From: Macrostomum lignano
Taxonomy: Eukaryota
Length of the DNA stretch: 64,000 bases
Direction: 5' to 3'
Assembly: GCA_002269645.1 (NCBI GenBank)
Contig: NIVC01001914.1
Location: 124,001-188,000, forward strand
Under the pieces are notes generated by a model, which was not told the DNA's origin, did no database searches, and saw only the letters and a program-made list of their open reading frames with translations. The first letter of the stretch is position 1. Each line of letters starts with the position of its first letter. Shown here in pieces: positions 1-64,000 of this stretch. The translations under genes and the position numbers were made by a program.

Positions 1-1270
1 ATTGCCATCTACCTGTCATCTATCTATACCTAACTGCCATCTGTCTATCATCAATCTACCATCTAACTGCCATCTATCTGCCATCTATCTACCATCCATC
101 TATCTACCATCTAACTGCCATCTATATATCTACCAATTTTCTCGCATCTATCTGGAATCTATCTTCGTTTCTGGACACAATGTTGCACAAAGTTTTATTT
201 TCCTCGGATAAAAAACATCACATATCTCAATAACACAAAAGACTTGTTTGACAAAACCACCAGTGCAATATAGAGGTTTCTGCATCCGAATGCATGTGAC
301 AGATTAGTCTACCAACATCTGTATTTCTTTTATTACAAAAGTACGCAAGAGGAAGCTTATATTAATAATTACAATACCTTCGAAAAATGCAGCAAATTTT
401 TCTCTGTGTTTCGTAAAAAATTCTGACAAAAATTTGTACTTTTTGGAGAGTGAAAACGCTTTATGAAATATCGGATTTCTGAATGATTTATTGTTTTGCA
501 CAGCGCTGAATGAGGCTTGGCCATAGACAACTTCGTCTAGGGAACAATGGCTAAAGCAGCTCTCCTCTCTTTAATCTCCTCTCTTCTCTTTTCCTAGTTC
601 AAGTTTCCACTCCTCAATATCCGAGTTTTAACTTTCCTCCCCTGTTTTCCGAGCCAAAATGGCACAGAAAAATCAAAGACAGAATTAGCAATTGTTTTGG
701 CTTTCAATATCAGCTCGGCTCTCTCCTTGCCCATTTTAGGTCTTCTGGGATGATGAAGATGGAAGAAATTGACGCTAGCCTTGAATAATTAAAGCAATTT
801 GAACAGCGTATAGTATAGAGCAAAGGGAGAGTGAAGAGGGGCCAAGAAAATTAGTCCGATATTGAAGGAAACAAGCGGCTTTCTCTTCCGCAGCTGCTGC
901 TGCAGTTTGCGTTTGCTTCTGCTGACTTTTGGGAGGCGGCCGAGAAGGAGGGGCCACAAAGGGAAGTGAAAACTGCCAGCACGAAAGCCCAGTAAGACGT
1001 CGGGGCCTGTGTGTGTGTGACTCACGCCAGCCACTCTCTGGCCCTCCTTCTCTTCCCTCCTCTCTGCTGCAAGTGAGGCTGCTGCCTGTCTCCAATTTCA
1101 CCTTTGAAATCGCGCTTCTGCCGTCTCTCGCGGTGTCACTCGCTGGCTCTCGCACACGGGAAGACTCTGATCTGTGCTCTTGTTCAAAACAAACTGTTGG
1201 ACATTGAAGCCGGTGATGGATAGAAGCCAGAGGTCGCGACGCACGATTGACAGTACTGTATCTAGCTCGT

Positions 1271-2289
<1,019 letters not shown>

Positions 2290-3317
2290 ATCCGTCCTTC
2301 TTTTTTTCTATCTTTGTTTTACTTTTACTGTAGCGCACACTTGCAATCTCGAAGACAATATAAGAAATGGAAAAGCTCGGTACGTGAGCAAACACCTCTC
2401 AGAGCTGACATCCAGCCTGTCTATATAAACTGGATTCCCCAGACCCCCTGACTGTCTCATTGCTTTCCAACTTCACATTGGGGAATGCAAATAAAAAGTG
2501 CCAAGGCTTGCATTACAGAGGCCAGCTACCGCACCCACATAGGTATTTGTGCTAGTATTGACTTAGGACTCAAGGACTCCGGTGTATTCAGAAGGTTACA
2601 ATCCCAGACAGCACAGTGAGGTTAGAGACCCAACTCCAGTCTTAAAACTTACTAAAACTTTTTTGTCATTTATTATATATACTGTTTAATAGTGAGACTG
2701 CCGTGCAATGCAAGACAGTCGTCATATACGGAAGTGAAATGGAAAATTAATAAGTTTTCAAATGCAGTATTTTTTGTTCTCAATGAAGTTCCATGGTTTT
2801 GTTGGCTTTCTCGTTCCACGAAAGCACGCAATGAAGGAACTTGCCTCATTGACCTGTACCTCCATGTCTAACAACTTATATTCATTCAGTTTTTAGCTGA
2901 CTACAACAATTGGGCATGACAATACAGCATCGCAATCAGTGGGGAGAGACGAAGTTAGAAGAAATAATGAATTAGGAGCATGGTATGAAACAAGCAGAAG
3001 CAAGACAAGAAAAAAATAGAAAAAAACACTTGAGAACTAAGTGCCCCAAAACTTTTTCGCATACAGAGGGATGAGGCGGCTGGCCTAATTAGCCCGAAAG
3101 AGATGCCAAGAACAAGCCAAAAAGGAAACTGTAAAGCATAAGCAAATTCAAAGTTTTCTTTGCTGCTGTCAGTTTTTTAAATAAAAAAATTGGACACTAA
3201 GAATGTGATACATCTCCATTGACTTGTCAAAAAGGCTTGTAATACAGGTAATTAAACTGCATTATGGCTTTTTTAAGTAGCTTTGAGCATAGCCAAAATT
3301 CAAGAGGGATGCATCAC

Positions 3318-3650
3318 AGGAGAGGAGAGGAGAGGAGAGGAGAGGAGAGGAGAGGAGAGGAGAGGAGAGGAGAGGAGAGGAGAGGAGAGGAGAGGAGAGG
3401 AGAGGAGAGAGAGGAGAGGAGAGGAGAGGAGAGGAGAGGAGAGGAGTGGAGAGGAGAGGAGAGGAGAGGAGAGGAGAGGAGAGGAGAGGAAAGGAGTGGA
3501 GAGGAGAGAGGAGAGGAGAGGAGAGGAGAGGAGAGGAGAGGAGAGGAGAGGAGATGAGAGGAGAGGAGAGGAGAGGAGAGGAGAGGAGAGGAGAGAAGAG
3601 GAGAGGAAAGGAGAGGAGAGGAGAGAGAGGAGAGAGGGGAGAGGAGAGGA
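3318..3650. repeat. (GAGAG)n pentamer array
   Basis: Direct reading. Confidence 0.97.
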
Positions 3651-4320
3651 AAGCAAAAACTCAGATATGAGGACAGAAGAGAAGAGCAAAGTGCACCACG
3701 CACCAGCACGACAGGCAGGTAACATCGTCGACAGTTTCCCACATGCATTCACAGCCTATAAGGTTTTGTTCGTGATCTGCTTTCCCCGCCTTTTGCTGCA
3801 GTGTTTAGCATCGGCAGTTTATTTAGCCAGGGCCTCACGCAGACACAGGCAGCCGTGGTTGCAGTCCCTGAACTCCAACGCAGTTGGCCAACAAAAGCTT
3901 CAGTGCCTGCCGCATGGTTTCCAAGTTTGCTTGTTAAAGCCCAAACATCCTCATTGGCACAGGAAGAACTTTGAGCACAGCCCGCATCGCTTTAAAGGCG
4001 ATTGGGTTGCTGAATAAAGTTTTTTTTCAAATAACCGACGGGAGAATTTTGCATTTTTTTGCTTGCTCAAAGCTACTCAAAATAGCTATAATACAGTTTA
4101 ATTACCTGTGTTACAGGCCTCTTTTGCAAGTCACTGAAGCGGTATCATTTTCTTAGTGGTCTGTTTTTATTTTTAAAAACCGACAACAGCAAAGAAATTT
4201 TCGAATTTTCTTTTGCTTCGCTTGCTCTGCAGTTTCCTTTTTTGACTTTCGTTGCATCTTTGTGGGCTAATTTAGCTTTGCCCTTCTCTCTCTCTACCCA
4301 TATGAGTGTCATATTTTATT

Positions 4321-7078
4321 TCCTCTCCTCTCCTCTCCTCTCCTCTCCTCTCCTCTCCTCTCCTCTCGTCTCCTCTCCTCTCCTTTCCTCTCCTCTCCTC
4401 TCGTCTCCTCTCCTCTCGTATCCTCTCCTCTCGTCTCCTCTCCTCTCCTCTCCTCTCCTCTCCTCTCGTCTCCTCTCCTCTCCTCTCCTCTCCTCTCCTC
4501 TCGTCTCCTCTCCTCTCCTTTCCTCTCCTCTTCTCTCCTCTCCTCTCCTCTCCTCTCCTCTCTCCTCTTCTCTCCTCTCCTCTCCTCTCCTCTCCTCTTC
4601 TCTCCTCTCCTCTCCTCTCCTCTCGTCTCCTCTCCTCTCCTTTCCTCTCCTCTCCTCTCCTCTCCTCTCCTCTCCTCTTCTCTTCTTCCTCTCCCTCTCC
4701 TCTCCTCTCTCCTTTCTCCCTCCTCTCTCTCCTCTCCTCTCCTCTCTCCTCTTCTCCTCTCCTCTCCTCTCCTCTCCTCTCCTCTCCTCTCCTCTCTCTC
4801 TCCTCTCCTCTCCTCCTCCTCTCTCCTCTCTCCTCCTCTCGCTCTCCTCCCTCTTCTCTCCTCTCCTCTCCCTTCTCCTCTCCTCTTCCTCTCCTTCCTT
4901 CCTCTTCTCTCCTCTCTCTCCTCTCCTCTCCTCTCTCTTCTCTTCTCTCCTCTCTCTCCTCTCCTCTTCTCTTCTCTCCTCTCCTCTCCTCTCCTCTCGT
5001 CTCCGTCATCGTCTTCTCCTCTCCTCTTCTTCTCTTCTCTCTCCTCTCCTCTCCTCTCTCTTCTTCTCTCTTCCTCTCCTCTCTCCTCTTCTCTCCTCTC
5101 CTCTCTCCCCTCTCCTCTCCTCTCCTCTCCTCTCCTCTCCTCTCTCCTCTCCTCTCCTCTCCTCTCATCCTCTCTCCTCTCCTCTCCTCTCCCTCTCCTC
5201 TTCCTCTCCTCTCCTCTCCTCTCCTCTCCTCTTCTGCTTCTCTCCTCTCCTCTCCTCTCCTCTCTCCCTCTCCTCTCCTCTCCTCTCCTCTCTCCTCTCC
5301 TCTTCCTCTCTCTCTCCTCTCCTCTCCTCTCCTCTCCTCTCCTCTCTCCTCTCCCTCTCCTCTCCTCTCCTCTCCTCTTCTCTTCTCTCTCTCCTCTCCT
5401 CTCCTCTCCTCTCTCCTCTTCTCTCCTCTCCTCTCTCTCTCTCTCTTCTTCCCTCCTCTCCTCTCCTCTTCTCTTCTCTTCTCTCCTCTCCCTCCTCCTT
5501 TCCTCTCCTCTCCTCTCCTCTCCTCTCCTCTCTCCTCTCCTCTCCTCTCCTCTCCTCTCCTCTCCTCTCTCCTCTCCTCTCCCTCTTCTCTTCTCTCCTC
5601 TTCTCTTCTCTCCTCCTCTTCTCTTCTCTCCTCTCCTCTCCTCTCCTCTCTTCTCCTCTCCTCTCCTCTCCCTCTCCTCTTCTCTTCTCTCCTCTCCTCT
5701 CCTCTTCTCTTCTCTCCTCTCCTCTCCTCTCCTCTCCTCTCCTCTCCTCTCCTCTTCTCTTTCTCCTCTCCTCTCCTCTCCTCCCCTCCTCTCCTCTCCC
5801 CTCCTCTCCCTTCTCTTATCTCCCTCCTCTCCTCTCCTCTCTCCTCCCTCTCCTCTCCTCTCCTCTCCTCTCCTCTCCTCTCTCTCCTCTCCTCTTCTTC
5901 TCCTCTCTTCTCCTCTCTCTCCTCTTCTCTCTCTCTTCTCCTGTGTCCTCTCTCCTCTCCTCTCTCTCCTTCTCTCCTCTCCTCTCCTCTCTCCTCTCTC
6001 TCCTCTCCTCCCTCTCCTCTTCTCTTCTCTCCTCTCCTCTCTCTCCTCTCCCTCTCTCTCCTCTCCTCTCCTCTTCTCTTCTCCTCCTCTTCTCTTCTCT
6101 CCTCTTCTCTTCTCTCCCTCCCTCCTCTCCCTCTCCTCTCCTTCCTCTCCTCTCCTCTTCTCTTCTCTCCTCTCCTCCTCCCTCTTCTCTCTCCTCTCCT
6201 CTCCTCTTCTCTTCTCTCCTCTCTCTCCTCTCCCTCCTCTCCTCTCCTCTCTCTTCTCTTCTCTCCTCTCCTCCTCTCCTCTCCTCTCCTCTCCTCTCCT
6301 CCCTCCCTCTCCTCTTCTCTTCTCTCCTCTCCTCTCTCCCTCCTCCTCTCCTCTCCTCTCCTCCTCTTCTCTCCTCTCTTCTCCTGTGTCTCCTCTCCTC
6401 TCCTCTCTCCTCTTCTCTCTCTCCCTCTCCTCTCTCCTCTTCTCTCCTCTCCTCTCCTCTCCTCTCCTCTCCTCTCTCCTCTCCTCTCCTCTTCTCTTCT
6501 CTCCTCTTCTCTTCTCTCCTCTTCTCTTCTCTCCTCTCCTCTCCTCTCCTCTCCTCTCCTCTCTCCTCTCCTCTTCTCTTCTCTCCTCTCCTCTCCTCTC
6601 CTCTTCTCTCCTCTCCTCTCCTCTCCTCTTCTCTTCTCTCCTCTCCTCTCCTCTCCTCTCCTCTCCTCTCCTCTCCTCTTCTCTTCTCTCCTCTCCTCTC
6701 CTCTCCTCTCCTCTCCTCTCCTCTCCTCTCCTCTCCTCTCCTCTTCTCTTCTCTCCTCTCCTCTCCTCTCCTCTCCTCTCCTCTCCTCTCCTCTCCTCTC
6801 CTCTCCTCTCCTCTTCTCTCCTCTCCTCTTCTCTCCTCTCTTCTCCTCTCCTCTCCTCTTCTCTCCTCTCTTCTCCTGTGTCCTCCTCTCCTCTCATCTC
6901 CTCTCCTCTCCTCTCCTCTCCTCTCCTCTCCTCTCCTCTCCTCTCCTCTCCTCTCCTCTCCTCTCCTCTCCTCTCCTCTCCTCTCCTCTCCTCTCCTCTC
7001 CTCTCCTCTTCTCTCTCTCTTCTCCTGTGTCCTCCTCTCCTCTCATCTCATTTTTCTCCTTTCCTCTTTTCTCCTCTC
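4321..7078. repeat. (CTCCT)n pentamer array, 2.7 kb
   Basis: Direct reading; reverse complement of the 3318-3650 array. Confidence 0.97.
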
Positions 7079-8784
7079 CCATGCCAACCCTCAACCTCTC
7101 TATACTAGCCTCCTTATCAAATTGAAAGCAATGGCGGGCACTCAGCCGCTCACAGGGAGCACGCGCAGCACATTCGATCAGGACCAGCCTCCACTTCAAG
7201 CTGCATCGGTACTTAGTTCTTTTCAATCTTATTTTTTACCCCTGTTCTCACTTCTCTCTCTCTCCCTCTCTCCCTCTCTCTCTCTCGTGCTCCATTCTTA
7301 GTAACAGCAATTGAGCTTTAGCGAGCTTGACTTAAAAGCCAAAATTATATAATTTTATTTTCACGCGCCGTTGGTTACAGTGTTAGGCCTCAAATTTTAT
7401 TATACGTAGGCAGGAGTCCAACTTCTTTTTTAAGAACTTCGCCACTTTTTCGCTCTCTCCAGTCTCTCTCTCTCTCTTATCTTCAAGAGGCCAGTCTTGT
7501 TCCGGGTATGTTGCGAAAGAGGCTGTTATGTCTGCTTCACTGCGCCGCGTTAACAGGGGATAACAGAGAGTTAACTTCCCCTTTTTGGCTTCGGATAGAA
7601 CCCAACCTATACGCGAGTAGGTCTCAGTGTTGAGTACAGTAAGCTCCGATATAATGTACACGTAATTGGATGAAAGCATGTTAGGTAGAGCCGAGAAATT
7701 CACGGTCAATATCGGATCTATACCCGTATGTGTATAGATCTGCTGTCTGCAACCTGCAGTGTTGCTGAGTTTTAATTAACCCATGAGAGGGAAGGAAGGA
7801 GAAGACAGCGGAGTACAGCATCCCGCCTTGTCTCATTGATTCTAAAAAAAATTTTGAACTGTATTTTTCCTAACTTCGAATGCCGCGTTTAATTTCTAGA
7901 AATGTTAAAATACCACTGTATGAAAGTGTGAGACTGTGCCATGGGATCTCTGCGCCATAAACTCCGATATCTTCTCTCCGCGCTACTCATCTCCAGCTCT
8001 TCACTCTCTTTTCTCGGTCCCAGTAGCCCCTTATTTATCCACTCTTATCTTATCTCTTCGCTCAGATCTTGTCTCTCTAACTCTTATCTTATCTCTCCGT
8101 TCTTATCTTACCTCTACAAACTCTTATCTTATCTCTCCGTTCTTATCTTATCTCTCCGTTCTTATCTCATTTCTCTACTCTTCTCTCCCTATATCGCCCA
8201 TTCCCCTCATATCGCCCCTTCCTTTCAAAAGGCCTCACCTGACAGTCTGACGCATCTGCCCCCTAAACACCAGAGTTTTGCAACGGCAAAAGTTCGAAAC
8301 ACAGAGATAAGGCAACTACGGACCATTCGACTTCATGGTAATCTCATCAAACTCTGAAGGCAGCGATACACCTCGCTTCAGAAACCATGCACACCGCTTT
8401 GAAAAATTCCCTTTCTTAGAATTTAAACCATCCTTTGGGCTACGGCAACTGGCCCGTGTTGCACAGACTAAGGATAATTAGTCTCAAGTGTTGCATCGAC
8501 CTTGGCTGCAAACCTTGGCAAGGGAAACGGCCATATGTAAAATGCACTGTAGGCGCAAGCGACTGCTGACTGCTTCTAAAAGCTGATGAAGCAGCAATTA
8601 TTGATAATGACTATGGAGCTGCATGCTGTAGCTATCCAGTTTGGGTTCCGAACTGAGCGGAGCGAGGGAATTTATTACCCAATCTAATTATCGGCATTTC
8701 GGCCGGTTACGTCAGCGACTTCTTCTGTCTTAGCATAGAGGCCTCGTGTATACCTTGTCTGCTGTTCGTCTCTTCCCTTCTGTT

Positions 8785-9500
8785 CCCCTCTGCACTCTCC
8801 CCTCTCCATTCTCCCCACTCCTCTCTCCATTCTCCCCATTCCTCTCTCCCTTCTCCCCAATCCCCTCTCCATTCTCCCCACTCCTCTCTCCATTCTCCCC
8901 ATTCCTCTCTCCCTTCTCCCCAATCCCCTCTCCATTCTCCTCACTCCTCTCTCCCCTCTCCCAAATCCCCTCTCCATTCTCCCCACTACTCTCTCCATTC
9001 TCCCAAATTCCTCTCTCCATTCTCCCCAATCCCCTCTCCATTCTCCCCACTCCTCTCTCCATTCTCCCCATTCCTCTCTCCCTTCTCCCCAATCCCCTCT
9101 CCATTCTCCCCACTCCTCTCTCCATTCTCCCCACTCCTCTCTCCCCTCTCCCCACTACTCTCTCCCCTCGCCCCACTCCCTCTCATCTCTCCTCTCTCCT
9201 CTCTCTTCTCTCCTCCTCTCTCCTCTCTTATCTCTCCTCTCTCCTCTATTATCTCTCCTATCTTCTCTGTCCTCTTTCCTCTACTCTCTCTCTCCTCTCC
9301 ACTCTCCACTCCTCTCTAATCTCTCCTCCTCTCTCTCTGATCTTCTCTCCCCTCTCCTCTCTCTCCTCTCCCCCTCTCTCCTCCTCTCCCCTCCTCTCTT
9401 CCCTCTTTCCTCTCTCATCTTCTCTTTTCCTCTCTCCTTTCTCCTTCTCTCTCTCCTCTCTCCTCTCCCCTCTCTCTCCTCTCTCCTCTCTACTCTCACC
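8785..9500. repeat. 21-bp CT-rich minisatellite with 63-bp higher order, then degenerate CT tract
   Basis: CTCCCCACTCCTCTCTCCATT units. Confidence 0.9.
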
Positions 9501-10129
9501 CATTCCATCTTTTTAAAACGGTTATTTCTGCAGTGCGGCGGCAAGCATGAAAGAAAAAATCTTTTCTTTTCACATACTAAACAAAGACCTACAAAGTAGA
9601 CTAAGATCTATAGGTTTGCTAAGAACGAAAACTCTCTAGAGAATCAGGATAAAGAAGGGCGGGATAGCAGTGAATATAAACCAAACTGCACACTCTCGCA
9701 AACCCAAACCGGCCTTCTGTGCCAAGACAAACATTTATTTTCTCTATGAGGACGATTCAAGCTCCACAGGCCTGGGGGGTGGGGGTCAAAAAACATGAGT
9801 TGTATCGCATTTTCCTCTCTTGGGAAATTAGTCCCACTGCCTCCACAGGACTAGACTGGCACCTTGGATTAATTATTTTACTCTGTCCTAATTTGCGCAA
9901 CTGTACTTTGGCCCCCAAGCAGATCAGCAATTAGTGTTAGACTGACCCCAGTCTCAGCAGGCATTCCATTCTATCGAAAACTTTTCGGAATCTGCCCACC
10001 AACACCAGTTGGCTAAAGGTTGCTAAGCTAACTGGTCTCGAAAATTCAAAGATGAAAATGAAGCCAAATTCCCAGCAGGTAGTAAAAATTTGGGGAGAAA
10101 AGGCAGAGAGACAGGAAAGATGGAATAGC

Positions 10130-10698
10130 CAGTCAGTCAGTCAGTCAGTCAGTCAGTCAGTCAGTCAGTCAGTCAGTCAGTCAGTCAGCCAGTCAGTCAG
10201 TCAGTCAGTCAGTCAGTCAGTCAGTCAGTCAGTCAGTCAGTCAGTCAGTCAGTCAGTCAGTCAGTCAGTCAGTCAGTCAGTCAGTCAGTCAGCCAGTCAG
10301 TCAGTCAGTCAGTCAGTCAGTCAGTCAGTCAGTCAGTCAGTCAGTCAGTCAGTCAGTCAGTCAGTCAGTCAGTCAGTCAGTCAGTCAGTCAGTCAGTCAG
10401 TCAGTCAGTCAGTCAGTCAGTCAGTCAGTCAGTCAGTCAGTCAGTCAGTCAGTCAGTCAGTCAGTCAGTCAGTCAGTCAGTCAGTCAGTCAGTCAGTCAG
10501 TCAGTCAGTCAGTCAGTCAGTCAGTCAGTCAGTCAGTCAGTCAGTCAGTCAGTCAGTCAGTCAGTCAGTCAGTCAGTCAGTCAGTCAGTCAGTCAGTCAG
10601 TCAGTCAGTCAGTCAGTCAGTCAGTCAGTCAGTCAGTCAGTCAGTCAGTCAGTCAGCCAGTCAGTCAGTCAGTCAGTCAGCCAGTCAGTCAGTCAGTC
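10130..10698. repeat. (CAGT)n microsatellite
   Basis: Direct reading. Confidence 0.98.
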
Positions 10699-11581
10699 AC
10701 TCCAGGCTGAGGTTCAAATCTCCCTGGCAAGGCAAGGCTTTCTGCCTGGAATTTTACAACATCGCGTGCCAACAAAGTCTGCCTCATCGCACTCAGGCGC
10801 CCCTTGGCTCCTCCTCCTCCCGGTTTTCGGCACTGAAAGTGAGGAAGCAATCCCGGTAATGACTCGAGCCCACGACAAGAAACCCGCGATCCACGGACAG
10901 TTTAGTAAAACAAAGCTCGCCAGCTATACAAGAGAGAAAAAAGCCGAAAAATCTTTCCAAACATCGTCATGCTGCATGGCACACTGTTTGCCCGCAGTCC
11001 AACCCTCCCGTGCTGTACATCCGACACTTCCTTCCTCGCCCGAGCTCCGCGTGTGTTTTCTGCCTTGTCCAGACGCAATAAGCGAAATTGAAATTGGCAA
11101 AATTTAAAGTAGCCGGTCTTTACTTTGCTGTCCCTACCCCCGAGTCTAAAAAGAGATTGGGGATTGCTTTTATGCGTTTGCTGCTTTGTGAGTGTGACAC
11201 CTTTCAGCGGAAGGAATAACCATAAACACGTGGTTGCGTTGTTGCTGGTCATAAAAAGACAGGTAAATAGAGGTCATGGAGAGGTCAAGTAATAGAGGTC
11301 TTAGACAGGTAATAAAATAGAGGTCATTAGACATATCACAGAATAGAGGTCATAAATAGGCCAGAATAGAGGTCATAGAAGGCTAAGTAATAGGGGTCAT
11401 GGGCAGGTCATGTACATGTAATAGAGATCAGGTAGCTGATTTTGACAGGTGATCTCAGTCGTACAGTCATACTCAGGCAGGTAATTTGACAGCCATGATA
11501 TCGAAGCTATTCCGAAATTTAAATACTAACCTCTCAAAATAAGGATTTCTTTGGTTAAGCATCAACTTTATGAAATTGCAG

Positions 11582-11941
11582 GCTCAGCATCGGCGGAAGT
11601 TGCCGCTCTGACGCTACGAATGAGCGCCGGTCCTCAAACCGACATTCAACCAGGAGGTCGAGTTGACATCAGCTGCGCTTTCGACCCTCCGGCCACTTAC
11701 ATATTCTGGCGGTTCTCGTCTAACAACGGCGTCACCTGGAACAAACTGGCTCTGTGCCACGCCGATTCCGGCAAGTGCAGCCTGCAGGAGCAGTTCAAGA
11801 ACTGGACAGACAGGCTGGCCACCCGAGTTAATGGCAGTCTGACTCTGTGGAACGCCAGCAAAGAGCAGGATGGCGTCTACGAGTGCGAAGGCATTCGGAA
11901 TACTGATGCGGCTAAGGATAACCGCAGCATCACCATTGTCA
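11582..11941 (+). CDS. ed: ed-like exon: Ig domain 1 (V-type)
   Basis: ttgcag|gctcag acceptor, a|gtgagt donor, phase 1-1; [18 protein letters not shown]; TACTAAC branch-like motif at 11524-11530. Confidence 0.85.
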
Positions 11942-14900
11942 GTGAGTTATCCTAGCGCAATGTCCTTTTTTATCCGTTATTTAATACCAATTATACAGGT
12001 AGAAAGGCAGTTACTAAAGCTTGATGCTTCCGTAAAATTTAATAAAATTCAAATTCGCGCCAAAGCAAAATTTGAACAATATTAAAATATCACTTTAACA
12101 GACTGAAACCTTCCCGGTGTTAAAAGGTTGTTTAAAAATGGCACGAATTTTAATTGATTTTTCATACACTGTACGGTAGGGACACTGAGGAATGTACGCT
12201 GAACAGAACTTGATCGGAGCGAGGTTGGCTTGTCCGCTTCAATACGAATGTACATTCGGGTAGAGAAGAAAGGGGGAAATCCAAATCGTGCATCGAATTG
12301 GGGGGGGGGGGTTGTAGGAGAGATTTTTTGCGTACACCGGTTTTGACTAGAGAGAAAAGAGTGTACATACAATCGCAGATTTTTTTATTTGAGGTTAGCT
12401 AACAATAAATAGACCGCTTTTATCAGACTGCACAGGTGTACATACGATAGCCTAAAAGTATATTGACTAGCCCGTGTTTGTTTATCTTGTTACTAAGCTA
12501 AAAAAAACATTGAAAGAACGCAAGGAACCTGGAGCTTTCCGCAGCTTAGTGCACCCACTCGCCCTAAGGCAAGAGCCTGTCTACCTATGCCCACCTACGC
12601 AATCAGTTCAATAAGTGGTCACCCAGCAGAGCAGGGCCGAGTCCTTAGAATCTCTCTACTTCTATAGACACAGGTGTTAAGCACATGGCTGCTGATACCA
12701 ATCACTGTGCGAGGGCTTCATCTCTTTGCAAGGGGGGGGGGGCATGACACGATGAGCGAACAACAGCCAACGCAGTCTGTTGACGGCTGAAGCCTTCTAA
12801 AAGCAAAGCAAAATTGGAGAGATTGAAATCTGATGCACTTGCTTGCCTATAATTAAGTAATTTAGAAAATTAAAGACAAAGTGGAATCTTTTCGCTGCGT
12901 GCGAGACCTGTTTCGCTGTTAAGAATTGGCTGGCTTCCACTAAAAGGAGTTGATTATAGGTTTCTGGTGAATCATTTTTCTGCTACAAATTGAAATTGTT
13001 GCTCAAAGCGCAGGCAAAACTAGATAAGAGAAATTCCCCCCCCCCCACTTTCATTGTTTTGAGTTGAGCTGAGCTTGCATGCTTGACGTGACGCAAATTT
13101 CTATGCTCTCATAATTGTTTCCTGCCAAGCTTGGTCTCAAGTCATGCATGATGCTTAGTGGAACCTGAGCACTGTGGGGGAATCCGCAGAAATGTCCAAA
13201 GAGACTGAGCTGGGGCTTGGGCTCGATGCAGTGGAAAACGTTCAGCTGCTAAGTGAGACTGATTGAGATTAAAAATATCACAATAGGAGTATTGTGGCTG
13301 GGAGGTTTTGTGAAAGTGAGAGACAGAAAGTGACAGACAGAAAGTGAGAGATAGAAAGTGAGCGATAGAAAGTGAGAGATAGAAAGTGAGAGATAGAAAG
13401 TGAGCGATAGAAAGTGAGAGATAGAAAGTGAGCGATAGAAAGTGAGAGATAGAAAGTGAGAGATAGAAAGTGAGCGATAGAAAGTGAGAGATAGAAAGTG
13501 AGAGATAGAAAGTGAGCGATAGAAAGCGTCAGATAGAAAGTGAGAGATACACAGTGACAGATATGTGAACAATACATATTGTATTGTTCACATATACAAT
13601 GTGTATTGTTATCTGTAGTATCTTCTGTAGTGTCAGACAGAAAATTTCAGATTGAAAGTGAGAGATAGAAAGTGAGAGATAGAAAGTGACAGATAGAAAG
13701 TGACAGATAGAAAGTGTCAGACAGAAAATGTCAGATAGAAAGTGACAGATAGAAAGTGACAGATAGAAAGTGACAGATAGAAAGTGAGAGATAGAAAGTG
13801 AGAGATAGAAAGTGAGAGATAGAAAGTGTCAGATAGAAAGTGACAGACAGAAAGTGTCAGATAGAAAGTGACAGATAGAAAGTGTCAGATAGAAAGTGAC
13901 AGATAGAAAGTGACAGATAGAAAGTGTCAGATAGAAAGTGACAGATAGAAAGTGAGAGATAGAAAGTGAGAGACAGAAAGTGACAGATAGAAAGTGTCAG
14001 ATAGAAAGTGTCAGATAGAAAGTGAGAGATAGAAAGTGAGAGACAGAAAGTGACCGATAGAAAGTGACAGATAGAATTCGAGATAAAAAGCGAGAACTCC
14101 CAAGGTAATAAACAAAACAGCTGAAGAGATTTGAAGACAAGAGAGGGAATAAATCTCACAGCTACAGAATAACATACGCAATCAACTCGCGTCCATATGC
14201 GGCAATAAATCATTTCTGACTGCAGATGCGATAATTATCAGAAACTGCCTCCCACAAGAGAAGCGCAAGTTTCTGTGCACCAACTCGACTAAAAGACAGA
14301 TGGAGAGGGGCGACCACCCCTGTTCAAGATGCACAATGTTTTCTATGCATTAAATTTCTCTTACAAGCTCTGTCTCTTTCTGGTTGTCAATGTTGCTTAT
14401 TATTTTTTTAGTTGCTTGTGGGTGGTCACAGAGGCGGCGCGGAAGGCTTGGCTTGTTGAGCACGAATAAGAAGGCTTAAGAGGCTTGTATAAGCATAAGA
14501 GCAGTAAGCTCGGTAGTTGTCAATCTCTGGGAAACTTTGAGAAGCTTATGAGAATACAGGTCTAAGGGCAATTACAATAGGTATTAAGTAAAGCCCTGGT
14601 AACTACTTATATTATCCAGTAGTTATCATAAAATTAATTTATTAGATGTGCCAGACAATTGAAAAGTGACAGAATGGTCATTATGATTGGTTCACTTAGT
14701 GCACAGACTGTTACAAGTTGCACTAAAACAGTTTGCTAATGTTTGAATGCACTCTGCTGCTTGTGCAAATGTGAGTTTAGGGTTAAATGTTTCGTATATA
14801 TGAAACAGAATGCGAGTGTGGTTGAGGAGAGACAGGTACGGAAGAGGAGTGACAAGGAGGAGTGAGGAGTGACAAGGAGTAGTGAGGAGGGACAAGGAGG

Positions 14901-17900
14901 AGTGAGGAGGGACAAGGAGGAGTGAGGAGGGACAAGGAGGAGTGGGGAGGGACAAGGAGGAGTGAGGAGGGACAAGGAGGAGTGAGGAGGGACAAGGAGG
15001 AGTGAGGAGGGACAAGGAGGAGTGAGGAGGGACAAGGAGGAGTGAGGAGGGACAAGGAGGAGTGAGGAGGGACAAGGAGGAGTGAGGAGGGACAAGGAGG
15101 AGTGAGGAGGGACAAGGAGGAGTGAGGAGGGACAAGGAGGAGTGAGGAGGGACAAGGAGGAGTGAGGAGGGACAAGGAGGAGTGAGGAGGGACAAGGAGG
15201 AGTGAGGAGGGACAAGGAGGAGTGAGGAGTGACAAAGAGGAGTGAGGAGTGACAAGGAGGAGTGAAGAGGGACAAGGAGGCTAGAGGAGTAACAAGGAGG
15301 AGTGAGGAGTGACAAGGAGGAGGGAAGAGGGACAAGGAGGCTAGAGGAGTGACAAGGAGGAGTGAGGAGTGACAAGGAGGAGTGAGGAGTGACAAGGAGG
15401 AGTGAGGAGTGACAAGGAGGAGTGAGGAGTGACAAGGAGGAGTGAGGAGTGACAAGGAGGAGTGAAGAGGGACAAGGAGGCTAGAGGAGTAACAAGGAGG
15501 AGTGAGGAGTGACAAGGAGGAGGGAAGAGGGACAAGGAGGCTAGAGGAGTGACAAGGAGGAGTGAGGAGTGACAAGGAGGAGTGAGGAGGAACAAGGAGG
15601 AGTGAGGAGTAACAAGGAGGAGTGAGTAGTGACAAAAGAGGAGTGAGGAGTGACAAGGAGGAGTGAGGAGTAACAAGGAGGAGTGAGGAGTGACAAGGAG
15701 GAGTGAGGAGTGACAAGGAGGAGTGAGGAGTGACAAGGAGGAGTGAAGAGGGACAAGGAGGCTAGAGGGGTGACAAGGAGGGAAAAAGAGTGACTAGTAG
15801 GAGGGAAGAGAATTGACAAGGAGGAGAAAAGATGGGTGACAAGGAGGGAAGAGGAGTGACAAGGGAGGCAAAGGATTGACAATGGATCTCCTCTTTTAAT
15901 GCCTGCTTCTTAGCTAAGAGGCTGTAATGTGTCTCTTGGATGGCATTATTAATTGTGGGTATTTATATCTCCACAAATATGTTTCTCACGCTCCGCACAT
16001 GGTCACAAATATTTTATTATTATTTTTTACACAATTTTTTAGACACACGCAGCATTACAGGCTGCATGGCTCCTTGAGATGGGGCTTAAGCTCTCTCTGT
16101 GCGAGATTGTTAATTGCATTTCAATTCTCACCTGCCCTGGCCTTCCATCTAGTGTGTTTTCTCTCAGGCCTGTTTTACTCATTAATTAATTAGCAAATCT
16201 CAACTGCTGTTTCATGCGATCTTTTAGGGTTGCAGCGGACAAAGCAGCCGGCCTTCAAAAACATTTCAGCTTTATTTAATTGTAACAATTTAGCACCGGG
16301 AAATGTTTGCTCTTGTGAGGTCAAGTAAGGTGACACTGTTGAATAGAAACTGGCGTTAGTTATGCATTTCCGCAACAGAGTTTGTTTAAAAAGCAAATTG
16401 CCTGATTTCTGCATAGGCCTGCGAGGAAATTTTGGAGTATTAATAACTAATTGTTATAGTAACTGATTACACCTGATAATAAATCAATTCAGTGATTATT
16501 AATAATAAGGGGGTGGTTACAGCATCGGACTCACGATTTGAAGGTCCGGGGTTCGTTTCTCGATCCCACTGAATCATCTCATCCAGCTATAAAATTGGTG
16601 CCAGCATTAGCTGGGGGTAATTGAGGCTGTGTGTGGCGACCCCCCAGTCCTTGGACTGAACAGCCGTACGCAGCCTTCAGATGCGCCGCGCAATAGAAAG
16701 CTGCGGCTGAGCTGTCGGTTGCACATCTGGCCCAATTCGGGCAGGTGTTATCAATGGTGAGCCCATCGCTTTTAAAAGTGTTATGCAAGCAGTCTCTCCC
16801 GTTTCGCTGAACCGCACGCAAAAGGCACAGTGAGTGTACTCAGTGCTGACTGTGGGACCATGCCGCCGAAGGCGTTGCGCTAGGGTGCCCTCCTAAAATT
16901 ATTATTTATTCCTAATATACTTTGAAGCTCGGAGGCACGAGAAGAATTTGAATATCTGAAAAAATATACGGTTTAGACTGAGGCAGTTGAAGAAATCCTT
17001 GACTAATTTAAGTGCTTTTTGTGTAATTGAGAAATTCTGAATGACAGGCTAAAGAGAGCAGAGAGTAGCAAAGCGTCAGTTGTTGCTCGGGAAGATTTTG
17101 TGGCTGCTCAGGTTAACTGGGCTCATTCACGTAAATTTTTGTTCAATTTTCTTAACCTTTTGTGGGAGACAAGTAGAGATAATGCTTTGCATTTTTAAGA
17201 GAGAGGACAGACAATAGATGAGAGGAGAGAGGAGAGAGGAGAGTGGAGATGAAGTGTGGAGAGTGGAGAGAGGAGAGAGGAGAGGGGAGAGAGGAGAGAG
17301 GAGAGGAGAGAGGAGAGAGGAGAGTGGAGATGAAGTGTGGAGAGTGGAGAGAGGAGGGAGGAGAGAAGAGAGGAGAGGAGAGGGGAGAGGGGAGGAGGGA
17401 GGAGAGAGGAGAGAGGAGAGGAGAGGAGAGGAGAGGGAGAGGGGAGGAGGGAGGAGAGAGGAGAGGGGAGAGGAGAGAGAGGAGAGAGGAGAGAGGAAAG
17501 AGGAGGGAGGAGAGAAGAGAGGAGAGGAGAGGGGAGAGGAGAGAGGAGAGAGGAAAGAGGAGGGAGGAGAGAGGAGAGGGGAGAGGGGAGGAGGGAGGAG
17601 AGAGGAGAGGAGAGAGGAGAGAGGAAAGAGGAGGGAGGAGAGAGGAGAGGGGAGAGGAGAGGAGAGACGAGAGAGGAGAGGGGAGAGAGTAGACAAAGAT
17701 TTCGGGCCTTGCAAGATCGCAAAGCGGCAGCTTCACCGCAAGCCAGCAGCCTCGGTCCGGCAGCAATAGCTCAATACCGATTGTCCAAAAGCCTATTAAC
17801 AGACAGTTGAATTTTTTGCGAGAAGAAATTTAATCAGGCAGAACACAAATTGCAGGCACAAAATTGATGTAATTCAGTAATTGAAGAACCTCAGTGCCTC

Positions 17901-20900
17901 ACACTCTCTTGCCCTCTGCAGCTCCGCTCCTGCCTCGCCAGACACACGATGTATTTACACTTGATTTGAATGAACTTTTTTTTAACTTTCTCTCTCAGAC
18001 AATTCAGTCGAGTGAGCTTGGATTGACTGTCAATTACCTGGGAACAGAAGGGCTTGAGAGGGTATTTGCGGCGCTGAGTGACAACACACGCTGCATTGGC
18101 TGCTCACCTCTCAGCACTGAGCTAATATATAAGAAAAAGCCAATTCAAATTGTGAGCACAAAAATGAGCAAAGGGCTTTTAATTCAATTGAATGGGCTTG
18201 TTGGCGAGTAGACTTAAAGAGGCTGCTAGAGGCTAGCTGGGATTAAGGTCTGATAAAATAGAGAAAAGAGGATTAAGGATTATCCCTAAGCAGGAAGTGG
18301 ACATGCAGTTGTCACGAGATGCGCCGTGAGTCAGCCGGTCTCATATTTTCTGCGCTTATTCCGCCTTCTTGTCGCGTGTCAAGAAGCTTTTAATCCCATT
18401 GGAAAATTCCTTTCTTTACGTCTCTAAACACTAGAAATTCCTGAGCACTCGTGTCCGCTCAATAGCGGACGGGAGGATGGGACTCGAGGTGCTGAAGTCT
18501 CCGCCGATCGAGCGTCTGGGATGAGTCAGGACCAACCCCGCACAGCCCCGGCTAACAAGCTGGTGGTTGCGCCATCATCACATGAACTGCCTGCCTCTCT
18601 CGGCGGGATTAAATTGAGTGGAATAAAATTCCTAATTAGTCTCAGGTTGAACTCCTTCACACTGCTGCCAATTGTCAGTGCTTCTAACAACGGATTCTAT
18701 AAGCACACATTTTCTTGTTTCTCTCTTCCTTTTTTTAGGGAAGCCGAACTTTATATCAAAATTTCAAAATTTCCCCAAACCTTCACCGTAAACCTCGCTA
18801 AACCAGCTTCATCAACCCCGATAACTTTCCCCATCGCAGCACCACCGGCTCAACCGACTGTGACCGCCGCAGACTCCGACACCGCCACCGAAGGCAGCCG
18901 ACTTAATCTTACCTGTCAATCAGTGGGCGGAAATCCGCCACCCCAGATTAGCTGGTCTGTTCGGCAGCGGTCTCAGACTGAGTACTCGGCACTGGACTCA
19001 ATGTCTCCAGTCTTCAGCTGGCAACCGCCAGCACAGAAATTCGGGAGCACTGTCGCTTCGGTGTCTGTGCTGACAGCATCTTCGGCTAATTTGGCAGGAA
19101 TTGTGTGTCACACTGCACACCCACTGGCTAATGCTACTAGCAATGAGCTGCTGATTAAAGTGCTCTGTGAGTGTCTCCTTGCTCTTGTATATTGGGTCAG
19201 CCTAGAGTGAGCTTTTAGTAGGCTAAGTACAGTTTGAGGTAGCCTTAGTTCTCTTGAGAAGGTTTGTGGCAGACTTGAGTAGGTTTGTGGCAGACTTGAG
19301 TAGGCTTGTGGTAGACTTGAGTAGGCTTGTGGTAGACTTGAGTAGGTTTGCGGTAGACTTGAGTAGGTTTGTAATAGACTTGAGTAGGTTTGCGGTAGAC
19401 TGGAGTATAAGGTTTGTGGTTGACTTGAGTAGGTTTGCGGTAGACTTGAGTAGGTTTGCGGTAGACTTGAGTAGGTTTGTAGTAGACTTGAGTAGGTTTG
19501 CGGTAGGCTTGAGTAGGTTTGCGGTAGACTTGAGTAGGTTTGCGGTAGACTTGAGTAGGTTTGTAGTAGACTTGAGTAGGTTTGCGGTAGACTGGAGTAT
19601 AAGGTTTGTGGTTGACTTGAGTAGGTTTGCGGTAGACTTGAGTAGGTTTGCGGTAGACTTGAGTAGGTTTGTAGTAGACTTGAGTAGGTTTGCGGTAGGC
19701 TTGAGTAGGTTTGTGGTTGACTTGAGCAGGTTTGTGGTTGACTTGAGTAGGTTTGTGGTAGACTTGAGTAGGTTTGCGGTAGACTTGAGTAGGTTTGCGG
19801 TAGACTTGAGTAGGTTTGCGGTAGGCTTGAGTAGGTTTGCGGTAGACTTGAGTAGGTTTGTAATAGACTTGAGTAGATTTGCGGTAGGCTTGAGTAGGTT
19901 TGCGGTAGGCTTGAGTAGGTTTGCGGTAGACTTGAGTAGGTTTGCGGTAGGCTTGAGTAGGTTTGCGGTAGGCTTGAGTAGGTTTGCGGTAGGCTTGAGT
20001 AGGTTTGTAGTAGACTTGAGTAGGTTTGCGGTAGACTTGAGTAGGTTTGTAGTAGACTTGAGTAGGTTTGCGGTAGACTTGAGTATAAGGTTTGTGGTTG
20101 ACTTGAGTAGGTTTGTAGTAGACTTGAGTAGATTTGTAGTAGACTTGAGTAGGTTTGTAGTAGACTTGAGTAGGTTTGCGGTAGACTTGAGTAGGTTTGC
20201 GGTAGACTTGAGTAGGTTTGCGGTAGGCTTGAGTAGGTTTGCGGTAGACTTGAGTAGGTTTGCAGTAGACTTAAGTAGGTTTGCGGTAGACTTGAGTAGG
20301 TTTGTGGTTGACTTGAGTAGGTTTGCGGTACACTGGCTTGAGTATAGAGCGGCCTGAATGTTTCGCTACCTCTACGCCCCCCGTCGCTCTCCACCGCCGC
20401 AGACGCTCCTAAGCTGCCGCGGGTGGCGTCGCAGCGAGCCATCGCAGGCAGCTCCGTCGGCATCAACTGCACCGCCGATGCCAACCCAGTAGCCAAACTA
20501 ACTTTGCTCAAATCCAATTCCACTTTGTCAGGTAAAAAACAAGCAGAATCTATCGCACTGCACTACTCTCACCAGTAGCAAGTAAGAAATTTTATTCAAA
20601 AAACTAAAAAACGAATTGAAATTTCATGGCAGAGGCGTCCCAGCCGACTCTGCTGCACTCTGTGCCTTCGGTAACTCGGAACCTCACCGGAGCTTACAGC
20701 TGCCTGGCCAGCAACTCCATCGGCTCCGCACGTCGAGACTTCAGCCTGACGGTGCTGTACCCGCCGGCTGTCCAGGCGCCCAGCTCCGTGATGGTTCGCG
20801 AAGGCGCCAGCCTGCAGGTCGGCTGCAACGTCGAGGCCGAGCCGCCACCGTTCACCGTCAACTGGCGGCACCCGGGCAGCGGCCGGCTCCTCGGCAACTC

Positions 20901-23900
20901 CAGCCAGCTGCTCATTACTGCGGCCGCGAGAACAGACGCCGGCGAGTGGACCTGCGAGGCACAGAACCTGATGTCACCGAGCGATGGCCGAGAGCCAAGG
21001 AACGGCCGAGGCTCGGCCACCGTCCAGGTGACGGTGCAGTACCCGCCGGGCATGCCGGTGGTGGCGTTCACCGCAGGCACCTCGGTGGTTCAGTCGGGCA
21101 GTCGGGTTGCTCTGGTGTGCAGGCCCAGCCTGCTCAGCCCAGGTGTACCCGAGCCGGGCTTCTCGTGGACTATCAGGACATCCACGTCGACCAGGGTGGC
21201 TACGGGACCGGCTCTGACAATTGAGTCGACGGGTCTGGAGGACAGCGGAGAGTACGCCTGCGTGGCGGAGAACTCCGCAGGCCGAGGTCCCGCTGCCAGC
21301 GTCAGCCTGACGGTGCAGCAGCCGCCGCGGTGGCTAGACGATTCTACAGCGACGACAACGACAACTACGACCAGTGTCGGAGTGGGCAGCTTTGCTTTGG
21401 TTTGCGCGGTGCGCGGTCGGCCAGCCTGCGAAGTTGCGTGGAGTCGAAATGGTCGCGAGCTCGACCCTGGGGCGTATAGTGTCAGCAGAGAGTTCGACCC
21501 TGCGCTGTGAGTTGGGAAGTGCCAATCAGACACCAGATAGGGGGTAGAGAAGTACCACTGGCCAATCAGACACCAAATAGGGGTAGAGAAGTGCCACTGG
21601 CCAATCAGACACCAAATAGGGGGTAGAGAAGTGGCACTGGCCAATCAGACACCAAATAGGGGGTAGAGAAGTTTCACTGGCCAATCAGACACCAAATAGG
21701 GGGTAGAAAAGTGCCACTGGCCAATCAGACACCAAATAGGACTTAGAGAAGCGCCACTGCCAATCAGACACCAAATAGGACTTATAGAAACGCCACTGCC
21801 AATCAGACACCAAAAAGGGGGTAGAGAAGTGCCACTGGCCAATCAGACACCAAATAGGACTTAGAGAAGCGCCACTGCCAATCAGACACCAAATAAGGGA
21901 TAGAGTAGTGCCGCTAGCCAATCAGACACCGGATAGGGGGTAGAGAAGTACCACTGGCCAATCAGACACCAAATAGGGGTAGAGAAGTGCCGCTAGCCAA
22001 TCAGACACCAAATAGGGGATAGAAAAGTGCCACTGGCAAATCAGAGACCAGCGTTCACATTTAAAACGAGTGGGCGAGAGTTAACGAACGCTTTTCTTAT
22101 CAACTATTAAAGTCGCAAATACACAATGCCACTCACCTGACCACACCAATGCACCAGCTTTGTGACGAGAAGCACCCTGCGCTTCGTTGGCCCGAGTCGC
22201 AGCATTCTACAGCCGAAAGACAACGGGGCGTACGGCTGTTCGGCACAGAATTCGCACGGCAAAATAACGCGAACTTTTAATCTAGTTGTCGAGTGTAAGT
22301 AGTGCTGTTGAAAGTATTTATCAACTATAGAACAGCCAAAGGGAGAGGACATAGCATAAACATCTCAGGATCGATTTGAGTAAGCTTTGGGTTTCCATTA
22401 GCCTTAGAGGCTGGGTAGCGGTCGTGCCAACCCCCGAAGCAGAGTGAGGTCAGTCGATTGAGCATAACAACTGCATGCTACTTCAAGTACCAATTACGCC
22501 TCAAAAAACGCTTCAGTTCCGCCGCTGATTCAGACCAGCACCACCAAGCTGGCCTTGGATCCGGCAGCCTCCGAGATCTCGCTGGAGTGCGAAATCCTGG
22601 CTCAGCCAAAGCCAAAAGTGACCTGGGAGGTCGGGTCGAACAGCTACGTGAGCAACGTCAGTCAGGACACGCTGACGCCGTACAAGCACCGAGCAACGCT
22701 GTTCGGCGTTCGCTCGCACGGTCGGTTCACCTGCGTTGCTAGGAACGCCCTGGGCGAGGCCAGACACAGCGTAGACGTGGTCCCTAGAGGACCGCCGGAT
22801 CCGCCAACCAACTTGAGAATGTTGTCGCCTCCGAACTGGGATCGAGTCTCGTTGTCATGGCAACCAGGATTCGACGGAGGCCTACAGGCATCGATGTGGC
22901 TTCGCTGCACTCCGCCGCCTGAGGGTCGATCAGCTGACGAACCAATTCGAATCGAGCACGACTCATCGCTGCGGACGGTGGCAGCCAACCTGACGAATCT
23001 GCTCCCGGCAACCAACTATTCCGTGGTTGTCTTCGCCAGAAACCAGCTCGGTTCCGGTTCGAACTCGGCGGAGTTGCGCTTCACCACGTCGGAACTGGCG
23101 ATGCCCACCGTGACGGGGCTGCGACGAGACGGCAACAGCGCGACAACTCTGCTGCTGGACGCTTGGCCGGCGGGCTACTGCCTTCGGGTGGAAGCTGCCG
23201 CGTCGGTAAAAAAAAGTCAAACGCAGCAGCAGCAACAACAGCAGAAGTTGGACGCCTCCGAGCGACAGTGGCGTCAGGTGAAGCTGCAGCAGTCAGCTTG
23301 CGACGCTCCCAGCGATGGACGCCTAACGGGCTTGGATCTATCCACTCTGACCTATCGACTGTCCCTCTGTCTGGCTGACAGGCTAGCCGTGTGCGGCCCT
23401 GCTGCCACCACTGAGAATAGTGAGTTGATGAATTATAGTGTTTGAGACCTTCGGATAAAGAAATGTTTGTTCGTGTAGATGGTTTTTGGTTGACTGATTA
23501 ACGAACTGCATTTCAGCTACATGCTCTTTTCGCACTCTCCTACTTTCGTTAGTAGTAACAGTACTTCTGTGTTGCTACGTTAAAATCGCGAAAACATTGG
23601 TAGGATTTAGATTTTCTAATATAGCTTTTTGCCGCTCATTTGTGCCTAAGCGCATTGAATTTAATCCAGGATAGGCTTGCCAATGTACCGGAGCTTTTGT
23701 CTATGGTAGCAAGGCTGGCACAGCGGCATTTCATTTGGTCCAACAAGCATCAATTTGGTCCATTGCTTCATCTGCAACTGCTGCGGAGGTGCAACATCAT
23801 ACCCAGAATTGTGGACCATATGCTGGGCTGTCGAACCAAGGCCATTGGCTTGTGATCGAAGCGCTCGACAGAGATGAACACCCAAAGGACATTGCAAGGC

Positions 23901-26900
23901 TGCTGAATGTAAAAGAAAATATGGTTTACAGCATCCATCAGCGCGTTGAAACCACTGGCGGCCTAAATCGCTTGCAAAGGGGTGGCAATCGCCAAGGCAA
24001 GTTGCGAGAGCCTCAGGTCCAACTGCTACTCGATGCAGTTAAGACGAACCCTTTGTTGACGTTGTAGAAGTGCAGAAGAAGTTGAAGGAACAATTTGGAC
24101 TATCAGCAGAGCTCTGGAAAGGCGACTGAAAATTGATGGTAGAGACGCTGATATTCCAGCGGTACTCAACAACCTGCAGACGGTTGCTAGGGGCAAGAAT
24201 TTGCCGAATGGCTCACGATCGTTTGGACCAAATTGATGCTTGTTGGACCAAACTAAATGCTTCTGTGCCAAGCCTTGCTACCATAGACAAAAGCTCCGTT
24301 ACATTGTGTGTACATGCCTGTGTGGTGATGAGAAAGTCAGGGCCGCAAAATGCAAGTATCGAGACTGAGTGCTGACGATAGCCGTTCGGGTCAACTAAGG
24401 GCAGCTGTGTTCAGCTGCGCAGCGACCGCGCTTTGTAGAACACGCAAAACCTGTCAGATGCGCATCGGCTGTTTCTGACAGTCGCAGAGTGCAGCCCATC
24501 AGGAGCTCCCTAATTAACGGGGCCGCATGCTTAGACCAACCACCGCTGCAGGGGCAACTTTTTGACAGATTTTTTCTCCCAGCAAAAACAGCTCCAACCG
24601 TCCCCTGACTGCCTACCTACCTATCTAGCAGTGAGTGGAACAGAATGTAAAAACCGAAAATGTCAATCATTTTGTCTCGGCCACCAGGGGAAGGCAGTGA
24701 GAGCTTCAGGTAACGGTTCTGCAGTTGTCTTTTCCACTCTCTTCTTAACCCTCGTTCAAGGAGGCCAAGAACTAAGAATCTGGAGTGGAAACTCTTCCCA
24801 AAATCCCTCATTCTTGTGTGTGCTCAAGTCAGCGAACTGGGCAGCGGTTGTGGGACCATGTCGCCGAAGGCGTTGCGCCAGGGAAGCTGACAGACCTCCT
24901 GCTGTGCGAAAGAGCTGTCACTCCAAGTTTTGGCCCTGAGTCTCCAGGGCTCCCACAACCCCTCCCGGCAATGGCAAGACAATTAGCCAGAGGCAGGAAA
25001 GCCACTTCCTTTCTACACCTTACCTTCCACAGGTTTGTCAATTTCCCAAGAAGCCTAGACCGCCATGCAGAATCAATAGAAAGTTTCAGGGGGAGCTGCG
25101 GTTTACCTGCTTTGCAACATCTCATCCCCAGTTTCAAGCGCCATTTCTCACCTCTTGTTCTTTATTCTACCAAAAAATATGCTATGGCTGCTTCACGCAC
25201 TGCTGTGTGAAGTTCTCTTGAGACGGGCCTGGGGAGGGTTGGTGGCAAGCCGCTGCTGCAACATGCGATTCTTTTTGCCGCCTCTGCAGTCTGCTGACTT
25301 TCCTGTCTTCTGCCCGACACATCTGACAGAAATCTATTGCCTGTATGTACTCTCACTGCTCTCACTGCTCTCACTGCTCTCACTGCTCTCACTGCTCTCA
25401 CTGCTCTCACTGCTCTCACTGCTCTCACTGCTCTCACTGCTCTCACTGCTCTCACTGCTCTCACTGCTCTCACTGCTCTCACTGCTCTCACTGCTCTCAC
25501 TGCTCTCACTGCTCTCACTGCTCTCACTGCTCTCACTGCTCTCACTGCTCTCACTGCTCTCACTGCCTCCCTGCCTCTGCCTGTTGCCACTCTCGCCTGC
25601 TCAAGCCTATCCTGATATCCCTCTCCTCTCTCCTCTCCCTCTCTCCTCTCTCATCTCTCCTCTCCCTCTCTCCTCTCTTCTCTCTCCTCTCCCTCTCTCC
25701 TCTCTCATCTCTCCTCTCCCTCTCTCCTCTCTTCTCTCTCCTCTCCCTCTTTCCTCTCTCATCTCTCCTCTCCCTCTCTCCTCTCTTCTCTCTCCTCTCT
25801 CATCTCTCCTCTCCCTCTCTCCTCTCTTCTCTCTCCTCTCCCTCTCTCCTCTCTTCTCTCTCCTCTCCCTCTCTCCTCTCTTCTCTCTCCTCTCTCATCT
25901 CTCCTCTCTCATCTCTCATATCTCATCTCTCTTCTCTCCTCTCTCCTCTCTCCACTCTCATCTCTCCTCTCTCCTCTCTCCTCTCTCCCTCTCCTCACTC
26001 GTTTCTCCCCTCTCCTCTCTCCTCTCTCCCTCTCCTCACTCGTTTCTCCCCTCTCCTCTCTCCTCTCTCCCTCTCCTCACTCGTTTCTCCCCTCTCCTCT
26101 CTCCTCTCTCATCTTGTTAAGTTCTTTTTGCTTCTCAGAAAAAAGAGGAAAAAAAGAGAGTTGTCCCAATAATCTTCTCATGCTTTGTAATTACTGTACA
26201 CAGAATATCGCTACGAAAAATTGTCCCGAATCCCGTTCTCACACACCCTGATTACGCAACCCAAACTGCAGTCCTCTATGCCAGAGAGTCACTTTGTTCT
26301 CTTCCACTAATATCGATCAGGAATCAAGGCCTTGCGACTGCTCAGAAAAAAAATCAATCAAAAAGTTGGGATTAGCCAAAGAGAAGAAAGGGGAGAGAAA
26401 ATGATGGGCTTTGTCGTTTGATCCTCGCTCCCCTTCTCCCCTGTAGCTTTGATGCCTCTTGACAGCGTATGGGGCAAAGGAGATCATTCGCGGGGAGAGC
26501 CATCCGTCAATCTTCAGTCATTGTGAGTCATACTAGATGCAGTTTCACATGGCTAAAATACTTACTTCTACTTCGAAGTCAATCGAGGGTTTAGTGTTTA
26601 GGTTCATGCTAGAGGTACTCCGAACTTCAGGGGTTGGTCTATAACCGATATGTGGTTCTCAGAGGTCGAGTCTCTGAGCTTCAGGACTCAGAGCCTAGGC
26701 TTACCAGAGGTCAAGTCCCTAAGTTTCAGGACTCAGAGCCTAGGCTTACCAGAGGTCAAGTCCCTCAGTTTCAGGACTCAGAGCCTAGGCTTACCAGAGG
26801 TCAAGTCCATAAGCTTCAGGGCTCAGAGCCTAGGCTTACCAGAGGTCAAGTCCCTCAGTTTCAGGACTCAGAGCCTAGGCTTACCAGAGGTCAAGTCCCT

Positions 26901-29900
26901 AAGCTTCAGGGCTCAGAGCCTAGGCTTACCAGAGGTCAAGTCCCTCAGTTTCAGGACTCAGAGCCTAGGCTTACCAGAGGTCAAGTCCCTCAGTTTCAGG
27001 GCTCAGAGCCTAGGCTTACCAGAGGTCAAGTCCCTAAGTTTCAGGACTCAGCCTCCAACTCTCAGGTCATCATACTTCACAATAAGCAACCCTAAGGCCA
27101 CTAGGGTTCTCGGAGGACATTATTCCCTTGATTGAGTTCGAGTTCTATCCACTAATCACCTCAATTTGCACTATTGATTAGGGATTTGGCCGGGTGCCTC
27201 TGCGCTGATGCCTTTAACTCGCTTTTTAGCTCGTAGTCTCTTGGCAAGAAGAAAATCAGTCGCAAGATGCAAATCAAATGCATAATCTTCTATCATGCTG
27301 ATGTAGATTTGAGTGGGCGATAAAATGGCGGAAGGCAGCCGTAAGAACTGCGAGAAACCGAGTCGGGAGAGGGTGAGGGAGAGAGGGTGAGGGAGAGAGG
27401 GTGAGGGAGAGAGGGTGAGGGAGAGAGGGTGAGGGAGAGAGGGTGAGGGAGAGAGGTTAAGGGAGAGAGGGAGAGGCAGAGAGGGTGAGGGAGAGAGGGT
27501 GAGGGAGAGAAGGTAAGGGAGAGAGGGTGAGGGAGAGAGGGAGAGGGAGAGAGGGTGAGGGAGAGAGGGTGAGGGAGAGAAGGTAAGGGAGAGAGGGTGA
27601 GGGAGAGAGGGAGAGGCAGAGAGGGTGAGGGAGAGAGGGTGAGGGAGAGAGGGTGAGGGAGAGAGGGTGAGGGAGAGAGGGTGAGGGAGAGAGGGTGAGG
27701 GAGAGAGGGTGAGGGAGAGAGGGTGAGGGAGAGAGGGTGAGGGAGAGAGGGTGAGGGAGAGAGGGTGAGGGAGAGAGGGTGAGGGAGAGAGGGTGAGGGA
27801 GAGAGGGTGAGGGAGAGAGGGTGAGGGAGAGAGGGTGAGGGAGAGAGGGTGAGGGAGAGAGGGTGAGGGAGAGAGGGTGAGGGAGAGAGGGTGAGGGAGA
27901 GAGGGTGAGGGAGAGAGGTTAAGGGAGAGAGGGAGAGGCAGAGAGGGTGAGGGAGAGAGGGTGAGGGAGAGAGGGGAGAGGTGAGGAAGAAAAGTAGAGA
28001 AGATACCACAGAGCCAGGTGCAGTTTCTGCCAGCGTCAGCAAAGCACCAGAGTGACCCAGTCAGCTGGTCGCAATCAAGCCTAATTTGATAAATGTTCGC
28101 GAATAATCACGCCAGCCAAGTGCGAGCTCGGCCAGGACCTCTCTCCAACTCCAATCACTTCCTGTAGAGCCAGTGAGTGACTCATATGGGGATCGAGCCT
28201 GCCCTAAATTCTGTCCCTGCCTCAGCTCCCCAAGCGCCTTCCCTCGCCTTCTAGCACCAGCCAATACGGCGGTAGAATCCAAATCCCCAAACCCATTTAT
28301 AGTCTGTTTCCCTACCTAGCAGTGCTAACACGGATCCCACACGGCTAGCAAAGTCAGCCTGTTAAATCGGTAGCAATCTGGTCGAATTAATAGCTGACAG
28401 CAGATTAGAGTCACCAAAAGTAATGTCAAATCCGCCCAAAGCTGACAGTGGCGGAAACCGTGTCAGAGCGGTCCTGTCAGACATGCGTGAGTTCCGATCT
28501 TGATTCCTGTTTTAGCCTGGATTAGCCGTGTCGATAATCTCTGCTCGACCCCACCGGATACCCTTCTCGAACGGGGACAGCTTTTAATCAACCTCGCCGT
28601 GCAAAGAGGCTGACTTGATTTGCGTTTTGTTTGTTTAAACTGATTTTTGACGCTTTTTTTCTGAACTAGGTCGTTTCTAGGAAATATGAAGGAAATTTTA
28701 TAGTTGAAAAGTGTAATGTTTTTGCAAGTTTTTGTAAGAAGTTGATTGGGTAGATATTGGGCAGGGTACACAGGTAGAATAGGTAAACAGGAAGATTGGT
28801 TAGACAGGTAGGTTGGGTAGACTGGTGGATTGGGTAGACACGTATATTGTGTAGACAGGTAGATTGAGTAGACAGGTAGATTGGGTAGACAGGTAGATTG
28901 GTTAGACAGGTAGATTGGGTAGACAGATAGATTGGGTAGACAGGTAGATTGGGTAGACAGGTAATTGGGTAGACAGGTAGATTGGTAGACAGGTAGATTG
29001 GGTAGACAAGTAGATAGGGTAGTCAATGAGAAGTGTCTACCCCGCAGCCTCCCCACTGAATTGCAGTGTCGGGCTTCCCGGAGGTGAGCTCGCTCACCAT
29101 CATCATAGTGGCTGCGTTCTGCACGCTGCTCATCATCTGCCTGGTGGCCATCCTGGTCTTCTTCTGCTGCCGGAATCGCCCGCTAGCCAGCAAGGAGGCC
29201 GCGTCTTCCGGCGATGCCGCAACATCGGCTGCGAGAGCCAGCGAGCTGGACAGCCCCCCGGCCAGACGGGACAGCAGGCTGTGAGCTGCTACCCGATCTA
29301 CCTGTCTACCCAATCTACCTGTCTACCCAATCTACCTGTCTACCCGATCTACCTGTCTACCTGATCTACCTGTCTACCTGATCTACCTGTCTACCCGATC
29401 TACGTGTCTACCCAATCTACCTGTCTACCCAATCTATCTGTCTACCCAATCTATCTGTCTACCCAATCTACCTGTCTACCCGATCTACCTGTCTACCCAA
29501 TCTACCTGTCTACCCAATCTACCTGTCTAACCAATCTACCTGTCTACCCAATTACCTGTCTAACCAATCTACCTGTCTAACCAATCTACCTGTCTACCCA
29601 ATCTACCTGTCTAACCAATCTACCTGTCTACCCAATTACCTGTCTAACCAATCTACCTGTCTAACCAATCTACCTGTCTACCCAATCTACCTGCCTAAAT
29701 GCTCACCCAATTTACCTGTTTACCAAATCTACCTGTCTACCCAGTATACCTGTCTACCCAGTATACCTGTCTACCCAGTATACCTGTCTACCCAGTATAC
29801 CTGTCTACCCAGTATACCTGTCTACCCAGTATACCTGTCTACCCAGTATACCTGTCTACCCAGTATACCTGTCTACCCAGTATACCTGTCTACCCAGTAT

Positions 29901-32657
29901 ACCTGTCTACCCAGTATACCTGTCTACCCAGTATACCTGTCTACCCAGTATACCTGTCTACCCAGTATACTGTTTACCAAATCTACCTGTCTACCCAGTA
30001 TACCTGTCTACCCAGTATACCTGTCTACCCAAACTACCTGGACACAATCTACCTGAAATGAATCTGAAAACTGCCACTCCACCCAGCTCGGCTCCTTCCC
30101 ATCTCCTCACCCGCAGGCGCCGGCACCCGGAGCCGGACCTCATGGCCTCCACCTACAAGTCCTTCAGCTCCGGCAAGCCCTACGCCATGGTCTCCCCCCA
30201 CCCCAGCCTGACCAGCACAGACGAGACCTCCATTGACCAGACCAACAAGGTGTTCAGCACTCTGCTCAGCGCGAATCATCCCATTGTTGGGAATAACAGT
30301 GAGTGACCGCTGCGCTCAGTGAGCTGGATCTCAAATTTATCAGTGATGGAGTGCAGAGGCTGGAATTAGATCCCTGAATGGCAAGAGGGGGGCGGAAGAG
30401 AAGGGGCGGAAGAGAGGGGGCGGAAGAGAGGGGATGGAAGAGAGGGGCGGAAAAGAGGGGGCGGAAGAGAGAGAGGCGTCGGAATAGTGGGGGCGGAAGA
30501 GAGGGGTGGAAGAGAGGAAGGAAGGAAAAGAGGGGCGGAAAAGAGGGGCGGAAGAGAGGGGGCGGAAGAGAGGGGTGGAAGAGAGGAAGGAAGGAAAAGA
30601 GGGGCGGAAAAGAGGGGCGGAAAAGAGGGGCGGAAGAGAGGGGCGGAGGAGAGGGGGCAAGAGAAAGGGGCAGAAGAGAGGGGGGGAGGGGCCTATCACC
30701 AGCCTCCAGAAGAGACACCAGTCAGCTTCTAACCTCAGTTCAAGAACAGTCTGCACTGTTTCGTCCGCACTTATCCTACAAACATCAGCAACTTATAACA
30801 CGTACTTGATTAGCAAAGTTCAGTGCTTCAGACTCCACAATAAAGTTGATAAATTCGTTAATTGAATCAATTTATTCTGTCGGGCCAAGTTCGCCTGCCC
30901 TGAGCCAGGGTGGGGTGGCCCACACAAAGGCTGATTGATTGGCTGTGGATGTCCCGGCTCCCGGCTCATTCAAGAGGAATAGGCCCGGATTAGGATGAAG
31001 CTTAGTGATGGCTAAGGATACTAGCATATCATTATTAGCAGCGTTCAACTTGAATTTTTATATATTCGGTAACGCCAAGCCTGAGCATGCCATCAGAGCC
31101 AGTCCAGGTTCATCTGAGGTCACTTTGTCAATCCTAAATCTGAATACGACTTGATTTTATAACCCAATGTAACGGAAAGCATAGTTATGTACAAACTTAA
31201 CTACTGAGCTGAAGTCTAGTCAGTAGAAATATAGGAATTTTATAAGCTTTTTTTCGGCAAAATCTGATTACAGGCTCCCTGGCATCAGATTGCATTGAAA
31301 TGGAGCTGTGCGATTGTCGTAATTATGGTCTGTGAACCCCTGAAATTAACCAATTAATCAGGAATAATCTCACCTGTAACTGGCCTCTCAATTAATTCTT
31401 TCACATTGGCAACCTGATAGCAGTTTACGGAACTATATGGGATAAATTTGACTCAAAACCTCACATAGCCTGTTAACCTTCGAAACTTTCCTATATAAAA
31501 GCTATACTACTCATACTGCTGGTCAGTAGTGCAGCGCTAATGCAGATCGTAATTCACAACTCACACTGGTAGTTGTAAATAGCAGCTAGGCAACAAAAAT
31601 GCTAATATTTCTGCTTCTACAAGAACTATATCTATAAACCATCAATCCAGACGCATCTAGTCACTCCTGACACCCATCTATAGACACTCCTGACACTCAT
31701 ATATAGACACTCCTGACACCCATTTATAGACACTCCTGACATCCATTTATAGACACTCCTGACACCCATTTATAGACACTCCTGACACCCATTTATAGAC
31801 ACTCCTGACATCCATTTATAGACACTCCTGACACCCATTTATAGACACTCCTGACACCCATTTATAGACACTCCTGACACCCATTTATAGACACTCCTGA
31901 CACCCATTTATAGACACTCCTGACACCCATTTATAGACACTCCTGACACCGATTTATAGACACTCCTGACACCCATTTGTAGACACTCCTGACATCCATT
32001 TATAGACACTCCTGACATCCATTTATAGACACTCCTGACATCCATTTATAGACACTCCTGACACCCATTTATAGACACTCCTGACATCCATTTATAGACA
32101 CTCCTGACATCCATTTATAGACACTCCTGACACCCATTTGTAGACACTCCTGACATCCATTTATAGACACTCCTGACATCCATTTATAGACACTCCTGAC
32201 ACCCATTTATAGACACTCCTGACACCCATTTATAGACACTTCTGACACCGATTTATAGACACTCCTGACACCCATTTATAGACACTCCTGACACCCATTT
32301 ATAGACACTTCTGACACCGATTTATAGACACTCCTGACACCCATTTATAGACACTCCTGACACACATTTATAGACACTCCTGACACCCATTTATAGACAC
32401 TTCTGACACCGATTTATAGACACTCCTGACACCCATCTGCAGTCACTCCTGATGCCCATCAATCGTTCGTAGAATATTTTTAGACTTGTTTTAACCTTCA
32501 ATATAAATTTTTGTTACACAATTGCTACAGAGAATTAATTTAATGTCGCTTCCCAATGTCATCCCCGATTGCAGACCTGGAGTCGGGGTCAGACAACAGC
32601 GGCACATTCCTGCACCCGGGCCGGCAAAGAAAAGTCATTTATGAAGTTGTCGTCTGA
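11582..32657 (+). CDS. ed: Echinoid/Fred-like Ig-superfamily adhesion receptor (7 Ig + FN3 + degenerate FN3 + TM + PDZ-binding tail); 5' signal-peptide exon unresolved
   Basis: Exons 11582-11941, 18840-19166, 20403-20531, 20633-21506, 22158-22294, 22517-23419, 29067-29280, 30117-30298 and 32575-32657 all have AG/GT boundaries and matching phases, and join into one open frame of about 1069 codons. Seven C..W..YxC-type Ig domains, FN3 (GPPDPPTNL), hydrophobic TM and C-terminus RKVIYEVVV resemble echinoid (7 Ig, 2 FN3, EIIV). Orthology is from architecture, not a search. Confidence 0.85.
13312..14075. repeat. 14-bp minisatellite (GATAGAAAGTGAGA)n, interrupted at 13550-13650
   Basis: Direct reading. 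Confidence 0.95.
14835..15870. repeat. 20-bp minisatellite (AGTGAGGAGGGACAAGGAGG)n
   Basis: Direct reading. Confidence 0.96.
16509..16911 (+). mobile_element. tRNA-derived SINE in the ed intron
   Basis: A-box-like GTGGTTACAGCATCGG, B-box GGTTCG at 16550, central CATCCAGCTATAAAATTGGTGCCAGCATTAGCTGGGGGTAA resembling conserved invertebrate SINE domains, and an (ATT)n-like tail. Confidence 0.6.
17215..17690. repeat. GA-rich low-complexity tract
   Basis: Direct reading. Confidence 0.93.
18840..19166 (+). CDS. ed: ed-like exon: Ig domain 2
   Basis: atcgcag|ca acceptor, t|gtgagt donor; [18 protein letters not shown]...IVCHTAHP. Confidence 0.88.
19255..20335. repeat. 21-bp minisatellite (GTAGACTTGAGTAGGTTTGCG)n filling the ed intron
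   Basis: Direct reading, about 50 units. Confidence 0.96.
20403..20531 (+). CDS. ed: ed-like exon: first half of Ig domain 3 (missed by ORF track)
   Basis: ccgcag|ac acceptor, cag|gtaaaa donor; joins to give [18 protein letters not shown]. Confidence 0.85.
20633..21506 (+). CDS. ed: ed-like exon: Ig domains 3-6
   Basis: ggcag|ag acceptor, ct|gtgagt donor; [38 protein letters not shown]. Confidence 0.92.
21518..22052. repeat. 39-40-bp minisatellite containing GCCAATCAGA
   Basis: 13 intact units plus 1 degenerate. Confidence 0.95.
22158..22294 (+). CDS. ed: ed-like exon: end of Ig domain 6
   Basis: caccag|c acceptor (phase 2), t|gtaagt donor; [25 protein letters not shown]. Confidence 0.88.
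22517..23419 (+). CDS. ed: ed-like exon: Ig domain 7 + FN3 + degenerate FN3
   Basis: cttcag|tt acceptor, a|gtgagt donor; [27 protein letters not shown]; [30 protein letters not shown]. Confidence 0.92.
23681..24375 (+). pseudogene. Tc1/IS630-like transposase remnant
   Basis: Paired-like HTH ([41 protein letters not shown]) followed by stops, and a C-terminal-like piece [11 protein letters not shown]; no catalytic core. Confidence 0.5.
25350..26112. repeat. (CTCACTGCT)n 9-mer (25350-25566) followed by CT-rich tract (25620-26112)
   Basis: Direct reading. Confidence 0.95.
26655..27052. repeat. 45-bp tandem repeat, about 9 copies
   Basis: CTCAGAGCCTAGGCTTACCAGAGGTCAAGTCCCTCAGTTTCAGGA units, no spacers. 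Confidence 0.96.
27366..27985. repeat. 14-bp (GAGGGAGAGAGGGT)n
   Basis: Direct reading. Confidence 0.96.
28785..29022. repeat. 17-bp minisatellite (ATTGGGTAGACAGGTAG)n, upstream arm
   Basis: Direct reading. Confidence 0.93.
29067..29280 (+). CDS. ed: ed-like exon: transmembrane helix and juxtamembrane region
   Basis: ttgcag|tg acceptor, ct|gtgagc donor; [25 protein letters not shown] followed by RNR. Confidence 0.88.
29290..30055. repeat. 17-bp minisatellite (ACCCAATCTACCTGTCT)n, inverted downstream arm, with an AGTA-variant block from about 29735
   Basis: Exact reverse complement of the upstream unit. Confidence 0.95.
30117..30298 (+). CDS. ed: ed-like exon: cytoplasmic domain
   Basis: cccgcag|g acceptor (phase 2), a|gtgagt donor; [16 protein letters not shown].. 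Confidence 0.8.
30384..30690. repeat. GA/GGCGGAA-rich degenerate repeat
   Basis: Direct reading. Confidence 0.85.
31660..32450. repeat. 23-bp minisatellite (ATAGACACTCCTGACACCCATTT)n in the last ed intron
   Basis: Direct reading. Confidence 0.96.
32575..32657 (+). CDS. ed: ed-like terminal exon with PDZ-binding motif (RKVIYEVVV*)
   Basis: gattgcag|ac acceptor, phase 1; translates [27 protein letters not shown]-stop. Confidence 0.85.
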
Positions 32658-33705
32658 TGCCGCGAACAAATCGCCGCATATATGTACGATAGTGTATACA
32701 TACTACTCACGACGCCATTAACGACAGTAGTATAATTTCTGGAGCGCACATTTTGAAAAATAATTTCGGGCGGCTAAAAATCGCCAAGCATTTGTCTTTC
32801 AGGTCTCTCCGCATGTACTGGATTGTCACAATTCATCTGCTAACTGTATTTGATTGATTTTTAAAACTCAAATTCTCCTACTTATGAGTAGAGTCTATAG
32901 CGCGAAATGCAATTTTATTCGAAGCTGTATCTTTTGCGTAGCTCATAATTTTGCGAATCAGCGATTAAATTGGGCTAAATTTCATTCACCCCGCCATGCT
33001 CATATATCTGCTCACTCGCACAATCTAGTCAAAAATGTTAGACCATGCCATTTTAACAAAGCAGCAATATTAACAAAGTTATATTTGTGAAGCGCAGATT
33101 GTACAGAGGGATCAATTTGCTTATCTGTAATTATAATGATTAGTTATCTTATCAGTGTTCTGATGATCTTATTAATTAATTTATCACTGCTCTGTTTGAT
33201 CGACTGGGTAGCCAATTATAACAAATCAAATGCCGTCTCAAAGTTAAAGTTAACCTCAAGCCTGCCAAGTTTTGTGTTGTAAAACTTTCTGTATTAATTC
33301 TCTAGTATAATTGTTAATAATTCGCTGTTGGAAATTTCCCATTGCAATATATGTAAACATGTATTTTTACCTTCGAATAAATTTGTTATACGAGTGTAGC
33401 TAAAATATTTTGTACTTTTATGATAAGGTAAGAAACTCGAACCTCTACTTGTTTGGAAAAATAAAAGTTCTAACAAATAAAAAACTGGATCATTGATTTT
33501 GTACAGCTTCTGAGTCTATTTAAAAGTTTTATAGAAAATCTGTTTTAACTTTTTTTTCTACACGGTAGGAAGTATTACGAAAAAAACTCGTTTTCGCTAC
33601 TTAAAGTAGCATGATTTCCGATGAACTACTAAAAATATTAATTTGTTTTGAAGCTATTAAAATCTGAATTCCCAGTTCTACTCAATGGTCGATTTGAATC
33701 AAAAT

Positions 33706-33980
33706 TCAATAGGACGAATGTATGAAGCGGTCGCGACCTCGGTTGAACTCTACAACGCCGCGCCGGCAGATAGTGATGTTGCCCAGACTCCTGTCGTGAT
33801 AGAAGACGCGCGAGGCGGCAAATCCCTGGGCTGGCGTCATGCTGGCGTTCCAGGCTGGCAGGATTCGAGCCTGGGCGTGCTCGCAGCACAGGGTGTGCGC
33901 CTTCAGCGCCTGCGGCTCCGCGTAGGCACGGTGGCAGGCCGGGGCGCCGGGACAGGCAAAGCGGTACGTCTCCATGGCAA
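33706..33980 (-). CDS. C2H2-type zinc-finger exon; probable terminal exon of the BicC-like gene (alternatively a separate 89-aa gene)
   Basis: FAC-x5-C-x3-Y-x5-L-x2-H-x5-H pattern (FACPGAPACHRAYAEPQALKAHTLCCEH); GC-rich island; acceptor tttttctag| at 33981, phase 1, matching the 41948 donor; GCCATGG at 33975 could also serve as a start. Confidence 0.65.
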
Positions 33981-34115
33981 CTAGAAAAATGTATGAAAAT
34001 TATAGGAATAGGGATAAGGCGAACCCAACGACATTTTGGGCTTAAAATATCTAAAAAATTTAAACAGAAACAGGAGACCAGCTTTAGGGACGACTTTATC
34101 GACTCAAGCTTTTAT

Positions 34116-37100
34116 CAGGTGCCCCCGGCTGTGTCGAACAGGTACCCCCGGCTGTGTCTAACAGGTGCCCCCGGCTGTGTCGAACAGGTGCCCCCGGCTG
34201 TGTCTAACAGGTGCCCCCGGCTGTGTCGAACAGGTGCCCCCCGGCTGTGTCTAACAGGTGCCCCCCAGCTGTGTCTAACAGGTGCCCCCCAGCTGTGTCT
34301 AACAGGTGCCCCCGGCTGTGTCTAACAGGTGCGGCCCCCCGGCTGTGTCTAACAGGTGCGGCCCCCCGGCTGTGTCTAACAGGTGCCCCCCGGCTGTGTC
34401 TAACAGCTGCCCCCCCGGCTGTGTCTAACAGGTGCCCCCGGCTGTGTCTAACAGGTGCCCCCCGGCTGTGTCTAACAGGTGCCCCCCGGCTGTGTCTAAC
34501 AGCTGCCCCCCCCCGGCTGTGTCTAACAGGTGCCCCCGGCTGTGTCTAACAGGTGCCCCCGGCTGTGTCTAACAGGTGCGGCCCCCGGCTGTGTCTAACA
34601 GGTGCCCCCGGCTGTGTCTAACAGGTGCGGCCCCCCGGCTGTGTCTAACAGGTGCCCCCGGCTGTGTCTAACAGGTGCCCCCCAGCTGTCTAACAGGTGC
34701 CCCCCAGCTGTGTCTAACAGGTGCCCCCGGCTGTGTCTAACAGGTGCCCCCGGCTGTGTCTAACAGGTGCCCCCCGGCTGTGTCTAACAGCTGCCCCCCC
34801 GGCTGTGTCTAACAGCTGCCCCCGGCTGTGTCTAACAGGTGCCCCCCGGCTGTGTCTAACAGGTGCCCCCGGCTGTGTCTAACAGCTGCCCCCCGGCTGT
34901 GTCTAACAGGTGCCCCCGGCTGTGTCTAACAGGTGCCCCCGGCTGTGTCTAACAGCTGCCCCCCCCCCCGGCTGTGTCTAACAGGTGCCCCCGGCTGTGT
35001 CTAACAGGTGCGGCCCCCCGGCTGTGTCTAACAGGTGCCCCCCGGCTGTGTCTAACAGCTGCCCCGGCTGTGTCTAACAGGTGCCCCCCGGCTGTGTCTA
35101 ACAGCTGCCCCCCCCGGCTATGTCTAACAGGTGCCCCCGGCTGTGTCTAACAGGTGCCCCCGGCTGTGTCTAACAGCTGCCCCCCGGCTGTGTCTAACAG
35201 GTGCCCCGGCTGTGTCTAACAGGTGCCCCCCGGCTGTGTCTAACAGGTGCCCCCGGCTGTGCCTAACAGCTGCCCCCCCGGCTGTGTCTAACAGGTGCCC
35301 CCCAGCTGTGTCTAACAGGTGCCCCGGCTGTGTCGAACAGGTGCCCCCGGCTGTGTCTAACAGCTGCCCCCCCGGCTGTGTCTAACAGGTGCCCCCCCCG
35401 GCTGTGTCTAACAGGTGCCCCGGCTGTGTCTAACAGCTGCCCCCCGGCTGTGTCTAACAGGTGCCCCCCGGCTGTGTCTAACAGCTGCCCCCCGGCTGTG
35501 TCTAACAGGTGCCCCCCGGCTGTGTCTAACAGCTGCCCCCCGGCTGTGTCTAACAGGTGCCCCCCAGCTGTGTCTAACAGGTGCCCCCGGCTGTGTCTAA
35601 CAGGTGCGGCCCCCCGGCTGTGTCTAACAGGTGCCCCCGGCTGTGTCTAACAGCTGCCCCCCGGCTGTGTCTAACAGGTGCCCCCGGCTGTGTCTAACAG
35701 GTGCGGCCCCCGGCTGTGTCTAACAGGTGCCCCGGCTGTGTCTAACAGGTGCCCCCGGCTGTGTCTAACAGCTGCCCCCCGGCTGTGTCTAACAGGTGCC
35801 CCCCGGCTGTGTCTAACAGGTGCCCCCGGCTGTGTCTAACAGCTGCCCCCGGCTGTGTCTAACAGCTGCCCCCCGGCTGTGTCTAACAGGTGCCCCCGGC
35901 TGTGTCTAACAGGTGCCCCCGGCTGTGTCTAACAGGTGCCCCCCAGCTGTCTAACAGGTGCCCCCCAGCTGTGTCTAACAGGTGCCCCCGGCTGTGTCTA
36001 ACAGGTGCGGCCCCCGGCTGTGTCTAACAGGTGCCCCCCGGCTGTGTCTAACAGGTGCCCCCAGCTGACTAACAGGTGCCCCCAGCTGTGTCTAACAGGT
36101 GCCCCCGGCTGTGTCTAACAGGTGCGGCCCCCGGCTGTGTCTAACAGGTGCGGCCCCCCGGCTGTGTCTAACAGGTGCCCCCGGCTGTGTCTAACAGCTG
36201 CCCCCCCGGCTGTGTCTAACAGCTGCCCCCGGCTGTGTCTAACAGGTGCCCCCCGGCTGTGTCTAACAGGTGCCCCCGGCTGTGTCTAACAGCTGCCCCC
36301 CCCGGCTGTGTCTAACAGGTGCCCCGGCTGTGTCTAACAGGTGCCCCCGGCTGTGTCTAACAGCTGCCCCCCCCCGGCTGTGTCTAACAGGTGCCCCGGC
36401 TGTGTCTAACAGGTGCGGCCCCCGGCTGTGTCTAACAGGTGCCCCCGGCTGTGTCTAACAGCTGCCCCCCCCGGCTGTGTCTAACAGGTGCCCCCGGCTG
36501 TGTCTAACAGGTGCCCCCGGCTGTGTCTAACAGGTGCCCCCCGGCTGTGTCTAACAGGTGCCCCCCGGCTGTGTCTAACAGCTGCCCCCCCGGCTGTGTC
36601 TAACAGGTGCCCCCCCCCCGGCTGTGTCTAACAGGTGCCCCCGGCTGTGTCTAACAGGTGCCCCCCGGCTGTGTCTAACAGGTGCCCCCGGCTGTGTCTA
36701 ACAGCTGCCCCCCGGCTGTGTCTAACAGGTGCCCCCGGCTGTGTCTAACAGCTGCCCCCCGGCTGTGTCTAACAGGTGCCCCCCAGCTGTGTCTAACAGG
36801 TGCCCCCCGGCTGTGTCTAACAGGTGCGGCCCCCGGCTGTGTCTAACAGGTGCCCCCGGCTGTGTCTAACAGCTGCCCCCCGGCTGTGTCTAACAGGTGC
36901 CCCCGGCTGTGTCTAACAGGGCGGCCCCCGGCTGTGTCTAACAGGTGCCCCCGGCTGTGTCTAACAGGTGCCCCCGGCTGTGTCTAACAGCTGCCCCCCG
37001 GCTGTGTCTAACAGGTGCCCCCCGGCTGTGTCTAACAGGTGCCCCCGGCTGTGTCTAACAGCTGCCCCCCGGCTGTGTCTAACAGGTGCCCCCGGCTGTG

Positions 37101-39440
37101 TCTAACAGGTGCCCCCCAACTGTGTCTAACAGCTGCCCCCCGGCTGTGTCTAACAGGTGCCCCCGGCTGTGTCTAACAGCTGCCCCCCGGCTGTGTCTAA
37201 CAGGTGCCCCCGGCTGTGTCTAACAGCTGCCCCCCGGCTGTGTCTAACAGGTGCCCCCGGCTGTGTCTAACAGCTGCCCCCCCGGCTGTGTCTAACAGGT
37301 GCCCCCTGGCTGTGTCTAACAGGTGCCCCCGGCTGTGTCTAACAGGTGCCCCCCAGCTGTCTAACACGTGCCCCCCAGCTGTGTCTAACAGGTGCCCCCG
37401 GCTGTGTCTAACAGGTGCGGCCCCCCGGCTGTGTCTAACAGGTGCCCCCGGCTGTGTCTAACAGCTGCCCCCGGCTGTGTCTAACAGGTGCCCCCCAGCT
37501 GTGTCTAACAGGTGCCCCCGGCTGTGTCTAACAGGTGCGGCCCCCGGCTGTGTCTAACAGGTGCCCCCGGCTGTGTCTAACAGGTGCCCCTCCGGCTGTG
37601 TCTAACAGCTGCCCCCCCCCCGGCTGTGTCTAACAGCTGCCCCCCGGCTGTGTCTAACAGGTGCCCCCCGGCTGTGTCTAACAGGTGCCCCCGGCTGTGT
37701 CTAACAGGTGCCCCCGGCTGTGTCTAACAGGTGCCCCCGGCTGTGTCTAACAGGTGCCCCCGGCTGTGTCTAACAGCTGCCCCCACCCGGCTGTGTCTAA
37801 CAGGTGCCCCCGGCTGTGTCTAACAGGTGCGGCCCCCGGCTGTGTCTAACAGGTGCCCCCGGCTGTGTCTAACAGCTGCCCCCGGCTGTGTCTAACAGGT
37901 GCCCCCCGGCTGTGTCTAACAGGTGCCCCCGGCTGTGTCTAACAGGTGCCCCCGGCTGTGTCTAACAGGTGCCCCCGGCTGTGTCTAACAGCTGCCCCCG
38001 GCTGTGTCTAACAGCTGCCCCCCGGCTGTGGTAACAGGTGCCCCCGGCTGTGTCTAACAGGTGCGGCCCCCGGCTGTGTCTAACAGGTGCCCCCGGCTGT
38101 GTCTAACAGCTGCCCTCCCGGCTGTGTCTAACAGGTGCCCCCCCGGCTGTGTCTAACAGGTGCCCCCGGCTGTGTCTAACAGGTGCCCCCGGCTGTGTCT
38201 AACAGCTGCCCCCCCCGGCTGTGTCTAACAGGTGCCCCCGGCTGTGTCTAACAGCTGCCCCCCGGCTGTGTCTAACAGGTGCCCCCGGCTGTGTCTAACA
38301 GGTGCCCCCGGCTGTGTCTAACAGCTGCCCCCCCCGGCTGTGTCTTACAGGTGCCCCCGGCTGTGTCTAACAGGTGCCCCCCGGCTGTGTCTAACAGCTG
38401 CCCCCCGGCTGTGTCTAACAGCTGCCCCCGGCTGTGTCTAACAGCTGCCCCCCCGGCTGTGTCTAACAGGTACCCCCCGGCTGTGTCTAACAGCTGCCCC
38501 CCCGGCTGTGTCTAACAGCTGCCCCCGGCTGTGTCTAACAGGTGCCCCCCGGCTGTGTCTAACACAGGTGCCCCCGGCTGTGTCTAACAGCTGCCCCCCG
38601 GCTGTGTCTAACAGGTGCCCCCGGCTGTGTCTAACAGCTGCCCCCCCGGCTGTGTCTAACAGGTGCCCCCGGCTGTGTCTAACAGCTGCCCCCCCGGCTG
38701 TGTCTAACAGGTGCCCCCCGGCTGTGTCTAACAGCTGCCCCCCCCGGCTGTGTCTAACAGGTGCGGCCCCCCGGCTGTGTCTAACAGCTGCCCCCGGCTG
38801 TGTCTAACAGGTGCCCCCGGCTGTGTCTAACAGGTGCCCCCGGCTGTGTCTAACAGCTGCCCCCCGGCTGTGTCTAACAGGTGCCCCCGGCTGTGTCTAA
38901 CAGGTGCGGCCCCCCGGCTGTGTCTAACAGGTGCCCCCGGCTGTGTCTAACAGGTGCCCCCCCGGCTGTGTCTAACAGGTGCCCCCGGCTGTGTCTAACA
39001 GCTGCCCCCCCGGCTGTGTCTAACAGGTGCCCCCGGCTGTGTCTAACAGGTGCCCCCGGCTGTGTCTAGCAGCTGCCCCCGGCTGTGTCTAACAGGTGCC
39101 CCCGGCTGTGTCTAACAGGTGCCCCCCTGTGTCTAACAGGTGCCCCCCGGCTGTGTCTAACAGGTGCTGTGTCTAACAGCTGCTCCAGTTGTGTCCAACA
39201 GGTTCCCAATTGTGTCTAACAGTTACCTCTCAGCTGACGTGTCTAAAAGCTGCCCCCAGTTGTGTATAACAGTTGCCCCGGCTATGTCTAACAGGTACCT
39301 CCCAGCTGTGTCTAAGAGGTGCCCCGGCTGCAGTCTCTAACATGTACAGTTGCCCCGGCTGTGTCTATAAACAGGTGCCCCAGTTGTGTCTAACAGGTGC
39401 CAACTAACTGCCTAACAGATACGCCAGCTGTGTCTAACAG
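34116..39440. repeat. 5.3-kb satellite of about 22-23-bp units GGCTGTGTCTAACAG(G/C)TGC(C)n
   Basis: Direct reading; variable C-run; degenerate edge at 39170-39440. Confidence 0.98.
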
Positions 39441-40569
39441 ATGTTCAGGCTACAATTGTCTAACACAAAAAAGCTCAAAAAACGGTGGCAAAAGCTGCCA
39501 CTAATCCATATCTTAAAGCACAATTGACAGCCAATAACTTACACTTCTCGGCAGCAAAGTCTACTTCTACACACTCGATTCTCTTGAGAAGACACAGTTA
39601 GATAAGCTTAAAACCTGCTCTTAGATACAGGCCACAAGTAGGAAGAGCTGCGTTGCTAAGAATGTGTGGCCTTCGAATAGAGCTCAGAGAGAGCGGGTTG
39701 GTGCACACAATTGCAAACCTTTTTTGGCCACTTTGCGGTGTACATGTACTCACAATTTGATAGCGCAATGTGGTCAAAGGACTCAAGACAGCAACTAAAT
39801 GTACATTTGAATGCACAGCGAATTTTGTCTCATTATGCATGATGCATAGCTGCTTTAATTGCTGCGTTGTGTAGAATTCGAGTACTTCAACTAGACAATT
39901 GCTGCACTGCAGTAATAATTAAAATAGTAATTCTATTCAGAAATTAAACTGCTTTTCCTTTACCACATCGTTCCACGTAGCTTCGTTAACAGACGATTTT
40001 TCTCACTTTTTTATCTTTAAAATTTTAAGAGAATAATCAAAGACTTCTACTGACAGTAGGATAAACAGTAAGTATATCGTACTTTTTTAGAAAATAACAA
40101 CAAATTGGCCGAGAAAAGCACTGGCAGCAATTGAACAGTTTTATTTACAAAAAACACAATTAAAAGTACAATTGAAAATGCCGCAATAAAAACAATAAAA
40201 CAAAAATAAAAAACACATTGCAATGCAGTTTCATTCTAATGGCTTTTCGAGCAATATTAATAATTAACCAATAAAAGAAAGCATTTCGAACTTCGTTAAA
40301 TTCTAGCGCTTTATATGGTTTTCAATGCGAATTCGAGAATTTAAACATATTTCCTCATATACTTATAGTAGTAAGTCGTGAGCATGATCAAATCAGTCCC
40401 GAATAGCTGACGGAAAACGATGATAAAATAATTAATAATAGACAATAAAAATAACAGTATGAAAATAAAGCCAAATTACAGTATTATAAAGCCATATATT
40501 GAGTTACTGCAGAGGTGAAGACGTGAAAATGAAAACAATGGGGTTTTGAGGATTTGAGATAATTTATTG

Positions 40570-41780
40570 AGGAATTAGGATTATTGATTGGGATTTGGGA
40601 TTGTTGACTGGGGATTTGGGATTTGGAATTATTGATGGGGATTTGGGATTGTTGACTGGGGATTTGGGATTTGGAATTATTGATGGGGATTTGGGATTAT
40701 TGATGGGTGGGGATTTGGCATTGTTGATTGGGGATTAGGGATTGTTGATTGGGGATTGGGGATTGTTGATTGGGGATTTGGCATTGTTGATTGGGGATTT
40801 AAGATTTGGAATTATTGATGGGGATTTGGAATTATTGATGGGGATTTGGGATTATTGATGGGTGGGGATTTGGAATTGTTGATTGGGGATTAGGGATTGT
40901 TGATTGGGGATTGGGGATTGTTGATTGGGGATTTGGCATTGTTGATTGGGGATTTAAGATTTGGAATTATTGATGGGGATTTGGGATTATTGATGGGTGG
41001 GGATTTGGAATTGTTGATTGGGGATTAGGGATTGTTGATTGGGGATTTAGCATTGTTGATTGGGGATTGGGGATTGTTGATTGGGGATTAGGGATTGTTG
41101 ATTGGGGATTTAGCATTGTTGATTGGGGATTAGGGATTGTTGATTGGGGATTAGGGATTGTTGATTGGGGATTAGGGATTGTTGATTGGGGATTAGGGAT
41201 TGTTGATTGGGGATTTGGCATTGTTGATTGGGGATTAGGCATTGTTGATTGGGGATTAGGGATTTTTGATTGGGGATTTGGCATTGTTGATTGGGGATTA
41301 GGGATTGTTGATTGGGGATTTAGCATTGTTGATTGGGGATTAGGGATTGTTGATTGGGGATTAGGGATTGTTGATTGGGGATTTAGCATTGTTGATTGGG
41401 GATTAGGGATTGTTGATTGGGGATTAGGGATTGTTGATTGGGGATTTAGCATTGTTGATTGGGGATTAGGGATTGTTGATTGGGGATTTAGCATTGTTGA
41501 TTGGGGATTAGGGATTGTTGATTGGGGATTTGGGATTATTGATGGGTGGGGATTTGGCATTGTTGATTGGAGATTAGGGATTGTTGATTGGGGATTTGGC
41601 ATTGTTGATTGGGGATTAGGGATTGTTGATTGGGGATTAGGGATTGTTGATTGGGGATTAGGGATTGTTGATTGGGGATTTGGGATTGTTGATAGGGGAT
41701 TTGGGATTGTTGATTGGGGATCATTTCGGACTCTAATCTGGAGATTAAAGTTTTTAGTCTCTCCGCATGGGATTTGACGT
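40570..41780. repeat. 21-bp G-rich minisatellite (TTGATTGGGGATTAGGGATTG)n
   Basis: Direct reading. Confidence 0.95.
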
Positions 41781-41948
41781 TGTTGGGATCATAAAGTTAA
41801 AATGATTGATTGGGATTTGGGAATAGAATAAAAATGGAAGTGAGCGACCTGCACTTTCAATTCAAACAAAATGCGCGGAGAAATAAAAATGAATTAAATT
41901 AAGAGATAAAGTTAGTTAAGACCAGTCAGTTCTCACTCTGCTGCTCAC

Positions 41949-42155
41949 CGATCTGCAGCCGAAGATGCCGCAGGCGAATCTCCATCATAAGATCCTCTTC
42001 ATCGTCGACCTCGCCGCCGTGGCGCCAAGCCGCAGTGTCGGGCGCCAGTTTTCGAGCTGACAGCGGCGCCTCCTGCGGCCGGCGGCGGCATGGATTCGGC
42101 TGGCTCGAATTCGAGTTCGAATGAAGCACTGGCTGAGCTCGGAGCCGATGGGACT
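41949..42155 (-). CDS. BicC: BicC-like exon 2 (symmetric phase 1-1, 207 nt)
   Basis: Pyrimidine-rich acceptor ctctctgcacactcaacgcag| at 42156 and donor atcg|GTGAGC at 41948; open frame SHRLRAQP..DDEEDLMMEIRLRHLRLQI. Confidence 0.6.
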
Positions 42156-42282
42156 CTGCGTTGAGTGTGCAGAGAGGGGATGAGGTGTCGTATCGAATAG
42201 AGCAAAAGTTGGCGCCAAATCCAGACGAAGAAAATCTGGCGCTAAATAAAAATGAACAAAGATGCAAAAGCAGCGAACTCAC

Positions 42283-43645
42283 CAGACTCAAATATCTGCA
42301 GGTTCCTCAGCAGGTCAGAAGACGGCAGAACTGGCTTAGTGGGTCGAAGCAGCAGAGCCGCTGGTCGAATACGCAGCTGCTTCCGCTGCTGCTCGGAATT
42401 CGCCGGCTGCCGGAGTTCAGGCGAGCGCGGGCCCGAGCGAGCGTTAGCCATGACGAACTGCTTCGGCGAATTCAAATAGAATGGCAGCTCTGGACAATTA
42501 GCCTTTGGCCAACTAAGCCGAACTCGTTGCCATAGCGACAAAAGCTGTGGCATGTTTTTCTGCGAAAGCAGCCATTTTACATCGAATAGTGCAGCAATAT
42601 TCGATTCGTGCGTCTCCAAAGAAATCTTCTGGCCGACAAAGAATCGTTTGAAATAAGCCGAATCGCTGAATGCGGCATTCGAGCTGCCGAATGCATCGCC
42701 GATGTTGCACTTGATTCGAACTTTGTAGACATCCTCGAGGATTTGAATAGCGTTTGAGTCGGTCAGATTCTCAGACACTGTGTTGGAAGCGATCAGCATG
42801 CTGATTGGCAGCGAGTTGGTCAGCAGAATCTTCGTCTTCAGAACCTTCATCGGATCCTGGCTAGAAATTTCCACAACGGAGTCGTCTTTCAGCTCGATAG
42901 TGACACCGATATCTTTGAAAAATGCATGCACAGCGGCGGCTGGCGTGGAGGATTCAATGCTGGACAGTTGGAAGCTCTTTGGAATCGCTCCGTTGACAGT
43001 CTGGACTACCTGGTTCCAGTGATTGATGGGAATGCGATCCGCAGTGTAGAGCTTCGACATTGGCTGGTTGAACTTGCGAACTAGGCTCTCCTGAATGAGA
43101 TTGGCAACAAAGACAACCTTAGAGCCGCTCTCTATGATGCCGCGGAGCACAAAAGTGGCGGGAGCTTCCTTCTCGACGGAAATAGAGATTGATTCGTAGC
43201 AAGCAATGGAAGCTATTCGACTAAGCTCGTTTGCGATGGCATCCGAAATCGATTGCAGACTAGGAAATACCATGCGGATGATGACTAGCTGGTTTCGTCG
43301 GATGTTTTGCACCGACGCGGTCAGAACCTCGGCCAGACGATCTTCCGCTTCTGGAGGGCATGGCTCGCGTTTTAAATCGAGCTCGGCCGGAGTGATGACA
43401 ACCTCGTCTGATCGCGACATGCCAGGCGTATCAGCAGATGATGAACTAGAGTCGCTCTGGATAAAAGCATCTTCCGAATTGCCTTTTAACTTTCGGCCTT
43501 TGTTGACAACTTCTGGAAAGTTGATCAGGGTCTTGGATGCCACCTGAAGCTTCTTATGGAAGCTACCCTTTTTCCCAATGAGATGACTGTGGTCGTCTCT
43601 AGACACGTTGATGCGCATAATGGGTCCTTTCAGTAGATGATACAT
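42283..43645 (-). CDS. BicC: Divergent Bicaudal-C/GLD-3-like multi-KH RNA-binding protein, exon 1
   Basis: MRINVSRDDHSHLIGKKG..LINFP matches the BicC KH motif LKMDVSHTEHSHVIGKGG..IHFP. Later blocks ATFVLRG, LTNSLPISML and ISLETHESNIAALFDVKWLL line up with the BicC KH/KH-like repeats (alignment from memory). Strong donor tctg|GTGAGT at 42282. Confidence 0.8.
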
Positions 43646-43737
43646 TGTTAAAGTTTTTAGTAGAAAAGCAGAAATAAAATCAGAGCAAAGAAAATAACGG
43701 AGTTATTTTCAAGCGGCTGGCGCTCTAAAAAGTTATT

Positions 43738-43827
43738 AGTATATAAGGAGATAAACTAATGGCTGGAACCAGTTAGGACGCCAGGCGGAATCCTATTGGC
43801 TGAAACCGCTCAACTACTCATGATTGG
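43738..43827 (-). promoter_or_regulatory. Candidate core promoter of the BicC-like gene (two CCAAT boxes plus a TATA-like element)
   Basis: ATTGG at 43795-43799 and 43823-43827 (CCAAT on the coding strand), TTATATA near 43740-43746, about 95 nt upstream of the ATG. Confidence 0.4.
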
Positions 43828-44811
43828 TCGAGGGCTAGACGGGGGTTCGTGTTTGCGGTGCAGAGGGAGGGGCAGGGAGGGGAGGGCTTGTGGTCTGGCC
43901 TAAGGGTGTAGGGAAGAACGATTCAACGTTTAACTTATTCCCAATATTCCCAATCGTTTTTAAAAGGCAGTGTTAAACCATACGTGCTTAATGTTAATGG
44001 GATAATTATTTCGAATATGCTTTTTACCATTGAAATGAATTTGCTTGTATCCATTATGCAAGTTTATGCACCCATTTGCAGGGAATTTTTAATGCGAAGA
44101 AAAATTAATAACAAATTCTGAAAACTGAAAATCCTGAAATACCATTTTCACGAGGTTCTTGTATAGTTTTAAAAACGGAATTCCCTTTTGCCGAAATGAA
44201 AACGTGTTTTGCCGTCTAGTTTATTTTTGCGATTTACTTCTGCTGGTGGAAGGACGGACTTTTACTGTTCTTGTTGTTGTTCAGCATTCGCGAAATCATT
44301 ACATATAATTCCAAAATGTTAAAGCGCATACGAAATTGATTATTTCTCACAGCAAGCACGCAACTATACAAGATCTTTCAACTAAATAATACTACGAATT
44401 ACGATACAAATAATTTAACAAGTATGCATGAACTGAGAAAACTGAACTGAGAGCAAGAGTTGATGACAACGTTAGCAACTAAAAATCTATTTAACCAAAA
44501 TCGCCATGCATTGAGACAGTTCACATTCATTTAAATAGGGGCATATTAAAACAAGTAAAATATAAGTGCTTTTTGAAAGTAGAAGATTAGCCTAATAAAA
44601 CAAAATCTAGAATGGCTCAAAACATATACAGTACAGATAGGATAAAATCATGTAACTCGTATAACTCATATTTTAGACGCAAAAAATAGTTATCTAAACT
44701 GAAAAATACTTATAGGATGTTGCAATTGTATAATTGCAAGTCACTGCACTGAATATGCTGATGATCCATCAGAAATTGCGGCAAAGAGTGCAGCAATTTA
44801 GAAGGCAGGCT

Positions 44812-45289
44812 TTAACTATTCTTAACAGCTTCGTGGTTGTAAGGACACTGAAATTTATTCGTCAAAATATTTAGGATTTTAAATGAAAATCATGGTATAC
44901 ACTTGAATTTAATAAAGATTGTAGAATGTACTTACATGTCTACACAAGTGTCCACAGCAATGTCCACGTTTCTTGTGGGCAAGTTCAGTAAATACTCGAT
45001 AACCAGTCGCGGGGTCAATGTAGGTATCTTCGCCGCGGTCAACCGCACATTTATGAGCCTGCTGCACTTCTGGCGGAAGCGCAGCCTGCGCTGTTGTTGA
45101 GGTTTTGCAATTTGAAGCACTAGGACTAGTGTCACCATCCATGATTTCGCTGTTAGATTTCAGGCCGCATGTGAATTGAAGCTGAACAGTTTTTAGCGAA
45201 CCCCCAGGACAAATAATTAAGCGAGAGCCTTGAAAGTAACGAGCATAAATGTTGGTTGCTTTCTGCAAAGCATCCAATCTTGGGATCAT
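44812..45289 (-). CDS. C1orf53: C1orf53-like / DUF5522 small cysteine-motif protein (exons 45289-44936, 44847-44812)
   Basis: AHKCAVDRGEDTYIDPATGYRVFTELAHKKRGHCCGHLCRH|CPYNH after removing an 88-nt GTAAGT..TTTCAG intron; the motif is typical of this family. Confidence 0.85.
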
Positions 45290-45638
45290 GCAAATAAAAA
45301 ATAAATAAACTGGTAAAGAATGAATATAATAGATGTTTCATTTAGGTAGGTCGGACCATTGTACCAGCTCTAGCCTGTAGTGGGTCTCTAAAACCTACAA
45401 AGGCAATTAAATTACGAAAGGTGGCTTAAAATAAAGACACAAAACGGTTTATCAATATTAGTGCAACTGCACGGCATAATCTAAAAGAGCTGGGACAAAG
45501 TGGCGCCACTTGCGCTAGTAAACACGGTTTTATTGCCTCTCCTGAAAGTAGAGACCCCAGTCTGCTAGTAGTCATAAAATTTCAAGACAACCGCCCCCAG
45601 CCCCGATAAGTAGCGCAATATTCAAAACAAGTCTGAGG

Positions 45639-45737
45639 TCACGTGAGGCGGGTAGGAGGCTTGGCTGTCCCGACTTGGGGTTTGTTTTGGTTGAAACTTT
45701 CTCACACTTTGGCTCGCGCTCCGATTGGTCAAATTGG
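45639..45737 (-). promoter_or_regulatory. Candidate promoter of the C1orf53-like gene (TCACGTGA E-box, two CCAAT boxes)
   Basis: TCACGTGA at 45639-45646, ATTGG at 45724 and 45733, in a GC-richer patch 350-450 nt upstream of the ATG. Confidence 0.35.
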
Positions 45738-47557
45738 CGGAGCAAACCTCGGCCGTAGCGTCATAAAACTTTCAACACGAAACCAAAAGTCAAACCAAAT
45801 AACCAAAACGTTGAATTGGTTCATAAAAACAACTTTATTTGACTAATTAATTGATTAGTAATTATAATGGCTTCGCAAAGGCTAGACAGACAGGCGCACC
45901 AGTAATAATACAACACGATTCCTTGAATTTCCCACGACCAACAAAACAACTTTATCTTTTGATAACAAATGCGTGGTGGGTGGGGCGATTAAATCTCAGC
46001 TGATGCCCGCCTCTTGAGGCCCTAGTGGGGGCGGCACCTACATACAAAACTTATTCAATAAAGCTAGGGACTCCCTACTTAATTTTCATATCGCATCATC
46101 ACACTAATTATTTTCACAAGACTGAAGTTATGAATCTAATGAAGATTTATGAAAGTGCTGCGCTGATTGCCATATAAGGAGATATAATCATGTTTAAGAC
46201 TCAAAATGGTATACATGCTAACATTGCGAAAAGGTGGTCAATACAAACTAATCTGCACAATAATCGTCCCTGAGACTGAGCTAATATAAGAACCACGGGG
46301 CCCTACTGTACAGTCCAGTCACTGTATGAAAGCGTCGTTATTGCTTCTAAGTCTGTTATAATCTTACTTGGTTACCTAAAGTGGTACAATGCAAATATTT
46401 TCTAAACAAAAAGCAAAAGTCGTCAATTATGTAAAAATCAATTAATAGCAAATATATAGCATCATAAAATATGAAATTGCTTTGCAAATTGCAATTTCAA
46501 TATATTTAAAATTGGATTGTATTGAAAGCCAGAATATTCACATGTAGAATTACACAATTTAATATATTTACACATTATTTACAAAATGTCAGTACACAAT
46601 AAAAATTTAATACAACTGGAATTAAGTGATGCGTGAATTTTATGTTAATGTCACTATATAAACAGTCAAATAATAAACAAACTAGATAGGAGTAGAAATA
46701 ATTAAGATCAAGATTTAAAACTGCAAACACGATAGTATTAAACCCGTGCTTTTATGTACTTTTAGTGTCTTAAACCCGAAAAATACACCATTAAAAATAA
46801 AAAGCTATTAACTAAAAAATCTAAAATGAAAGATCACATATCGGTGTGACTTTGACACAATAAAATTAAATAGTTAAAAAGCTCAATGGATAAATTATAC
46901 CCCTATGTAATTCAATGATGGAGGTGATCAGACAGGAAATATCTTGAATTTTAATTGCAAGAAAGCTGATGATAAATTTACGTTTTTTAAAATCACATGC
47001 GTGTTATTAATAAATTTAATTCGATGAATTCACTGGCAAAAGCGAGACCGGAAAGCAACAACATTGGGCACATTAAAAGAACAAACTAAAGTACAAAATG
47101 CTCTCAACAGAAGTAGCACAATTGTATAGCATGAATAAACTTGTAACTTTTACGAGCAAAATAATTTTTACAAACGGGTTAAAAATATTCTGCTGGCAGA
47201 TCTTATGAATCATTTAACATCAACAACCATTAATAAGCAAATAAAATTCAGTTACTCTTTTCTTTTTAAAAATCTAAAAAGGCAATAAAAGGCAACGGAA
47301 GTCTGCCTCACTTAGTAAAACAAATTGATCATCACACGATTACAGCGCAGGATGCAAATTTGATCAAATTTCTAATAAAAAATCAATCGATAATCTCAAA
47401 AGACAAATTTCAAAGTCGTGGAACTGGGTTCATTTAACAAAAGTACACACTATACTTAACTTTTTCTGGCACGTTTGGTACTATTTATACTACTACAAAG
47501 TAGGCACCAAAAGAAAATACACGAATTTTAGTTAGGAATTATTAAAACTTTGAATTT

Positions 47558-48082
47558 TTAGGACTTAGAGAATTGCGTCTCCCAGCAGTTTTGACTGCCG
47601 CTGGACGCTAGCACCACCGGGGCCGGGCTGCTGGGCGCCTCATCGGGCAGCGAGCTCAACGGCGGCAAAGGCGGCGGCCCGTTAGTCAGCATCAGGCGAT
47701 TGGTGGCCAAACTGTTACTGCGTTTAAACGCCATGGAAGCCAGCCGGCCCTTGACGCTATAATTATCTTCGACATCAAAGGAAGCCGCCGACGGTAATTT
47801 TGGCGCCGTCGAAGTCGGAACCAGGTGCAAACTGACGCGCAATTCGTGCGACGAATCTGTCGACACGTCATCGCCGTCGTCGTCAACGCTGCTGCTGTCG
47901 TCTTGTTGTTCGACATCTTCAGCTGCCTCTAGCGGCGGCGTCGATCCTCTTGCGGCGGCAATCGACGACGGCTTTGGCGGAGGAGGTCGCGGCGGCGGCG
48001 GCCGTTTCGGCGGCTGTCGTTGCAGATTGCCGATTGTGTTGAAGATCTTAGTGGAGTCGACGCTAGACTTGTCGGTGGGGCT
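47558..48082 (-). CDS. DENND1: DENND1-like terminal exon (Pro-rich/acidic tail)
   Basis: acceptor ctttccag| at 48083; QPPKRPPPPRPPPPKP..CWETQFSKS*. Confidence 0.75.
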   Translation of the reverse strand, partial: SPTDKSSVDSTKIFNTIGNLQRQPPKRPPPPRPPPPKPSSIAAARGSTPPLEAAEDVEQQDDSSSVDDDGDDVSTDSSHELRVSLHLVPTSTAPKLPSAASFDVEDNYSVKGRLASMAFKRSNSLATNRLMLTNGPPPLPPLSSLPDEAPSSPAPVVLASSGSQNCWETQFSKS

Positions 48083-51000
48083 CTGGAAAGCGATGTCGAG
48101 ATTTTAGGAGATCTGAGTTCTGGCAGAGCCGGGACATTTGCGTCTGGCATATTAATCACAAACCTTGATTTTGGCGCTGCCATCTCTTAACTTTGATTTT
48201 GGCACCGCCATCTCTTAACTTTGATCTTGGCGCTGCCATCTCTTAACTTTGATTTTGGCGCCGCCATATCTTAACTTTGATTTTGGCGCCGCCATATCTT
48301 AACTTTAATTTTGGCGCCGCCACCTCCAAATTTGATTTTGCCGCCGCCATCTCTAACTTTGATTTTGGCGCCGATAACTTATTTGATTTTGGCGCCGCCA
48401 TCTCTAACTTTGATTTTGGCGCCGCCAACTTATTTGATTTTGGCGCCGCCATCGCTAACTTAAAATAGTTCATCGTGTAACTCGTACTCGCAATAAAAGC
48501 TTACCTGAATGATTGCGGCATTGCGCAGACCGGACATTGTGACAGGCCTAGGCCGGGTCATCACAGGCGGAGAACTGGTCCCCCCGCCGTCAACAAGATC
48601 ATGAGTGGAAGTTGATGTTTTAGATACGGGCGCCTGCTGCTGCTGCTGTCGCAGGTTGCTGCTTTCGCCGGGATATAGGGTTGTGGCTCGAGGGCCGGAG
48701 TGGTTGCTAGGTAGATGGCGAGCAAACGAGCGCATCGCCACAGTCTGTTGGAAATTGTTTTGTAAAGGTTGTTTGAAATTTAGAAAAGAAATAACTTTAA
48801 ATCACAAACATCCTTAAATCCCACAAACACAGATCCTAGAATCCCAGAGTCCCCATACTCAGATCCCAGAGTCCCCATACTCAGATCCCAGAATCCCCAT
48901 ACTCAGATCCCAGAATCCCCATACTCAGATCCCAGAATCCCCATACTCAGATCACAGAATTTCCCCATACTCAGATCACAGAATTTCCCCATACTCAGAC
49001 CCCAGAATCCCTCCATATTCAGATCCCAGAATCCCCATACTCAGACCCCAGAATCCCTCCATATTCAGATCCCAGAATCCCCATACTCAGATCACAGAAT
49101 TTCCCCATACTCAGACCCCAGAATCCCTCCATATTCAGATCCCAGAATCCCCATACTCAGACCCCAGAATCCCTTCATATTCAGATCCCAGAATCCCCAT
49201 ACTCAGATCACAGAATTTCCCCATACTCACATCCCAGAGTCCCCATACTCAGATCACAGAATTTCCCCATACTCACATCCTAGAGTCCCCATACTCAGAT
49301 CACAGAATTTCCCCATACTCAGATCACAGAATTTCCCCATACTCACATCCCAGAGTCCCCATACTCAGATCACAGAATTTCCCCATACTCACATCCTAGA
49401 GTCCCCATACTCAGATCACAGAATTTCCCCATACTCAGATCACGGAATTTCCCCATACTCAGAGCCCAGAATCCCTCCATATTCAGATCCCAGAATCCCC
49501 ATACTCAGATCACAGAATTTCCCCATACTCAGACCCCAGAGTCCCCATACTCAGACCCCAGAATCCCCATACTCAGATCCCAGAGTCCCCATACTCAGAC
49601 CCCAGAATCCCCCATAATCTGATCCAAGTGTTCTTCCACACTCAGATCCCAGAATCCCGTCAAATCCAAATTCTCCCAAACTCAGATAAAATAATCCCCA
49701 ATCCCAAAAAGCAGAGCTGCTCACTGTCCCCGTCGCCGCTCTCTTTGCCCCCTCTCCCGTGGCAGTCAGCAGAGACTTCTTGAGTGCCCGATAATTCGGC
49801 AGCAGCTTCTTGCGCCGAATCAGCGCTTCATCGGCTGCCCGATTGAACATCAGGTATTGCTCATCCTGGGGACTCGTCAGGTAGCGACAGACGAATTCGG
49901 AGAACATCTGCGAGCTGAACAGCCTGGGTAATGGAACAGTGAGGGATAATTTCCCACTGAGGATAAAATAGATAGGGGATATTTTCCCACTGGGATAAAT
50001 TTAACAGGGGATATTTTCCCTCTGGTGATAAATCAGGTGAAGGATATATTACCCCTGGGTTTAAATCAGGTAGCGGATATTTTACCTCTGGGGATAAATT
50101 AGGTAGGGGACAATCCCCCCCCCCTGGGGATAAATCAGGTAGAGGAAAATTTCCCTCTGGGATAAATAAGGTACTGGACAATTTCCCTAAGGAGGATAAA
50201 TTTAATAGGGGATATTTTCCCTCTGGCGATAAATCAGGTGGAGGATATATTACCCTGGGTTTAAATCAGGTAGCGGATATTTTCCCTCTGGGGATGAATC
50301 AGGTTGGGGACAGTTTCCCCCTGGGGATAAATCAGGTTGGGGGCAATTTCCCCCTGGGGATAAATCAGGTTGGGGACAGTTTCCCCCCCTGGGGATAAAT
50401 CAGGTTGGGGACAGTTTCCCCCCTGGGGATAAATCAGGTTGGGGACAGTTTCCCCCCTGGGGATAAATCAGGTTGGGGACAGTTTCCCCCCTGGGGATAA
50501 ATCAGGTGGGGGGCAATTTCCCCCTGGGGATAAATCAGGTGGGGGGCAATTTCCCCCTGGGGATAAATCAGGTTGGGGACAGTTTCCCCCCTGGGGATAA
50601 ATCAGGTTGGGGACAGTTTCCCCCCTGGGGATAAATCAAATGCTAATGCAAATTCTAATTACCTTCGCAGAAAGCTGTGATAACTATCCGGACTAAGCTT
50701 CAGATACTGCTCATCATCGAACGGTTCACCTCTAATAGCCAGAGCCCTCAACGGTGCCAATAGCTCTGCATTGATGCGCAGAAAAGTCTGAGAGAAATGC
50801 GTATCAGCCACCGGAGCCTGTTGCTTGCTGCCAGCAGGCAGTTGCAATTGCTTTAAAGACTTTTTCGCCCGTTTAACCAGAGAAGTCGGCAGGCTGGGCT
50901 CGTCAGGTTCGCCATCGGTTTGGGCCATAAAAATATCGCCAGACTCGAAGTCAACTCGAATAAAATCGGGATCGGAGAAGTTCGCTTCAATCTGTTTCTC

Positions 51001-54000
51001 ATTGGCTAAGTAGAGAGGCTGGGCCAGACCGAAGATGTAGGGAACCAGACAGCCAATGTGGTCGATATTGGAGTCGGATAGAGTCGGTACCAGCAGGTGC
51101 TCCCAGGACATTGGGTAGAGCAGCGACACGAGCCCCATCACTGATAGACTCAATTGGCGAAGCCGCTTGCCAACGAACAATATCTTCTTTTCTATAAGCA
51201 TCGCGGCCAGAATGAATACCAGGGTGTCTGCACAGCTCACCTGGATTGAGAGTTCAAGATGGGCAAGTGAGATTAAGGTGGGGTAATACACGAGGTTTAG
51301 GATCAGATTTTAACAACTAAATAAGGAAGCGATGGTTTGAAGTTCAACAGAATAAGAGTGGAGAGAAGTTCAATGGAGGCAGAGAGGCCCAGAGGAGGGA
51401 GAGAGTCAGAGGAGGGAGGATCAGAGGGAGGATTAGAGGAGGAAGGATCAGAGGAGGAGAGGATCAGAGGAGGAGAGGATCAGAGGGAGGATCAGAGGAG
51501 GAGAGGATCAGAGGGAGGATCAGAGGAGGGGAGGATCAGAGGAGAGGAGCAGAGGAGGGAGGATCAGAGGGGGGGAGGATCAGAGGGAGGATCAGAGGGA
51601 GGATCAGAGGAGGGGAGGATCAGAGGAGGGGAGGATCAGAGGAGGGAGAGGGTCAGAGGAGGGAGGATCAGAGGAGGGAGGATCAGAGGAGGGAGAGGAT
51701 CAGAGGAGGGAGAGGATCAGAGGAGGGAGAGGATCAGAGGAGGGAGAGGATCAGAGGAGGGGAGGATCAGAGGAGGGGAGGATCAGAGGAGGGAGAGGGT
51801 CAGAGGAGGGAGGATCAGAGGAGGGAGGATCAGAGGAGGGAGGATCAGAGGAGGGAGGATCAGAGGAGGGAGAGGATCAGAGGAGGGAGAGGATCAGAGG
51901 AGGGAGAGGGTCAGAGGAGGGAGAGGATCAGAGGAGGAGAGGATCAGAGGGAGGATCAGAGGAGAGAGGATCAGAGGAGGGAGAGGGTCAGAGGAGGGAG
52001 GATCAGAGGAGGGAGGATCAGAGGAGGGAGGATCAGAGGAGGGAGGATCAGAGGAGGGAGAGGATCAGAGGAGGGAGAGGATCAGAGGAGGGAGAGGATC
52101 AGAGGAGGGAGAGGGTCAGAGGAGGGAGAGGATCAGAGGAGGAGAGGATCAGAGGGAGGATCAGAGGAGGGGAGGATCAGAGGAGGGAGAGGGTCAGAGG
52201 AGGGAGGATCAGAGGAGGGAGGATCAGAGGAGGGAGAGGATCAGAGGAGGGAGAGGATCAGAGGAGGGAGAGGATCAGAGGAGGGAGAGGATCAGAGGAG
52301 GAGAGGATCAGAGGGAGGATCAGAGGAGGGGAGGATCAGAGGAGGGGAGGATCAGAGGAGGGAGAGGGTCAGAGGAGGGAGGATCAGAGGAGGGAGGATC
52401 AGAGGAGGGAGGATCAGAGGAGGGAGGATCAGAGGAGGGAGAGGATCAGAGGAGGGAGAGGATCAGAGGAGGGAGAGGATCAGAGGAGGAGAGGATCAGA
52501 GGAGGAGAGGATCAGAGGAGGGAGAGGGTCAGAGGAGGGAGGATCAGAGGAGGGAGGATCAGAGGGAGGATCAGAGGAGGGAGGATCAGAGGAGGGAGGA
52601 TCAGAGGAGGAGAGGATCAGAGGAGGGAGGATCAGAGGAGGGAGAGGGTCAGAGGAGGGAGGATCAGAGGAGGGAGAGGATCAGAGGAGGGAGAGGATCA
52701 GAGGAGGAGAGGATCAGAGGGAGGATCAGAGGAGGGGAGGATCAGAGGAGGGGAGGATCAGAGGAGGGAGAGGGTCAGAGGAGGGAGGATCAGAGGAGGG
52801 AGGATCAGAGGAGGGAGGATCAGAGGAGGGAGGATCAGAGGAGGAGAGGATCAGAGGGAGGATCAGAGGAGGGAGGATCAGAGGAGGGAGGATCAGAGGA
52901 GGAGAGGATCAGAGGGAGGATCAGAGGAGGAGAGGATCAGAGGAGGGAGGATCAGAGGAGGAGAGGATCAGAGGAGGGAGGATCAGAGGAGGGAGGATCA
53001 GAGGAGGGAGGATCAGAGGAGGAGAGGATCAGAGGGAGGATCAGAGGAGGGGAGGATCAGAGGAGGAGAGGATCAGAGGAGGGAGGATCAGAGGAGGGAG
53101 GATCAGAGGAGGGAGGATCAGAGGAGGAGAGGATCAGAGGGAGGATCAGAGGAGGGAGGATCAGAGGAGGGAGGATCAGAGGAGGAGAGGATCAGAGGGA
53201 GGATCAGAGGAGGAGAGGATCAGAGGAGGGAGGATCAGAGGAGGGAGGATCAGAGGAGGGAGGATCAGAGGAGGAGAGGATCAGAGGAGGGAGGATCAGA
53301 GGAGGGAGGATCAGAGGAGGGAGGATCAGAGGGAGGATCAGAGGAGGGAGGATCAGAGGGAGGATCAGAGGAGGGAGGATCAGAGGAGGGAGGATCAGAG
53401 GAGGGAGGATCAGAGGAGGAGAGGATCAGAGGGAGGATCAGAGGAGGAGAGGATCAGAGGAGGGAGGATCAGAGGAGGGAGGATCAGAGGAGGGAGGATC
53501 AGAGGAGGAGAGGATCAGAGGAGGGAGGATCAGAGGGAGGATTAGAGGAGGGAGGATCAGAGGGAGGATCAGAGGAGGGAGAGGGTCAGAGGAGGGAGAG
53601 GGTCAGAGGAGGGAGAGGGTCAGAGGAGGGAGAGGGTCAGAGGAGGGAGAGGGTCAGAGGAGGGAGAGAGGGTCAGAGGAGGGAGAGGGTCAGAGGAGGG
53701 AGAGGGTCAGAGGAGGGAGAGGGTCAGAGGAGGGAGAGGGTCAGAGGAGGGAGAGGGTCAGAGGAGGGAGAGGGTCAGAGGAGGGAGAGGGTCAGAGGAG
53801 GGAGAGGGTCAGAGGAGGGAGAGGGTCAGAGGAGGGAGAGGGTCAGAGGAGGGAGAGGGTCAGAGGAGGGAGAGAGGGTCAGAGGAGGGAGAGGGTTAGA
53901 TCTTTACCATAGATGCATAGAAGACACAATTTAATTAAAACTAAAGTAGTTAGTTAGTTCAAAACATTCCAAGCACTTGTGTTCTGCTGTGTAGTTAAAA

Positions 54001-55453
54001 ATAGCCCACAGAACAGAGTCGTAGCTTTACTATCTCAAGCAGTCAGTCTTATTAGCACATTGTCAGTGGTGACTTGATGCGGAGAGCGTGCATAGATTAA
54101 GCCGTTATTCCAAAGATTGCATTTGTTGACACAGAGATTTATGATGCGGTATATCTACATGTACAGAACTAGGAGTATGAACCAAGAAGTTATTTGAACT
54201 AACTCTTAATATAGTTGTTGTGATTACGACGTAGTAAGTTAGGCAAACATCACGGTTTACAAGCAGAAATGTTAAATGTATTAAATGCGCTAAAAGATAA
54301 CTGCGCCAGAAAGAGAGAAATTAAACCTTATTTCGATGGTAAAAAGTCGACATTCTAGATTAAACCAGCACAAAACTACGTAATTAGAGATAAAAACTGA
54401 TGTTCCTGCTTCACCCACTGCTTCTGGTTAATTTACCGGGTAGCTAAACCAATGATTACCCATTGCCTTACAGGTTGGCTAAACCCTGATTACCCGTTGC
54501 CTTACAGGTTGGCTAAACCCCTGATTACCCGTTGCCTTACAGGTTGGCTAAACCCTGATTACCCATTGCCTTACAGGTTGGCTAAACCCTGATTACCCGT
54601 TGCCTTACCGGTTGGCTAAACCCCTGATTACCGGGTAGCTAAACCCTGATTACCCGTTGCCTTACCGGTTGGCTAAACCCCTGATTACCGGGTAGCTAAA
54701 CCCTGATTACCCGTTGCCTTACCGGTTGGCTAAACCCCTGATTACCGGGTAGATAAAACCCTGATTACTGGTTGCTTTACCGGGTAGCTAGCTTTCAGCT
54801 CGGGGTTGCTATCCGGATTCCTAGAAAACAACTCAATCTCCGTATCCTTTCCAGAGTCCACCAACCTTATTGAACAGCTCCATCAGCGGACTGCACTGAG
54901 TCAGGCCGGGCAGTTGATTGTCTGGAGGCGCAGTACGTCGCAGCACGAAGTGTTGAAAGCTGACCCCAGCCAGGTCAGTCAGGGTGGCTGAAGGCCGCAG
55001 TTTATCGCAGGCAGCCAGTTTGGTCAGGGCACCCTTAACCATAGACAGATTCCTGCTAGATTTGTGCACCAACAGGTGAGACAGACACTGCAACAGTTCC
55101 GGAAACACTTCGAACAGAGGATGATGCGACACAATGGCTAAACAGCGCAGACCATTAGCATTATCCTCGTCCCGATAATATTTCACAAATAGGAATGTGA
55201 ACACGGAATTGATGTCAGTGAATACGCTGCACAGAGAGTCGGAGAGGTGATCGAATTCATACCAACTGGGCATGGCGTACTCCACTATGCGCTTCTCCCA
55301 CTCTTCAAGCACATTTAAACTGACGTCAAGTGGGCAGTAGCGAAACTCTGACACGGGATCAGCTCCCGGGCTGTTGCGATGCAGCTCGTAGAAGAATTCA
55401 AATAGGCGCGCCTGACCGCCAGACTTTAATCGGCTGCGCATGCCGAACTTCAT
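47558..55453 (-). CDS. DENND1: DENND1/connecdenn-like Rab GEF (uDENN-DENN-dDENN + proline-rich tail), about 709 aa, 5 exons
   Basis: Exons 55453-54866, 51240-50663, 49923-49725, 48744-48505 and 48082-47558 join in frame (2130 nt) with GT-AG introns. MRSRLK..LFEFFYE, HHPLFEVF, AAMLIEKKIL, WEHLLVPTL, CLVPYIFG and SQMFSEFV match DENND1 motifs. The tail has PxxP runs and a terminal WETQF. Confidence 0.88.
48165..48465. repeat. 28-30-bp repeat (TTAACTTTGATTTTGGCGCCGCCATATC)n in DENND1 intron 4
   Basis: Direct reading. Confidence 0.92.
48505..48744 (-). CDS. DENND1: DENND1-like exon 4
   Basis: acceptor caacag|, donor cag|gtaagc, phase 0-0, 80 codons. Confidence 0.75.
48835..49685. repeat. 22-bp repeat (CAGATCCCAGAATCCCCATACT)n in DENND1 intron 3
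   Basis: Direct reading. Confidence 0.94.
49725..49923 (-). CDS. DENND1: DENND1-like exon 3 (dDENN)
   Basis: acceptor acccag|, donor aca|gtgagc; RLFSSQMFSEFVCRYL. Confidence 0.85.
49945..50638. repeat. 33-34-bp repeat (CAGGTTGGGGACAGTTTCCCCCCTGGGGATAAAT)n in DENND1 intron 2
   Basis: Direct reading. Confidence 0.93.
50663..51240 (-). CDS. DENND1: DENND1-like exon 2 (core DENN)
   Basis: acceptor atccag| at 51241, donor ag|gtaatt at 50662. Confidence 0.9.
51375..53895. repeat. 15-17-bp repeat (GAGGAGGGAGGATCA)n in DENND1 intron 1
   Basis: Direct reading. Confidence 0.97.
54440..54790. repeat. About 34-bp repeat (GGCTAAACCCTGATTACCCGTTGCCTTACAGGTT)n in DENND1 intron 1
   Basis: Direct reading. 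Confidence 0.92.
54866..55453 (-). CDS. DENND1: DENND1-like exon 1 (uDENN)
   Basis: ORF 54833-55453, donor aag|gttggt at 54865. Confidence 0.85.
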
Positions 55454-56566
55454 GACTGGCTGTTGGTATTGTATTCAGAATACAATTTTTCTCTTTACAA
55501 TGTTATATATTGGACATGCTCATTTTCATCTTAAAGCAACAATAATTTCTGCAGGATAATTGTGTGGCAGTCATTATGCCAGGTGCTGACTGAGAGGGGC
55601 CATGTTTCCTAGAAAAATCCTGTTCATGGCACTAAACTACAACAATCATATATCATCTAACATAGCTGCACATTATTTCTTTAAGTTGTATTTCCTATTA
55701 ATTGGACAAAGAAATAACAAGAAACTACTGTTATTTCTTTTTCTGCATTGAAAGTTGCTGGATTTTGCTAGCTTCCAAGCCTTTTATGATAGGAACCTTA
55801 AAGTCCCTAGGGTTGAGGATTCAAGCAATAGAGATTTTTATGCCATATGCACATTGTATAATTTGGAGATAATTACCATATACTAAATCTCTAATATGGA
55901 CTAAAGTTAAGATGAATGCAATCATAGCAATTATTCCAAACATTTTACTAAAAACATTTAATGAATAAGTTAAATTGCTATTATTCTTAACTTCTTGATT
56001 ATTTTAATGTTAATTATAAAGTAAGTATTGGCAATGCTGGATTTAATATCATTAAATATTAAAGTAAATTACAGGAAAACAGTTTGCTATAGATATAAAT
56101 AAAGATATATTTAGATTAAGTTATTAACAAGCAATGTTAAATAACCATTCTTCTTTCGTGGTACACTTTAACAATTAAAAATATTAGCATTAATAGATTA
56201 ATTAGTATAAATTGGCCAACTAGATGCTATTTAGACCTAATCTAGATTCTTGATTATCTCCAGAGTGCAAATCTTGAGTTTCAAAAATCTCATATGATAC
56301 TATCTAAACTTTAGCTATGGCATAATTTTAGCACCATTAGTATTTATAAAATACTATACTATAGTATACCATTAGTATCTTATATCTAAAGACAAGTGAA
56401 CCAATTGGGCTTAATGTGTATCTCCTCCTAGATGGCTGGCAACTCAAATGCAGGACTTATATAAATCAATGTAGAATTTTCCTATACAACAAATAGGCTA
56501 TTTTAAAATTGAAAATTAAAATGACATCAGTCAAACATATTAGTATAAATATAGAGCTGATATAGT

Positions 56567-56655
56567 ATCCATATACTAAAAATGAGTTGTTTGTTTGTAC
56601 AAAATCGATTTTCTCCTGAATGGCTTGACCAATTTTGTTCGAATTTGCACTGTTC
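56567..56655 (+). mobile_element. Diverged fragment of the same Helitron-like 5' terminus, opposite orientation
   Basis: atccatatactaaaaatgagttgtttgtttg..ttgaccaattttgttcgaatttgcac is the reverse complement of the termini at 60205-60290. Confidence 0.55.
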
Positions 56656-56775
56656 AATCAGAAATTTTCCAAATTAAGGCTATTAGTATAGCTTTAACCC
56701 TTTCACACTAGAGCTAGAAATACAAAAGCTCCATTCTTGCCAACATGGTCAGCTGGGCTAACCATAGACCATAGG

Positions 56776-56912
56776 CAGTCGGGGACCGAAAAAATCAAAG
56801 GGGGGACCAAGCGAATTTTTGCCAAAAACAGAGCCACCCCTCCGCCGCCCCCTCTCCTGGGACTTTACCCTCAGAATCCGCCCCCCTTGAAAAATTTCTG
56901 GTTGCGCTACTG
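56776..56912. mobile_element. 137-bp hAT-type MITE
   Basis: Perfect 8-bp TSD ACCATAGG (56768-56775 / 56913-56920); imperfect TIRs CAGT...GAAA..AAGGGGGG. Confidence 0.7.
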
Positions 56913-57817
56913 ACCATAGGTAGAATCTTATTGTGCCCTTGTGCAAAGCCTTTCTAGTTTAGAAAGGAGCATTTTGAACTCAGCTTAGACAAATATAGGG
57001 ATGAAAAAAACAGTTTCAAAGTGCATTTTACTTAATGTTTTTTTAAATAGATTACACAGTGTATATACTCAATATCTAGCTATAGAGTATAGACACAATC
57101 TATGGTTCACTTTAAAATCTACAAGCATGCCTTTTTGAAAGAGAAAGCACTATACCTACTTAATAAGTACTCAATTAAAGTAGTGCATCATTTTATTGAA
57201 AATTAAATCAGCTACAACCATGGACATTTTGCATACATTTGATTCTGAGACTGATGACATCATCACAGATTATGCTGAAACCAAGTTGCTATATTACATT
57301 GCAAATAACTAGGACTTTTTTCACCCATTTTTTGTATGATCAGCATTGCTGACCATACTCAGCAAGAATAGCTACTATGTAACAGATAACTTTTCTTTTA
57401 CCATAGACTCCAAAAAATTACCAGCAGTAAAGGCTGTTGGTCCATGGTCAGCTCTGCTTATTAATAATACACTATTATAGATTAGGAAAAATAGATGCCA
57501 AACCACTTTTGCTTAGTGATAGCTTTTTCTAAATAAGGAATTGATAAATGTAAAAAGAAATATTTGCCTATTCTTTGTTTTATAACTAATAGTAATACAA
57601 CTTTATTCTTATGTATTCTATAGATTTTAAAGGTGGTTACAAAGGTGTAAAGTACATAGAAATTCTATTTTAGACATAAACTAGCAATCTTCGCCACCCG
57701 TTGGGGGACATCTGGATAGAATCTCTGTTCTCTACAAGTAACAAAAAGACAGCCAAATAAAGCCTTCACAAAGACAGCAGACAAACTGCTCAAATAAATT
57801 GTAATGCAAAAAGAAAT

Positions 57818-58030
57818 CATCCCAAGACAGCAAGCATCCCCCAGATTGCAAGCATCCCCCAAATAGCAAGTATCCCCCAGATAGCAAGCATCCCCCAGAT
57901 AGCAAGCATCCCCCAAATAGCAAGCGTCCCCCAGATAGCTAGCATCCACCAGATAGGAAGCATCCCCCCTCCCGGATAGCAAGCATCCCCCAGATAGCAA
58001 GCATCCCCAAATAGTAAGCATCCACCAGAC
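57818..58030. repeat. 18-bp repeat (AGCATCCCCCAGATAGCA)n; second copy at 60403-60478
   Basis: Direct reading. Confidence 0.92.
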
Positions 58031-58035
58031 AATAA

Positions 58036-60290
58036 GTAGCTAGTGCAACAATTTCCTTAGCTCTATAGTGACTCCTTTAAAATTGGCATGACGCTTACTT
58101 TTACGTTTGAAATTGTGTATCTTTTATGTTTGACATTGTGGCTCTTTTATGTTTGACATTGTGGCTCTTTTATGTTTGACATGGTGGCTCTTTTATGTTC
58201 TACATGGTGGCTCTTTAATGTTTGACATGGTGGCTCTTTAATGTTTGACATGGTGGCTCTTTTATGTTCTACATGGTGGCTCTTTAATGTTTGACATAAT
58301 GGCTCTTTAATGTTTGACATGGTGGCTCTTTTATGTTCTACATGGTGGCTCTTTAATGTTTGACATGGTGGCTCTTTTATGTTCTACATGGTGGCTCTTT
58401 AATGTTCTAAATGGTGGCTTTTTATTTTCAACATGGTGGCTCTTTAATGTTTGGCATGATGGCTCTCTGATGTTTGACATGGAGTCACGAATATACTTGA
58501 CATGGTGACTCTTTAATGTTTCACATTGTGGCTCTTTAATGTTTGACATGTTGGCTCTTTTATGTTTGACATGGTGGCTCTTTAATGTTTGACATGATGG
58601 CTCTTTTATGTTTGACATGGTGGCTCTTTAATGTTCGACATGGTGGCTCTATAATGTTTGACATGGTGGCTCTTTAATTTTCGACATGGTGCCTCTTTAA
58701 TGTTCGACATGGTGGCTCTTTAATGTTAAACACGGTGGCTGTTTAATTTTTGACATGGTGGCTATTTAATGTTCGACATGGTGGCTTTTTAATGTTCGAC
58801 ATGGTGCCTCTTTAATGTTTGACATGGTGGTCCTTTTATGTTTGACATGGTGGCTTTTTTATGTTTGACATGATGGCTCTTTTATGTTTAACATGGTGGC
58901 TCTTTTATGTTTGACATGGTGGCTCTTTGATGTTTGACGTGGTGGCTCTTTAATGTTCGACATTGTGGCTCTATAATGTTAGACATGGTGGCTCTTTAAT
59001 GTTCGACATGGTGGTCCTTTTATGCTTGACATGGTGGCTCTTTAATGTTTGACATGTTGGTCCTTTTATGTTTGACCTGGGGCACCTTAATGTCTGTAAT
59101 GATGGTTCTTTAATGTTTGAAATGGTGGCTCTTTAATATTTGACATGGTGGCTCTTTAATGTTTGACATGGTGGCTCTTTAATGTTTGACATGGTGGCTT
59201 TTTCATATTTGACATGGTGGCTCTTTTATGTTTGACATGGTGGTTCTTTTATGTTCGACATGGTGGCTCTTTTATGCTTGACATGGTGGCTCTTTTATGT
59301 TTGACGGGGTGGCTTTTTAATGTTCGACATTGTGGCTCTTTAATGTTCTTCATGGTGGCTCTTTAATGTTTGAAATAGTGGCTCTTTAATATTTGACATG
59401 GTGGCTCTTTAATGTTTTTCATGGTGGCTCTTTAATGTTCGACATGGTGGCTCTTTAATGTTCGACATGGTGGCTCTTTAATGTTTGACATTGTGCATTT
59501 TTTGTGTTTAGCATTTTGTGTTTTTAAGGTTTTTGAATAAAAAAATCTTTTTGCACTACTAAGATTCGAACCCAGGTCGCTGCATCAGCAGTCCAGTCTG
59601 TTCGCATCTATGCTATCTCTTGTCAGTTGGAGAACATGAATTGTGGCACTTATAATTAAATTCTTATAGCAAATCGGTAAGAGTAAAAAGTTATGACATA
59701 ATCAATTTCTCAGTCAGCCAGTATCAGTCTCAATTTAAGTTAGCAATATGGTTACACAATTTTAATCAAGTCTTGTGTGCATTTCTTTGGCACTGGTTGT
59801 GATGTAATCCTTATCACAAGTGGAATTCAGTCAGTCAGTTTTTTCTCTAGCATTCTTACAATGCATTTCAGGTCGAAAGAGCTGCTTGACCTTTGCAAAA
59901 AAGCATGTTTTTCGAATATTTAATCCCTTTAATATTGAGCAATTTCTTAGCCAAGATGCATGTACCGTCCCAGGAAAATTTTTGATCAAATGGTGCAAGT
60001 TTGAAGAAAATCAGTTGAGCCGTTTTTTCTAAAATCTATCGCATAGCTAGATAGATAGATACAGACAACTCATTTTTAGTATATGGGATCGGTTGAGCCG
60101 TTTTTTCTAAAATCTATCGCATAGCTAGATAGATAGATACAGACAACTCATTTTTAGTATATGGGATTCAAGCATACAAACCTTAGAGATTTAGTATATT
60201 TAGATGGTGCAAGTTTGAAGAAAATCGGTTGAGCCAATTTTTCTGAAATCTATCGCATACCCACAGACAACTCATTTTTAGTATATAGGA
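58036..60290 (-). mobile_element. Non-autonomous Helitron-like element (Lep1/DINE-type) with internal 23-24-bp minisatellite and tRNA-like segment; copy 1
   Basis: Minus-strand start a|TCCTATATACTAAAAATGAG followed by a microsatellite-bearing terminus like insect Lep1/DINE elements; terminus present three times at 59985-60290; (TTTGACATGGTGGCTCTTTAATG)n at 58115-59500. Confidence 0.6.
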
Positions 60291-60486
60291 TTGTGCACGG
60301 GGAGATTTTATAATGTACGATCTTTTCTTGCAGTCTACATTTATAGTTCTCTAGCCTGGCGACAAAAATACTACTTTACTGGGCGCATTCCCATTCATTC
60401 CCCAGATAGCAAGCATCCCCCAGATAGAAAGCATCCCCCAGATAGCAAGCATCCCCAAATAGCAAGCATCCACAAGACAATAAGTA

Positions 60487-61814
60487 CCAGTAGCTAAGTG
60501 CAACAATTTCCTTAGCTTTATAGTGGCTCCTTTAAATTGGCATGGCGCTTTATACCTTTACATTTGAAATTGTATATCTTTAATGTTTGACATGGTGGCT
60601 CTTCTATGTTTGACATGGTGGCTCTTCTATGTTTGACATGGTGGCTCTTCTATGTTTGACATGGTGGCTCTTGTATGTTCGACATGGTGGCTCTTTTAAT
60701 GTTCGACATGGTGGCTCTTTTAATGGTTGACATGGTGGCTCTTCTATGTTTGACATGGTGGCTCTTGTATGTTTGACATGGTGGCTCTTTTAATGGTCGA
60801 CATGGTGGCTCTTTAATGTTCTTCATGATGGCTCTTTTATGTTTGACATGGTGGCTGTTTTATGTTTGACATGGTGGCTCTTTAATATTCTACATGGTGG
60901 CTCTTTTATGTTCGATATGGTGGCTCTTTTATTTTTGACATGGTGGCTCTTCTATGTTTGACATGGTGGCTCTTCTATGTTTGACATGGTGGCTCTTGTA
61001 TGTTTGACATGGTGGCTCTTTTAATGGTCGACATGGTGGCTCTTTAATGTTCTTCATGATGGCTCTTTTATGTTTGACATGGTGGCTGTTTTATGTTTGA
61101 CATGGTGGCTCTTTAATATTCTACATGGTGGCTCTTTTATGTTCGATATGGTGGCTCTTTTATTTTTGACATGGTGGCTCTTCTATGTTTGACATTGCGC
61201 TTCTTTTATGTTTAGCAGTTTTTTGTTTTTAAGTTGTTTTAATAAAAAAATCATTTTGCGCTACTAAGATTCAAACCCAGATCGCTACATTAGCAGTCCA
61301 GTCTGTTTGCATCTAGGCTATCTTTTTTCAATTGGAGCACATGAATTGTGGCCCTTTTAATTCAATTCTTACAGCAAGTCAATTGGAGTAAAAAGTTATG
61401 ACATAATCAATTTCTCAGTCAGCCAGTATCAGTCTCAATTTAAGTTAGCAATATGGTTACGCAATTTAAATCAAGTTGTGTGTGCATTTCTTCGACACTG
61501 TTTTCAATTTGTTGCGATGCAATCTTTATCAGAATTGAAATTCAGCCAGTCAGTTTTTTCTCTAGCATTCTTACAATGCATTTCAAGTCAAAATTTTGCT
61601 TGACCTTTGCAAGAAAGCATGTTTTTCGAATATTTAATCCCTTTCACATTTAGCAATTTCCTAGCTAAGATGCATGTACCGTCCCAGAAAAATTTCTGAT
61701 CGAATGGTGCAAGTTTGAAGAAAATCGGTTGAGCCGTTTTTTCTGAAATCTATCGCATACCCATATACATACATACATACATACATACAGACAACTCATT
61801 TTTAGTATATAGGA
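60487..61814 (-). mobile_element. Non-autonomous Helitron-like element, copy 2
   Basis: Colinear with copy 1 (same minisatellite 60585-61200, same unique body); (TACA)n near the 5' end; AGCTAAG..CTTAGCT hairpin then CTGG|T at the 3' end. Confidence 0.6.
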
Positions 61815-61948
61815 CATGAATATACACAATAATATATAGAATAGTAGCTATAGGTAACATGATCTATTCTAGACCTAAAATCTAGGCAAAAATGGAGATA
61901 GCAATCTTACCAAGCTAAAAAATGATCTTTTTAAATTCAATACATGTA

Positions 61949-63294
61949 CTAGGGTTGTCAGAAAAGTTCTGTGTATTAGAGAATAGCTCAGCTCTATGAA
62001 TAGCTGAAGAGTTGGGGTTTTAGCCATAGATATATACATATATAAAGAGTCGCTAGCTTCAGTTTTAGAGCACCATATCATTTCTAGCCAAAATAGCAAT
62101 AATTTTTCAACCACACCCATGGTGCATTCCGTCCCGCGAGAGTTTTTCTAAACGCGACAATCGAGCAATCATCAAGTTTCATGTCCTTCAGGGGCATTCA
62201 GCAACCGAGATTTTTGAAGAAATGCGGCAGACCATAGGAGACTTTTGCCCATCTTATGAGACGATTCGCCGCTGGGCTATTGCCATTCGCAACGGTAAAG
62301 AAGACCTCGACGACAAGCCACGCAGTGGACGACCAACGAGTGCTCGGACTGACAGCCTAGTGAGTCAGGTGGAGGCAGCCGTGCTGCAGGACCAGAGACT
62401 GACCACCAGGCAGCTGGCTGATACCATAGGGGACTAGGGGTGTCCCACGACTCAGTCCACAAGATCCTGACTGAGGACCTTGGGATGCGCAAGGTCTGTG
62501 CCAAGTGGGTGCCGCATCTGCTCACTGACGATTAGCGGGCTCGGCGGGTTGCCATGTGTGTATCCAACCTGCAGCGGTGTCGGCAGGAGGGCATGGCATT
62601 CTTGCAAAGGATCGTTGCCTGTGATGAAACCTGGGCGCATTCTTGGGAGGCAGAGTTGAAGCGGCAGAGTACCACTTGGTGCAGGCCAGGTTCTCCGTGA
62701 CCTCAAAAGGCCATCCGGAGCATTGGCCAGCTGAAGGTCATGCACGTGACTTTCTTCAACCAGGAGGGTCTGTTGTTTGATCAGCCTGTGCCAGTGGGGC
62801 AGACAATCAATGGTGATTTCTACCTGTCAGTTTTGGTGAAAGTTCGGCGTGCCATTTGGGACAAAGACCTGCACTTCACGCGGCTGGCCCAATTCTGCTT
62901 CACAAAAATGCAGCCCCGCACCGAAAGCAAAGCGTGCTGGCTACGATTGAGTCGTGGGGGTGGGAAATTCTTCTGCATCTGCCTTATTCCCCGGACTTAA
63001 GTCCATGCGACTTTTTCCTCTTCCCTTGCATCAAGGAGTCGATGCGAGGCCAGCGTTTTAGCACAGAGGAAGACGTGAATCAGGCCTACAAGGCTGGCAT
63101 TGCCGCCGTGACGAACAATGGCATGACTACAAGCATTGACGGGCTAGTGCAGCATTGGGAGAAGTGTATTGAAGCTGAGGGCTCATACTTTGAGTGAATA
63201 TATGTTAAGGAAGACATTTGTAACTTTTCATGTTTCTTCTGTTTATTGTTCTCAAGTTATTACAATATACACAGAACTTTTCTGACAACCCTCG
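61949..63294 (+). mobile_element. Full-length but inactivated mariner (Tc1/mariner DD34D) transposon, 1346 bp
   Basis: 28-bp TIRs (61949-61976 / 63267-63294, one mismatch) flanked by TA on both sides. The transposase at 62119-63197 has RSGRP, WVPHLL, CDETW and YSPDLSPCD motifs but carries frameshifts, stops and HDN->HKN. Confidence 0.95.
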
Positions 63295-64000
63295 TATATG
63301 TTTATAGATATAGAGATATTTAGATTACAAATCTGATTTCATAATCAGAAAATAGGCCTATAAGTAAAGTCAATTTCTATATTTAAGAATTAGAAAAGGC
63401 CTATTTTATTCTTCTTCTTAATTGTCATCTAGGGTATTTCAAAGGCTGCCAAAAGATTATCATTGATTCTAAATAGGTCAGCAGTATAAAAGTATATTTA
63501 TACTACTATATGGTATGTTGCTATAAAATACAGCAGAGTATTAGGGCCTATACTATTAAAGCAACAAGAAAAAGCCACACAAACTAAAAGTTGACTAAAG
63601 TTTTCTACTTAGGCCTATTTGAGTCCTTGTGATTTACCTATTGGCGAAAATTATCTCTATATTTCCCTATAAATAGTAAGTGTTAATATTAGAAAATTGG
63701 CCTCTAAAAGTTTTTCTATATAATATATAAGTTGTACTATTTTTTTCTATTTCTACAAACCTTCAATGGTAATGGCTTTAAGCTCAATTCTGCAACATAT
63801 TCAGAAAACTAAAAATGATTTTAACCAAAAAGAAAGAAATTTTACTAGGCCTAAAGCATATTATTTATTTGCTTTGGTTATTAAACTCTACCGAATAAAC
63901 CCAATTTTAATACTGGATCACATCATGCCAATCACTGAAGTACAAACTTCAAACCACTTTAAACCACAAAGAATCTATAATCACAAAGTTAAAAGAAAAT

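Follow-up and report, generated by a model that had tools for sequence, protein, structure and literature searches.

A divergent Bicaudal-C-like KH gene and a probably separate zinc-finger-like reading frame, spaced by satellite DNA, in Macrostomum lignano

Introduction

Bicaudal-C and its relative BICC1 are translational regulators of animals in which KH domains are combined with a SAM domain. The GLD-3 protein of C. elegans is reportedly a member of the same family that has degenerate KH domains and lacks the SAM domain, its KH array being said to serve as a platform for protein interactions. The gene described here, from the flatworm Macrostomum lignano, invites comparison with both. Like Bicaudal-C/BICC1, its product displays KH2, KH-like, KH3 and KH-like modules in collinear order, possesses the KH motif VS..DHSH.IGK.G...FP[DE], and carries the LP(L/I)-x-(L/M)-x linker motifs that open the KH-like modules. 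Unlike them, it is devoid of KH1, of the GxxG loop of KH3 and of SAM, and its aligned identity is only about 18%. The likeness to GLD-3 lies in the BicC-derived KH array, in the loss of most GxxG loops and in the missing SAM domain. No Pfam KH_GLD-3 model matches the protein, and a sequence/profile search of the PDB, which should cover GLD-3 structures if these are deposited, returned only a marginal vigilin KH. As no direct sequence link to GLD-3 was found, the resemblance probably reflects independent, parallel loss.

A sequence-only reading of this locus had proposed that the KH exons are spliced across an 8-kb satellite intron to a distant exon encoding a C2H2 zinc finger. We find the KH gene to be real and place the probability that the finger-like frame belongs to a separate gene at about three in four.

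Results

The window analysed is a 64-kb stretch of scaffold NIVC01001914.1 (assembly Mlig_3_7). It represents one (L002) of three genomic copies in which the KH locus is accompanied by a small ORF (the others being L001 and L003); a paralogue resides at a further locus, L004. At two of the three copies, the NCBI annotation keeps the KH gene (530 aa) apart from an 89-aa gene, which is called on NIVC01001914.1 and NIVC01000035.1; the 89-aa ORF carries no annotation at the L003 copy. The evidence behind the M. lignano annotation comprises RNA-seq, SL reads and poly(A) sites (PMC5730564). The features of the KH gene and of its upstream neighbour are as follows:

44909..45289, minus strand: DUF5522 gene, upstream same-strand neighbour (Pfam DUF5522, E = 1.8e-17)
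42283..43645, minus strand: KH coding exon 1 (454 codons plus 1 nt), with the ATG at 43645; equals the first 454 aa of PAA62639.1
43481..43618, minus strand: type I KH domain, residues 10-55; GKKG loop intact at 43565-43576
42572..43621, minus strand: region collinear with BicC KH2, KH-like, KH3 and KH-like modules, residues 9-358
42156..42282, minus strand: intron 1, 127 nt, GTGAGT...CGCAG; its removal is needed to give P0007 exactly
41926..42155, minus strand: coding exon 2 as deposited; TGA at 41928-41926, tail ...LRLQIGEQQSEN followed by the stop

The first two exons of the earlier proposal are confirmed: exon 1 joined to 42155-41926 translates exactly into GenBank PAA62639.1 (P0007, BOX15_Mlig030006g1, 530 aa), with the qualification that the deposited model reads through the second donor (G/GTGAGC at 41949/41948) to a stop seven codons on (...LQIGEQQSEN). 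P0006, P0007 and P0008, which model the three close copies, all carry this read-through tail. The DUF5522 gene is a separate 128-aa gene in the NCBI annotation, and the older UniProt models P0001, P0002 and P0009 wrongly fuse it to the KH gene. The tag borne by the KH gene in the window is "g1", and CCAAT and TATA-like elements are found upstream of it.

Several lines of evidence tie the protein to the Bicaudal-C lineage. Its N-terminal domain is recognized by Pfam KH_1 as a type I KH (PF00013; E = 5.5e-5, 23.3 bits against a cut-off of 21.5 bits; 23.8 bits for the 530-aa protein) and holds a long insert in the variable loop (about residues 46-80). The domain alone aligns with BicC KH2 (hhalign E = 1.4e-9), its motif VS..DHSH.IGK.G recalling the BicC consensus ...VSxTDHSHIIGKGG.... 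When the family alignment (A2) was compared with that of 17 genuine BicC proteins (A3), hhalign gave a probability of 97.6% and E = 3e-12 over 283 columns; the distal KH-like part by itself yielded E = 3.8e-4 versus 0.75 for a reversed control. Scores obtained with a BicC HMM were 22.8 and 35 bits, as opposed to 6.5 bits at most for 2000 shuffles. Secondary structure predicted by AF2 shows repeated beta-alpha-beta-beta-alpha blocks in the collinear region, at low confidence. These comparisons bear out the view of a BicC-like, lineage-restricted and re-tooled protein: a search with phmmer against 1.84 billion representatives retrieved relatives from Macrostomum only, and the BicC-specific Pfam models (KH_BICC1, PF22985, and KH_BICC1_1st) gave no match at E<=10 (true BicC matches these models strongly, Aphidius BicC reaching E = 3.4e-48 with KH_BICC1). 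By its sequence, the KH gene encodes a genuine, if highly diverged and Macrostomum-restricted, member of the Bicaudal-C lineage.

The departures from the canonical layout had also been read correctly. In place of the three GxxG loops of BicC (KH1, KH2 and KH3), the protein has a single one, GKKG at residues 24-27 (GRKG in the paralogue); the three distal modules are without GxxG, and the position equivalent to KH3 aligns without it. KH1 is missing: the alignment begins at BicC KH2 (profile column 105), KH_BICC1_1st does not match, and the minus strand between 43646 and 44908 is free of ORFs of 60 aa or more. Both paralogue groups retain the N-terminus MYHLLKGPI, as seen in paralogue P0003. Pfam searches at E<=10 with the 530-aa protein, with the 614-aa model and with the paralogues detected no SAM domain, and neither did a search at E<=1 of the unique DNA downstream, translated in three frames; a true BicC matches SAM_1 and SAM_2.

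Past exon 2, the gene runs into repetitive DNA:

40546..41721, strand not assigned: 21-nt satellite, about 54 copies (TRF), separating the donor of exon 2 from the alternative terminal exon
40120..40506, minus strand: alternative terminal exon and probable 3' UTR; the tail of UniProt model P0002 maps here
34116..39401, strand not assigned: 23/24-nt satellite, about 211 copies, 5.3 kb (TRF), making up most of the gap between KH gene and small ORF

A TRF copy comparison among the three loci puts the 21-nt array at 24-25 copies at the other two; for the 23/24-nt array the counts are 45 (L001) and 173 (L003). The UniProt model P0002 ends in ...LQIVTQYMAL, joining the 41949 donor to the terminal exon at 40506. 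This exon has an acceptor (CTCTGCAG/TAACTC), the tail V-T-Q-Y-M-A-L, a stop at 40486-40484 and an AATAAA at 40145-40140, its 3' limit (about 40120) being inferred; homeologous loci share 98.7% identity over this region. Two ends may be predicted for the KH mRNA from the deposited models: one in which the 41949 donor is read through (...GEQQSEN), the other in which the 21-nt satellite would be spliced out to reach the terminal exon at 40506, with its stop and AATAAA. Both would lie upstream of the 5.3-kb satellite. The 8-kb satellite intron thus loses ground, as P0002 joins the very same donor to a nearer, conserved terminal exon provided with a poly(A) signal.

The putative third exon, beyond the larger satellite, comprises:

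33976..33995, minus strand: acceptor-like site TTTTTCTAG/TTGCC just before the ORF ATG (GCCATGG), identical in the three copies
33706..33975, minus strand: 89-aa ORF, ATG to TGA, deposited as its own gene
33877..33960, minus strand: C2H2-like motif F-x-C-x5-C-x3-Y-x5-L-x2-H-x5-H (regular expression, six frames)

The three segments proposed earlier (43645-42283, 42155-41949 and 33980-33706) do form one open frame of 1845 nt (614 codons plus stop), with junctions GTGAGT / ...CGCAG and GTGAGC / ...TTTTTCTAG; it is the assignment of the third segment to the KH gene that is unlikely to hold, this segment being probably a gene of its own. Separate 530-aa and 89-aa genes are annotated at two loci, and the finger is absent from all KH-protein models retrieved from NCBI and UniProt (P0001, P0002 and P0006-P0009), which argues against a KH plus C2H2 architecture. 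The phase match on which the proposal was built is real; however, for an ORF whose own ATG lies 5 nt behind an AG, it would arise by accident about one time in three, and with two genes the in-frame join would be a coincidence of phase.

The alternative to be set against this, that a third coding exon (33980-33706) belongs to the KH gene, is reached through a 7,968-nt intron spanning both satellites, and gives rise to a 614-aa product as the main or a regulated isoform, strikes us as very improbable. It can call on the open frame, the GT/AG sites and the matching phase, on the conservation of donor, acceptor and frame (identical or intact) in the three genomic copies, and on the quality of the 41949 donor, a good GTGAG site used in P0002. 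Among the 849 AG dinucleotides downstream, a pyrimidine tract together with a phase-1 reading frame that stays open for 60 codons or more occurs just twice; the site at 33980 opens the zinc-finger frame and is the best pyrimidine-rich, frame-compatible acceptor downstream. The 89-aa ORF, with so little unique DNA ahead of it (see below), may also depend on transcription from upstream. Yet an RNA-seq-guided assembly gives separate genes at two loci, the deposited KH models retrieved lack the finger, donor and acceptor are separated by a conserved terminal exon that has its own stop and AATAAA, the 89-aa ORF possesses its own ATG in a GCCATGG context, and a fortuitous phase match is expected about once in three cases. 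Moreover, the older paralogue, 40% identical, is without a finger ORF: none was found at L004, either at the gene end or within 10 kb downstream, or in the aligned paralogue proteins P0003, P0010 and P0011. The NCBI annotation could nonetheless miss a rare KH-finger isoform.

Whether the 89-aa ORF makes a functional protein is a distinct question. What had been taken for a good C2H2 pattern is a partial one. The order of the ligands (C, C, H, H), the C-H spacing of 12 and the H-H spacing of 5 agree with classical fingers (zf-C2H2, PS00028), as do an F at -2, a Y at +4 after the second Cys and an L three residues before the first His. In contrast, the two Cys are separated by 5 residues instead of 2-4 (C-x5-C-x12-H-x5-H), so that the classical pattern C-x(2,4)-C-x3-hydrophobic-x8-H-x(3,5)-H does not apply; Pfam reports no zinc finger even at E<=10, and the finger would be a single one, in an 89-aa orphan protein with an unconfident structure model. 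The 89-aa query matches only itself among 5.8 billion clusters. A single-sequence AF2 model of poor confidence (pLDDT 48.5; strand 2-7, helix 21-42) agrees with a finger fold and falls short of demonstrating it.

These data would suit a scenario in which the ORF, called by TransDecoder, encodes no functional protein and lies in the GC-rich patch of a transcript that is non-coding or UTR-like, its C2H2-like pattern being fortuitous. The lack of homologues and of a Pfam match, the low pLDDT, the non-canonical Cys spacing and the missing annotation at L003 are in line with it, and other frames of the patch also hold overlapping ORFs. We nevertheless consider it unlikely. The ORF sits in a sharp GC island (64% GC, GC3 78%, AT-rich flanks) and starts in a good context; the stretch FACPGAPACHRAYAEPQALKAHTLCCEH that it encodes is the sole match to C-x(2-5)-C-x12-H-x(3-5)-H in the six frames of the window (about 128,000 codons). 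Furthermore, the three copies encode the same 89-aa protein at 100% identity, both differences from L001 (2 in 270 nt) are synonymous third-position changes and indels are absent; the immediate flanks, by comparison, show 3 mismatches and one gap over 140 nt, and 13 mismatches with 14 gap columns over 306 nt. The argument for conservation through coding is a modest one, because homeologues share about 99% identity in the KH intron as well, and identity alone is no proof of coding.

Discussion

The organization that we favor is one of two genes. Gene 1 (43645-41926, minus strand) would start at the equivalent of BicC KH2, with one KH predicted to be competent for RNA binding (GKKG), followed by three KH-like modules without GxxG and by an R/L/S/P-rich tail of roughly 130-170 residues. 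By analogy with BicC or GLD-3, it may be a post-transcriptional regulator that would contact RNA through its single intact KH and use the degenerate KH-like modules as a scaffold for binding proteins; without a SAM domain, the protein would not be expected to polymerise. The ORF of gene 2 (33975-33706), an orphan of 89 aa, is most likely expressed from a separate mRNA. Since only 140 bp of unique DNA separate it from the satellite, with no obvious room for a promoter, this mRNA may arise by SL trans-splicing or by splicing from an exon in the 5' UTR, and the site at 33976..33995 would be the corresponding acceptor.

Trans-splicing raises the prospect that the two genes are linked in another way. 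SL trans-splicing is widespread in M. lignano (PMC8629364, PMC5730564), and the intergenic spacers of its operons are inflated by repeats, for which a repeat-adjusted distance threshold of 1 kb was used (PMC8629364). One could envision a polycistronic precursor that traverses the satellite and is divided up, with polyadenylation near 40120 and addition of the SL by trans-splicing at 33980, the outcome being separate proteins with coupled expression. Besides this precedent, the spacing is suggestive: the gap from 40120 to 33980 measures about 6.1 kb, 5.3 kb of which is satellite, leaving about 0.85 kb after adjustment; the shortage of unique DNA upstream of the 89-aa ORF points the same way. 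At L003, the KH gene tag, Mlig021043g3, can be read, from this tag alone, as placing it third in a transcriptional unit, behind the upstream DENN and DUF5522 genes. On the other hand, the acceptor at 33980 is TCTAG and departs from the enriched SL-acceptor motif [T/C]TNCAG (PMC8629364), and the "g1" tag and upstream elements of the window KH gene speak for a promoter of that gene and are silent on the 89-aa ORF. Such an operon is possible, if on balance doubtful.

Even with two genes as the preferred reading, one could imagine that they are co-transcribed across the satellite and that the 41949 donor, if unpaired with 40506, cis-splices to 33980, an acceptor that would otherwise serve in trans-splicing, producing a regulated in-frame chimera. 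We give this only an outside chance. Were it true, the chimera would couple a SAM-less, BicC-like KH scaffold to a C-terminal zinc-binding module, and would represent a gene fusion just coming into being, in a genome that uses trans-splicing.

Results

The KH gene of the window (minus strand, 43645-41926) encodes a protein in which Pfam recognizes one KH_1 domain only, at residues 10-55 (23.3 bits). A phmmer search of 1.84 billion representative proteins matched only Macrostomum paralogues, so that any link to BicC had to be sought by profile-profile comparison; a PDB search with the 454-aa exon and the family profile gave nothing useful, its sole match being a vigilin KH domain at E = 1.2. 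A stretch of BICC1 KH2 (…VSHTEHSHVIGKGG…) was used solely to retrieve genuine BicC proteins from the database, and the profile of 17 of these, aligned from sponge to mammal, was compared with that of the Macrostomum KH family. The two profiles align with hhalign at 97.6% probability (E = 3e-12) over 283 collinear columns, family residues 9-358 corresponding to BicC KH2, KH-like, KH3 and second KH-like domains. The KH by itself gives E = 1.4e-9, and the distal part by itself E = 3.8e-4 (reversed control, 0.75). With a BicC HMM, two paralogues score 22.8 and 35 bits; 2000 shuffles reach at most 6.5 bits.

These results bear out the sequence-only reading of the gene as BicC-like but devoid of KH1 and SAM, and improve on the names in the databases. 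There is a single GxxG loop, as that reading held. The first KH domain is absent: alignment to BicC starts only at KH2, and the paralogues share a conserved N-terminus. Neither the protein nor the unique DNA downstream shows a SAM domain; from the KH gene to 32460, Pfam on three-frame translations of unique DNA yielded no SAM or other domain exon. The BicC-specific Pfam models do not match the protein, whereas they match true BicC at about E = 3e-48. With one GxxG, no KH1, no SAM and no BicC-specific match, the KH protein is best described, on profile evidence, as a very divergent BicC relative that lacks several of the defining BicC features. AlphaFold2, run on exon 1 from an alignment of 5 sequences, produced a model too poor for a fold search (pLDDT 39.9); its secondary structure, repeated beta-alpha-beta-beta-alpha blocks, is no more than consistent with KH-like modules.

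The KH family comprises two paralogue groups. That of the window has three near-identical genomic copies; the other (Mlig017380; P0003, P0010 and P0011) is 40% identical to it and has a different long tail. UniRef applies the name "SAM domain-containing protein" to P0005, P0012 and P0013 (A0A1I8HWL2, A0A1I8I7C9 and A0A1I8I834), which are fragments or fusions of the older paralogue. In none of them was a SAM domain detected by Pfam at E<=10 or by PDB sequence search, and the name was set aside as evidence for such a domain. At the paralogue locus L004 (NIVC01003415.1, 3474-12675), Mlig017380 too lies downstream of a DENN-domain gene, so DENN and KH were duplicated together as one neighbourhood; neither a DUF5522 gene nor the finger ORF discussed below is annotated there.

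The sequence-only reading had further joined the KH exons to a C2H2 zinc finger across an 8-kb satellite intron. The features that matter for this proposal, and for the arrangement of the locus, are as follows.

Features around the KH gene
44909-45289, minus strand: DUF5522 gene, upstream of the KH gene, with a DENN-domain gene further upstream on the same strand
40546-41721: 21-mer satellite, tandem array in the donor-to-acceptor gap
40145-40140, minus strand: AATAAA sequence after the 40506 exon
34116-39401: 23/24-mer satellite, tandem array in the donor-to-acceptor gap

The sequence facts behind the join are correct. Concatenated, segments 43645-42283, 42155-41949 and 33980-33706 make 1845 nt (614 codons and a stop), joined at GTGAGT/…CGCAG and GTGAGC/…TTTTTCTAG, and the terminal peptide of this frame includes FACPGAPACHRAYAEPQALKAHTLCCEH, the sole C2H2-type regex match in a six-frame translation of the window. 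A pyrimidine tract and at least 60 further codons open in phase 1 coincide at only two of the 849 downstream AG dinucleotides, one of which, the 33980 site, opens the finger frame. However, the third piece is in itself a full ORF from ATG to TGA, with its ATG 5 nt after the AG, so that the phase match had a prior of roughly one in three.

The deposited models also speak against the fusion: the finger is absent from every KH-protein model retrieved, and the transcript-based annotation contradicts it. That annotation started from genome-guided RNA-seq assembly; the transcripts were divided at SL trans-splice and poly(A) sites that had been mapped by experiment, and TransDecoder supplied the ORF calls (PMC5730564). 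The translation of exon 1 plus 42155-41926 is identical to PAA62639.1 (BOX15_Mlig030006g1, 530 aa), a model that reads through the second donor and stops following GEQQSEN. The models at the two other copies of the locus (P0008 and P0006) and two UniProt models that derive from the older assembly, ML2 (P0001 and P0009), end in the same way; P0002, also from ML2, splices from the 41949 donor into a 40506 acceptor and ends VTQYMAL-stop. The 40506 exon is 98.7% identical between homeologous loci, yet its seven codons vary (VTQYMAL / VIQYMAL / VIQYVAL), a pattern that fits 3' UTR rather than coding sequence. The finger ORF (89 aa, 33975-33706) is annotated as a gene of its own at the window locus and at the copy on NIVC01000035.1 (L001), and none occurs within 10 kb downstream of the paralogue P0003 at L004. 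The KH and zinc-finger architecture is thus probably an artefact, two neighbouring genes having been joined in frame, and its existence even as a minor isoform seems to us very improbable. We found no mention of Mlig030006, Mlig013258, Mlig021043 or Mlig017380 in the literature searched or in the supplements of PMC5816591.

We put the probability that the small ORF is a genuine gene at about three in four. It lies within a sharp GC island (64% GC, GC3 78%; flanks 28-35%), its ATG context is GCCATGG, and its protein is 100% identical across all three copies. Compared with L001 it shows just two nucleotide differences, both synonymous and in third position, and no indels; the adjoining DNA has 3 mismatches in 140 nt and 13 in 306 nt, plus indels. 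Conservation between homeologues was considered as proof of coding but downgraded: at about 99%, the KH intron is just as similar, which makes the local identity only modest coding evidence. No homologues were found, a search of 5.8 billion clusters returning only the ORF itself, and Pfam gave no match. The Cys spacing of the finger is non-canonical, and the single-sequence AlphaFold2 model is poor (pLDDT 48.5) and unsuited to a fold search. Two other ORFs share the GC-rich patch 33638-33984: one of 83 aa in a different frame of the minus strand (33638-33889) and, antisense, one of 99 aa (33685-33984). Extra ORFs are expected in GC-rich sequence, and an open frame within the patch is weak evidence.

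The small ORF and the KH exons are identical to scaffold NIVC01001914.1 of M. lignano assembly Mlig_3_7 (GCA_002269645.1), locus L002. Besides the window, the KH locus has two copies, L003 (NIVC01000981.1), about 0.5% divergent in the DNA beside the small ORF, and L001, 1-8% divergent depending on the segment. The gap between the KH exons and the small ORF consists mostly of satellite arrays. Both satellites occur in unchanged order at all three copies (L001, 7117-7615 and 8769-9853; L003, 12152-12689 and 13830-17970), with about 211, 45 and 173 units of the 24-mer and about 54, 24 and 25 of the 21-mer in the window, L001 and L003, respectively. Copy number therefore changes fast, and does so even in the comparison of window and L003, which by the small ORF are only about 0.5% apart in unique DNA. 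Long "ORFs" (up to 236 aa) at 40967-41602 (minus strand), 41067-41777 (plus) and 34211-39069 (plus) are satellite translations, such as PNPQSTI and GIVDWGL repeats, and should not be taken for genes. Further tandem arrays, at 31658-32459 and 30383-30687, lie within or adjoin the 3' part of a convergent plus-strand Ig/fn3-domain gene with its CDS end near 32657. Of the two arrays, one is a 23-mer (35 copies, 94% identity), the other a purine-rich 13/69-mer. Rfam gave no match over 32000-46000.

Could the KH gene and the small ORF belong to one operon-type unit? Repeat-inflated polycistronic units in M. lignano are commonly resolved by SL trans-splicing (PMC8629364), and just 140 bp of unique DNA separates the small ORF from the satellite. 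The L003 copy of the KH gene bears the tag Mlig021043g3; with DENN and DUF5522 genes upstream on the same strand, this tag suggests that the KH gene comes third, after them, in a single transcriptional unit. An operon-type relation between the KH gene and the small ORF is on these grounds plausible. We hold it as a tentative view, one that we would sooner doubt than accept. If true, the acceptor at 33980 would be real, but as a trans-splice site.

Other observations concern the upstream side. In the window copy, 43740-43830 (minus strand) holds two CCAAT motifs (gaccaatca and gccaatagg) together with a TATATA element, all some 100-180 nt before the KH ATG, which look like a promoter of the gene's own, consistent with its "g1" tag. 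In older UniProt models (A0A1I8HTV4, A0A1I8IVD1 and A0A1I8IWP1) the KH gene is run together with DUF5522 or with exons from upstream, in what looks like prediction chimerism. Compared with L001, the KH gene and its intron (42156-43645) are about 99% identical and the nearby unique intergenic DNA 91-97%; of seven substitutions in the exon, four change the amino acid. Gene conversion among the copies, and not simple purifying selection, may lie behind this pattern.

Discussion

A KH and zinc-finger architecture would have been the more interesting result, had it held. What the analysis leaves in its place is a link to BicC, which is of value to annotation, the family being deposited under no more specific names than "hypothetical" or "KH domain-containing".

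In germline and kidney, BicC proteins have a conserved role in regulating how mRNAs are translated, and they are believed to need SAM-driven polymerisation for it. Their KH-like domains, like those of GLD-3, are established scaffolds for partners. By analogy, the Macrostomum protein would most likely be a post-transcriptional regulator, in which the intact KH might contact single-stranded RNA and the modules without GxxG might form a rigid scaffold for partners. In contrast to BicC, whose SAM domains form head-to-tail polymers, it has no SAM, so polymers of this type would not be expected.

A flatworm family reduced to KH2 and the KH-like scaffold that follows it amounts to a natural deletion variant, comparable in this respect to nematode GLD-3. 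M. lignano is amenable to RNAi, in situ hybridisation and transgenesis, and the family could reveal, in a tractable animal, what the KH scaffold does alone.
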